Program-made: the position numbers and the translations under genes
In this document: positions 1-64,000 of the stretch, one piece after another
How positions within the stretch are numbered: position 1 is the first letter of the stretch
Layout of the letters: each line of letters starts with the position of its first letter
From: Macrostomum hystrix
Taxonomy: Eukaryota; Animalia; Platyhelminthes
Assembly: GCA_950097015.1 (NCBI GenBank)
Contig: CATNEN010000007.1
Span: forward strand, 12,090,001 to 12,154,000
Direction: 5' to 3'
DNA length: 64,000 bases
The notes under the pieces: model-generated
The model's database searches: none
Seen by the model: only the letters and a program-made list of their open reading frames with translations
Told to the model about the DNA's origin: nothing

Positions 1-1071
1 ATAAGTATATACATGTGAGTCTGTCATAAGATATAGGTTTACTTTGCTATGCCTATAATCTATATTATTTAGAATAAGTAGCATGCCTTGATTAAAAACC
101 AAAGCCTAAATAGAAAACTAATTTCAAATTATAAACTGTCAAGGTATAAACATATGGAAAAAAAGATTAAAGAACATAACTTAAAATTAACAGAATAGCA
201 CATATTTTTAAGCTATAGCACACATACAATATACTATCACAAGCATGTGATATAAATACACACAAACATATATTACTTATCATAAACATCTATCACAAGG
301 ATAAAATCTTTATGCTATTGAAATGTACTTTATTTTAGCCCTCTAAAAGAAATACAATGTGAAATTATTTCTTAAGAATTTTTTTCATCTCCGCAACTCA
401 TATCTCTTCTACTATATTCTACTCAAAGCAAAAAATGTATTGAATTGCAAAAAATGTTCTATTTCGATCATTACAGAAGCAACCAACCTCAGGACTGCTT
501 CTAACAAACCCTTTTATTGAGTAAATTTAATCGTGTACTACAATATCTTCGTGCCTAGATAAAATTTTCACGCTCACTCTATTGACTTATTTTGCTTGGA
601 CATAGTTAAATTTAGAACTGTTTCTTTGAACAAAATAAGCTAAATATGTAAAAGTGAGTACTGGAACCATTCTTGCAGGTCGCTTTCAAAGCAATATATA
701 TTCAAGGATGTGCTTTCGACGAAATTTTGCACGAAAGTTTCGCAATGATAGTTTGATTTTGTTATGCTTTGCTTCCAATGGATACGAGCACGAAAAAAAT
801 TGCTCTTGTTCAATTTTCAGTCACTTGCGTCGATTTTTCGAACGTATTAATTTCCCGATTGACATTCACATTCACATTCACATTCAAACAAGAGTATTGT
901 AACTTAAAAAATAACCATTCAATTACAGCGAAACTTACAAGATCTTCTGATGCAACTAAGATAACGTTCCAAAATAAATATAATTTATTTTTGTCAATGC
1001 ATAAAAGAATTACACAGCTTTGAAGTTTGTTCCTATCTCCGCAGTGTATATTCTTGTACTTTCAAAAAGTA

Positions 1072-2997
1072 ACTTCTACTGCATCAATCGCAATGAAAAT
1101 TTACAAAACCTCTGATGCAATCGAGTTGATTGGATGTGTAAAATTTCAGACTGATTCATGAAAGCGTCTGCGGGTTATTCAATGTTAAAGTGTGTTCGTA
1201 TCTCCGTAGTGTATTTTTGGGAGCCAGCTTGACATTCGCAGGCAGACACTTCTACTGCATCAATCGCAATGAAAATTTACAAAACCTCTGATGCAATCGA
1301 GTTGATTGGATGTGTAAAATTTCAGACTGATTCATGAAAGCGTCTGCGGGTTATTCAATGTTAAAGTGTGTTTCGTATCTCCGTAGTGTATTTTTGGGAG
1401 CCAGCTTGACATTCGCAGGCAGACACTTCTACTGCATCAATCGCAATGAAAATTTACAAAACCTCTGATGCAATCGAGTTGATTGGATGTGTAAATTTTC
1501 AGGCTGATTCATGAAAGCGTCTGCGGGTTATTCAATGTTAAAGTGTGTTTCGTATCTCCGTAGTGTATTTTTGGGAGCCAGCTTGACATTCGCAGGCAGA
1601 CACTTCTACTGCCTCAATCGCAATGAAAATTTACAAAACCTCTGATGCAATCGAGTTGATTGGATGTGTAAAATTTCATGCTGATTCATGAAAGCGTCTG
1701 CGGGTTATTCAATGTTAAAGTGTGTTTCGTATCTCCGTAGTGTATTTTTGGGAGCCAGCTTGACATTCGCAGGCAGACACTTCTACTGCCTCAATCGCAA
1801 TGAAAATTTACAAAACCTCTGATGCAATCGAGTTGATTGGATGTGTAAAATTTCAGGCTGATTCATGAAAGCGTCTGCGGGTTATTCAATGTTAAAGTGT
1901 GTTTCGTATCTCCGTAGTGTATTTTTGGGAGCCAGCTTGACATTCGCAGGCAGACACTTCTACTGCATCAATCGCAATGAAAATTTACAAAACCTCTGAT
2001 GCAATCGAGTTGATTGGATGTGTAAAATTTCAGGCTGATTCATGAAAGCGTCTGCGGGTTATTCAATGTTAAAGTGTGTTTCGTATCTCCGTAGTGTATT
2101 TTTGGGAGCCAGCTTGACATTCGCAGGCAGACACTTCTACTGCATCAATCGCAATGAAAATTTACAAAACCTCTGATGCAATCGAGTTGATTGGATGTGT
2201 AAAATTTCAGGCTGATTCATGAAAGCGTCTGCGGGTTATTCAATGTTAAAGTGTGTTTCGTATCTCCGTAGTGTATTTTTGGGAGCCAGCTTGACATTCG
2301 CAGGCAGACACTTCTACTGCCTCAATCGCAATGAAAATTTACAAAACCTCTGATGCAATCGAGTTGATTGGATGTGTAAAATTTCATGCTGATTCATGAA
2401 AGCGTCTGCGGGTTATTCAATTTTAAAGTGTGTTTCGTATCTCCGTAGTGTATTTTTGGGAGCCAGCTTGACATTCGCAGGCAGACACTTCTACTGCATC
2501 AATCGCAATGAAAATTTACAAAACCTCTGATGCAATCGAGTTGATTGGATGTGTAAAATTTCAGGCTGATTCATGAAAGCGTCTGCGGGTTATTCAATGT
2601 TAAAGTGTGTTTCGTATCTCCGTAGTGTATTTTTGGGAGCCAGCTTGACATTCGCAGGCAGACACTTCTACTGCATCAATCGCAATGAAAATTTACAAAA
2701 CCTCTGATGCAATCGAGTTGATTGGATGTGTAAAATTTCAGGCTGATTCATGAAAGCGTCTGCGGGTTATTCAATGTTAAAGTGTGTTTCGTATCTCCGT
2801 AGTGTATTTTTGGGAGCCAGCTTGACATTCGCAGGCAGACACTTCTACTGCATCAATCGCAATGAAAATTTACAAAACCTCTGATGCAATCGAGTTGATT
2901 GGATGTGAAAAATTTCAGACTGATTCATGAAAGCGTCTGCGGGTTATTCAATGTTAAAGTGTGTTTCGTATCTCCGAAGTGTATTTTTGGGAGCCAG
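1072..2997 (+). repeat. 177-bp tandem satellite, ~11 units (left arm)
   Basis: GCAATGAAAATTTACAAAACCTCTGATG... recurs at 1090, 1266, 1443, 1620 and onward; period 177 bp (176 in a 1-nt deletion variant). Confidence 0.97.
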
Positions 2998-3074
2998 TGC
3001 AGCTCGACATCAGCTCGCAATGAATTCAAGGCAATTGATCTTCGCGGGCTTATAAATCAGCCTGTGTAGTTTTT

Positions 3075-4253
3075 TTACAGTAAAAGAGGGGCTGTGTGAT
3101 TTAATGAGAATTTTTTAGTGTTGAGTTGTTTAAGTGTCTTATTGTAGTATTTTTGAACGAATAAATCAGTTTTCGCCCTGCTAAAGTTTCCCAACCGACA
3201 ATTCTTGGCCAGATGACCTGGCTGGTTGCACGCGTAGCAACGCCTTGGACCAACAGTCATCGCTGCTGTGCTCGGTGGCGGTTGCTGCATCCTTCCGACG
3301 CGACTAGGACACTCACGCGCTAGGTGGCCGACGTCTCCGCACTGAAAGCAAGCACCATGCTGCCTCTGCTGTTGCTCTGCTAGACGACTAGGGGTCGCGG
3401 CGTACGCGCAGGCCCCCCTGTCTCCTAGCAACCCGGGCCCCGGGCCGCGCGGACGCGCAGACCCAGCAGGCGACGGTGCAGCAGACTGTCGAGGAGGCGG
3501 CGTCTGGCTCAGCCGCTTCAGTTGGTCTTCCAGCTCACGGATCCGCTGCTGAAGCGCTCCAAAACCTTCTGAACTGGCGGCTCTGGTGTCCACGGCAGCC
3601 ACACCTGATGTCGTCTTCCTGGAGGTCTGGTCCGAGCCTGACGTCTTGGCGGCTAGAGTAGCTGCCTCCTTTCGTCGAACGCAACGCACAGCCTCAGCGA
3701 GAGTAGCAGGCTGTTGAAGGATCACGTACTCCTTGACGCTCTCAGCAGCCTTAATGCCCTTCTTGAATCTGTCCCTTGCAAAACTGTTGACAATCTCAGC
3801 GGGCAGCTCGTCTTCAGGGTAGGCATTCCTCGCCAGCTCCAGCAGTGCATCGGCGTATGCCTCGTAGGTCTCGCCCTCCTTCTGCACTCGTGACTCCAGC
3901 TCCATCCGGTAATCTTCAGTCGTGCGGTGCTGCTGAAACCTTTCCAACAGAGCGTCCGTAAACTCCTGATATTCCAGATCCTCACCCAGCTGTAGATTCT
4001 CCACCGCTGCAAATGCTGTATTCAAATCCAAGAAGCTAAGCAGGTGCGGCCTTCGAGCGGCCTCCGCAATCTGCGCAGCATCACAATAAGCGTTGAACTT
4101 CTGCAACCACATGCGAAAGTTGTCTCCACTAGAATACTTCGGCGGCTTCGCTGGCCTCTGGACATTCTGCGCTGCATTTATCTCCTGCTGCAAGGTCCGA
4201 CGCACCGAAGCAGTCATCAGCTCCACGAGGCGATTCACTCCTTCGTCTCCCAT
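3075..4253 (-). CDS. gag: Ty3/Gypsy-type Gag with two CCHC zinc knuckles; pol absent
   Basis: 392-aa ORF with retrotransposon capsid-like motifs (FRMWLQKF, LESRVQKEGETYEAY) and knuckles CFQCGDVGHLAREC and CYACNQPGHLAKNC. It lies downstream of the PBS and LTR. The last ~35 codons read into AT-rich, apparently non-element DNA. Confidence 0.92.
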   Translation of the reverse strand: MGDEGVNRLVELMTASVRRTLQQEINAAQNVQRPAKPPKYSSGDNFRMWLQKFNAYCDAAQIAEAARRPHLLSFLDLNTAFAAVENLQLGEDLEYQEFTDALLERFQQHRTTEDYRMELESRVQKEGETYEAYADALLELARNAYPEDELPAEIVNSFARDRFKKGIKAAESVKEYVILQQPATLAEAVRCVRRKEAATLAAKTSGSDQTSRKTTSGVAAVDTRAASSEGFGALQQRIRELEDQLKRLSQTPPPRQSAAPSPAGSARPRGPGPGLLGDRGACAYAATPSRLAEQQQRQHGACFQCGDVGHLARECPSRVGRMQQPPPSTAAMTVGPRRCYACNQPGHLAKNCRLGNFSRAKTDLFVQKYYNKTLKQLNTKKFSLNHTAPLLL

Positions 4254-4398
4254 GACGACAACAAAATCCTCGAATCACAAGATAAAAAATCTCACGGCAA
4301 CAACAAAGCACTGACAAAAGTCCTAGAAAACACCCCTCCTGAACAGAATCCCTAAGCTAATTAACACATGGGGTCGAGGATCCTAACAGGCACGAACT

Positions 4399-4416
4399 AT
4401 CCTGGTCACGACACCA
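4399..4416 (-). promoter_or_regulatory. Primer-binding site complementary to tRNA-His 3' end
   Basis: The minus strand reads TGGTGTCGTGACCAGGAT, 1 nt after the LTR's terminal CA. It is a 17/18 match to the complement of the invertebrate tRNA-His end ATCCTGGTCACGGCACCA (recalled from memory). Confidence 0.85.
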
Positions 4417-4417
4417 A

Positions 4418-5135
4418 TGTTGTGTCCCGAGACGGGCCAGCCGGCTTCGCCTCTCGCTCAGGACGAGCAGGGAGGTTCAGCACTTCCGTCCTACTATGTG
4501 TCGGCCTACTGTCGCACTAGACGCACAGACAGTAAGCCGGCAACCAAGGTCGCAACGAATGCACAGGCCCTGGCGACAAAGTCCTAGTGACTGAACCCGA
4601 AAAGACAGAGGCAGACGACACTTACGTAGGCTTGCAGTGCGGGTTTGCGCTCGGGAGAGCTGGCTGAGTTGATGTATTTTGTCTGGTAGGCGGTGGTTGG
4701 GGTGCTCAACAAAACAAAACAGTCACGTCCGAGGGGGACGAGCGCGCGCACGCCAATAAATAAGACCTGCTCACCCAGGGTGAGCAGGGTAATACCCGAT
4801 CACGGCTAAGCTGCAGGGTAGAGAGAGAAAGTAAGAGACAGTAACAGAGAGAACCAGTCGCAGCCTCGCCAATCACGCAGGGTCAATAAGACAACTGGGC
4901 GAGCCGCGAACCAATGAGAGGGCATGAACGGAAGATGACAATAACCGGGGGTACCCAACGTCTTAGCTCAACCAATCAGACGCCAGGGGTGGGAGAAATT
5001 GATAGGCAGGCAGGCGCAGAGCAAGAAAGGGGCAGGGGGGCGACTCAAAGTGCAACGCGACTGTGAAAGTGCACCGAAAAATACAGTACATAGAAACTAT
5101 TAAATACAGTACATAGAAACTATTAAATCACAACA
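4418..5135 (-). mobile_element. 5' LTR (718 bp) of a truncated Gypsy-like retrotransposon
   Basis: Bounded by TGTTGTG...CACAACA 7-bp terminal inverted repeats. One end abuts the PBS; the other cuts a satellite unit at 5136. It contains several CCAAT boxes and a 23-bp duplication at 5079-5124. Confidence 0.88.
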
Positions 5136-8100
5136 CATTGAATAACCCGCAGACGCTTTTCATGAATCAGTCTGAAATTTTACACATCCAATCAACTCGA
5201 TTGCATCAGAGGTTTTGTAAATTTGCATTGCGATTGAGGCAGTAGAAGTGTCTGCCTGCGAATGTCAAGCTGGCTCCCAAAAATACACTACGGAGATACG
5301 AACACACTTTAACATTGAATAACCCGCAGACGCTTTCATGAATCAGTCTGAAATTTTACACATCCAATCAACTCGATTGCATCAGAGGTTTTGTAAATTT
5401 TCATTGCGATTGAGGCAGTAGAAGTGTCTGCCTGCGAATGTCAAGCTGGCTCCCAAAAATACACTACGGAGATACGAAACACACTTTAACATTGAATAAC
5501 CCGCAGACGCTTTCATGAATCAGTCTGAAATTTTACACATCCAATCAACTCGATTGCATCAGAGGTTTTGTAAATTTTCATTGCGATTGAGGCAGTAGAA
5601 GTGTCTGCCTGCGAATGTCAAGCTGGCTCCCAAAAATACACTACGGAGATACGAAACACACTTTAACATTGAATAACCCGCAGACGCTTTCATGAATCAG
5701 TCTGAAATTTTACACATCCAATCAACTCGATTGCATCAGAGGTTTTGTAAATTTTCATTGCGATTGAGGCAGTAGAAGTGTCTGCCTGCGAATGTCAAGC
5801 TGGCTCCCAAAAATACACTACGGAGATACGAAACACACTTTAACATTGAATAACCCGCAGACGCTTTCATGAATCAGCCTGAAATTTTACACATCCAATC
5901 AACTCGATTGCATCAGAGGTTTTGTAAATTTTCATTGCGATTGATGCAGTAGAAGTGTCTGCCTGCGAATGTCAAGCTGGCTCCCAAAAATACACTACGG
6001 AGATACGAAACACACTTTAACATTGAATAACCCGCAGACGCTTTCATGAATCAGTCTGAAATTTTACACATCCAATCAACTCGATTGCATCAGAGGTTTT
6101 GTAAATTTTCATTGCGATTGATGCAGTAGAAGTGTCTGCCTGCGAATGTCAAGCTGGCTCCCAAAAATACACTACGGAGATACGAAACACACTTTAACAT
6201 TGAATAACCCGCAGACGCTTTCATGAATCAGTCTGAAATTTTACACATCCAATCAACTCGATTGCATCAGAGGTTTTGTAAATTTTCATTGCGATTGAGG
6301 CAGTAGAAGTGTCTGCCTGCGAATGTCAAGCTGGCTCCCAAAAATACACTACGGAGATACGAAACACACTTTAACATTGAATAACCCGCAGACGCTTTCA
6401 TGAATCAGTCTGAAATTTTTCACATCCAATCAACTCGATTGCATCAGAGGTTTTGTAAATTTTCATTGCGATTGATGCAGTAGAAGTGTCTGCCTGCGAA
6501 TGTCAAGCTGGCTCCCAAAAATACACTACGGAGATACGAAACACACTTTAACATTGAATAACCCGCAGACGCTTTCATGAATCAGCCTGAAATTTTACAC
6601 ATCCAATCAACTCGATTGCATCAGAGGTTTTGTAAATTTTCATTGCGATTGATGCAGTAGAAGTGTCTGCCTGCGAATGTCAAGCTGGCTCCCAAAAATA
6701 CACTACGGAGATACGAAACACACTTTAACATTGAATAACCCGCAGACGCTTTCATGAATCAGCCTGAAATTTTACACATCCAATCAACTCGATTGCATCA
6801 GAGGTTTTGTAAATTTTCATTGCGATTGATGCAGTAGAAGTGTCTGCCTGCGAATGTCAAGCTGGCTCCCAAAAATACACTACGGAGATACGAAACACAC
6901 TTTAACATTGAATAACCCGCAGACGCTTTCATGAATCAGCCTGAAATTTTACACATCCAATCAACTCGATTGCATCAGAGGTTTTGTAAATTTTCATTGC
7001 GATTGATGCAGTAGAAGTGTCTGCCTGCGAATGTCAAGCTGGCTCCCAAAAATACACTACGGAGATACGAAACACACTTTAACATTGAATAACCCGCAGA
7101 CGCTTTCATGAATCAGCCTGAAATTTTACACATCCAATCAACTCGATTGCATCAGAGGTTTTGTAAATTTTCATTGCGATTGATGCAGTAGAAGTGTCTG
7201 CCTGCGAATGTCAAGCTGGCTCCCAAAAATACACTACGGAGATACGAAACACACTTTAACATTGAATAACCCGCAGACGCTTTCATGAATAAGCATGAAA
7301 TTTTACACATCCAATCAACTCGATTGCATCAGAGGTTTTGTAAATTTTCATTGCGATTGATGCAGTAGAAGTGTCTGCCTGCGAATGTCAAGCTGGCTCC
7401 CAAAAATACACTACGGAGATACGAACACACTTTAACATTGAATAACCCGCAGACGCTTTCATGAATCAGTCTGAAATTTTACACATCCAATCAACTCGAT
7501 TGCATCAGAGGTTTTGTAAATTTTCATTGCGATTGATGCAGTAGAAGTGTCTGCCTGCGAATGTCAAGCTGGCTCCCAAAAATACACTACGGAGATACGA
7601 AACACACTTTAACATTGAATAACCCGCAGACGCTTTCATGAATCAGTCTGAAATTTTACACATCCAATCAACTCGATTGCATCAGAGGTTTTGTAAATTT
7701 TCATTGCGATTGATGCAGTAGAAGTGTCTGCCTGCGAATGTCAAGCTGGCTCCCAAAAATACACTACGGAGATACGAACACACTTTAACATTGAATAACC
7801 CGCAGACGCTTTCATGAATCAGTCTGAAATTTTACACATCCAATCAACTCGATTGCATCAGAGGTTTTGTAAATTTTCATTGCGATTGAGGCAGTAGAAG
7901 TGTCTGCCTGCGAATGTCAAGCTGGCTCCCAAAAATACACTACGGAGATACGAAACACACTTTAACATTGAATAACCCGCAGACGCTTTCATGAATCAGT
8001 CTGAAATTTTACACATCCAATCAACTCGATTGCATCAGAGGTTTTGTAAATTTTCATTGCGATTGAGGCAGTAGAAGTGTCTGCCTGCGAATGTCAAGCT

Positions 8101-8961
8101 GGCTCCCAAAAATACACTACGGAGATACGAAACACACTTTAACATTGAATAACCCGCAGACGCTTTCATGAATCAGTCTGAAATTTTACACATCCAATCA
8201 ACTCGATTGCATCAGAGGTTTTGTAAATTTTCATTGCGATTGAGGCAGTAGAAGTGTCTGCCTGCGAATGTCAAGCTGGCTCCCAAAAATACACTACGGA
8301 GATACGAAACACACTTTAACATTGAATAACCCGCAGACGCTTTCATGAATCAGCCTGAAATTTTACACATCCAATCAACTCGATTGCATCAGAGGTTTTG
8401 TAAATTTTCATTGCGATTGATGCAGTAGAAGTGTCTGCCTGCGAATGTCAAGCTGGCTCCCAAAAATACACTACGGAGATACGAAACACACTTTAACATT
8501 GAATAACCCGCAGACGCTTTCATGAATCAGTCTGAAATTTTACACATCCAATCAACTCGATTGCATCAGAGGTTTTGTAAATTTTCATTGCGATTGATGC
8601 AGTAGAAGTGTCTGCCTGCGAATGTCAAGCTGGCTCCCAAAAATACACTACGGAGATACGAACACACTTTAACATTGAATAACCCGCAGACGCTTTCATG
8701 AATCAGTCTGAAATTTTACACATCCAATCAACTCGATTGCATCAGAGGTTTTGTAAATTTGCATTGCGATTGAGGCAGTAGAAGTGTCTGCCTGCGAATG
8801 TCAAGCTGGCTCCCAAAAATACACTACGGAGATACGAACACACTTTAACATTGAATAACCCGCAGACGCTTTCATGAATCAGTCTGAAATTTTACACATC
8901 CAATCAACTCGATTGCATCAGAGGTTTTGTAAATTTTCACTGCGATTGATGCAGTAGAAGT
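5136..8961 (-). repeat. 177-bp tandem satellite, ~21.6 units (right arm, inverted)
   Basis: Reverse complement of the 1072-2997 array, with the same SNP variants. Confidence 0.97.
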
Positions 8962-9551
8962 TACTTTTTGAAAGTACAAGAATATACACTGCGGAGATAG
9001 GAACAAACTTCAAAGCAGAGTAATTCTTTTATGCATTGACAAAAATAAATTATATTTATTTTGGAACGTTATCTTAATTGCATCAGAAGATCTTGTAAGT
9101 TTCGCTGTAATTGAATGGTTATTTTTTAAGTTACAATACTCTTGTTTGAATGTGAATGTGAATGTGAATGTCAATCGGGAAATTAATACGTGAAAAATTA
9201 TATAAATATCCTTCAAAGAATTTTCTAACTCTCCTTAGAAGAGAAAAAGGCTTTAGATTTTGTATTTTAATAATAACCTTTCGATGCATGTAACGTGTTT
9301 TAACGAGATTTCTAAAATACATTTTCATAAATCATAAGCTCAGCCGCATTTAGGGATAATTATTTTATATTAGAATATACGAGTAGACATGCGACTTTAA
9401 ATTTGAATAAAAGCATATGAGCAGGTGCGCTGTGTTTTTCATTCACTAAAATGATAAAAATGAATAAGTGGAACTGAATTTTTGAAAAATGTAAAAAGTT
9501 AAAAATAAAAATCGTTTCGCCCCATCGCTCGATGTGGCCCGAGGCTCCTCG

Positions 9552-12500
9552 TTACAGTCTGGTGGCCGAGTTGTCAAAGCCGCCATCGTCATGATCATCC
9601 TGGCCTGAGGCACCGCCCCTGAACACTTGGCGGCCCCGGATAGACAACGTAAGCATTTCACGGAAAACTCGCTCAAATTTGCGCTGCGGGTGGTCAAGGT
9701 AGAATGAGCATATTGAGCAGTCGCACTCCAATTCTAAAACTGACGAGCTCAGATAATGGCAAAAAATCCAGCAAGGCTGGGAGATTTTCAAGCAACAGAG
9801 CTAGCTAAGCCCGCTCAAGCCAGTTGATTGGCGGGCTATAATGCCAGCTTGGCCAGTTCAAGCCAGCTGATTGGCGGGCTAAAATGCCAGCTTGGCCAGT
9901 TCAAGCCAGCTGATTGGCGGGCTAAAATGCCATCCTGGCCAGCTCAACCCAGCTGGTTGGCGGGCTAGCTTGGCCTCACCCTCTGTCGCTTAGCTAGCAG
10001 GGCGCAGCGGTACGCGAACTCCATGACAGACAGGCAGAGGCCCATCACCACACCGGCGCCCAGGATGAAGAACAGGCCCTGGACGTCGCTCAGGTGCAGC
10101 GAGTTGTACGTGCCGCTCTTCTGCGAAAGAAATTGGGTGGATTGGAGTAAGTATGCGTAGGCGTTCTGGGACTGCGGATAACGACGGGTTCTATTTTCTT
10201 AGAAACCGTGAAACATGATGACTTGATTCGCTAATTCAGAAATCAGCTTAGACTCAAACCTTATTGTCGTCGCTCCCGTCCTCCTGGCAGTTGTTCTTGA
10301 AGCGGTCCTCCCACCACTTCTTGTACAGCATGTGGATGTCGTTCTTCTCCTTGAGTATGAGCACGGCCACGTTGATGCTCTCGCGCAGGTCGGAGCCGGT
10401 GGGTGTGGCGATGCCGTAGCCCTTGCCGCTGTCCAGGTTGCCTCCTACCTTCATGGTGTCGCAGTTCTGGTGGTTGAAGTACTCGTTCATGGTGCTCTCC
10501 AGCAGGAAGGCGTACTCCCGGTTGGACTTGCGCACCCGCTCGACACCATCGCTGACAGAGTTGACGAACACCTCCGGATGCGATTCCATGAACTGCCACA
10601 TCCGACGGAAGTCCTGGATCTTTGACTCCTGATCGAAACAAAATCAGCAGTGACAAAATCAGACATCCTCGAGACGATAAATGTACTCGTACGATAAATC
10701 TACGATAAATCTACGATAAATCTACGATAAATCTACGATAAATCTACGATAAATCTACGATAAATCTACGATAAATCTACGATAAATCTACGATAAATCT
10801 ACGATAAATCTACGATAAATCTACGATAAATCTACGATAAATCTACGATAAATCTACGATAAATCTACGATAAATCTACGATAAATCTACGATAAATCTA
10901 CGATAAATCTACGATAAATCTACGATAAATCTACGATAAATCTACGATAAATCTACGATAAATCTACGATAAATCTACGATAAATCTACGATAAATCTAC
11001 GATAAATCTACGATAAATCTATCGACTCTCACGCCCGACCCCGACCTTGAAGAAGTCCTTGGAGGCTCCTGAGTTCACCACGCCGTACTTGATCTTGGTC
11101 TGTCTCGCCAGGTCCTCGTACGACTGGATGGGCGTGGCCATGCGCTCTACGGTCAAGAAGGCTGCCAGGTTGGCAGTGTACGAGCTGACGATGATCAGCG
11201 TGAAGAACCACCAGACGCTGCCCACAATGCGTCCAGAGAGAGACCTGGGTGAGATGTCGCCGCCCTGCTGCATGAAGGCGCTCAGCGAGAACCACAGCGA
11301 GTTGAAGATGCTGAAGTCGTTGGTCAGCTGGTCCGAGTCGGGCTTGGCGCGCCACTCGTACGGGCTGAGGCGGCTCACAACGAACAGCACGACACTGACG
11401 CTGAGGTAGGCGAAGGCGATGCACATCCAGATCTCCTTGGACAGCGGCTTCATGAAGCCGAACACCTCCTCCACCGGCTTGGTGGGCTTCATGAACATGA
11501 TGCTCAGGCCGACCTCCATGTAGGGCTTGGAGAAGTCCACCACCTTCTCGCGCTTCGAGGTGATGGTCAGAGGGGCCACCGCAATGTCCGCCTCCTGCAC
11601 CGGTTGGAATGCATTGATTCAAGTGGAATTCGCTGCAATGGGCTGGGTATGCAATTTGCACTCAGCTCACACACCCACTGAAGACTCACGTGTCTGTACA
11701 GCTCTCCAATCATGCCGTTCCAAGTCCTGTTGACGCTGTCGTCTCCGTACTTGCCGTCGCCCACCGGCTTGATGATGTAGTTGAAGCCCACCCGCTCCGC
11801 CACGAGTCTGGTGAGGTCCACGCAGAAGCCCTCGAATCTCTCGTTGCCGATGAACGGGGTGCCGTCGAAGTCGCCGGGGTTGCGGACCATTGTGAAGGGC
11901 TCGGCCAGGATGCTGGTGACCACGCGGGTCTTGTTGTTCCTGGGGTAGCGCGAGTTCTTGCCCAGCTTCGCCGCCCGGCTCTGCAGCATTCTGATACGGC
12001 CGCCCGACCATTCGCTGATCTGAGAGGCGAACCGATTTGCTTTGACCTTGACATTTTTCTTGTCACCTAGCCTCATTAATAATGACCTTGAAATGCTCGC
12101 CTCATTAAAAGCAGAGATCCGATTAATGCCGCACGCACCTGCTGCGGCGGGAACTTCTCCCCGGACTGGTAGATGTGGATCCGGTAGTCTGTCCGGTAGC
12201 CGCTGCTGTTGAATGCCACCAGGCCTGTGAGTCCAGCCATCCGGAAGCTGCCGGACTTCAGCTCGCCGGCCAGGTCAGCGGCGCGGAACTGCGGCGTTGT
12301 CGGCGGCGTGCAGGCATCGCTGCGCAGCCGCGGTAGAGGCTCTGCTGGCTTTGTGGCATCCATGGCAGATAGTAGAGCAGTCAGGGCATCGGAAACCAGG
12401 GCGGCGGACAGCTAGCGGAGGAGGGTTGGGTGATGTTGCAGAGGCTGAGGTGGATGTGGAAGATGGGGTGGATGCGGAGGTTGAGGTGGAGGATGGGGTT

Positions 12501-15500
12501 GGTGCGGAGGACAGCAGCTACGCTAGTATCACTGTCGTATGAGACCCATAATAACAATAATAATAGCCGGAGGCTGCGGGCAATGGCACATCAATTGGTG
12601 ACACTAGACCAGCAGCCCGAGAGGAGGCCATTCTGCCCTTTTCTCTGACTCCTGATTGCCGATCCTGACTACCGATTATGATCTTCTGTGCTTGAGTCAT
12701 GTGAAATCAAATCACAAAAAAATTTGGGCTAATAGGACTATTTGAATAATTGATCCTCACGGGCAGGAAGCTTCCCTCGGCGGTGCCGTTTAGCCGGATG
12801 GCCCGCCTCAGCCAGCGCTGGGTGCGGAAGCTCTGCAGCTGCTGGTCGGTCAGGTTCAGCACGCTGAAGCCGGAGATGTTGACGCCGCCAAACTCGAACG
12901 GGCTGAGGCTCACTTCGTTGATGTCCTGCAGGTGTGGGTGGAGGAGCGGGATTGGCCAGGTAAAGCAGGTGTGGGTGGAGGAGCGGGATTGGCCAGGTAA
13001 AGCAGGTGTGGGTGGAGGAGCGGGATTGGCCAGGTAAAGCAGGTGTGGGTGGAGGAGCGGGATTGGCCAGGTAAAGCAGGTGAGGGTGGCGGAGCGGGAT
13101 TGGCCAGGTAAAGCAGGTGAGGGTGGCGGAGCGGGATTGGCCAGGTAAAGCAGGTGTGGGTGGAGGAGCGGGATTGGCCAGGTAAAGCAGGTGAGGGTGG
13201 AGGAGCGGGATTGGCCAGGTAAAGCAGGTGAGGGTGGCGGAGCGGGATTGGCCAGGTAAAGCAGGTGAGGGTGGCGGAGCGGGATTGGCCAGGTAAAGCA
13301 GGTGTGGGTGGAGGAGCGGGATTGGCCAGGTAAAGCAGGTGTGGGTGGAGGAGCGGGATTGGCCAGGTAAAGCAGGTGTGGGTGGAGGAGCGGGATTGGC
13401 CAGGTAAAGCAGGTGAGGGTGGCGGAGCGGGATTGGCCAGGTAAAGCAGGTGAGGGTGGAGGAGCGGGATTGGCCAGGTAAAGCAGGTGTGGGTGGAGGA
13501 GCGGGATTGGCCAGGTAAAGCAGGTGAGGGTGGCGGAGCGGGATTGGCCAGGTAAAGCAGGTGAGGGTGGCGGAGCTGGATTGGCCAGGTAAAGCAGGTG
13601 AGGGTGGCGGAGCGGGATTGGCCAGGTAAAGCAGGTGAGGGTGGATGAGCGGGATTAGCCGGGTAAAGCAGGTGTGAGGGTGGCAAAGCAGGTGAGGTTG
13701 GCGGAGCGGGATTGGCTGGGTGAAGTCTTACTCTCTCATTAGATTTGCCTGTCCAGCATTAGAGCAGCATTTGCCTGTCCCTAATGCCATATAGTTTAGG
13801 AAGGCCATTAAAAAGCTGCATTCGATTCAGCCTTCACACCGAAGAAAAACGAGTCACTTCAGCCTTCCTGGTTGGAGGCTTCTCACTGGACTTCTCACTT
13901 CTCAAATGAATAAAACATTTGAGCATTCTGCGACCAGCACCTGCTACGCGGAGGCCGCCCCGGCCGTGAGGCGAAGGCCAATTAAATTAAAACTGTCCAC
14001 GCGGTGGCAGAAGGGGAAAAATGGGACGCCGGAGTGAAAATCCCATTTATCCCACCGAGCGGGAGTCAATCTGATTAGTGCCGGGATCTCAGAAAGTTGG
14101 TGGAAAGTGGCCTATCTCTTGGGAATTGGGAAATTAATTTCTTTGAGTCGACTCATCCAGCTGACTGGCAGCGAAGGAGGTTTGAAATGAGCCATAGGCA
14201 GAGCATGAAAGCTGGAAGCCTGAAGAAATTAGATTGGTCATTGCTAGAGGTCATGGAGAGATGAGGTTGGTCATTGATAGAGGTCATGGAGAGATGAGAG
14301 TGGTCATTGATAGAGGTCATGGAGAGATGAGGTTGGTCATTGATAGAGGTCATGGAGAGATGAGAGTGGTCATGCAAACATAATGGTCATGGAGAGATGA
14401 GAGAGGTCATGCAAACATAATGGTCATGGAGAGATGAGAGAGGTCGTGCAGACATAATGGTCATGGAGAGATGAGGGAGTCGCCAGTTGCTCACCAGGCC
14501 GTGCAGCAGGTACATGTAGTTCGAGCCCTCCATTCGGTGCCTGCTGATCTGCAATAGGTAACCAGGTAACATGAATTGGAGGCTGAATGTTGGAATCAGT
14601 GAGTCTTCGACAAGGCATCGAATGGTCGACGAACCTCTCGCAGGCAGGCGGTGAGCATCGGCTGTCGGAGGTCTAGGATGATTCGGCTGATGGTCTCGGT
14701 GCTAGTCCGGTCGCGGATGCGTTTCAGCGCGTCCTCCAAGCCGTTGACAGTAGAGTGGACGTCGTGGATGTCGACACTCAGGCCGAAGGCGGTTTCGCCG
14801 AATGCTTCGAACAGCTCGCGGAGCCGAAGCTCAGCTGGGTGGCGGATCGGGTGGGTTGACCCAGGTGCTGTTAGTGACTCTGCTAATACTTTATTTCAGG
14901 ATCCTGATTTCCGATCCAAGGATATCGATTCCGAATCTGAAGATCCCGATTCCGAATCTGAGGATCCCGATTCCGAGTCTGAGGATCCCGATTCCGAGTC
15001 TGAGGATCCCGATTCCGAATCTGAGGATCCTGATTCCGAGTCTGAGGATCCCGATTCCGAATCTGAGGATCCTGATTCCGAGTCTGAGGATCCCGATTCC
15101 GAATTCCAAGAGTCCTGATTCAGATCCAAAGATGCCGATTTATTTCCACCATTCATTGAAACCAGAACCGTGGCACATACCGTCCCGACTGTCGTGTAGG
15201 TAGTGCACGTGGTGCCAGTCGGCGCGTCTCACCAACTCCGTCAGCGCCGGCGTCACAGGCGGTCGGACACGGAAGACGAATCGGCCGAATGCGGCGGCAG
15301 CAGCAGCGGCCCGCTGTGATGAAGCGGCCTGGTCGCGAAGGCGATGCCGGTGGACCACCCGGTCGGGGCGGAGCTGGTGCGCGGGACCCACCGTGAGGTA
15401 GAGCAGCTCCTGACGGTCCGTCATCGACTGCACCATCGGCATCGAGGCGGCCCGGTCGGGACCCAGGATCGCCACGGCACCGCGGGCTGACAGGCTGCAG

Positions 15501-17986
15501 ACTGAAAAAAACGGATGTTATCAGAGAGATGGGATCGGTGAGATGGGATCGGTGAGATGGGATCGGTGAGATGGGATCGGTGAGATGGGATCGGTGAGAT
15601 GGGATCGGTGAGATGGGATCGGAGAGATGGGATTACTAAACCATTCATTGGCGTGATATGACATTGAGTTCAATGTAGTAGCTAATAAAGCAGGCAGGGC
15701 TGACTTAAAACGGGATCTTGTTCGCAGTTATCCCCAGAGTCCCACTGAAGTAGATGCTTCCGAAGATACGCGTGCAACCTCTGAGCTGCCGGGTCGATAC
15801 AATATTAATGTTGATTCTGCTGGTTCCTTGCAGGAACAAGAATTTAGTAAGGAGTCAGTTTTATAGCTTGAGAAATGCAGAAAAACTGCCATCATTGAGC
15901 AAGGAGCTGCGAGTCAATTTCAGGTCCGCTGGGGTCTAAGGACATCATGAAATGTAAGATCTCACGAGCTCCCACGAGGCTTCGGACTCGGAGATAATGC
16001 TCACGAGGGCGGGGAGGAGGGCGGCAGGGAGAGGCAGGAGGGCAGGGCGTTTGAGGGGCTCACTTGCGCGGCTCATGTCCAGCGGGTCGTCGGCACTGGC
16101 TACGAACTCTACGAGGCGTCGGTAGCGAAAGCGGCGTCGCAGCTGGCTGGCCGCGTCCGGCTGTTCGGCCCGGTGCCGCTGCCAGTCGCCGCCCAGCTGC
16201 TCCAGCTCGTCCAGCACCAGGCCGAAGGCGGCGAACTCGGCGGAGCTGCCGGACGCTTCGAAAATTCCGCCTGACAATAACGCAATAGCGAGCGGTTCAA
16301 AACATTGTTTTCGGATGTACATCCTCACTGCTCAGTTTTTTTATCGAATGTACATCCTCACTCCTCAGTTTATTTGTCGGATGTTCATCCTCACAACTCA
16401 GTTTATTTGTCGAATGTACATCCTCACTCCTCAGTTTTTTTGTCGAATGTTCATCCTCACAACTCAGTTTATTTGTCGAATGTACATCCTCACTCCTCAG
16501 TTTTTTTGTCGAATGTTCATCCTCACTCCTCAGTTTATTTGTCGAATGTACATCCTCACTCCTCAGTTTATTTGTCGAATGTACATCCTCACTCCTCAGT
16601 TTATTTGTCGAATGTACATCCTCACTCCTCAGTTTATTTGTCGAATGTACATCCTCACTCCTCAGTTTATTTGTCGAATGTACATCCTCACTCCTCAGTT
16701 TATTTGTCGGATGTACATCCTCACTCCTCAGTTTATTTGTCGAATGTACATCCTCACTCCTCAGTTTATTTGTCGGATGTACATCCTCACTCCTCAGTTT
16801 ATTTGTCGAATGTACATCCTCACTCCTCAGTTTATTTGTCGAATGTACATCCTCACTCCTCAGTTTATTTGTCGGATGTACATCCTCACTCCTCAGTTTA
16901 TTTGTCGAATGTACATCCTCACTCCTCAGTTTATTTGTCGAATGTACATCCTCACTCCTCAGTTTATTTGTCGGATGTACATCCTCACTCCTCAGTTTAT
17001 TTGTCGAATGTACATGCTCATTCCTCAGTTTATTTATCGGATGTACATCCTCAGTTTGCTTTAAATTGCCAAGTGTACATTTTTTGTTACATAATTAACC
17101 GTTTTTGACGTACTTAGCAACTGAAAGTCATCAAAGTAGTTTTGGGCTGTCAATTTTCGATGCAGGTATTAAATCTACAAGCGTACATCAGCCATGGAAC
17201 GATGCACTTTAATAATCAGCAGTGCATTATGAAGACAGCCCAGGTAGAGAATCCTCTTCCTGGCCAGAGAATGGCAAGTTGGTTTCAGGGCCTCTTAATC
17301 CTGGCCTGGGGATTATCCATGTGGGGCTAATGGCATGAGCATGGCATGAGCTGGACCAGATACGAAAGCGGTTTACGAACAGTGAAATTAATTCCAGCAC
17401 CGCATGCCAAAACTGCTGTACTGAAATTTCCAAAAACATTTTCGCTTGTTCTTCAACTCCGCAACCGCAATCTACTTGAGTAGTCCGTGGTCGCCCATTG
17501 TAGAATAGACTTGTAGAAATGCATAACAATACGAAAAAAATTATTATTCTAATTACTAATAATGATTGTTATTATTTAATACACCTGCCCCAATTGGGCC
17601 AGATGTGCAGCGGACTGCACAGCGCAGCTATTGGACGGCGCATCCGAAGACTGCTCAGTCCATGGACAGGGGGGACGCCACACCCACCCTTAATTAACAA
17701 AACAAAAGTTGGTACCCATTTAACAGCTGGGTGAACTGAAACTTGCAGTGTCTTGCTGAGGGACACAAATTGTTCCAGTGGAGTGGGGAATCGAACCACC
17801 GACCTTCAAGTCGTGAGGAACCCCCTCTATTACCCACTCGATTCTATTTTATTTCATTCTACGTTAGACAGAAAGAGTTTTCTTATGCCCAAAATGCTCA
17901 CCGATGAAGAGTGTGTCAGAATCTTCGCTTCCGCTAGCCAGCGTTGCCATAGCAACCAGCAGCAGAGCCACCAAGCGCGGCGCCAT
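9552..17986 (-). CDS. Ionotropic glutamate receptor subunit, AMPA/kainate (non-NMDA) type, ~941 aa, 12 coding exons
   Basis: Exons 17986-17902, 16270-16064, 15501-15181, 14834-14635, 14548-14495, 12925-12761, 12411-12139, 12019-11690, 11594-11046, 10628-10260, 10120-9980, 9683-9552. All introns are GT-AG and phase-compatible (2826 nt). Motifs: signal peptide [18 protein letters not shown]1 ([18 protein letters not shown]), pore loop [16 protein letters not shown]2 ([11 protein letters not shown]), M4, and C-terminal -TRL. Confidence 0.93.
9815..9966. repeat. ~43-bp tandem repeat, ~3.5 copies (iGluR last intron)
   Basis: CAAGCCAGCTGATTGGCGGGCTAAAATGCCAGCTTGGCCAGTT recurring. Confidence 0.85.
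10690..11020. repeat. 11-bp minisatellite, ~30 perfect copies (iGluR intron)
   Basis: (ACGATAAATCT)n. Confidence 0.97.
12928..13722. repeat. 37-bp minisatellite, ~21 copies (iGluR intron, abuts acceptor)
   Basis: (GCAGGTGWGGGTGGMGGAGCGGGATTGGCCAGGTAAA)n. Confidence 0.95.
14235..14476. repeat. Degenerate ~33-38-bp tandem repeat (iGluR intron)
   Basis: GGTCATGGAGAGATGAG core recurring. Confidence 0.85.
14897..15105. repeat. 21-bp minisatellite (iGluR intron)
   Basis: (GATTCCGARTCTGAGGATCCY)n. Confidence 0.93.
15525..15633. repeat. 14-bp minisatellite (iGluR intron)
   Basis: (GAGATGGGATCGGT)n. Confidence 0.93.
16310..17057. repeat. 33-bp minisatellite, ~22 copies (iGluR intron 1)
   Basis: (TCAGTTTATTTGTCGAATGTACATCCTCACTCC)n. 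Confidence 0.96.
17545..17842 (-). mobile_element. tRNA-derived SINE with CORE-like central domain
   Basis: Minus strand: B-box GGTTCGATTCC (17797-17787), then TGTGTCCCTCAGCAAGACACT...TTCACCCAGCTGTTAAATGGGTACC, which resembles the CORE-SINE domain, then an AT-rich (TAA)n-like tail. Ends approximate. Confidence 0.7.
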
Positions 17987-18293
17987 GTTTCGGCCTTGCT
18001 GAATTGTGTGCAGGGCAGACTCGCTGCTTTTAAGCAGAGAGCGCGAGCTGGCACAGCAATGGCCGCCGCCCCGCCGCCCAATGCGCCGTGAGCAGGCGAG
18101 CGGCCAGGATGTTGGAGTTTTATATGACCAACTTCCTTCTGAGCCATATCCCCGAGACACCCCCGGAAGCTAAACAGAAAGGTTGTGAAGTTATGCTTAA
18201 AACGGTTCAAGCTTTCAGCAAAATGTGACAAACTTTCCTGACTTTTATCAATAACACGAGTCTTCCAGTGGTCCATCCCGAAATTCCAAACAA

Positions 18294-18942
18294 CTCAGTT
18301 CCCATCCCTCAGTTCCCATTCCTCAGTTCCCATCCCTCAGCTCCCATTCCTCAGGTTCCATCCCTCAGTTCCCATCCCTCAAATCCCATTCCTTAGTTCC
18401 CATCCCTCAGCACCCATTCCTCAGGTTCCATCCCTCAGTTCCCATCCCTCAAATCCCATTCCTCAATTCCCATCCCTCAGTTCCCATTCCTCAGTTCCCA
18501 ATTCCTCAGTTCCCATCCCTCAATTCCCATTCCTCAGGTTCCATCCCTCAGTTCCCATCCCCGAGCTCCCATTCCTCAGGTTCCATCCCTCAGTTCCCAT
18601 TCCTCAGTTCCCATTCCTCAGTTCCCAATCCCTCAATTCCCATTCCTCAGTTCCCATCCCTCAGCACCCATTCCTCAGGTTCCATCCCTCTGTTCCCATC
18701 CTTCAAATCCCATTCCTCAGTTCCCATCCCTCAGTTCCCATTCCTCAGTTCCCCATCCCTCAATTCCCATTCCTCAGTTCCCAATCCCTCAGTTCCCAAT
18801 TCCTCAGTTCCCATCCCTCAATTCCCATTCCTCAGTTCCCATCCCTCAGTTCCCATCCCTCAGTTCCCATCCCTCAGTTCCCATTCCTCAGTTCCCATCC
18901 CTCAGCACCCATTCCTCAGTTCCCAATCCCTCAGTTCCCAAT
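18294..18942. repeat. 14-15-bp degenerate minisatellite between NAGS and iGluR
   Basis: (CTCAGTTCCCATYC)n. Confidence 0.95.
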
Positions 18943-19487
18943 CCTTCGAAACTTAGAAGTTGCTAAAAATGCATTTCTATTGCAATCGCTTCCCCGAGAG
19001 GCAGGCAGACAAAGCTCGTGACAGTTGCTTGGCAGGCTGAGGTTGCTGCCAGGTGTAAGCCTGTATATTTTATACAGAAATAAGAACAAGGAAGCACAAG
19101 TCACCAAGGAAAAGCCCAAAGCCCTTAAAGCCTATAAAATCCTCAACAATGGGAGATCTGTTGAGCGGCAACTGTACACCGGCTGAGAATCAGCAAGTAA
19201 GTTGGTAAAATAGGCGGATGATAAGTGGGAGATGGCATTTATCTAGCAGTTAAACACGGGTAGATTTGACACCTGACAAGAAGCACGCCAGACTAACGCA
19301 AGCCAGCATTCAGACGCGGAAATGCCATCGAAACAGGCCTTCAAGCAATGGCTGAACAAAATTCACCACTTTACCAGCGAAACCTAAACCAGCGCCAATG
19401 ATTCGGAGAGACTGAGAGTATGTGCTGGTGGCATGAGTGAGTGGGTCAGGGGGTCAGAAATCTGTCTGTGTGACGTCAGCATGGAAT

Positions 19488-20873
19488 TCACGGCGGCTCG
19501 GCCCCGGCGCCCTCGGGCGAATCCTCGAAATCGCGCTCCTTGCCGGCCGCGTAGTCGATGAGCTCAGCGAGCTGGCGGCTGTTCTGCAGGCCGTACCAGA
19601 AGATGGTCCAGTTCTGGTCTGCCTTCCAGCTGCCCTGGGACACGGTGTTGTACCACGCGATCGCCGCCCGGTTTGTCACTTTGGTGCGCCAGAAGAGCTG
19701 CGGGTAGTCCTTGACGATCTGGTTCCACAGCATCACGGAGATGCCCGTGCCCTGGGCGATCTCACTCACCGCGATCTTGTCCAGGTAGGGGACACTCACA
19801 TTTGGCAGGCGGAGGATCACCGCCGCCGCGTTATAGTTCTCGCTGACGTACACGGACTCCACCTGGCCTTCGACTCGCTCGAAGTAGTTGCTGCGCAGCT
19901 TCTTCTTGAAGGACTCGTTGATGAGGGCCACCATGTTTGGCTTCTTCACGCTGTCAAGGTTTTTGTAGCGGAAAATCTTCTCGATCTGCCGGATCATGGT
20001 GCCAGTTCCGTGGTGGGTGAACAGCTCCTCGATCACGGTGTCCGCGCTGGTGAGGATCACGGAGCTCTCGCATGACAGGTGCTTAATGAGCTCGGTTGAG
20101 CGCACCACCTTTGCTTGTTCCTCGCTGCTGAGATGGCTGGTTGAGCTGACCAGTTCGTCAAAGTCTGTTGGCAGGTAGACGTCACTGATCACCTTGCCGT
20201 TGATGTCTCTGAGGCCGGCCTTCTGGCTCAGCAGCATCACCTTCAGCGGCCTGAGCGAGGAGCACAGCTGCACCATCGTGTTCTGCGCGCTGTTGTCGTT
20301 TGGGCCGAGCATCGGGCAGCAGACGATGGGCAGGGTTGAGTGGCTGCTGGCCAGCAGCTCAGCTGGCGAGTGCTCGTTGCCGAGGATCAGCCGGGACTGC
20401 ACGCCGCGCTTGTACAACAGCGACTGCAGGAGCTGCACGTTCTGGAAGTCGCGGTCGTTGCCCAGCTGGCAGACGAGCACGGAGGTGAGGTTGTTCTCGA
20501 ATAGGAAGGTGGTGGACCAGGTCAGCTTCCGTACACTGCTGGCATCGCTTAAGACTTCAGGTGAGACCTGCATCACCGCGAACGCCCTTCGCGGCGACTT
20601 CGCCGAGAAAATCTTAAAATACTTGAACCACAGCCGGGCCTCCTTCGGCTTTCTGGTGATGTTCTCGACGAACTTTCGCAGCCCCATGGCCCGGGTGATC
20701 TCCTCCTGCGGCCTGGGGCTCTCAACTGGCACCGCCGGATCCAGCCGCACCTGGCGGAACTGGTGCGACACGGACGGGTTGCCGCCGTGCAGGAAGCTGG
20801 ACGCGGACACGGTGCGCTGCACCAACATCGGCAGCCGACTGTACAGTCGGAGCGAACATGATGGGCAGGTCAT
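19488..20873 (-). CDS. NAGS: N-acetylglutamate synthase, vertebrate/mitochondrial type (AAK-like + NAT/DUF619 domains), intronless, 461 aa
   Basis: Arginine-binding motif ELFTHHGTGT; NAT-domain motifs PYLDKIAVS..AQGTG, LWNQIVKDYPQLFWR and WTIFWYG; Arg/Ser-rich N-terminus compatible with a mitochondrial presequence. Confidence 0.88.
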   Translation of the reverse strand: MTCPSCSLRLYSRLPMLVQRTVSASSFLHGGNPSVSHQFRQVRLDPAVPVESPRPQEEITRAMGLRKFVENITRKPKEARLWFKYFKIFSAKSPRRAFAVMQVSPEVLSDASSVRKLTWSTTFLFENNLTSVLVCQLGNDRDFQNVQLLQSLLYKRGVQSRLILGNEHSPAELLASSHSTLPIVCCPMLGPNDNSAQNTMVQLCSSLRPLKVMLLSQKAGLRDINGKVISDVYLPTDFDELVSSTSHLSSEEQAKVVRSTELIKHLSCESSVILTSADTVIEELFTHHGTGTMIRQIEKIFRYKNLDSVKKPNMVALINESFKKKLRSNYFERVEGQVESVYVSENYNAAAVILRLPNVSVPYLDKIAVSEIAQGTGISVMLWNQIVKDYPQLFWRTKVTNRAAIAWYNTVSQGSWKADQNWTIFWYGLQNSRQLAELIDYAAGKERDFEDSPEGAGAEPP

Positions 20874-22751
20874 TATTGCTCTCCTGGGACCGAAAATCTG
20901 CTACTTGCTGCTCCGCTAGATCTGCTTGGCTTGACTTATTACTGCGCGTGGGCCTGGGGGTCAGAGACTACAAAATTGGCTATTGAGTGCCCGACGGAGC
21001 CGCGCGCGCGCTTGCACGAGGCGGCCGCGTGATCGCTGACGTGCCAATTGGCCGGAAGGGGCGCAGATTAAAGCGAGGGACTCGGCGTTCTCCACTGGCC
21101 GGGGGTTGGGCTGGCTGTCGTGCGCCCTACTCCGGCCAGTTTATTGATCGGTCTCGGCCGTTCTGAGCACGCTCAGGGCATGCTCCACCTCCAGTTTGCT
21201 TGCCCGCCGAGCCCAACGTGCGCGCAGGCCCGCCACCCCAAAAAAGCATTCCCAATCCAAGCAGCACCGCATCGATCTGCCGCTAGCGGTGCTCAATAGT
21301 GCATTTTTCTTTTCAATGCGAAGATTTAGCGAAGATCCCCAGACACCAAATCCTCCCGGGTGCGATCGCGGGCTAACTTCTGCTCAGTGGGAGCAAAACA
21401 ATGTCCCGCGCGCAGCTGACTGGCCGCACAGGCAGGGCTGGGCACTTTGCTATTATTGTCTGAGAGAGCCGTTTCAGTTCCTTGATTAGCAAAGGCGGTA
21501 TCACTTAGGCTGCAATTATTACTGGATACCCTCCAAATCTGAAGGCTAACACTCAATTCAATCATAATTCTTTGTATTAGTCATTTAAATTCAAGTCACG
21601 TGACGTGTGCATGCGTGCAGTGACTTAAGTATGGTTATTCCCGCAGATCAATCATTTAATTCGACATATAAAGAACTGAAAATTAACTCTTAGTTAAGTG
21701 TATGCTTGTTATATAGTGAGCTGACAACGCAAGCATGGCTAGTTACTAAAGTATTTATTTAAGAATCCTGGCGAGGCTTGAAGTCTCTTGTTTTCATTCG
21801 CAAGCGAATTGCCAAACAGACTGGGAGTAAGAAAATCATGTAAAAATTGTAGGACACACTTTCATGAAAGGGCATAGACTCATAATCAAAAGTCAAGAGT
21901 CGCTTAGCAAGACAAAGCTCAAGAAACGTTGGAATTGAAATTGTACAGCTATAGTATAGGGGGAGTAAGGAGAACGGAGACTATATCTTCGCGCCGCCCC
22001 GAACCCAGCACAAGTTCGCTACAATGTCATGCAATAATTAAGTGAATTTCTATACACTCTACTGCACCCCATTGGCAGAATATATCCATTGAATAACGGA
22101 TTGCAAGCGGAAAAGGAAAAATATTTTAAACAGCTGAAATTGCTGAATACACTGAGCTCTGCTTTGCACACAAAATGTAGGGAAAGGAAATAAACACAAA
22201 CCTTCAGAATTGTGAACTTTTGTTCAGTGAGACATAACAGACAAAACCAGTACGTTACATACTCTGTCGATAAGAAGATTTCATTATCAATATTTGGACC
22301 GAATTAAGATAGTAGTGAGATAGTAGATAGCAGCGAAAAATGTTAATTGTTTTGTGATTTTAAGCCTTTGGATAGATCAAGCCACCAAGCTGCCATTTGT
22401 AAGCCCAATGAATTTTGAAACCTTAGCGAAAAGCACTGGAAAAAACACTGAAAATTGAATGAAATTTTATTGAATGAAAAAATGCAAAAAAAATTATTAT
22501 TCTAATATTTCTTACGCGAATAATACCATTTGTCATCTATCAAATGCAGAAGTATTTAAACAGATTTTTTTTGTTTTTCTTTTTCACGACTCTATCGCAC
22601 AGTTTAACTTAATATATTATTATTATTATTTCCGTTCTTGGATTATAAAGGACTCAAAGAGCAAAGCAAGGATATCGCACAGACGCAAGTACTGTGTAGA
22701 GTAATTTGTAAGTTTGCCTCTGTTGCAGGCAGTGCTTTTTTACACACTAAA

Positions 22752-25700
22752 ATGGCTGGCAAAGCAATAAAGCACCTGTCTGCTGGCGGAGCCGGTCAAA
22801 GCTTGAGTGACCGCATGACTTCTGCGAAGCATATTATAACGGGATCAGGTCTCGGTCGCGCTGTCTGCAAGGCAACAACAGAGGAAATTATAGCTCCAAA
22901 GAAGAAGCACTTAGGCTGTAAGTACAAAATAATTTTTCATTCTACTGTCACATTTAGTGATAAAATATGAGTCTGTGATTTCTTTTGTTTGCTTGGTCCT
23001 AGACCAGTCATACATTTTTCTGCTTTGAAATTAAACTTTCATGATGCTTCTTCCATCGCAATAATAGCTTAAGAAACAATTTTATCCACTAAGTGCTATT
23101 TATTTTAGGTGCCATTGTTTGGCCTTGAATAGGCAGCCTATTTTTGGCAATTTCATAGACCTAGATTTGTTAATATAATGCTTGTGTTTGTATTGTGCTG
23201 GTTCTCTCTATTTCATTTAAGTACTCCAACATAAAAGGCAGCTATATAGCTTTCTGAAATAAAATATATATTTATTACATAGTTTTTAAATAAATCACAG
23301 CTTGCAAAAGCATTTTTTTTACTTTGTCTTAATATGGAAAATGTATTAACTATCACTAGGCCTATATAGCTGATATCTAAATATTTAATTGAGATGACCA
23401 AATAGAAAATAGAACCATATTGATTCTTATAAGTTATATGTATGCCATTGAGTGTATTGTTGGATGAAACCTTTTGTGTATAAAATTATGAAATTCTTTT
23501 TTATGAGAATATCTCTAAGCCAATTCAAACATGTATTTTGAATACATGTATACATATCAAAACCTTTAAACAGTTTTACTATTTAGAACAATACAGAGAT
23601 ATTTTTAGCAAGTACTTTGTATTATTATTAAATAAAATCCGATTGCTTATTTTAGAGACATTTAATGGACACCTTCAGAGTGAGGAATTGGTAGTCAGTG
23701 GTACAGACTACTTTAATTCCGAGACCATTACATCATATAATGGGCCTCAAATGGATATAACGGGCCTCAAATAAGCAATCTGATTTCATATAAAATAATA
23801 GCCATTTAATAAGCTGTCTATGGTTAGAATGTCCTCGGCCACACTCAATGGTTCTCAGCTCACTTTGCTCACCTTGAGACCATTAAATGCAGAATCAGCC
23901 ATTCCAACCACAGAATGCTTATTAAATGGCTATTATCATATACATAATATAGTTAAATTCACAAGGGTTTCATTATATTAGTTTGGTCAAATTACCTAAT
24001 TTAAGTTCTCCTAAATGTTTTTTTAAACTAGAGTTATTAAACACCTGGGTGATTTAGTGAACCAGCTTGGTGATTGCATAAAGAAAAAAAATTTGATGCC
24101 TCACCAGATCTGATTGAGTGCACCAACCAGAGCAATGTGAGCATCCCAGAGCTGGCCAATGCCCTCCTGGAGCGCCTGTCCAGCTCCAACTGGGTGGTTG
24201 TGTTCAAAGCCCTGGTCAGCATTCACAGCGTGATGAATTATGGCAATGAGCGCTTCACACAGTACCTGGCCTCCAACAACTGCAACTTGTCACTGCGCAG
24301 CTTCTATGACAAATCCTCTGTCCAGGGCGCTGACATGTCGCGCTTTATTTGCCGCTACAGCGCCTACGTGCAGGAGAAAGCTTTCGCCTACCGCAGCCTG
24401 GCCTACGATCTGTGCAAGGTTCATTGTTCTTGGGCGTCTGTTGCCCTCTCCGCCCTCTCTGCCACTTTCCTGTGGGTTGCCGCTGTCTTCTCTGCCACTT
24501 TCCTGTGGGTTGCCGCTGTCTTCTCTGCCACTTTCCTGTGGGTTGCCGCTGTCTTCTCTGCCACTTTCCTGTGGGTTGCCGCTGTCTTCTCTGCCACTTT
24601 CCTGTGGGTTGCCGCTGTCTTCTCTGCCACTTTCCTGTGGGTTGCCGCTGTCTTCTCTGCCACTTTCCTGTGGGTTGCCGCTGTCTTCTCTGCCACTTTC
24701 CTGTGGGTTGCCGCTGTCTTCTCTGCCACATTCCTGTGGGTTGCCGCTGTCTTCTCTGCCACATTCCTGTGGGTTGCCGCTGTCTTCTCTGCCACATTCC
24801 TGTGGGTTGCCGCTGTCTTCTCTGCCACATTCCTGTGGGTTGCCGCTGTCTTCTCTGCCACATTCCTGTGGGTTGCCGCTGTCTTCTCTGCCACTTTCCT
24901 GTGGGTTGCCGCTGTCTTCTCTGCCACTTTCCTGTGGGTTGCCGCTGTCTTCTCTGCCACTTTCCTGTGGGTTGCCGCTGTCTTCTCTGCCACTTTCCTG
25001 TGGGTTGCCGCTGTCTTCTCTGCCACTTTCCTGTGGGTTGCCGCTGTCTTCTCTGCCACATTCCTGTGGGTTGCCGCTGTCTTCTCTGCCACATTCCTGT
25101 GGGTTGCCGCTGTCTTCTCTGCCACATTCCTGTGGGTTGCCGCTGTCTTCTCTGCCACATTCCTGTGGGTTGCCGCTGTCTTCTCTGCCACATTCCTGTG
25201 GGTTGCCGCTGTCTTCTCTGCTGCTTTTCTATCAGCCTTTTCTATTCCTCTCGAATGAGATTCCATTATCCGCTCCTCTTACAGAGGAATCTATAGTAAC
25301 CCTCACGCTTCTGCAGGTAAAGCGGGGCAGTGATGACGGCGTCCTGCGCACCCTGAGCGTGGAGAAGCTGCTCCGCGCCCTGCCGGTGCTCATCGCCCAG
25401 TTCGACGCCCTGCTGGGCTTCGACGCCACGCCGGGCGAGTTGAGCAACGCCATCATCAACGCCGCCTTTCTCATGCTGTACAAGGACGCCAGCCGGCTAT
25501 TCGTGGTGTTCAATGACGGCATCATCAACCTGCTGAGCAACTTCTTCGAGTCTATGAACCGCAAGCAGTGCCGGGAGGGCCTGGACTTGTACAAAAAGTT
25601 CCTGGTGCGCAGCGAGCGCCTGTCCGAGTTCAGCCGCGTCGCCGAGTCCGCCGGCGTCGACCGGGCCGACGTGGCCAACCTGGAGCGGCACCCGACCTCC

Positions 25701-28700
25701 TTCCTGGAGGCGATGGAGTCCCACCTGGCCCAGCTGGAGGGTCGCCGAGTCTCCAGGTCCGACTCCAGCAACAGCATCAGCTCCGCTGCATCGCCCGCAC
25801 CGGCAGCTTCCGTCGCGCCCGCTTCCGCCTCCTCCTCCAGCGTCAGTGAGGCCCAGCGACAGGTGCTGCTGATGGAGGAACAGCGGCAGCTCGACAAGCT
25901 CAAGGCAGAGCGACAGCGACAGCTTGCCAGCAGCGGCGGTCAGGCCGCGTCGAAGCCGCAGCCGTCTGAGCAGCCGGCGCAGCAGCAGAAAAGCAGCAAC
26001 GAGGACAATCTGCTGCTGCTGGATTCGACTCGTAAGCGAGATTTTTCAAATGTTTTTTACTATCTGTATTCTAGCAGCTTAGCTAAACCTACCAGCTCAT
26101 GATCCCCATCACCTACGCACTCTGCAGCTGCCACGACCTCTGCAGCGGCCTTTACACCGTTCCCGCCTCAGCAACCTGCGGCCGCATTCTGTAAGCTTTT
26201 GCCTTCTTGTGTAATACCGGCGTAGAACTTGTGCAACTGCCTTGTGCAAAGCTCAAACAGCTTTCTCCCCAAAATTCTTGCAGCTCCGTTCTCTACGGCC
26301 AGTTTCTCAGCGTTTCCTCCTGCGGCAGGTAAGGAATGCGATTTTCTGCTTCTGTATTAATCTGAGCCCTCGGCTTCTTGTATCTCACCCACCTCACTCC
26401 GTCTTCCATCCACCTCACTCCGTCTTCTATCCACTTCACTCCGTCTTCTATCCACCTCACTCCGTCTCCCATCCACCTCACTCCGTCTCCCATCCACCTC
26501 ACTCCGTCTTCCATTCACCTCACTCCGTCTTCCATCCACCTCACTCCGTCTTCCATCCACCTCACTCCGTCTTCCATTTACCTCACTCCGTCATCCATTC
26601 ACCTCACTCCGTCTCCCATCCACCCACTCAGTGTCTTCCTAGATATCTAGTTTAGAAGTTTTGTTCTTTTTATCAAGTGAAAACTAGATTTATCTACTGA
26701 CACCAGAGTCTCACGATGTTGCGCCTTTAATATGACTATTATGTGCTTTTTGATAGCTTTCCCGGCTGCCTACTCTGTGGCGCCTGGGGCCGCCTACTCT
26801 GCAGCGCCTACAGCCTACTCTCCGGCGCCCACTGCCTTCTCTCCTGCGCCCACTGCCTACTCACCGGCGCCCATTGCCTTCTCTGCAGCCCCCGCTGCCT
26901 ACTCTCCGGCCTACTCTCCGGCGCCCACTGCCTTCTCTGCAGCCCCCGCTGCCTACTCTCCGGCGCCCACTGCCTTCTCTGCAGCGCCTGTTCCAGTGTC
27001 GGCATCATCAGGTAAGTGTTAACACAAGTCATCTGGATTCTAGATTGAAAGTGATGCTGAGTTTAGTGATGGTGCTAACAGCAGGTCGAGAAGGGTCATG
27101 CTGGGTCTAGAAGGGTCATGCCGGGTCTAGAAGGGTCATGCGGGGTCTAGAAGGCTAATGCTGGATGTAGAAGGGTCATGCCGCGTCTAGAAGGGTCATG
27201 CCGGGTCTAGAAGGGTCATGCTAGGTCTAGAAGGCTCATGCTGGGTGTAGAAGAGTCATGCTGGGTCTAGATGGGTCATGCCGGGTCTAGAAGGTTCATG
27301 CCGGGTCTAGAAGGCTCATGCTAGGTCTAGAAGGCTCATGCTGGGTCTAGAAGGCTCATGCTGGGTGTAGAAGAGTCATGCTGGGTCTAGAAGGGTCATG
27401 CCGGGTCTAGAAGGGTCATGCCGGGTCTAGAAGGGTCATGCCGGGTCTAGAAGGGTCATGCCGGGTCTAGAAGGGTCATGCCGGGTCTAGAAGGGTCATG
27501 CCGGGTCTAGAAGGCTAATGCTGGATGTAGAAGGGTCATGCCGGGTCTAGAAGGGTCATGCCGGGTCTAGAAGGCTCATGCCGGGTCTAGAAGGGTCATG
27601 CCGGGTCTAGAAGGGTCATGCCGGGTCTAGAAGGGTCATGCCGGGTCTAGAAGGGTCATGCCGGGTCTATGAGATCGATGATGCTTTTGCGACAGCGTTC
27701 GCGAATATATTACAAGAATAGAATTAAAAGGCTTTGGTTTGAATCACTTTGCTCAAGTTAGCTAACTTTGGCAGCACCGCAGCAGCAGTCTAGTATTAGA
27801 CATTGCCCACAAGTTCAGTTCGTGCCGACCGTGAACTTCCCTCACTAACGTGCCACAAAAACCGCAGGTTTACTGCCCCCAAACAACTAATTGCCGCCTT
27901 TGCTTGCCACCTTGAAAATTAATTCTGCGGCTGCGTGCCTGCCCCACCGCAGCCACGCTTATAAAAGCAAGCAAAAATAAATACACAGATTGGCTGTCTG
28001 GGGCAGCGGCTTGGCCTGCCCTGGAAGCATTGCTGTACGCACTGTTACCGCTGCCACATGTGGCACAGGGTCCACGACTTGGCCACGAATGTACAGTTTT
28101 GTACAGCCCTCCATTTTTCCTGTAGGACTGGAAAGCTTTTTAACTGATCACGAATCACGACCTCACCTCCAATCCTTCCTTCCAGTGTTTGACCCGTTCG
28201 GCGGTGTCCTGGAGCCGACCCGCCCCAGCCAGCCAAAGCAGCAGCAGCAGCAGCAGCAGCAGGCATCTTCCGCTAGCCGATCCGGCTTGACAGGCGACCT
28301 GGACTCGAGTCTTGCCGCCCTGGCCGGTCGCCTAGACGTGCGCGGCCCGTCAGCCCAGCAGCTGACTGCTGGCGGCGCCGCTGGCCGTCAGGGCATTAAC
28401 TGGACGCACGCGGGCGGCGGCGGCGGCGCAGCCCTGGCCAATTCTTCGCGCACAGGCGGCAGCCTCAGCGCCCCGGTGCCCATCGCGCCAGGACCCACCG
28501 TCAATTGGAGCGTCGGCGGCATGGCGATGGCGGGACAACCAAGATTCGCCATGCAGGTGAGGCTGGGGCTCTCTAGGAAACCTTTAGCCCCGATTGAATC
28601 TCGGTTTTCAGTAGGTTTGGTCTGGTTTGGTCTGGTTTGAGTAGGTTTGGTCTGGTTTGAGTAGGTTTGGTCTGGTTGAGTTAATTTGTCTGGTTTGAGT

Positions 28701-30152
28701 AGGTTTGGTCTGGTTTGAGTAGGTTTGGTCTGGTTGAGTTAATTTGTCTGGTTTGAGTAGGTTTGGTCTGGTTTGAGTAGGTTTGGTCTGGTTTGAGTAG
28801 GTTTGGTCTGGTTTGAGTAGGTTTGGTCTGGTTTGAGTAGGTTTGGTCTGGTTTGAGTAGGTTTGGTCTGGTTTGAGTAGGTTTGGTCTGGTTTGAGTAG
28901 GTTTGGTCAGGTTTGAGTAAGTCTGTTCTGGTTTGAGTAGGTTTGGTCTGGTTGAGTTAATTTGACTGGTTTGAGTAGGTTTGGTCTGGTTTGAGTAGGT
29001 TTGGTCTGGTTTGAGTAGGTTTGGTCTGGTTTGAGTAGGTTTGGTCTGGTTTGAGTAGGTTTGGTCAGGTTTGAGTAAGTCTGTTCTGGTTTGAGTAGGT
29101 TTGGTCTGGTTGAGTTAATTTGTCTGGTTTGAGTAGGTTTGGTCTGGTTTGAGTAGGTTTAGTCAGGTTTGAGTAGGTTTGGTCTGGTTTGAGTACATTT
29201 GGTAAGGTTTGAGTAGGTTTGGTCTGGTTTGAGTAGGTTTGGTCTGGTTTGAGTAGGTTTGGTCTGGTTTGAGTAGGTTTGGTCTGGTTTGAGTAGGTTT
29301 GGTCTGGTTTGAGTAGGTTTGGTCTGGTTTGAGTAGGTTTGGTCAGGTTTGAGTAGGTTTGGTCTGGTTTGAGTTAATTTGGTCCGTTTGAGTAGATTTG
29401 GTCAGGCCTGAGAAGATTTAGCAGTTTAGAGTTTGGTTTGACTGTCATACATAGACAGCTGATCATTTTGCTTTGCCGTTTCATTGGTACTAGTTAGTCC
29501 TGAGGCATCTTGAGTAACTTTTGTTTTACTTTCGTATTTATTTACTCACCGTGGCAGCAGCAGCAGCAGTTTGGCCCGGCTTATGTCGCTGGTCCGTTTG
29601 GTCAGCCAGTTTATGGCCTGCAGCAGCAGCAGTGGCAGAGCTGGCCAGCCAATCAGAACTCACCGGGGCTGCCACCCGGGCAGGTAAAAGTGTAGACAAG
29701 CTAATATAAGATAATTAGCTAACAAAAATACGGATTTCTGTTTTGTTTGACATTTTCTGTTATTAAATATATTTTTCTTGGCTTGGCAATCAGAACCTGA
29801 CCCACTCGGAGAAGAGTGAGACTTTGATATGGCTAGGAGGAGCCTAGCAGTTATAATACCAGCGATTTTCTCGTCATGAAATTGAGGGCAGCAGCTGTCA
29901 GCCGTGTCGCCAGTAGCCCTAATTAACCTGATGGACCAATCGCTCACTCGCGGCTGGCGGGGCTGTCTAACAAGAGTCATTCGTTGCTAGTTGCTAGTTG
30001 AAAACCCAGTTTTGCCTAAGTTTTCAGTATGCTCTAACTCGCCTACTATGAGTAGCTATATCGTTTTTTTTGTTGCTTTAAATGCATTTATCTCACCAAA
30101 AATATTTCAGCAGAACGGCAGCGGCCCAAGCGATCCGTTTGGCGCTCTGTGA
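22752..30152 (+). CDS. PICALM: Phosphatidylinositol-binding clathrin assembly protein (PICALM/AP180/LAP/UNC-11), ~697 aa, 9 predicted exons
   Basis: Exons 22752-22917, 24108-24418, 25317-26031, 26128-26190, 26284-26328, 26757-27011, 28186-28556, 29558-29683, 30111-30152, all phase-compatible (2094 nt). ANTH motifs KATT..PKKKHL and WVVVFKAL; DLDSSLA; DPF motifs; terminal DPFGAL. The small tail exons are less certain. Confidence 0.9.
24455..25221. repeat. 33-bp minisatellite, ~23 copies (PICALM intron 2)
   Basis: (TCTCTGCCACWTTCCTGTGGGTTGCCGCTGTCT)n. Confidence 0.96.
26386..26625. repeat. 21-bp minisatellite (PICALM intron)
   Basis: (CCACCTCACTCCGTCTTCCAT)n. Confidence 0.93.
27089..27669. repeat. 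20-bp minisatellite, ~29 copies (PICALM intron)
   Basis: (AGAAGGGTCATGCCGGGTCT)n. Confidence 0.95.
28610..29406. repeat. 20-bp G/T-rich minisatellite (PICALM intron)
   Basis: (GAGTAGGTTTGGTCTGGTTT)n. Confidence 0.95.
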
Positions 30153-30444
30153 CAACTTCCTGTCCGGGCTTCTGATATCCACAGATGCACGCAGAGACAC
30201 CCACTGACTGTTTTCCAGCACATACAGCATTGCACCTCTGTTTTCCTTTGTTAGACGCCTAGCAACTATATCTGATCTGTTTTTTCTCATCTAGCTTGCT
30301 CGCTCTTATCTCTCTGATCCATTCAGCTGACTTCGCGCTTGCGTTGCGCTTGTGTTGTGTTTTTAGTTAGCTTTCCTCCGGGGTGACCTGATGCGGCTCC
30401 TTTATGCGAACTGAGCTTTTACAACTGCAGCGACCTCAGGAGTC

Positions 30445-31143
30445 CCAACCTGTCTCCGCAACCTGTCTGCCCAGCCTGTCTGCCCAACCTGTCTCCCCAA
30501 CCTGTCTCCCAACCTGTCTCCCCAGCCTGTCTGCCCAACCTGTCTCCCCAGCCTGTCTGCCCAGCCTGTCTCCCCAACCTGTCTGCCCAACCTGTCTGCC
30601 CAGCCTGTCTGCCCAGCCTGTCTCCCCAACCTGTCTGCCCAACCTGTCTGCCCAGCCTGTCTGCCCAGCCTGTCTCCCCAACCTGTCTGCCCAGCCTGTC
30701 TGCCCAGCCTGTCTCCCCAGCCTGTCTCCCCAGCCTGTCTGCCCAGCCTGTCTGCCCAGCCTGTCTGCCCAACCTGTCTGTCCAGCCTGTCTGTCCAGCC
30801 TGTCTCCCCAGCCTGTCTGCCCAACCTGTCTGCCCAGCCTGTCTGCCCAGCCTGTCTGCCCAGCCTGTCTGCCCAGCCTGTCTGCCCAGCCTGTCTGCCC
30901 AACCTGTCTGCCCAGCCTGTCTGCCCAGCCTGTCTGCCCAACCTGTCTGCCCAACCTGTCTGCCCAGCCTGTCTCCCCAGCCTGTCTGCCCAGCCTGTCT
31001 GCCCAGCCTGTCTGCCCAGCCTGTCTGCCCAACCTGTCTGCCCAACCTGTCTGCCCAGCCTGTCTCCCCAGCCTGTCTGCCCAGCCTGTCTGCCCAGCCT
31101 GTCTGCCCAGCCTGTCTGCCCAGCCTGTCTCCCCAACCTGTCT
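30445..31143. repeat. 13-bp minisatellite downstream of PICALM stop
   Basis: (CCTGTCTSCCCAR)n. Confidence 0.96.
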
Positions 31144-31673
31144 AAAGCTTTCTTCTGTGATTCGCGTTTGTTTAAAAGGCGTAGAAGGTGAAATCAATAA
31201 GCTGGTCACTCTGCACGGTCGCACAGCTGTTGCGGTTGATTCAGATTTTTTGTATCTGAAAAATGTCTCGTGCAGTCTGTGTGTGTCGGCTCTGTTGTAT
31301 CCCTAAAAGTATTTTATATTTAAAATTTTATATTTTTAGACAAAGTTTTTAAAGGGCTTTGCCGCTTGTCTCGCGGTCAATAATTGTCACAACGATACCT
31401 GCGCTTGGCTGGCTGTACGCTTTCTCAGCCTTTCGTTTTCAGTTAAACGAAGATTTTTTGAAAATAATATACATTGCAAAATCACATAATCACACTTTAC
31501 TTAATGCCGAAACAGGTATTTATTAATTTATTGATTAATTTGCTGACTCGCACTACTATTCAAGACTGAATGCTTCAATCCGAGCTTTTTCTCCATTTTT
31601 TCTTCATCGGGAGCTTCTAGCCCATCAATGAGAGCTTGACACTTCTGACCGGGAGGTCGGGAGTTCGCATCGG

Positions 31674-32358
31674 GATTCTCACCCCATCTGATTGCATGAC
31701 CCACTGATTCTCACTCCATCTGATTGCATGACCCACTGATTCTCACTCCATCTGATTGCATGACCCACTGATTCTCACTCCATCTGATTGCATGACCCAC
31801 TGATTCTCACTGCATCTGATTGCATGACCCACTGATTCTCACTCCATCTGATTGCATGACCCACTGATTCTCACTCCATCTGATTGCATGACCCACTGAT
31901 TCTCACTGCATCTGATTGCATGACCCACTGATTCTCACTCCATCTGATTGCATGACCCACTGATTCTCACTGCATCTGATTGCATGACCCACTGATTCTC
32001 ACTGCATCTGATTGTATGACCCACTGATTCTCACTCCATCTGATTGCATGACCCACTGATTCTCACTCCATCTGATTGTATGACCCACTGATTCTCACTC
32101 CATCTGATTGCATGACCCACTGATTCTCACTCCATCTGATTGCATGACCCACTGATTCTCACTCCATCTGATTGCATGACCCACTGACTCTCACTGTATC
32201 TGATTGCATGACCCACTGATTCTCACTGCATCTGATTGCATGACCCACTGACTCTCACTCCATCTGATTGCATGACCCACTGATTCTCACTCCATCTGAT
32301 TGCATGACCCACTGACTCTCACTGTATCTGATTGCATGACCCACTGATTCTCATTGCA
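31674..32358. repeat. 32-bp minisatellite, ~21 copies
   Basis: (GATTCTCACTCCATCTGATTGCATGACCCACT)n. Confidence 0.96.
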
Positions 32359-33060
32359 CCAGCTGCAATAACTCACGAATTCTCAATCTATGTTTGTATA
32401 AAATTAATGCACTTTTAAGAAGTCGGCCCTAGTAAAGCTTCTCCCCAAATTATTCCAAAGAAGTGTCTGGCAGCAATCAGTGGTGATCCGGTATCTGGCC
32501 GGGTGCTCGCCAGACCCCCGGGACCACCTGTTCCAGTGTCCCAGTTTGATGCAGCAGCGAATTCGGAGTCTTTGACGCACTGAGCGGCGCTGGAAAAATT
32601 ATTGAGACGGGCGGCCGCGGCCGCTAACAAGATCCAGCTCAAAGGAGCGATAATTAAACCGGTGTGTGCGAGTCCGCGCGAACTTCCTAGCTCCCCCGAG
32701 CCTGCCAGCGCCCTAATTAGAAGTCGAGAAGCAGCACATTGCAACAGAGGCCTCGCATCCCGCCCACCTGGCCAGATCGTGTCAGCGCGCAGTTTCACGC
32801 GAGTCGCACGCGAGCTTCGCAGTCTGGCGCGATGAATTATCGGCTTGATGACCTGACGACCGCCGCCGATTCGCAGCTGCGGGCTCCGTTGCTGGGGCTA
32901 TAATGAGGCCTAGGAAATGCGTGCCGCACACTGCCGTGCTCAGCAAAAATCAGGCAGCGCTGCTCAGCTCACTCTTGTATAGGCCAAGTCTGCGAGCTTT
33001 AGTTCCGAGTGGAGCAGAGCCCTGTGTGTCTGTGAGCTGTTCGGACCAGTAACCAGGGTG

Positions 33061-33314
33061 CTGTAGTGATGGATCTCAAGTCTGTAGTGATGGATCTCAG
33101 GTCTGTTGTGATGGATCTCAGGTCTGTAGTGATGGATCTCAGGTCTGTAGTGATGGATCTCAAGTCTGTAGTGATGGATCTCAGGTCTGTAGTGATGGAT
33201 CTCAGGTCTGTAGTGATGGATCTCAGGTCTGTAGTGATGGATCTCAAGTCTGTAGTGATGGATCTCAGGTCTGTTGTGATGGATCTCAGGTCTGTAGTGA
33301 TGGATCTCAGGTCT
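33061..33314. repeat. 21-bp minisatellite, 12 copies
   Basis: (CTGTAGTGATGGATCTCARGT)n. Confidence 0.95.
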
Positions 33315-34404
33315 CGTAGACGAAGACGACGCATGGCTAATGTGATCCACCTGGCCCGTCTGGCCCCGAGTGCTCATCAAGCAGATGCGGCAACCCAGAA
33401 TCACCCTGCTGCTCTACCCAACTGGCCAACTGAGCATCTGCGGTGCAAAGAGCTACTCCGACTCGGTCAAGGCTGCCCGCCGCCTCGTGGCTATGTTACA
33501 TCGCCGACTCAGCTGCTGCCTCGTCATGCTTTCCGTGTGAGAATTAAGACTTTTACTGCAAAGGTGAAGCCTTGGCGTATGTGGTGCCTTTCTCTGTCAA
33601 ATTTGTGTAATACTATTCCCAGTGCAAGCTGTGAACCTGAGTCCTTCTCTGCTTTAATTTGTAGCCTCCGTTTTTGCAAGTGTTTGCTTTTCCATAAAAC
33701 ACTTTCCATCGCTCATTTGTTCTCAGTGGAGCTCGCTCTCTGCGTCAACTGTTCGATGCTGAGTATCTGGCAGCTCTTGTCACTTAAATCGAAAAATACC
33801 ATTTTTAGTGACCAGCTAAATGGAAACCACGTTTTTAATGAAAATGGCCTTTGTGGTTAGTAAGAATCGGAAGTATAATTGCCTTGTGGAGGGAAAATCT
33901 TGTGAAATTTAGAAACCCGTCATGCTCACATTTAATATGAAAAGCAAACAGACAATTTGAATATCCTAAAAGCTATAGCCAACCAGACACCAGCTTTGTG
34001 ATTACCACAAAAAAAATTACTGTTGAAAATTCTTTACACAGAGAGAGAATTCAGCTACTGGTGATCGATTTATGCAAAAAAATTTGGGGAACAGAAAAAC
34101 GGAAACAGAATTTTTCGAATATAAATTAAGTCAACTATGCGCGGATAAACAGTAAACTCAAAAGCAAACAATACTAAGCTGAGAAACTAAGAAACACATT
34201 TACCAATAGCCTTTCGCGTAGGAAAACACTTCGGTGTAGCAATGACAGGCACATGAACAGAGAAATGGACGAATCGCATGAAAATCCGTCCTTGAGTGGG
34301 AGTAGAATAAAAAACGGCATCTACACTAAATGATCCCGTCCGTTGAATGGCAGAATAGTAGAATAGGGAGAAATCAAAGTATGAAAATCGATCGTAAGCA
34401 GGCG

Positions 34405-34585
34405 CCTTCTCATGAATGCTCTCTGGGTACTGCAAGTCAACTTCCAGCAGATATCCAACCTGTGAGTCGTTACTCAGATTTAAGGTGTCAACAGTCCAGA
34501 ATTTCATCATCAACCCAGCTGAATCCTCCGTCTGGCAATGACATTGAGAGAGCAACTCCGTAAAGATTATTCACATCCAGTGGAA
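34405..34585 (-). pseudogene. Relic of Polinton/Maverick-type protein-primed DNA polymerase B
   Basis: Minus-strand translation gives LDVNNLYGVALSMSLPDGGFSWV (PolB motif A) and, after a frameshift, SQVGYLLEVDLQYPESIHE. These two motifs are consecutive in Polinton pPolB. Confidence 0.8.
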
Positions 34586-34601
34586 GATCTGCTCTGCCAG
34601 G

Positions 34602-34611
34602 TTGCTGCTGC

Positions 34612-34642
<31 letters not shown>

Positions 34643-34661
34643 ACTACTGCTCCTGCTGCTG

Positions 34662-34709
<48 letters not shown>

Positions 34710-34722
34710 CTTCTTCTTCTTC
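34602..34722. repeat. (CTG/CAG)n microsatellite plus (GAA)n LINE tail
   Basis: ~35 imperfect CTG triplets followed by (CTT)5 adjoining the LINE 3' UTR. Confidence 0.95.
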
Positions 34723-34771
34723 TGAATCCACCGTCCCCAAAGCTGCTACAGGCAGCGAGGAGGAGGAGCGC

Positions 34772-37700
34772 TCAGAGGCGCCCCAGTCTACGCAGGAGGG
34801 CGAGGACTTGTTCAGGGTGTAAATGCAGGGCCTCGTCCCAGTTGTCGTAGCGAACACGGGTACCGTCGCCGCGCGGGCACTCGAAGAGAATGTGCTCTTC
34901 AGTATCGAGATTGCCACAGTCGCGGCAGAGCGGGTCGTCAGTGAGGCCGAGACGATGGCGGGTGGAATTGGCCAGCATCGAGCATCCCGCCCTGAGCTGG
35001 TTGATGGCGACCGTCTCGGTGCGGCTGAGGTGTTTGGGGGTGGAGCGCCAGCACGGCCCCAGCACCTCGAGGTCAAGGGCGGCTCTCGCCCGGCGAAGGG
35101 CCGCCTTAGCAGCTTGGAAAGAGATGGGCCTGTCCTGCTGTCGTTCCAGACGGGCGCGATTAGCGTAGCGGTCGGCCAACTCATTTCCCGGGATGTCGCA
35201 GTGCGCCGGGACCCAAACAAACTCGCAGCTGTGTTGAAAGGCGCTCAGCGTTGCCCAGCAAAGGCTGCCATCAGCCGAGCGCTGCTCGCAGGGGCCGTGC
35301 TCAAGGGCTGCCAGCGCCGCCAGCGAGTCGCTATGGATGCGGATCGACGTCCCGTGGTCCGGCGTCAGCTGTCTGATGTAATCGAGGGCCGCCCGTATCG
35401 CGCATATCTCCGCCTGGAAGGAGCAAGCAACCCGGCCGGCAGGGGCGGCAATAATGGTACCCCACCTGCGGGTGTTGATAACGGCGGCGCCCCAGGCATC
35501 CGAGGTGCCGTCCCTGACGGAGCCGTCGGTCCAGACGTCGATGTCCGTCGGTTGGAGATCGGCAAGGAAGTTCAGCGCCCGGTCGCGTCGGATGCTCGTC
35601 GGGAGATAGCGGGCGCACAAAGCGGTGAGCGCCAGGTTGAAGTGGATCCGTGGATTGTCCATCAGGCAGTTGATCTCGGGGGTCGGCGGCGGGTATGGCT
35701 CGCGTGGAAGGGCCTCAAGATGGGCGGCCTCAGTGAGCTCAAGAGCCACGCGACGCCAGCAACCTCGGAACGGACGACGATAGTCATTTAGAAGCAGAGG
35801 ATTGATGGTCGGTTCCTGGCGACGATTGGCACTTTCAAAAGCGCGATTGAGGAGCCTGCTGCGGGTGATGCGCTCTGCGGAGTCGTGGGCCGGGACGTCG
35901 TCTGGCAGGCGGAGGACGCGTTCGCGGAGGAGTGCGGCGCGCTCAAGGATCACGTGTCCAAAAGGCGATAGGTTCGCTGCGGCTAGGAGGTTCGTAGAGC
36001 GAGTGAGCTGCGGGCATCCGGTGATGATGCGCGCACAAGCGTTCTGCTGCTGCTCTATCAACAATTTGGTACTCGGCGCGGCGCTCGCTCCCCAGATGCC
36101 GCAGCCATGGTCGGCGACGGCACGGATGGTCGCCAGGTAGGCAGTGCGTAGGACATTCTGGGAGGCACCGGCCTTCCTGCTCGCGAGGCTAGCCAGGGCT
36201 CGGCGGCGTTGGCTCATGCGCTTACGGACATCAGCAGCGTGGGCCGTGAAGTTGAGTTGGCCGTCGAGAACCAAGCCAAGGAACCTGGGATTCGGGTCGA
36301 AGTTGAGAGGCTCATTGCCGAGCTGGAGCGGGACCCGGACCTTCCCATTGACCTCATTCGGAGCAAGGGTGAACGTGCAGTAGCAGCACTTGTTGGTACT
36401 TAATTCGATCTTCCAGCGGGAGCACCAGCTGGTCACAGCATCCAGAGCTGGTTGGAGAACCTCGGCACACTTGAGCAGGGATGGTTGTGTGGCCAGGAGC
36501 GCCGAATCGTCCGCGTACAGGCTTATTCCGCAGTTGGGAGATGCCTCGGTAACGTCTGTGGCAAGATCGTTGACGAAGATGTTCCAGAGGGTCGGGGCCA
36601 GCACCGACCCTTGTGGCAGACCCTCCCGAAAAGTGCGTTGGCTGCTCATGGTGCCGTTCCAGCACACCGTAGCTCTGCGATCTTCGAGGAAAGCGGCCGT
36701 CCAGCTGATCGTGTTAGCATCAATGCCGAGCCGGACCATCTTGTAGGTCAGGGCCTCTTTCCAGACAGATTCGTACGCGCTCTTGAAATCCTGGCAGCTG
36801 AGGATGCTCCGGAAGGCCGGGGAGCGCTCGAGGCCGTCAAAAATGTCTTGGCAGACACGCGCCAGTTGTTCCTCCGAGCTACGTCCGCGGCGGAACCCAG
36901 CTTGGGCCGGCGAGAGCAGGCCCTTAGATTCAAGTTCATGTTGCATGCGTTGTAACACCATACGCTCCGCACACTTAGCAACGCAGCTCGTGAGGGCCAC
37001 TGGCCTGTAGGAGGCCACAAGCTTCGGGTCCTTCCCCTTTTTTGCGATCGGGATGATGGTTGCCAGCCGCCAGCTGCGCGGACATTGCTTGTTAGTCCAG
37101 GTAGCATTGATTAGGTCGAGTAAACGTTGGTCGAACCGGGTGCTGAGCCGCTTGAGCATCTCATTGTGGATGCCGTCAGGACCTGGGCTCTTGCCTGATT
37201 TTAGGCGACGGATGGCAGCGTGGAGTTCAGCCATGGAGAAAGGGACAGCAGTGGTTACCGGGTTCTTGCGGGCCATCTTAGCGACATCCCGGACGGGAGC
37301 GTCCGTCTTGCGGCGGCGCACTCTGGCGACGGAGGCATAGTGCTGGCAAAAGGTGTCCGCTTTTTCTTTGTCGGTACGGGCTGGGCGAAGGTCCGACCCA
37401 TCCGGCGCAGTGCGGGCGATGTCCACCTTGCCGCGCTGTGGTGCCCTGTCGCCTCGCGTGGCGCGGAGAAATTGGAAGAGGTCGCTGCCGACGGTGAGGT
37501 GTTGTGCCCGGTCTTCGAGGTACTCGCGGCGTTCTTTGCGGATGGTGTTTCCCGCCTCGTGTCTGGCCCGGTTGTAGTCGGCTAAGCTCTGAGGATTTGG
37601 CATGGCTTCGGCTTCTTTCCGCTTCTGGTTGCAGTTGTCTCGGGCTTTTTCGCAGTTGGAGTTCCAGAAAGGTGGCCTGTGGTTCGAAGGACTGCCGCGG

Positions 37701-39099
37701 GGCATCGCGAGGGCCGCTGCTTCAAGGATGTCACTGCAAAACGCGGCGTGTCGCTGCTCGATGCTGCCCCAGGCTTGCGGGCCCTGGAGTTCATCGAGGT
37801 GCTGCTGGAAGGCGGTCCATTGGGCTTTGCGAAAGCTCCAGCGGGTACGGCGGCGGGTGTCACGGCATTGGCGTAACCGTGTCAGCGGGAACGTGATTGG
37901 CAGGTGGTCGCTGCCCATATCACGCTCCGTCCTCCAGCCGTTGGCGATGTTCGCTGCCAGGCACTCACTGGCGAGCGTCAGGTCCGGGGAGCTGCGGAAG
38001 CCGCTGCTTGGGCTGCTGCGGGTGTGTGCGGCACCATTGCAAATTTGGAGGTGGTTAGCAGAGCACCAGTGTTCGATCGAGTGGCCCCTCTCGTCCCCAT
38101 CGACCCAGCCGTCCCAGCTGCCATGGCCGTTGAAGTCCCCTCCGATCACCGTGGTGTCATTCGTTGGGAGGAGTGCGAGGTTCGGTGTCCAATTGTCGTG
38201 GCGCTGGGCACTCGCAGGCGGCGCGTAAACGTTGACAATTTAGACTGGCGCGCGGCCTTCGGGGTGGATGGTGATAGCAGCAGCGTCCAGTTTGTCCTGG
38301 TCTTGTGGAATAGACGGAAGGTTGCTGTACCGAACGTCGAGGCGCACCAGGGTGATGACTCCGCCCCTGCCGGTCGTCTTTTTTGTTTCTTGGTGTTAAC
38401 GGCCGGGGGCGACGCCGTCCTATTGCGCCCCAACGCATCACTGAGCTTGGCCCCGTCTGGCGGTTGAATTTGCGCCTGTGGGAGCGGGTTGTCCCGCTCG
38501 GAGCAAGCGGTGCGGCGGGAGCGACAGCCTCGGCACCAGTTGCTACGGTCGTCTGGGAACCGGAGGCGACACGTAGGTCTGGCCACAAGCCTTCCAGCAA
38601 CGCGCATCGACGGTCCGCCGGTATCGTTGGAGGTGCCCGGCTGGTCGTCAGCCGTGCGTGGTTGAGCACCATCCAGACGCGGCTGGGCATCCTGGTTAAC
38701 ACTTTCAGCGTCGTTGAGGTACGGGATCCCGTCGACCCGAGCGGCGACGCAGTAGTTCGCGGGAGGGGTGAAATCCTCGTCCTTGACCAGCTTTGTCTCC
38801 TGGATCAGGGCGACGGCCGGGCGGTGTGTCGCGAGCCAATGACTCAGCTCCGTCATGCGGGCCTTCAGTCCGTTAGAATTGAACTGAAGAGCGCGGAGCT
38901 CTTGAGTCGGCTCTGCTTGAGACCTCCGGTCGCGCCCTCTGCGCTTGCGTGCTGACCGACGGGTCCTTGGACGCTTGGCGCTGGGGTTGGCGTTGGCGTT
39001 GCCTCCACGGAGACGCAGCACTTGTAGCAGTTCACTATCGATGTCGGAGTCTGCGCAGACTCGGTGGTTGGGGAGACCGTTAGTCCTCTCCAGGGGCAC
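34772..39099 (-). pseudogene. LINE polyprotein ORF with two lesions
   Basis: Track ORFs 38146-39099 and 34772-38149 join into one ~1440-codon frame if one A is added to the A6 run at 38379-38384 and the TAA at 38242-38240 is read through (..GRAPV*IVNVYAPP..). Confidence 0.85.
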
Positions 39100-39125
39100 G
39101 TCGTGGACGTCGTCTCCTAGCCCCC
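39072..39125 (-). ncRNA. HDV-like self-cleaving ribozyme (minimal, P4-less) at LINE 5' end
   Basis: GGGGGC UA GGAGACG ACG UCCACGA CGU GCCCCU GG AGAGGA CUAA CG GUCUCC. This maps to P1 (6 bp, G-U at the cleavage site), P2, P3, L3 UCCnCG, P1.1 CC/GG and J4/2 CUAA with the catalytic C. G1 coincides with the element boundary. Confidence 0.8.
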
Positions 39126-39181
39126 GCTGCTGCTACTGCTACTGCTGCTGCTGCTGCTAATGCTGTTACTGCTGCTACTGC
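39126..39181. repeat. Imperfect (CTG)n microsatellite flanking LINE 5' end
   Basis: GCTGCTGCTACTGCTACTGCTGCTG... Confidence 0.9.
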
Positions 39182-39498
39182 CTATCTCCGCAGTGCTAAT
39201 GCAGCAGTGTCATAACATCGCTCATACAAAGAGACAGGCCGGCAAGGCAAGACCTTGCAACAACGACCTGCATGACAGACGTCAAGGTAGCACATAACGT
39301 CCCGTCAGTGTAGCTGCTCGGAGGTTGAATACAGGAGGGCCAGCACCGACGAGTTCTGTTGGTCAGAGGCTTGCTTGCAATGAGACAGAGTGCCCAGGAA
39401 GATTAAAGGGAAGCTTTAGTGGTAGTTAAAATGTGGGGGCTTCGCCCCGCCACGGCTTCCTCCTATCTCTGCTGTGTTAATCATTCCCGATGCGAACA

Positions 39499-39812
39499 GA
39501 TAGGCCGGCCTCTCTGCCTATCCCTGCAGTGTAAACCCCACCCCAGTGCAAAGAGATAGGCAGGCCTCTCTGCCTATCCCTGCAGTGTAAACCCCACCCC
39601 AGTGCAAAGAGATAGGCAGGCCTCTCTGCCTATCCCTGCAGTGTAAACCCCACCCCAGTGCAAAGAGATAGGCCGGCCTCTCTGCCTATCCCTGCAGTGT
39701 AAACCCCACCCCAGTGCAAAGAGATAGGCCGGCCTCTCTGCCTATCCCTGCAGTGTTAACCCCACCCCAGTGCAAAGAGATGGGCCGGCCTCTCTGCCTA
39801 TCCCTGCAGTGT
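39499..39812. repeat. 56-bp minisatellite, ~5.5 copies, each with an internal hairpin
   Basis: GATAGGCMGGCCTCTCTGCCTATC CCTGCAGTGTAAACCCCACCCCAGTGCAAAGA; GATAGGC pairs with GCCTATC. Confidence 0.93.
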
Positions 39813-40993
39813 TAGGGTTCTGCAGTGTTAGGGGTCGGCAGGGTTCTGCTATCTCCTGCTACTCACATCGCATTCAAAGCTGAAAATATAGTTGAATATT
39901 TCAGGCATCCCAGAGTGAGGCGGCAATATGTAGACCTTGGGTCCATCGACAGGGCAATGTCTCTTTGTCTCGCCCGTCATTCTTCCCAATTGCTCAATTC
40001 CGCTGTCGTTTTATTGGGCAATTATTTTGATAAAAGCAGTTTTCAAAGTGAACAATGACAGCCTTCAGAGCCTCGCGTGAGCTCGCAGCGGCCCGCAAGC
40101 AACAGCCGCCGCCGCCGCTGCTTCCACCCGCCCTCAGTGCTGCCTTGATAGGCAAAGTAAAGCGAATCAGACATACGTACGTCACGAGATGGAGAAGGAT
40201 TAAGATGAGAGGGGGACTCACCTGGGGACTGGGATGAGGGATTGGCGGAATCCGGTTATTTATGCCGGCCGGACCCCCCTTCCATGGCTCAGCTGGGAGA
40301 GCTGCGCAGATGCCCATAATTCCTGATCCCCTTCCTGGCGAGCCAAAGGGATAATTGCCCCTGCCCCGCCAGAGTTTCGCGGGCCCAGGCGGGGGCCACT
40401 CGAGCAGGCCGCGCAGGAAGGCCGCGCAGAAAGGCCCGGAGAAAGCGCCGGAAAATGCCGGCGAGCTCTGAGGATCGGGCCGCGAAAGTGCAACCAAGCA
40501 TCTGGCCTGGGGTCGAACCATGGATGACTTGTTTTCCAAGAAGGCCGCCCTCTGCCTTTGCTTCTTGAATGAAATTATCCGTGCGGTAAAGTTGACTCAA
40601 GTATTCGCAAAGATCAACCAGCCGAAGATGGGGCCGCTAAGCAACCAGCTCAGCTAATTTTACATCGAATTCAATTTTACCCATTGGGGCCACATTTGGG
40701 CTCAGTTGTGCAGGTGAGGGCATTGAGCAGTGTGAGCACTCGCTGCCTCAACTGCTGCCCCCGGCCGCGCTCCCGGATTGGTCGAGGCCAGGCAGCCCGA
40801 TCGGTATTTCGCGCTGATCCGAGTCTGACGCTGCCAGCCGCCAGAGCCGTGGATATTCTCCTGAGGCTGCCGAAGCTGCTGATTTCCGACATCAGCGATT
40901 CACGGTGAGCCAAACGGTTCTCAATTTCTAAGAAATCGAACGAGGCGCTTAACTGGGATCCTTGGACCATGCTAGACAAAACTTTGCTAGCCG

Positions 40994-41474
40994 GGATATT
41001 TACTAGGTGGGGAGTTTGTTAGTTGGGATATTTACTAGGTGGGGAGTTTGTTAGTTGGGATATTTACTAGGTGGGGAGTTTGTTAGCTGGGATATTTACT
41101 AGGTGGGGAGTTTGTTAGTCGGGATATTTACTAGGTGGGAGTTTGTTAGTTGGGATATTTACTAGGTGGGGGAGTTTGTTAGCTGGGATATTTACTAGGT
41201 GGGGAGTTTGTTAGTTGGGATATTTACTAGGTGGGGAGTTTGTTAGCTGGGATATTTACTAGGTGGGGAGTTTGTTAGTCGGGATATTTACTAGGTGGGA
41301 GTTTGTTAGTTGGGATATTTACTAGGTGGGGGAGTTTGTTAGCTGGGATATTTACTAGGTGGGGAGTTTGTTAGCTGGGATATTTACTAGGTGGGAGTTT
41401 GTTAGTTGGGATATTTACTAGGTGGGGAGTTTGTTAGTTGGGATATTTACTAGGTGGGGAGTTTGTTAGTTGGG
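40994..41474. repeat. 31-33-bp minisatellite, ~15 copies
   Basis: (GGGATATTTACTAGGTGGGGAGTTTGTTAGYT)n. Confidence 0.95.
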
Positions 41475-41962
41475 CTGTGTCGAATTGGTCACGATGGTCC
41501 CGCTGAGAAAATCCCGGCGTCTGGGAGCCAGGTCCGAGATCAATCTTCCCCGGGTCGGATGTTGCCGGAGTAGCGGAGGGAGATCCACAACCCCAGATTT
41601 GCATACATTGCAGCCTACCTGCATTTCCTAGAATGGGATCCGGACAGGTATTGGGGAGTGAGGGGCTGCTGCTGTGCTCACTGAGCTCCGGTGATCAATG
41701 GCGCAGATCGCGCCTGTTTTGGCCGCTATCGTCAGCAACGGCTTTCACGGAGGCCTTCCTGCAACAATGGCAGCAGAAACACTCAGCCAGATTTAACACT
41801 GCCTCAGTGGCACGCAGTGCCTGACAGCAACACCGTGCTTATGGGGCCTATTTATAGCCTGATCAGCATCCCAGATTTATTATAGCTCGTATTGCTTCCC
41901 TCCAGTTCCAAAACACACGTCCTGCACCCTGACTAGGATTAGAGCCTGAATGATTGAGATTG

Positions 41963-42200
41963 GGATTAAGCGGCTGAAGACAGTCTGGCATCAGGATTAG
42001 CGGCTGAAGACAGTCTGGGATCAGGATTAGCGGCTGAATACAGCCTGGGATAATGATTAGCGGCTGAATACAGCCTGGGATAATGATTAGCGGCTGAATA
42101 CAGTCTGGGATTAGGATTAACGGCTGAATACAGTCTGGGATCAGGATTAGCGGCTGAAGACAGTCTGGGATCAGGATTAGCGGCTGAAGACAGCCTGGGT
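41963..42200. repeat. 30-bp minisatellite, 8 copies
   Basis: (GGATTAGCGGCTGAAKACAGYCTGGGATCA)n. Confidence 0.93.
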
Positions 42201-42651
42201 CTCACCGCTGATCAACCGCGGAAAAGTGAATGACCAGAATTATCGACCGAGGCACAAAGGCAACAGTCGGAATCAAGGACCGAGTCATGAAGGGCAAAGT
42301 AGATGGTGTGTGGAATGTCCCGAGGGGAAAAACCTTTGCAACCCAGGCATGACAAATCTCTGCGGCATCCGTTTCGCGCGCATTTTACTTTTACTCAGGC
42401 GCCGACAAAAACAAATTCCGCAGCTGAGAAGCTTGCGAAGCTGAGTACAAGCACTTCACGATTGTCCTGCCAAGCCTATATTTCCCTCCCACAGTCTTTC
42501 ACCTTTCTGTTTTAATTTACTCGAGTCCATTTTTATCCGTCCTGTTGGACAGCTTGAGATTTCTGTCAGTGACTGGGATCTGGCTCCGCCCCCCACAGCC
42601 GTGTCTGCGAACAGCTGCGGAGCATCAACCCTGTGGCTGAGCAAGCCAGCG

Positions 42652-45600
42652 ATGAAGAACTCAATATTGCTTCTGCTGCCTCTGCCGCTGCTGCTTCTGC
42701 CGCTTCTGCCGCTTGCGGACGCGGCTGCCTCCAAGGACGTCGCCGAGGCGCTCCTGACAACTCTGGACGCCTTGGACGTCGCCTTGGACTTCATGAGCGA
42801 CAACATCGACTTTGTCAACCTGGACGGCGTCATCGGCATCCGGACTGTTGAAGGTGGGTCGCAGACTCCCGTGCCAGTCCTGTGCTGTCTGATCCCCACT
42901 CACCCCAGCCTGTCCTGTGCTGTCTGATCCCCACTCCCCAGCCAGTCCTGTGCTGTCTGATCCCCACTCCCCCAGCCAGTCCTGTGCTGTCTGATCCACG
43001 CTCACCCCAGCCAGTCCTGCGCTATCTGATCCCCTCTCCCCCAGCCAGTCCTGTGCTGTCTGATCCCCACTCCCCCAGCCAGTCCTGTGCTGTCTGATCC
43101 CCACTCACCCCAGCCTGTCCTGTGCTATCTGATCCCCACTCCCCCAGCCAGTCCTGTGCTGTCTGATCCCCACTCCCCCAGCCAGTCCTGTGCTATCTGA
43201 TCCCCACTCCCCCAGCCAGTCCTGTGCTGTCTGATCCCTACTCCCCCAGCCAGTCCTGTGCTGTCTGATCCCCACTCCCCCAGCCAGTCCTGTGCTGTCT
43301 GATCCCCACTCCCCCAGCCTGTCCTGTGCTATCTGATCCCCACTCCCCCAGCCTGTCCTGTGCTATCTGATCCCCACTCCCCCAGCCAGTCCTGTGCTAT
43401 CTGATCCACACTCCCCCAGCAAGTCCTGTGATGTCTGATCCCCACTCACCCCACCCCGATACCGACTCCCGCAGGCCAGTCGGATGCGCTTCTAGCCCGC
43501 TACTGGAGCCGTCTGCCGCCATGGGTGGCCGCCCGCCTCGCCGATCTGCACGACCGGGCCGGTCGGGCCGCCCAGCAGGGCGTCCGGTCTGTGCGCAGGA
43601 GAACGCCTGTGTATTATGCCAGTGAGACCGTACTTTGTGCACTTGTGACACCTGCGGACTAGGTTGTACACTAGTATAATTTTTTATAGTCCCTCACGAC
43701 TAAAGGAACACTACTGTACACAGGTACACATGAACTACAGAATTTAGGTACACGTACAGAAAACTCAGGAAAAAATAAAAAGTGCACTTGGGTATCCGAC
43801 AGCCATATTTGCTCCTGCGTTGCGTTGAAATGAGGAAAAATCCCCAGGGCTAGACATTTCGCTAACGCAGAGCCGCAGAATCCTGTGGGACATGGAACCC
43901 GGCTGCCAACAGGTGAGCTCAACTCCGAGAAGCAGCCGATCGGATAAACAAGCTTTAGACTATCCCAAATCTTCATTTATCCCCAAATGCCTTCGCGATC
44001 TGCTTTCGTATGCAAATCCCATTCCATTAACTCTAATCCCCTAGATTCTCTGATCCCCTAGATTCTCTGATCCCCTTATTCATCTTCTATCTTGTTCTCG
44101 AGTTACCCGTTGCATCACGTGACGCTTGTCTCCTTCCAGACGCGGGCAGCATGATCGGCCAGCACTTCTGGGACACCTTTTACCCCGCCAGGGCGCTGCC
44201 GCATCTGCGGCCTCCGGCTGCGTCCGGCGACTCGAAGCAGGCCAAGGAGCAGTTCAACGAGAAATTCAGCGACGATTGCATCCGGGAGTTCCACGGATCA
44301 GCGGGGTGAGGCGCCTCAGACTCATGCGGAATATGATGACAGCCGGATGGGTCAGGGACTCAGCTGGGATGGGTCAGGGAATTAGCTAGGATGGGTCAGG
44401 GAATCAGCTGGGATGGGTCAGGGAATTAGCTAGGATGGGTCAGGGAATCAGCTGGGATGGGTCAGGGAATTAGCTAGGATGGGTCAGGGAATCAGCTGGG
44501 ATGGGTCAGGGAATCAGCTGGGATGGGTCAGGGAATCAGCTGGGATGGGAATGAATTCTGGGCTGGAATTCATTCAGCCGTCCATCACCTGTTCGCTCTC
44601 GCAGGAAGCCAGTCGGCAGCTGCTCTGTGTCGGAGCGCTGTTGGCAGGGAATGGTGCTGCCACGCAGTATGACCGACTACTCGCTGACCCACCAGCTGTT
44701 CTACCTCATGAACGGTGTCCAGGTAACATTACTGGAGATGAGATTAGAGATGCTAGATTCGATCACTGTCCTGCTACAGTCAAGTCACCACTAATATCGG
44801 AAATCAGATCGGGTCATCTGGAAATATCCTATATTGAGTTGCCGAAATTCCTAGGTCTGAAACTGCAAATATTGATCAAGTTGCAGTCACCCGATCCATC
44901 ATTGATAAGCAGTCTGCGAGTACTCACCATTTTCTTAAATTGTAGCCCGGATTTAGTTCCGCACTGTCAAAAATGGCCGACATGATGAAGTTTTGTGAGC
45001 AGAAAAATGATGCCCATATGGTGTTTTTTGCCAACAGACACCCTGACGAGAATCATCGAATATCTCGACGATGCCGATGTTTTCTGATTCTGGAAGTTTT
45101 TTAATCGGATAAAGCAAAAACTATAGAGCCCGTGTTCTGGATTATTACGGCGATTGTCCCGTGGTATTTCTACTGTAATTAATACTTCAGGCCAACTGCC
45201 TGTCCAATCTCACTACTCTGGCCCCCACCCCACGTCACGCAGGCCAACTGCCTGTCCAATCTCACTACTCTGGCCCCCAACTCACGTCACGCAGGCCAAC
45301 TGCCTGTCCAATCTCACCGCTCTGGCCCCCACCCCACGCCACGCAGGCCAACTGCCTGTCCAATCTCACCGCTCTGGCCCCCACCCCACGCCACGCAGGC
45401 CAACTGCCTGTCCAATCTCACCGCTCTGGCCCCCACCCCACGCCACGCAGGCCAACTGCCTGTCCAATCTCACCGCTCTGGCCCCCACCCCACGCCACGC
45501 AGGCCAACTGCCTGTCCAATCTCACCGCTCTGGCCCAAGCCCAACCGCCAGCCGGCACAGACGGCAGCCTATCCAGCGTGTTTGACGACATCTGCGCGCG

Positions 45601-46383
45601 CATCTTTGTGGAAGCAAAAAGTCTCGAGGCCGCAGGCTTCCCAAAGCCGGACAGGGACCTCTTCATGGAGCAGAGTAAGCCATATGAACTCGAATGCGGA
45701 TTCAATTGCAACAGCTGGTTTGACACAGCGGAATAAATTCAGTGACAGGGAAACGCATTGGGGAGAGGGCAAGCATTCCAAATGCTCATAAAGCTCTGAG
45801 CAACACAAGCTGCGTTCGATTCCGCGATTGAAATAAATGCGCTTGTGTTGGCTATGAATTCATTGCGGCAAAGCGAGCGATTGAAATAAATGCGCGTGTG
45901 TTGGCTATGAATTCATTGCGGCAAAGCGAGTTTATTCTCGTACGAGTATAAGTCATCTTCCTGATACGCCTCGAGTCCTCACCTTATTTTTGCAGTTGTG
46001 GCTGCAGTTTTTTGCTGCACTTGATTTGGTGCTTAGACCGAGTGGGCGGGTGGGATTTGCTTTCGTTCGTTTTCTATTATAGTTAAACGCGCCAATTCAA
46101 ATTCAAAATTTCAGTCGGCCTGTGCGGCTTGGCCGGCTACGCGGAGTTCGCGCAGTGGCGCTGGCTGCCGTTGCTGTTGAGCTGGCAGCGGCCCAACGGT
46201 TGCTACGGCCAGTTCCCCGGCGAGGCGATCGACCCGCGCAATTTCCAGCCGACCCGCTACGGAAACTACCGCAAGCGGGCCGAGATGCGCATGCCGCTGG
46301 GCTGCCTGTCGCACCGAACCTCCGTGGCCCTGGACGCCCTGCTGGCCTTCGCCAGGCGGGCCGTGGAAGCCTTGGCCGCCTGA
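42652..46383 (+). CDS. C16orf89: UPF0764 / C16orf89-like secreted protein, ~357 aa, 6 exons
   Basis: Exons 42652-42853, 43475-43621, 44140-44305, 44605-44722, 45503-45674, 46115-46383, all phase-compatible. Leu-rich signal peptide; family motifs NLDGVIGIR, SDDCI, YSLTHQLF, RDLFMEQIGLCG, LSWQRPNGCYG, GCLSHRTSVA. Confidence 0.82.
42873..43453. repeat. ~34-bp minisatellite (C16orf89 intron 1)
   Basis: (GCCAGTCCTGTGCTGTCTGATCCCCACTCCCCCA)n. Confidence 0.95.
44346..44549. repeat. 22-bp minisatellite (C16orf89 intron 3)
   Basis: (GGATGGGTCAGGGAATYAGCTR)n. Confidence 0.93.
45188..45536. repeat. 52-bp minisatellite spanning a splice acceptor (C16orf89 intron 4 / exon 5)
   Basis: CAG|GCCAACTGCCTGTCCAATCTCAC.. 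starts at 45191, 45243, 45295, 45347, 45399, 45451 and 45503. Confidence 0.95.
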
Positions 46384-47436
46384 GCAGGATGAGAACGTTG
46401 AGCTAGAGCAGCGTGTCTGTTGTCAGTTATTTATAGCCAACTCGAGCGCAAGGCGCAGTTTCCCACCCCTAAATGATCAAGCTTGATGAGATTTCCATGA
46501 AAGTGTGAACAGAGGAATATTTTTGAGCCACTATTACAATAAATAATAAATTTGAAAATGAACATCTCTTTGATTGAATGCAGGTGGACTTTCTTTGCCC
46601 CAGTGCCATTCGTTGGCATTGAGCTGCAAGCAAGCTGTCCAAAGCAATTAATGCTTTTCACCGTCCGGTCGAAAGTCTTGTCATCGTTAACTAAAACGGG
46701 AATGCATTAAACTAAGGGAAGATAAGGCAGATATTCATTACGGAAGTGGAATAGAAATGAAAATAAACATTGCACGTACTTGGCTGGCACAGCCGCAGCT
46801 ATTGCGCGAAAGGTGATTCCTAGAAAGTGCACCAGCTGTCTCCGGAGACAGTCTAATATAAAATGAGTGATTCTCGTAACGAACTGTTCGCACAGGCAAT
46901 TTTTTAATTAATATACAAAAATGTAATCAACTCTGTTATTTTATTACAGCATCCGGAGTTCAGAAAGCGTCAAATATATTTGTTTATTTTTTGTCTCTTA
47001 ATAGGTTTATTAGCAGGGTTTTCTTTATGAGTTGAGAGGGTGCAGAGGCGAGTCTGGCACGCAGCCGAAGGCCCAGCGAAAGCAGGCGAGAAAAAACAGT
47101 TTCACACTGGCTTGGAGTGCACCTTGAGTACTGCAATGGTACGAGGGCAGCAATAAGAATTCAAGCAATTATAGCTTGTAACAATGGCAAAGGTGCAATG
47201 TACAGTGCGGAGCGCGGAGGTCAAAGAGTTATGGCACACTGAATAACGCAGTGTACATCCAGCTTATCTGTGTACGATTCGAAAAAAGACAATCAAATAA
47301 AAAACTATCATGGGAAAGGAAGTCCGCTATATAGAAATTAGTGAATGTTGATCGGCTAAATTAAAATAGCGATTAGGCAGCGAGGCCTGTGTAAGAGCAA
47401 ATAGGTAGACTTTAGAGACTTTGACTGCAGAGACTG

Positions 47437-48027
47437 ACAAGCTGGAGTGACCTTGGGTGCAGAGACAGACAAGCAGGAGTGACCTTGGGTGCACAGACAG
47501 ACAAGCAGGAGTGACCTTGGGTGCACAGACAGACAAGCAGGAGTGACCTTGGGTGCACAGACAGACAAGCAGGAGTGACCTTGGGTGCAGAGACAGAGGA
47601 GCTGGAGTGACATTGGATGCAGTAACAGAGGAGCTGGAGTGACATTGGATGCAGTGACAGAGGAGCAGGAGTGACATTGGATGCAGTGACAGAGGAGCTG
47701 GAGTGACATTGGAGGCAGTGACAGAGGAGCTGGAGTGACATTGGATGCAGTGACAGAGGAGCTGGAGTGACATTGGATGCAGTGACAGAGGAGCTGGAGT
47801 GACATTGGATGCAGTAACAGAGGAGCTGGAGTGACATTGGATGCAGTGACAGAGGAGCTGGAGTGACATTGGAGGCAGTGACAGAGGAGCTGGAGTGACA
47901 TTGGATGCAGTGACAGAGAAGCTGGAGTGACATTGGATGCAGTGACAGAGGAGCTGGAGTGACATTGGATGCAGTGACAGAGGAGCTGGAGTGACATTGG
48001 ATGCAGTGACAGAGAAGCTGGAGTGAC
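47437..48027. repeat. 32-bp minisatellite with two sub-arrays, 3' of MOB2
   Basis: GGAGTGACCTTGGGTGCACAGACAGACAAGCA switching to GGAGTGACATTGGATGCAGTGACAGAGGAGCT. Confidence 0.95.
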
Positions 48028-48262
48028 GATAGGTGCAAACGAGTGCATTGCTTGTTTTATAATAATTACTATCCGGGCTACAGGCAAATAGAGCTATGAG
48101 AGCTGCAGCCCTCTGGCGTAAGCAATGGAAATGGGTTAGCAGTGTCAACAGATGAGGCGGGGAAATCATGGCAGCTCCAAGACACCCTCAAGGTCCAAGA
48201 TACTCAGTTAAAATGTGGAGTGAAAGGCGAGAGGAAAGGCAGACGGCTGGGGCACAAGCGGC

Positions 48263-50882
48263 TCAGGCGGTGGAGCAGCCGGCTGCCTCCAAAGGTCGCA
48301 GTAGCGCGGCCTGCAGGTCGGCCAGCACTTCGACATCCTTGTCGTCGACAATGTGAAATTTCAGGTTGAATACGAGCAGGTGGCGGGCCACGGTGTTGAG
48401 GTGGGGCGCCAGGTCCAGTCGCAGCACGGAGTCGAAGTGGCAGGCGTACACGTGGGCCAGGATGTGCAGCAGGTGGCGCAGGACGCTGGCGGACACGGCG
48501 TGGAAGTCCATGAGGAAGGCCTGGCCGTAGCGGGTGGGGAAATTGCCAAGCATCTCCTGGCACTGGGTCAGCAGGCTGTCGATGTGATTGCGCGCCGACG
48601 AGCGAGCCTGCGACAATGGGTGAGCAGCCGATGCGAGCACTGTTTCATTCGACGAACATTCAGAGCGGGGAATCCCCAATTAACACTGTTTCATTCGACG
48701 AACATTCAGAGCGGGGAATTCCCAATTAGCACTGTTTCATTCGACAAACATTCAGAGCGGGGAATCCCCAATTAACACTGTTTCATTCGACGAACATTCA
48801 GAGCGGGGAATCCCCAATTAACACTGTTTCATTCGACGAACATTCAGAGCGGGGAATTCCCAATTAGCACTGTTTCATTCGACGAAGATTCAGAGCGGAG
48901 AAGCCTAAATTAACACTATCTCCTTCGACGTACATTCAGAGCGGGGAATTCCCAATTAGCACTGTTTCATTCGACAAACATTCAGAGCGGGGAATCCCCA
49001 ATTAACACTGCTTCATTTGACGAACATTCAGAGCGGGGAATCCCCAATGAACACTGTTTAATTCGACGAACATTTAGAGCGGGGAATTCCCAATTAGCAC
49101 TGTTTCATTCGACGAAGATTCAGAGCGGAGAAGCCTAAATTAACACTATCTCCTTCGACGTACATTCAGAGCGGGGAATTCCCAATTAGCACTGTTTCAT
49201 TCGAGAAACATTCAGAGCGGGGAATCCCCAATTAACACTGCTTCATTTGACGAACATTCAGAGCGGGGAATCCCCAATGAACACTGTTTAATTCGACGAA
49301 CATTCAGAGCGGGGAATTCCCAATTAGCACTGTTTCATTCGACGAAGATTCAGAGCGGAGAAGCCTAAATTAACACTATCTCCTTCGACGTACATTCAGA
49401 GCGGGGAATTCCCAATTAGCACTGTTTCATTCGATGAACATTCAGAGCGGGGAATCCCCAATAGTCTCATTCGATGCACAAAAAGAGCGGGGAATCTCCA
49501 ATGAACTCAACCTCATTCTACGTACATTAAGTGCAGGGAATTGCCAAGGCTTTGCCACTAAACAGGACCATTGTGCAGTCACACATTCGAATCGTAAAAA
49601 GGTAGAATTGCGAGATTCGCGACCTAGTATTTCCTTGCTAATGAAAACTGGCATTACGCCTGGATACTCAACAGCATCGCTGGTTTTCAAGGACCTCGCG
49701 AAGCACGAATCCAACCGCCAAATCCCGCAGATCGCCGCTGTCGAATCACATTGAAGATGTGATCATACGAGTACCACTAGGTCGGATCAGCTTATTCCCT
49801 ACTGCACCTGCGTAAAATCTCTGAATTGTTTATTCAAATCCCCAGCCTGGTAAAACAATGCCCAACCGCGAGTGAGTCACCTGCTCAGGCACTGGGCATT
49901 TAGATTAATTGAAGCCGTTTTTTATAGCTTCCACACGGGAATAAAACACCACCTTGATGCCACTTCCCCATAGGATAAAAGCCTAGATTTTTTACTCAAT
50001 GATAACAATGAGACTGAGAGCAGCTAGAAGTCTGCTGGAGACAACGACCCACTAAATGACTCGCCAATCCGTTAAAATCACGTTTTCAAAGAGAATAGAA
50101 AGGAGGCTGGAAATAGCCTGCCAACGGCTGGGGCCAACAGACATTAATGCTCACACTTAAGGATCATCACATGCCTCTCAGACTACTGTCAACAGTAGAA
50201 TATGCAAACTCTTGTTCTGATTCGAAGTTCTGGGGCCTGGGGCAAGATCACTGAGCTCGATTTGGGGCGCAGCCGCAGAGACAAGGCTTGGCGGCTTGTC
50301 GTACGATGTACACCCTTGAGGGCCAACACCCAAGGCACAGTGAGAGTGTGTATTGAGGAGTCAGTGGGATGGGGCAGAATCGGCTCTCGCTGGCTGCGGG
50401 TGGACTGTCACAAAAATAATGTGAGCCAGTGCCAACAGCCCTCCTACAATGGGCACTTCAATATCTGACAGGCTTTAGATGCCATTCTAGCCAGCAGTAC
50501 TATTGAAGGACAAGGGTCGGTAGGAACCGTGGCAAAGTCTCCAAACCTTCTTGGCTTTCTCTTCGGGCGCGCAGAAGTTCACGCCGCCAGGTCCGGTGAA
50601 CTTCTCGCAGTTGCAGAAGTCGTACACGGCCTCGAACACCGTGCTGACATTCTCGTACAGGGCGCACACGTGGGTGGCCACCCATTCGTTCTGCTGCAGC
50701 AGCAGCGGCTGTTCCAGCAGCTGGTCCAGGTCGGTGCCTAGTACGATCTGCTTGGCCGCGTACTCGGGCAGGATGTACAGCCGGCTGTCATCGTTGCCGC
50801 CGCCGCTGTTGCCTGCGGCTCCTCCGCTTCGGTCAGCGGCAGAGCCGGGACGGCCGCGGGCCTTGCCGATCAGCCAGTCCAT
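48263..50882 (-). CDS. MOB2: MOB kinase activator 2, ~226 aa, 2 coding exons
   Basis: Exons 50882-50547 and 48607-48263 (phase 0). N-terminus MDWLIGK; motifs NEWVATH, FPTRYG, HLLHILAHVYACHF, HLNT. Confidence 0.9.
48639..49502. repeat. 46-bp minisatellite with 230-bp (5-mer) higher-order repeat (MOB2 intron)
   Basis: (ACTGTTTCATTCGACGAACATTCAGAGCGGGGAATYCCCAATTARC)n; a diagnostic variant recurs at 48881, 49111 and 49341. Confidence 0.93.
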
Positions 50883-53800
50883 GCGGAGGGGCGGAAGGCG
50901 CGGGCTGCGGCGAAGCTGTCAAGTTGCAAGGTAGAACGGTAAGCTGAGCAGTGGAGGTCGGCAGGCAGCAGTGGGTGGCAGCTCTGCAAGCCAGGCGATA
51001 TTGGGTTGCATCAACATTGTCATGCCATGTTGAAGACTAAATTAGACTGGTTTAATGAAAATCTAAGCATTTTAGAAATGAACATTAAAGAATATAAAAT
51101 TTAGTTAGGTTAATAAAAATTATTGTAAGCTATTATAACATAATGGTGCATAATCTGACCATTATAAATTACTCACAAAGAAGACTTTCAAAACTAAAAC
51201 AACTAAAATGCTGCTGATAAAGTTGATTGGTTGTTAATTTATTTTTGCTTAGGCACTTAGTCAACTTTTTATTTATTTCAAGTCCTAGATAAGCTGTTGG
51301 ACTGTTGGAATAGCTATTGCATAGAGAATACCTTTACAAAGACCATGGTGCACATGTGACCTCAACCAACAAAAAATTGTGTATTTGGGATGTATAGAAA
51401 CTAAGGCTAAGTTGTATGTTCTTTTTTATGCAAGTTATGGAATAATTTACCTATCTTGATTTTTCTGTGAAGGGTAGGCCTATATGAAGAAAGAGAGAAT
51501 AAGGAGGAATAGTCATAATCAATATTGATAATAAGGATTTGTTTACTAGGGGCCTAGCTAAGGCCAATATCATATGGTATATTTTGATTTTGATATTTTG
51601 ATATCAGGATTCTGGTTTGGCAATTTTGTTGAATAAAATCTTACAGATAAAATGTTGTTTAAACATTTTAATACAAATTGTATTTTTTGTTAAAGTTGAT
51701 CTAGAGATACAGACAAATAAAGCTCTATGTAGGTACTTATAGCAAACATCTATAGGAGTGCATGCAGTATTGGGCCTGTAAGATAAACAGCCCCACTAAA
51801 CAAAAATCTATTTAAAATATAGTTCAACCTCTTATTATAGTAAATAGGCAAATCTATAAAGACAACTCTTGCAATATTTTTGGAGATAAATATGCCTATA
51901 TACTTTGTTCCAATTCTTTTAAGACTGAGAAAAAATTCTAGCAAAAGACAATGAGGAACATTTTCCTATGGAAGTGCTTATTCCCACGGTCCCATGCCGA
52001 TAATTTCAATTTTATCCACACGGATCCGTGCCCATAGTTTTCTGCTTATCCACACGGCAGCTTGTATGAAATTGAAAAATTCATAATAGCTAAAAAGCAA
52101 AAGCTTATTTATTAAATTATGCAATCTAGTCTTGAGTCCCTAATTTGTAAATTGCAGTACACAGCTGAGGAAGAGCGGCTCTCTGGAGTGTTTTGAGCAA
52201 ATATAGGCCCCCTCAAGTATACTTTCGTAGGCTTAATAAACACAGCTGATCAGATCATTTTTTTCCTAGAAATGCATTTATAGTTGAATTTGTACACAAA
52301 TCGTATAACAAGCTGTGGACTTGCTGCGTCGGTTTCATTAAAGTAGACCCTAAACAATTTTTGTTCTGCTTTTTTTTAAACCGTGGCAGTCAGGTATGGT
52401 TTAACTCTAAAACGCCTTCGCCCTTCTGAACAAAAGCATAAGACTCGTTCACAAAATGCAGACTAAGATGCATTTATTCACACAGATTAGGCCTAGTACA
52501 CACATTGCATGTTCGAATGAATGAATGTCTGATAGATCTTCAAGTCTCATTTGATGGCACTATTTAAATTGTAACATAGGCCTATCAAATTTTAATGTAT
52601 GATATAATGTATTATGCATCAGCCTAGCCTGAATAGGCCTATAGCCATATGCCCAACATCTGCATCATCATGCTCATGCCCAAGGCAAGGCAATGGGCAG
52701 TCAGGCAAGGCAACATCATTACCCATAGCCATAGGGCCTGGCTGGCCTTACCAACCTGGGCTGGCTCTGGCTGCTATGCAAAAATCCATTAGATGCTTAG
52801 CGAATTGAGACTAGGGGCCTAGGTACCTACAGATTGCTAGTAGGCCTATTTGTGATAAAAAGTATAAAAGCTAGGGCCTAAACTTCATAAAATATCTGTT
52901 TTCTATAGGACTATATAGGCCTAGGTCTACTTTACTTATGATTGTGTTTGTTAAGACAAGTGTTAGTTATTAGCTTTTAAATATGTACAGATTTGGTTAG
53001 ACATGTTTTATGTGGATTAGAAAGAATTTGTTAGCTAGGCCTAGTTTATTTTTTCTTTGTTGTACACATCTGAGCTGCTCAAGATGAGCTCTTTAACAGT
53101 AGAATGACCATTAAAAAATAATTTGAAATGCCAACATTTTCTTTTCTGCATCTCCCAAAATATTCAGCAATTGCCATGAGAATCTAGGACAAATGCAAAA
53201 GTTTTCCGCTCTATCTGATGACACAACTTGCAGAATCACAAAACATTAGCATAGTTGAGGTATTTATAAATTATACATAGGCCTAGTCAGGGCATCTAGT
53301 GGCAAAAACCATCAAAATTGGCACATTTTTTCTGCTCACATTTTTTTCATTTAACCATGTCAGTTATCATTGTTGACTACTTTATATTGATGAATTGTTA
53401 CTTTTTCATTTTTAAACAACATGAATTTGCTATAATGGTTTATACATAGCAATTTTAGGCCTAGATATCCTTGTCACCAGGGTCTTCAACAAGAATCACC
53501 GAATATCTCAACAATGTTGATTTAGATAGCTGTGAAAGTTAGTTCATTGTAAAGGCCAGAAAATTTTTCTTAGATGGCAGAATTTTACAAAAATGTGTCA
53601 TTTAGTTTGTTAGCTATTAAGAATTAGGCAGCGGGTGGGTGAAATACCACAGTGTTCTTTCCCCTGGGCCTAGGTGGGATAGTGTAGTCTTTTTACTCTT
53701 AATATAATAACAAATCTTATCTCATAAATAAGCTAAAGCCTAACAAAATTTCTTATGTGCCATGACTGCTGTGTTAGCAGCAAATTAGCTATTTAATTAT

Positions 53801-54201
53801 TCACAAAAACAAGGCCAAGTGAATTTTCATCATTTGAACAAAATAAGGAGTTTGTTTATATATCCTTCATTGGCTTCATAGTGATGGCGTGGGTTTCAAT
53901 TTTTTTCTGATCTGGGTACTTGGAATTATAGTTCATACAATCCATAGTGTAGATCATGCTAGGTGCATGTGAGGAAAAATAGCTTGTAAAAAATCAAATG
54001 TAAAAGTCACTTGCTAGACTTTTAGTGCTATTAAGTTAATAGCTACTAATAGCTACTAGCTAATAATTATTTGTTTTCTTAACTGTGTTCATGGAATAAA
54101 GTACATCCTGACTTTTAGGTTAAAAAATATATTTATTTTTTGTTCTAGCTTATTGTTTTTATTTATATACATACATATTGTATGTATGTATTTATTATTG
54201 T

Positions 54202-54545
54202 ATTTACAGTCAAGCTCAAGCTGCATCTGATAGCTTGTTAGTTTACAGTCAAGCTCAAGCTGCATCTGATAGCTTGTTAGTTTACAGTCAAGCTCAAGCT
54301 GCATTTGATAGCTTGTTAGTTTACAGTCAAGCTCAAGCTGCATCTGATAGCTTGTTAGTTTACAGTCAAGCTCAAGCTGCATCTGATAGCTTGTTAGTTT
54401 ACAGTCAAGCTCAAGCTGCATCTGATAGCTTGTTAGTTTACAGTCAAGCTCAAGCTGCATCTGATAGCTTGTTAGTTTACAGTCAAGCTCAAGCTGCATC
54501 TGATAGCTTGTTAGTTTACAGTCAAGCTCAAATTACATTTGATAG
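54202..54545. repeat. 39-bp minisatellite upstream of RNGTT
   Basis: (TTTACAGTCAAGCTCAAGCTGCATCTGATAGCTTGTTAG)n. Confidence 0.95.
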
Positions 54546-54647
54546 TTTACAGACGAGCCAATAGCAAATCATTTCACTCTTCAGCTACATAGTTACAAGT
54601 AATTGCGCAGTGAAACGCTAAGCACAACCTGCGGCCACAGTTCTGGC

Positions 54648-57600
54648 ATGGAACCGCCATCTCGGTGGCTGAAGTGTCCCAGGAAGGGCGGCCTTGTGAA
54701 TGGTGAGATTCGCCAAACAATTTTTTCTTTGCTCTGCTTCTTTAAGACTGGCAATTATTCTATGGGAATGGGTTTACTGCCTCTGGACTCTCTTGCCTTT
54801 ACCTGCAGACCTGTTCCTGCCGTGCAAGACTCCACTGGATGCCAAGTTTGACAGCCAGGTGCCACTGCAGTACAGGTTCGATCTGTTTATGCTGTTCTCC
54901 TCCATGGCGCAGTATCAGGTGAGCGCTGGTACATTTGAATTATCTATATTTGCACTTTTGCACTTGAGAAATTGGTTTATTGCCTCGATTGCTTCACTTG
55001 CCGTCACCTAAAAATGGGTTGCCAGGTTGTCCCGCTCTTTGGGATGGGATCCTATGCCCTCACTGTCCCATGAGGATGGGATCCTATGCCCTCACTGTCC
55101 TGTGAGGATGGGATCCTATGTCCTCACTGTCCCATGAGGGTGGGATCCTATGCCCTCACTGTCCCATGAGGGTGGGATCCTATGCCCTCACTGTCCCATG
55201 AGGATGGGATCCTATGTCCTCACTGTCCTGTGAGGATGGGATCCTATGTCCTCACTGTCCTGTGAGGATGGGATCCTATGTCCTCACTGTCCTGTGAGGA
55301 TGGGATCCTATGTCCTCACTGTCCTGTGAGGATGGGATCCTATGTCCTCACTGTCCTGTGAGGATGGGATCCTATGTCCTCACTGTCCCATGAGGGTGGG
55401 ATCCCTAGTTGTTTTTACCAGTGCAATGTGCTTATGTCATTGAAATTGACTCCGTCTTCCCACGCGGCCCACAGTGCAAGATCGGCATGCTGATAGACCT
55501 GACCAACACGAGCCGCTTCTACGACAAGACTGTGGTCGAGGAGCAGTTCCGCTGCAAGTATGTCAAGCTGCACTGCAAGGGACATGGTGAGACGCCCAGT
55601 CCAGACCAGGTTGGCCTCTTCATTACCTGCGTGAATAACTTCAGGCGCCAGTTTCCGCTTGACAAGATTGGTGAGCGATTGGCGGTTGCTTGTACTTTTA
55701 GGGTGTGGTAAATTAGAATGCTGCTCAATTACTGGATGACCCGCTCATCACTGCAGCTGTGCACTGCACGCACGGCTTCAACCGGACAGGATTTATGATC
55801 ATCTCATACCTGGTGACCGAGTTCGACTGGAGGTAAGGCGCGATGTCAAGCTTAGACTGGCTCTGATAACTTTCGGCTGACTCATCACAATGCGCCCTCT
55901 GCTCCCCCTGCTGCAGCTGCGAGCTGGCCGTACAGGCTTTCGCTGAGGCCAGGTCTCCTGGCATCTACAAGCAGGACTACCTGGAGGACATCTGGAACCG
56001 CTACGATGATGCCAAGGAATGCCCAACTGCGCCTCCGCTGCCAGACTGGTGCTGGGGTGAGCCTGGGTGATGGTGGCATCTGCCAGACTGGTGCTGGGTG
56101 AGTCTGGGTGATGATGGCATCTGCCAGACTGGTGCTGGGTGAGTCTGGGTGATGATGGCATCTGCCAGACTGGTGCTGGTGTGAGCCTGGGTGATGATGG
56201 CATCTGCCAGACTGGTGCTGAGGTGAGCCTGGGTGTTGATGGCATCTGCCAGACTGGTGCTGGTGTGAGCCTGGGTGTTGATGGCATCTGCCAGACTGGT
56301 GCTGGTGTGAGCCTGGGTGATGATGGCATCTGCTAGACTGGTGCTGGTGTGAGCCTGGGTGATGATGGCATCTGCCAGACTGGTGCTGGTGTGAGCCTGG
56401 GTGATGATGGCATCTGCTAGACTGGTGCTGGTGTGAGCCTGGGTGATGATGGCATCTGCCAGACTGGTGCTGGTGTGAGCCTGGTTGATGATGGCATCTG
56501 CTAGACTGGTGCTGGTGTGAGCCTGGGTGATGATGGCATCTGCCAGACTGGTGCTGGTGTGAGCCTGGGTGATGATGGCATCTGCCAGACTGGTGCTGGT
56601 GTGAGCCTGGGTGTTGATGGCATCTGCTAGACTGGTGCTGGTGTGAGCCTGGGTGATGATGGCATCTGCCAGACTGGTGCTAGTGGCATCTGCTAGACTG
56701 GTGCTGGTGTGAGCCTGGGTGATGATGGCATCTGCCAGACTGGTGCTGGTGTGAGCCTGGGTGATGATGGCATCTGCCAGACTGGTGCTGGTGTGAGCCT
56801 GGGTGTTGATGGCATCTGCTAGACTGGTGCTGGTGTGAGCCTGGGTGATGATGGCATCTGCCAGACTGGTGCTAGTGGCATCTGCTAGACTGGTGCTGGT
56901 GTGAGCCTGGGTGATGATGGCATCTGCTAGACTGGTGCTGGTGTGAGCCTGGGTGTTGATGGCATCTGCTAGACTGGTGCTGGTGTGAGCCTGGGTGATG
57001 ATGGCATCTGCCAGACTGGTGCTAGTGGCATCTGCTAGACTGGTGCTGGTGTGAGCCTGGGTGATGATGGCATCTGCTAGACTGGTGCTGGTGTGAGCCT
57101 GGGTGATGATGGCATCTGCCAGACTGGTGCTAGTGGCATCTGCTAGACTGGTGCTGGTGTGAGCCTGGGTGTTGATGGCATCTGCTAGACTGGTGCTGGT
57201 GTGAGCCTGGGTGATGATGGCATCTGCCAGACTGGTGCTAGTGGCATCTGCTAGACTGGTGCTGGTGTGAGCCTGGGTGATGATGGCATCTGCCAGACTG
57301 GTGCTAGTGGCATCTGCTAGACTGGTGCTGGTGTGAGCCTGGGTGATGATGGCATCTGCTAGACTGGTGCTGGTGTGAGCCTGGGTGATGATGGCATCTG
57401 CCAGACTGGTGCTAGTGGCATCTGCTAGACTGGTGCTGGTGTGAGCCTGGGTGATGATGGCATCTGCTAGACTGGTGCTGGTGTGAGCCTGGGTGATGAT
57501 GGCATCTGCCAGACTGGTGCTAGTGGCATCTGCTAGACTGGTGCTGGTGTGAGCCTGGGTGTTGATGGCATCTGCTAGACTGGTGCTGGTGTGAGCCTGG

Positions 57601-60600
57601 GTGATGATGGCATCTGCCAGACTGGTGCTAGTGGCATCTGCTAGACTGGTGCTGGTGTGAGCCTGGGTGATGATGGCATCTGCTAGACTGGTGCTGGTGT
57701 GAGCCTGGGTGATGATGGCATCTGCCAGACTGGTGCTAGTGGCATCTGCTAGACTGGTGCTGGTGTGAGCCTGGGTGATGATGGCATCTGCCAGACTGGT
57801 GCTAGTGGCATCTGCTAGACTGGTGCTGGTGTGAGCCTGGGTGATGATGGCATCTGCCAGACTGGTGCTGGTGTACTAATTACTATCATATGTTGCCTTT
57901 CTACTAGACGAGGACGAGAAGGACGACGACAACCAGCCGACGGACGCAGCCAGCAACGGCGCCGGTGCCGCAGGCGGCCTGGATGACGAGGACGCCGTGG
58001 TGCCGGCCACCAAGGTGACCGGGGCTGGCAGGAAGCGACCCTCGAAAGAGCCGATCGGAGGCGGCAAGCTCAAATCCGGCAGGCTGAACTCCATCAAGAT
58101 CTCGCAGTTTATGTCCGGCGTTGAAGGCGTGGAGCAGGTGCGTAGCATTGCCTGCCTGCCTAAACCCCCGGTCTGTCTGACCCCCTGTCTGCCTGACTCC
58201 CTGTCTGCCTAACCCCCCTGTCTGCCTGACTCCCTGTCTGTCTGACCCCCTGTCTGTCTGACCCCCTGTCTGTCTGACCCCCTGTCTGCCTGACTCCCTG
58301 TCTGCCTAACCCCCCTGTCTGTCCAACCCACTGTCTGTCCGACCCACTGTCTGTCCGTCCTACTGTCTGCCTGATCCCCCTGTTTGCCTGCATAATCTAC
58401 TGCACTCTTCACCCTCTGCTCCCACAACCCACTAAACCCGTTCACCCACCTGTCTGGTTCCACAATCCACTAAACCCGTTCACCCACCTGTCTGGTTCCA
58501 CAACCCACTCCACCTGTTCACTCTCCGCAGGTCCTGGATGCCGCCGTGGTATCCCGTGTCCGCGAGATCGTCCGCCGCGCCTGCGCCTTCGAAGGCAGCC
58601 GCTTCCCCGGCTGTCAGCCAGTTTCCATGGACGCCAAGAACTTGCTCATGCTGCAGCAGAATGACTACCGGGTGTCCTGGAAGGCCGACGGCTTTCGCTA
58701 CATGATGGCCGTTCTTGGCCGCGGCGAGGTCTACGCCATAGACAGAGACAACAGCATCTTCCTGGTGCCCAACCTGGAGTTCCCCAGCCGGAAGGACCCG
58801 TCAAGGCACGTTGCGGACACCGTGCTGGATGGCGAGCTGGTGATTGACACGGTGCAGGGCGCGACCATTCCCCGCTACCTGATCTACGACGCTGTGCAGT
58901 TCGAGTCCCAGCCTGTTGGCCGCTGCCCCTTCTCCAGGCGGCTGCAGTGCATCGAGCTGGAGCTCATCGGGCCGCGCAACGCCATGAAGCAGCGACTGGG
59001 GGCGCAGCTACCCAAGGAGCCGTTCTCTGTGCGACTCAAGGTAGAACCTCCTTAGCCCCGCTGAACTGAACCTAATCCATAGCCCCGATGAACTGAACCT
59101 AATCCTTAGCCCAAATGAACTGAACCTAATCCTTAGCCCCGATGAACTGAACCTAATCCATAGTCCCGATGAACTGAACCTAATCCTTAGCCCAAATGAA
59201 CTGAACCTAATCCTTAGCCCCGATGAACTGAACCTAATCCTTAGCCCCGATGAGCTGAAACCTAATCCTTAGCCCAAATGAACTGAACCTAATCCTTAGC
59301 CCCGATGAACTGAACCTAATCCTTAGCCCCGATGAACTGAACCTAATCTATAGCCCCGATTAATTGAACCTAATCTTTAGCCCCGATGAGCTGAACCTAA
59401 TCTATAGCCCCGATTAATTGAACCTAATCTTTAGCCCCGATGAGCTGAAACCTAATCCTCAGCCCAAATGAACTGAACCTAATCCTTAGCCCCTCTGAAC
59501 TGAACCTAATCCTTAGCCCCGATGAGCTAAAATCCTAAATTTCAACCAATTAATCTTCAAATCCTGTCTACTAAAATCCCATTTCCCAAAATCCCTTAAT
59601 CCTAAACCCTAAATTGTCTAAAGATCCCATTTTCCTCTCGAAAATCCCATTTCTTCTTATTATCGTGACCCTATTCCCAAACAAAAATCCCCAGGGCTTC
59701 TACGGCATCGACGCCTGCGTGAAGCTGCTGAGCCAAGAGTTCACGGAAAGTCTCGGCCACGAGACAGACGGCCTGATCTTCCAGCCGGCCGGGCCCAATG
59801 ATGTGTACGTTGGCGGCTCGCTGGCCACGCTGCTGAAGTGGAAGCCGCCAGAGCTGAACACCGTGGACTTCAAGCTGCAATGGATTCGCAGGCGAGAGCC
59901 CGGCTGCCTGGAGGAGCACTTCGGCGACCTGTATGCCGGTGGCAGCGACGTGTCCATGGGCCGCATCCGCCTCACTAAGAAGGACGCCGCTCGTTATGAT
60001 GGCAAAATTGTGGAGTGCAAATTCGACTCCCAAATGCGCACCTGGGTCATACTCAAGGAGCGCCTGGACAAGTCCTTCCCTAACAAGATTGACACTGTCA
60101 ACGGTGCGTGCTTTTCATGGTCTGCCTGTTGATGATTGTCATTGTTAGCTGCTTAGATAGGTAGCTGGCAGTCCAGCTCTCGCATGCTCACTGTCCTACT
60201 ACCAGTAGTCAAATACGCTCTCGCATGCTCACTGTCCTACTGCCAGTAGTCAAATACGCTCTTGCATGCTCACTGTCCTACTGCCAGTAGTCAAATACGC
60301 TCTCGCATGCTCACTGTCCTACTGCCAGTAGTCAAATCAGCTCTCGCATGCTCACTGTCCTACTGCCAGTAGTCAAATCAGCTCTCGCATGCTCACTGTC
60401 CTACTGCCAGTAGTCAAATACGCTCTCGCATGCTCACTGTCCTACTGCCAGTAGTCAAATACGCTCTCGCATGCTCACTGTCCTACTGCCAGTAGTCAAA
60501 TACGCTCTCGCATGCTCACTGTCCTACTGCCAGTAGTCAAATGCGAATACCCACCATTTTCCGCAGCTGTGATCGCCAGCATCCTCAATCCGGTGACCAA

Positions 60601-60703
60601 GCAGCGCCTGCTGGAATTCGTTGACAACGCCCTGCGAGTTCGGGCCGAGCAGAGTCGAGACAGGCAGCTGATGCCGCCTCCCCGACAGATGACTGTGCGC
60701 TGA
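54648..60703 (+). CDS. RNGTT: mRNA capping enzyme (RNA triphosphatase + guanylyltransferase), ~620 aa, 9 exons
   Basis: Exons 54648-54702, 54809-54918, 55475-55670, 55757-55832, 55917-56056, 57908-58137, 58531-59040, 59695-60103, 60567-60703 (1863 nt). Motifs [17 protein letters not shown], catalytic [37 protein letters not shown]. Confidence 0.95.
55042..55404. repeat. 32-bp minisatellite (RNGTT intron 2)
   Basis: (GGATGGGATCCTATGYCCTCACTGTCCYRTGA)n. Confidence 0.95.
56038..57874. repeat. 42-bp minisatellite with interspersed 24-bp deletion units, spanning the RNGTT exon 5 donor
   Basis: (CTGCYAGACTGGTGCTGGTGTGAGCCTGGGTGATGATGGCAT)n; the first unit includes the last 19 nt of exon 5. Confidence 0.96.
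58160..58510. repeat. Degenerate short repeats plus a ~39-bp duplication (RNGTT intron 6)
   Basis: CCCCTGTCTGYCTGAC units; CCACTAAACCCGTTCACCCACCTGTCTGGTTCCACAA twice. Confidence 0.8.
59050..59530. repeat. 27-bp minisatellite (RNGTT intron 7)
   Basis: (CCTTAGCCCCGATGAACTGAACCTAAT)n. Confidence 0.93.
60176..60542. repeat. 41-bp minisatellite, 9 copies (RNGTT intron 8)
   Basis: (GCTCTCGCATGCTCACTGTCCTACTGCCAGTAGTCAAATAC)n. Confidence 0.95.
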
Positions 60704-60997
60704 CCCGTCCTGACCCACCTGACCATGGTGTGACCTGGCCGAGTCACCCACCCATATATATATATATATATTAATATTAAACAGAAACGCTTTTAAATGC
60801 GACACTCGTTAACAAAGTTGCAGTTTGCGGTGGTCCAATTCATTGCCTCTATGACTGGCCCAACCAATCTGCTCGTTAACTCGCTGCCGCTGCTGATCAG
60901 TAGTATATGTGGCGCATGTATTTTTGGTGCCTGTTCTCTGTCTGTGTTCTGCCCAAGCCTCCTTTTGTCAGAAATTTTTTTTTTAGTTGGAGACTGA

Positions 60998-61969
60998 CTT
61001 CAGTGCCGCCTGTCTCCCCCATCCTCTGATGCTTCAGTGCCGCCTGTCTCCCCATCCTCTGATGCTTCAGTGCCGCCTGTCTCCCCATCCTCTAATGCTT
61101 CAGTGCCGCCTGTCTCCCCATCCCCTGATGCTTCAGTGCCGCCTGTCTCCCCCATCCTCTGATGCTTCAGTGCCGCCTGTCTCCCCATCCCCTGATGCTT
61201 CAGTGCCGCCTGTCTCCCCCATCCTCTGATGCTTCAGTGCCGCCTGTCTCCCCCATCCTCTGATGCTTCAGTGCCGCCTGTCTCCCCCATCCTCTGATGC
61301 TTCAGTGCCGCCTGTCTCCCCCATCCTCTGATGCTTCAGTGCCGCCTGTCTCCCCCATCCTCTGATGCTTCAGTGCCGCCTGTCTCCCCCATCCTCTGAT
61401 GCTTCAGTGCCGCCTGTCTCCCCCATCCTCTGATGCTTCAGTGCCGCCTGTCTCCCCCCCATCCTCTGATGCTTCAGTGCCGCCTGTCTCCCCCATCCTC
61501 TGATGCTTCAGTGCCGCCTGTCTCCCCCCCATCCTCTGATGCTTTAGTGCCGCCTGTCTCCCCCATCCTCTGATGCTTCAGTGCCGCCTGTCTCCCCCAT
61601 CCCCTGATGCTTCAGTGCCGCCTGTCTCCCCCATCCCCTGATGCTTCAGTGCCGCCTGTCTCCCCCATCCTCTGATGCTTCAGTGCCGCCTGTCTCCCCC
61701 ATCCCCTGATGCTTCAGTGCCGCCTGTCTCCCCCATCCTCTGATGCTTCAGTGCCGCCTGTCTCCCCCATCCTCTGATGCTTCAGTGCCGCCTGTCTCCC
61801 CATCCCCTGATGCTTCAGTGCCGCCTGTCTCCCCCATCCCCCTGATGCTTCAGTGCCGCCTGTCTCCCCCATCCTCTAATGCTTCAGTGCCGCCTGTCTC
61901 CTCATCCCCTGATGCTTCAGTGCCGCCTGTCTCTCCCCATCCCCTGATGCTTCAGTGCCGCGTGTCTCC
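60998..61969. repeat. ~34-bp minisatellite between RNGTT and DMAP1
   Basis: (CTTCAGTGCCGCCTGTCTCCCCCATCCTCTGATG)n. Confidence 0.96.
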
Positions 61970-62719
61970 AGCCTCTGGCCCTTCAGCCTCGCCGTGCGAA
62001 ATCGGATTTTGCCGTCCTGCCACTATCCGGATCCTCATTTGGGAGAGGCCAGTAGTGAGGGAGTCGCAACAGGCTTTTAATCCGGCATTGGGCCAGGTGA
62101 TTAGGCCTGGCCCGGTGTATGGCGGGCGCAGTCGGTTGGTCTTCTTCGAGTTTCGCTTCTTACGCAGAGCAGGCAGAGTAGCCTTCTGTCTCTTGTTTGG
62201 CGCGTCAGTCATTCTCAGCCCCTGCTAGCCTGTACATGTCCTCAGTACCCCGCCCGTATTGGTGTTTGCTTAGCCGAGTATTTAAATAAAACAAAATTGC
62301 TGACCGCCCGTGCCGTGCCGCCAACCACCGTCAGCATCGGTTCTCTGGCTGATCATTTCAAACTTGCTAGAGCTGGCGGGCTTCATAAGAATTTGGGCAT
62401 CCCGTATCGGCTGGAAGATCCTAGGCCCATCCTGGCTCATGGCTCAAGAGCTTGTTAAAAATCCTCTTCTGTGGATAGAGACCGGTAGTCGTTTTTATGG
62501 GATATTTGGGATCTGGCGCGCTCTTTGATAGCATGCGGGCATAAAACCATGCGAAGCTGTTTCATAGGCGCTTTTACGGCCCTAGACAAGACTTTCAGCA
62601 TTCTACGAGCCTATTGTAATTTATCTGTGTGGAAGTAAAATCCCACACAAGCTACACTGGATCAAATATACTCCAGTATAGGCTGACTTGCACAAGCGCA
62701 CTGAGTTGCTACCCCCACC

Positions 62720-62842
62720 AACAGATTTATCTCAATCCCCAGCAGATTCAGTTCAATCCCAGCAGATTCAGTTCAATCCCCATCAGATTCAGTTCAATCC
62801 CAGCAGATTCAGTTCAATCCCAGCAGATTCAGTTCAATCCCC
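62720..62842. repeat. 20-21-bp minisatellite just 5' of the DMAP1 upstream acceptor
   Basis: (CAGCAGATTCAGTTCAATCC)n. Confidence 0.9.
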
Positions 62843-62891
62843 TTCAGGTACGAATCCGCTCCCTTGCAGCCAGCCATCTCTCATCGCCCCA

Positions 62892-64000
62892 ATGGCCTCA
62901 TCCAATGACGTCAAGGACATCCTGGGCGGTCGCGACGCCGCGCCCCCTGAGTCGCCCATCACCCGTGACGTCCTGCTGTCCCGGGCGATGCCGCCGCCAT
63001 CGTCTGGTGGTCGAGGTGGCTCAACCACCAAGCCGGTAGGCCGGCAGCCGCAATTGAAGCGGCCCAAGGGCATGGCTCGCGAGCTGTGGAGCCTGATCAG
63101 CGCTGATTCGGACACCAACACGCTTGTGCCCACCGACACCGCCTACAAGCAGCCGCGGGCCCGCTTGGGTCCCGCCCGCGTCCGCCACTGGTGCTGGACG
63201 GCCTTCCGCAACCCGGCCCGCTCCGACCAGCTGGAGCTGCGGCACTGGCGCCGCGAGTGCGACCCGCCCGGAGACTACAGCTTCGCCAAGTTCAACAAGC
63301 TGCCAGACGTGCCCGACTGCACCGAGGAGCAGCTGACCGCGCACGGCCAGCCCGGCTGGACTGAGGCCGAGACCGCCCACCTGCTTGACATGCTGCGAAG
63401 GTAAGTCACGTGACTCACCAGTACACTAACTAGTTTGTCTGCATACTGTGTTCACCTGTCCCCTCTCCAGGTACCACATGCGCTTCGTGATCGTGCTGGA
63501 CCGCTGGGACTCCGAGCAATTCGGCCACCGCAGCCTGGAGGACCTGAAGGAGCGCTTCTACGGCCTGAGCCAGGCGCTGGAGGCGCAGCGGGCCGCCGCA
63601 GCCGGCAAGCCCCCACCTCGGCCGAACTTTGTCTACGACGCCGAACACGAGAGGCGGCGCCGCGAGCAGCTGGGCCTACTGCTGGCCCGCACCAAGGAGG
63701 AGGCGCTCGAGGAGGAGCGGCTGCGCCATGAGCTGGTCCGCATCGAGCAACGCCGGCAGGACCGAGAGAAGAAAACTGTGCACCTGCAGCGGCTTATCTC
63801 ACAGGTGCTGGTTCTGGTATTCTGTTGATTCAGAGTGCAAGCATTGCCGGTCTGTTCTTGGTGTCTGAAGCAGCAATGCCATAATAAGCAGAAGTCGGTG
63901 CCTATTATAATCCTAAATTAATCCGCTCACCTGGCCGTTCTCATCCCCCACCTGAATTCCAGGCTGACGCGGCCTCAGCGTCGCGACGCGCGGAGACTCC
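62892..64000 (+). CDS. DMAP1: DNA methyltransferase 1-associated protein 1 (SWC4/EAF2), 5' part, runs off window
   Basis: Exons 62892-63400, 63471-63804, 63963 onward. Motifs DVKDILG, KRPKGMARELWSL, FRNPARSD..LRHWRR, YSFAKFNK, SANT domain (WTEAETAHL..RFVIVLDRW..RSLEDLKERFY), YDAEHERRRREQL. Confidence 0.93.

Follow-up and report, generated by a model that had tools for sequence, protein, structure and literature searches.

How does a retrotransposon define the ends of its RNA and of its protein when its reading frame is open from its first nucleotides and holds no AUG ahead of the endonuclease? The question is raised by an element in the Macrostomum hystrix genome (contig CATNEN010000007.1, positions 12,090,001 to 12,154,000), a stretch of 64,000 nucleotides analysed as a whole and referred to here as the window, with position 1 as its first letter. 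A preliminary description of this DNA had proposed that a 5′ ribozyme sets the RNA end, and that a ubiquitin-like tail, standing in for the 2A peptide of related elements, lets a host protease set the protein N-terminus. Our analysis upholds the predicted ribozyme, selection on the tail and its place in the 2A slot, and it finds no publication of the combination. It does not uphold a likeness to the whole C-terminal third of ubiquitin, nor the lack of an AUG as a general property of the clade.

A single-ORF LINE beside a CAG repeat

The element lies on the minus strand and is a non-LTR retrotransposon with one ORF, in the order APE-RT-RNase H-CCHC. It carries the features of an APE-type single-ORF LINE: APE, RT, RNase H, a C-terminal CCHC, a target duplication and a repeat tail. 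Its 5′ limit is abrupt, at 39125, and the target (CAG)n continues beyond its (AAG)5 tail. The window copy is defective: within APE its frame shifts by 1 nt near 38378 and then meets a stop at 38242-38240. Other copies of the family have open frames of 1412-1499 aa. We take the region to be the 5′ module of a single-ORF APE-type M. hystrix LINE that lands beside CAG/CAA repeats. The features, from the 5′ flank to the end of the element, are as follows.

39126-39185, minus strand: 5′ flank, an imperfect (CAG)n microsatellite, which in the frame of the element would translate as poly-Q interrupted by TAG
39072-39125, minus strand: predicted 54-nt P4-less HDV-like ribozyme at the exact 5′ end, covarying with families B, C and D
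39001-39123, minus strand: 41-codon leader GLGDD...VLRLRGG with no AUG, open from the element start
39001-39030, minus strand: mimic of the ubiquitin C-terminal tail, LLQVLRLRGG (Ub 67-76)
38899-39000, minus strand: post-GG linker with a basic, NLS-like patch, NANANPSAKRPRTRRSARKRRGRDRRSQAEPTQE; a basic patch follows 2A in relatives too
37895-38898, minus strand: APE endonuclease domain, broken in the window copy
38503-38571, minus strand: conserved Cys-rich insertion within APE, CRLRFPDDRSNWCRGCRSRRTAC, C-x11-C-x2-C-x6-C
36347-37042, minus strand: reverse transcriptase domain (PF00078, E 2.8e-32)
35153-35545, minus strand: RNase H domain (PF00075, E 7.5e-10)
34877-34927, minus strand: C-terminal CCHC zinc knuckle, CRDCGNLDTEEHILFEC
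34707-34774, minus strand: stop codon (34774-34772), short 3′ UTR and (AAG)5 tail, the end of the element

A predicted ribozyme at the exact 5′ end

Four other copies, whose flanks are unrelated, begin at exactly the same base as the window copy (39125, GGGGGCTAGG...), so that the family has no upstream ORF1 or AUG, either of which would have run counter to the preliminary description.

Comparison among families shows that the first 54 nt have a predicted minimal HDV-like ribozyme fold whose cleavage site is the element's first base, in keeping with the 5′ ribozyme of the preliminary description. The topology sought was a nested double pseudoknot in the order P1-P2-P3-L3-P3'-P1'-P1.1-(P4)-J4/2-P2'. 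In the window copy, P1 is GGGGGC/GCCCCU with a G.U at the cleavage site, P2 is GGAGAC/GUCUCC, P3 is ACG/CGU, L3 is UCCACGA, P1.1 is CC/GG and J4/2 is GACUAACG; the same nucleotides double as coding sequence for leader residues 1-18.

The descriptor places this fold at nt 1 in four families: it spans 54 nt in both A and C, 71 nt in B, which has a P4, and 105 nt in D, where J1/2 takes up 41 nt. P1, P2, P3 and P1.1 covary across these families. Covariation was judged by the descriptor parse; MAFFT on the four ribozymes misplaced the family D P1 and 3′ halves. The pair that closes P1 at the cleavage site is G1.U in A, B and C and G1-C in D, and copies begin at G1, while the fifth P1 pair is G-C, A-U or G.U. 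P2 takes four unrelated yet complementary forms (GGAGAC/GUCUCC, GGAGCA/UGCUCU, ACGGCC/GGCCGU and UGGGAC/GUCCCG), P3 shows compensatory changes (ACG/CGU, CCG/CGG, ACC/GGU and GCG/CGC), and P1.1 is CC/GG or UC/GA. The catalytic C of J4/2 (C-N-R-A) sits just before P2' in GACUAACG (A), CUCUAACG (C), GACUAAU (B) and GACGAAGU (D).

An Rfam search of the window returned no match at E<=1, with the ribozyme under every gathering threshold; family B weakly matches CPEB3_ribozyme (E 0.09), at 22 bits where the cut-off is 35. In families E and F the core of the ribozyme is retained, but the descriptor search found no P1 5′ strand or parse in them. Given the missing P1 partner at these 5′ ends, ribozyme processing is probably not universal across the clade.

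Cleavage at the first base would give the transposition RNA a defined 5′ end regardless of the transcript that carries it. Contigs from four small public sequencing runs of unspecified kind were compared with the window, and none of them spans 38940-39187, the interval that holds the 5′ end. L1Tc and R2 have HDV-like ribozymes that process co-transcripts and for which IRES-like action has been proposed (PMC4035085, PMC6765202). In L1Tc/ingi, Pr77 combines a 5′ HDV-like ribozyme with an N-terminal 2A (PMC4035085, PMC6765202). There as here, a LINE with a single APE-RT-RNase H ORF opens with a ribozyme, which is followed by a leader-separating device; for our element this device is a putative one. 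Unlike Pr77, the M. hystrix ribozyme is a 54-nt, P4-less form that lies inside the ORF of a flatworm element, and the separator would be a ubiquitin tail.

The leader ends in a conserved copy of the ubiquitin tail

The frame is open from 39123 (element nt 3) and back through the first base, 39125, and its first in-frame ATG (38856-38854) lies inside the endonuclease, past the NxNG motif (FNSNG); both points had been made before and both are borne out. The leader closes with GTG CTG CGT CTC CGT GGA GGC (39021-39001, minus strand), which encodes VLRLRGG. Its coordinates, its sequence and its identity to ubiquitin agree with the first reading, as does the presence of a basic, NLS-like patch (AKRPRTRRSARKRRGRDRR) after GG.

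Outside the tail, leaders are poorly conserved, 38-69 aa long and unalignable between families, and a word-index search for outside homologues of the leader gave no matches. The tail, [L/I]xxV[L/M]R[L/I/F]RGG, precedes the basic patch and APE in seven diverged M. hystrix families, mutually 37-45% identical over leader plus APE, and in one M. lignano family; in an exhaustive profile search, M. lignano alone carried the motif among the best 150 matches. On this comparison, recurrence at the identical position in the seven families and the M. lignano one is far beyond chance. V39, R41, R43, G44 and G45 are invariant across families, and synonymous sites are scrambled and saturated, with all six Arg codons in use for R74 and three Gly codons each for G75 and G76. 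Such codon variety argues that selection acts on the peptide and not on the RNA. The conservation check proposed for VLRLRGG thus came out in its favour, with strong amino-acid-level selection in diverged families.

Profile comparison with ubiquitin, also proposed earlier, places the likeness within narrow limits. With hhalign, the tail profile aligns with Ub 63-76 only (92.5%, E 4.9e-7); against PDB, its top 60 matches are all ubiquitin, at residues 64-76; and family B has a ten-residue run identical to ubiquitin. The leader had been aligned by eye with the C-terminal third of ubiquitin, and this holds for its last 13-14 residues and fails for the remainder. Pfam PF00240 matches no leader at E<=10, so that no complete ubiquitin beta-grasp domain is found, and leaders stripped of their last 7 residues score no better against ubiquitin than shuffles do (p 0.31-0.96). 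The exception is the old subfamily L007, whose stripped leader shows a faint collinear similarity to Ub 50-64 (p 0.013, shuffle test). On Pfam silence, and on shuffle tests that are not significant in any but L007, we reject homology to ubiquitin's C-terminal third outside residues 63-76.

In the ubiquitin structure, the residues that face deubiquitinases are H68, V70 and L71-G76. The conserved tail positions include H68 (in most families), V70 and L71-G76; buried L67 is retained, and core residue L69 is freely variable. GG is followed by N, E, D, H, D, A, D or D, and in no family by Pro.

The tail might have no function, as the remnant of a captured piece of ubiquitin or as a coincidental match, a reading that we find scarcely credible and that the conservation pattern already contradicts. 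As to where the tail came from, comparing its codons with those of host ubiquitin favours neither capture of ubiquitin nor conversion of a 2A region. A lone 7-mer in one family could arise by chance in a 220-Mb genome, and the L007 similarity hints at capture, but V, R, R, G and G stay invariant in 7-8 families despite saturated synonymous sites and unalignable flanks. The picture of neutrality is given by decayed copies, which do mutate the tail: VLRLPGG (L008), VRRLRGG (L051) and VMRLRGR (L057).

The tail lies where related LINEs carry 2A

Heras reportedly described, in 2006, 2A in the N-terminal region of single-ORF APE-type LINEs. The LINEs of this type that bear it are L1Tc/Ingi, Ingi-1_AC, CR1, L2 and Rex1 (Odon 2013, PMC3708506), and 2A in single-ORF LINEs lies 40-80 aa from the N-terminus (PMC3708506, PMC3894237). 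The ubiquitin-like tail holds this position ahead of APE, with GG 38-69 aa from the element start or the first Met and 30-35 aa before the domain.

D[VI]ExNPGP occurs ahead of APE in 29 of the 150 nearest relatives, in several of them followed by a basic patch. Exact 2A patterns number 31 in the M. hystrix genome and 0 in the control, and many of the 31 lie immediately 5′ of an APE match. Both counts back the proposal that the tail stands in place of 2A. Sister LINEs (L064-66) have a leader without an AUG, in an upstream open frame, that ends ...SGDIESNPGP|PRGGERRP...LNILQLNLNG. The C-terminal D[V/I]ExNPG|P is absent from the leaders of families A-G. Like the 2A LINEs, then, the Macrostomum elements have a short unconserved leader, a device, often a basic patch, and then APE, all in a single ORF with no ORF1; unlike them, the tail lacks D[V/I]ExNPGP and would need a protease rather than ribosome skipping. 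A literature search found no publication describing a ribozyme combined with a ubiquitin tail in a LINE, in keeping with the earlier impression of novelty.

The shared slot could also mean that the tail works on the ribosome as 2A does, as a new StopGo-type or stalling peptide, perhaps derived from 2A, whose likeness to ubiquitin is incidental. The PRGGE that comes right after NPGP in a 2A-bearing sister LINE, like the RGGE of family B, would suit such a peptide. However, the tail contains no NPGP and is followed by no Pro, which 2A skipping needs (PMC3708506), and a ten-residue identity in family B together with a profile that matches only ubiquitin is hard to call incidental. We judge action on the ribosome to be distinctly improbable.

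A candidate release site for the LINE protein

The explanation that we consider best, and to which we grant an even chance from the sequences compared, joins the two parts of the module: the ribozyme would set the RNA 5′ end, and the ubiquitin tail would be an endoproteolytic release site for the LINE protein. The ribozyme and the next ~70 nt would be translated as a ‘junk’ leader, at the end of which the final ~10 residues of ubiquitin are reproduced under strict conservation. Cleavage after GG, by a protease that recognises this tail and is most likely a deubiquitinase of the host, would yield a uniform protein starting with the basic patch and the endonuclease, the job that 2A does co-translationally in the closest related LINEs. 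The cutting is what we infer; a ubiquitin-trimming protease probably removes the junk leader at the tail.

Against cleavage by a deubiquitinase, the tail comes without the ubiquitin fold, the part that ordinary deubiquitinases grip. USP, UCH and OTU enzymes hold the ubiquitin body, LRGG peptides are very poor deubiquitinase substrates, and in the split-ubiquitin system the C-terminal half of ubiquitin alone stays uncut. Polyubiquitin, Ub-L40, Ub-S27a and the ubiquitin insertions in cytopathic pestivirus genomes are processed by host deubiquitinases. These precursors share with the LINE an LRLRGG fused to the N-terminus of a protein for release (predicted, for the LINE) and a residue other than Pro after GG, and S27a shares a basic stretch after GG as well; they differ in having the full 76-residue fold, where the LINE has only the last ~10-14 residues.

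Efficient hydrolysis is doubtful for a tail with no ubiquitin fold, and binding of an extended tail in a deubiquitinase cleft is conceivable. The tail might therefore stay uncut, as a mimic that binds an enzyme or reader accepting the ubiquitin C-terminus. It might recruit or occupy a deubiquitinase and so shield the LINE protein from degradation, or dock the protein to ubiquitin-binding machinery. Conservation and the ubiquitin-specific match serve this reading equally well, but it leaves unexplained why the motif lies precisely where 2A does, with an unconserved leader ahead of it and the basic patch behind, and why the leader is free to vary or to lose its AUG. The consistent avoidance of Pro after GG fits a scissile bond. 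We regard an uncut mimic as unlikely.

A release site could instead be served by a protease that the element itself encodes, cutting after GG as at LXGG sites in viral polyproteins. Viruses pair LRLRGG-like or LXGG sites with their own deubiquitinase-like proteases, and those sites resemble the tail in being bare ubiquitin-tail-like peptides, with no ubiquitin body, that act as cleavage sites (putatively so in the LINE). Unlike the viral systems, with their papain-like or OTU deubiquitinase proteases, the LINE has none detectable with Pfam, which finds APE, RT and RNase H only on the 1479-aa ORF and no OTU, ULP, UCH, USP or papain-like domain, making this source of the protease very improbable. 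The stretches of the ORF that carry no Pfam domain are usual LINE linkers.

If the tail is cut, this would be the first retrotransposon shown to use host ubiquitin processing to define a protein N-terminus, and a bare ~10-residue ubiquitin tail without its fold would be a physiological cleavage signal. That would revise the assumed substrate needs of cellular deubiquitinases, or imply an unrecognised tail-specific protease. Within one genome, sister lineages have fixed unrelated devices, 2A and the ubiquitin tail, at an equivalent position, and so offer a natural experiment on the reason why a LINE with one ORF has to separate its N-terminus at all. For co-expression, a short stand-in for 2A that depends on a protease could also be of use.

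Start codons and the phase of insertion

An in-frame AUG lies within ribozyme J4/2 (AUGAC[U/G]AA) in families B and F, in an older A subfamily and in the M. lignano element, and family D has one at the J1/2-P2 boundary. The J4/2 AUG has been lost independently in A, C and E. The AUG-less ORF of the preliminary description therefore stands for A, C and E, as a derived state, and does not extend to B, D, F, the older A subfamily or M. lignano, which keep an AUG. Some copies in A and E nevertheless have long open frames, the A copies being 97-100% identical; that they are long-framed and yet AUG-less argues that these elements can do without a start codon of their own and that trimming is of use to them. 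With no AUG in its leader, the window family would require an unconventional start of translation, which may be IRES-like on the ribozyme fold, a non-AUG codon, or supplied by upstream sequence.

Copies have (AAG)n/(AAAG)n tails and 10-nt target duplications, and are inserted beside CAG/CAA repeats in one orientation. Such tails and repeat-adjacent integration are shared with microsatellite-targeting LINEs, from which the M. hystrix element differs in that its target is CAG and the poly-Q phase is in frame with its ORF. The junction falls 10 nt past a CAG codon, which places the poly-Q phase in frame with the LINE ORF, as found at 15/17 CAG/CAA-rich junctions. A nick placed after CAG, together with the duplication of 10 nt, is enough to produce this phase mechanically, so the 15 junctions amount to a single event.

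In-frame insertion into intact host ORFs was rejected as a general route to translation, as the upstream open frame is not favoured: its median length is 37 codons in the ORF frame and 33 and 27 in the other frames, it is the longest in 8/19, and several copies have a stop 1-2 codons upstream of the element.

The M. lignano spliced leader ends ...UUGCAUG, that is, in AUG (PMC8629364), and exact ...TTGCATG|GTAAG copies number 19 in M. hystrix. The clade may be geared to a double liberation from host expression, of RNA through the ribozyme and of protein through the ubiquitin tail, which we think rather unlikely. The endonuclease would nick after CAG/CAA with a fixed 10-nt stagger, and this would put each upstream CAG| on a codon boundary of the LINE ORF. 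Trans-splicing of the AUG-ending spliced leader onto an in-phase CAG| acceptor would then provide an in-frame start codon, as might read-through from a host poly-Q exon (compare M. lignano gene models PAA56246.1 and PAA91395.1). The ubiquitin tail would strip the variable poly-Q or host N-terminus from the protein, and the ribozyme would strip host RNA from the transposition template.

Within APE, the Cys residues of the Cys-rich insertion (C189 C201 C204 C211) are invariant in the alignment of families, and the insertion is found in the relatives P0001, P0009 and P0010 too.

A LINE family with a ubiquitin-like tail

In a LINE clade headed by a ribozyme, the 2A slot holds a mimic of the ubiquitin tail, conserved and selected at the level of the peptide. 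The window carries a single non-LTR retrotransposon of this clade on its minus strand, starting at 39125 (GGGGGCTAGGAG...). As the preliminary description had reported, its frame is open from the first bases, VLRLRGG lies at 39021-39001 with a basic patch after the GG, and ATG first occurs in frame at 38856, 3' of FNSNG.

Further features of the window LINE
Minus strand: APE endonuclease, reverse transcriptase, RNase H and C-terminal CCHC knuckle
38503-38571, minus strand: Cys-rich insertion inside APE, RPRCRLRWP..WCxGCRSGRxAC (C-x11-C-x2-C-x6-C; columns ~200-225 of alignment A1)
34774-34772, minus strand: stop codon, then a short UTR and an (AAG)5 tail to ~34707

The window copy is dead: its frame shifts by 1 nt near 38378, and a stop codon lies at 38242-38240. 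We searched the M. hystrix assembly (220,453,370 bases, 42 contigs), the repeat content of which was left uncharacterised in the genome paper (PMC10468722), and found five further copies of this family (family A) at 97-100% identity; some family A copies keep open frames of 1412-1499 aa. Four of the five share the first base while their flanks are unrelated, the remaining one being without the first 5 nt, and comparison of copies with unrelated flanks found no upstream AUG or ORF1 belonging to the family. The Cys-rich insertion, invariant in 6/6 aligned families and found too in distant relatives (proteins P0001, P0009 and P0010), may be a zinc knuckle aiding CAG target recognition.

Just upstream of the LINE, at 39498-39799 on the minus strand, three adjacent weak matches to the mir-370 hairpin model (E 0.006-0.9, ~110 nt apart) suggest a hairpin-forming unit repeated in tandem. 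The two copies of an old 87% subfamily, L007 (contig C41, 615.6 kb) and L008 (C10, 47 kb), have flanks in common, and polyubiquitin genes lie on both contigs; the two regions are probably residual separately assembled haplotypes, of which the genome paper warns (PMC10468722).

Conservation of the tail across families

A genome-wide search, queried with the leader and the APE N-terminus together, recovered six further diverged families, B-G, 37-45% identical to family A over this region, each with the tail motif at the equivalent place.

Tails of the further families, with the residue after GG
Family B: 12 residues (letters not shown), then E
Family C: DLYTVMRIRGG, then D
Family D: NLHQVLRLRGG, then H
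Family E: ELNLVMRLRGG, then D
Family F: NIHEVLRLRGG, then A
Family G: KLHNVMRFRGG, then D
M. lignano family, the eighth (PAA56246.1): NLHRVLRLRGG, then D

V, R, R, G and G are invariant in the six-family alignment, the leader 5' of the tail cannot be aligned, and the stretch 3' of it is merely basic in general character. Synonymous sites at the tail are saturated, with all six Arg codons at R74 and three Gly codons each at G75 and G76, so that constraint acts on the peptide. Decayed copies mutate the tail (VLRLPGG, VRRLRGG, VMRLRGR), a picture of neutral decay.

The leader had been likened to the C-terminal third of ubiquitin. This held for residues 63-76, to which the tail profile aligned in the host's own ubiquitin (92.5% probability, E 4.9e-7); in a search of all PDB sequences, its top 60 matches were ubiquitin without exception, at residues 64-76. 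The likeness did not extend further: PF00240 matched no leader, and leaders minus their last seven residues scored no better than shuffles against ubiquitin, except for the old-subfamily copy L007 (p 0.013). Tails keep ubiquitin positions 67, 68 (most families), 70 and 71-76, with 69 free to vary. H68, V70 and the tail form the deubiquitinase-facing surface of ubiquitin, while L69 is a core residue. This pattern fits enzyme recognition, not folding. We infer that a ubiquitin-tail-specific protease cuts after GG. The main objection is that known deubiquitinases, to our knowledge, require the ubiquitin body, absent in the LINE leaders.

The residues that a cut after GG would expose (N, E, D, H, D, A, D and D in families A-G and the M. 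lignano protein P0006) are mostly destabilising in the Arg/N-degron pathway, in families that are related and with no statistic attached, and release might set a short half-life too.

The tail occupies the 2A slot

From a library of 1.8 billion proteins, the 150 nearest were considered; in 29 of them a canonical D[V/I]ExNPGP (the 2A StopGo peptide) lies 5' of APE, in several with a basic patch directly after. The M. hystrix genome contains 31 exact instances of the 2A DNA pattern (reversed control, 0), at least 10 of them directly 5' of weaker APE matches of the genome search. In a sister LINE (loci L064-L066; C39:17.51 Mb, C39:4.71 Mb and C38:28.02 Mb), a leader whose upstream open frame contains no AUG ends ...LLLSGDIESNPGP, then PRGGERRPEQQQVKRALNILQLNLNG: a canonical 2A, SGDIESNPGP, with PRGGE directly after and APE starting ~20 aa later. 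In keeping with the proposal that a ubiquitin tail stands in place of 2A, the tail occupies the slot that holds 2A in these relatives. In single-ORF LINEs, 2A sits 40-80 aa from the N-terminus; the papers describing this do not mention ubiquitin (PMC3708506, PMC3894237), and we found no paper combining LRLRGG with retrotransposons.

An HDV-like ribozyme at the 5' end

Rfam gave no ribozyme match in the window. By descriptor parse, four families have a complete HDV-like double pseudoknot beginning at nucleotide 1.

Parsed ribozymes
Family A: 54 nt, without P4
Family B: 71 nt, with P4
Family C: 54 nt, without P4
Family D: 105 nt, with P4 and a 41-nt J1/2

Helices covary across these families: P1 pair 5 is G-C, A-U or G.U, P2 occurs as four unrelated sequences, each complementary, P3 as four variants, and P1.1 is CC/GG or UC/GA; J4/2 keeps AC(U/G)AA. 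Parse and covariation together support the predicted ribozyme at the element's 5' end. Family B also gave a CPEB3-ribozyme match below threshold (22 bits, E 0.09). HDV-like ribozymes of minimal size, and others with a large J1/2, have been described (10.1101/2023.06.13.544163; PMC4908430).

Families E and F (L052, L053, L056, L057, L062; L069:4760-5400) keep an HDV-like core, with covarying P2 (GUGAC/GUCAC vs GCGAC/GUCGC), L3 UCCACGA, P4 and J4/2; no complementary P1 strand was found for their 5' end GGGACC. One family E copy, lying head-to-tail directly behind a family A tail, has additional 5' sequence (extra Gs). A histone 3' stem-loop match (28 bits, E 2e-4; L061:735-781, plus strand) adjoins a degenerate family G copy.

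Start codons and routes to translation

The AUG-less ORF claimed for the window element proved to be a trait of families A, C and E. The M. lignano element, like families B and F and the old A subfamily, has an in-frame AUG within J4/2 (AUGAC[U/G]AA, Met-Thr-Asn/Lys); in family D the AUG lies at the J1/2-P2 boundary. Its loss in A (AGG), C and E, yet with long open frames in some A and E copies, marks AUG-lessness as derived and tolerated. Such tolerance argues that leader translation is independent of a fixed start, so that a trimming site would be useful. R2 and L1Tc HDV-like ribozymes have been proposed as IRES-like elements (PMC6765202).

Elements carry (AAG)n or (AAAG)n tails and insert the same way round (3' ends L067, L070 and L072; junctions L001-L062). 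In three copies, 10-nt target duplications start directly after CAG/CAA, which sets the 5' junction 10 nt (1 mod 3) past a CAG codon; at 15/17 CAG/CAA-rich 5' junctions the repeat reads as poly-Q in the ORF frame. In two M. lignano gene models (PAA56246.1 and PAA91395.1; P0006/P0152), a host exon of C2H2 zinc-finger/poly-Q type continues in frame into a LINE part comprising leader, ubiquitin tail and APE, and a paralogue or allele, P0151 (PAA93933.1), has the empty site (..QQQQQQSLMQQRSPHEC). Host read-through as the general route was ruled out, since upstream frames in ORF phase are not generally longer and, in several copies, a stop lies 1-2 codons ahead of the element.

In M. lignano the last three nucleotides of the spliced leader are AUG (PMC8629364). 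The 3' end of this leader together with the splice donor (CAATTTATTGCATG followed by GTAAG) recurs in 19 exact copies in M. hystrix; speculatively, trans-splicing onto in-phase sites directly after CAG could give a start codon. These copies, at C15:9.7-33 kb, C17:2.7-121 kb and C42:14-74 kb and spaced about 11.6-11.7 kb apart, are probably an SL RNA gene within a larger tandem unit.
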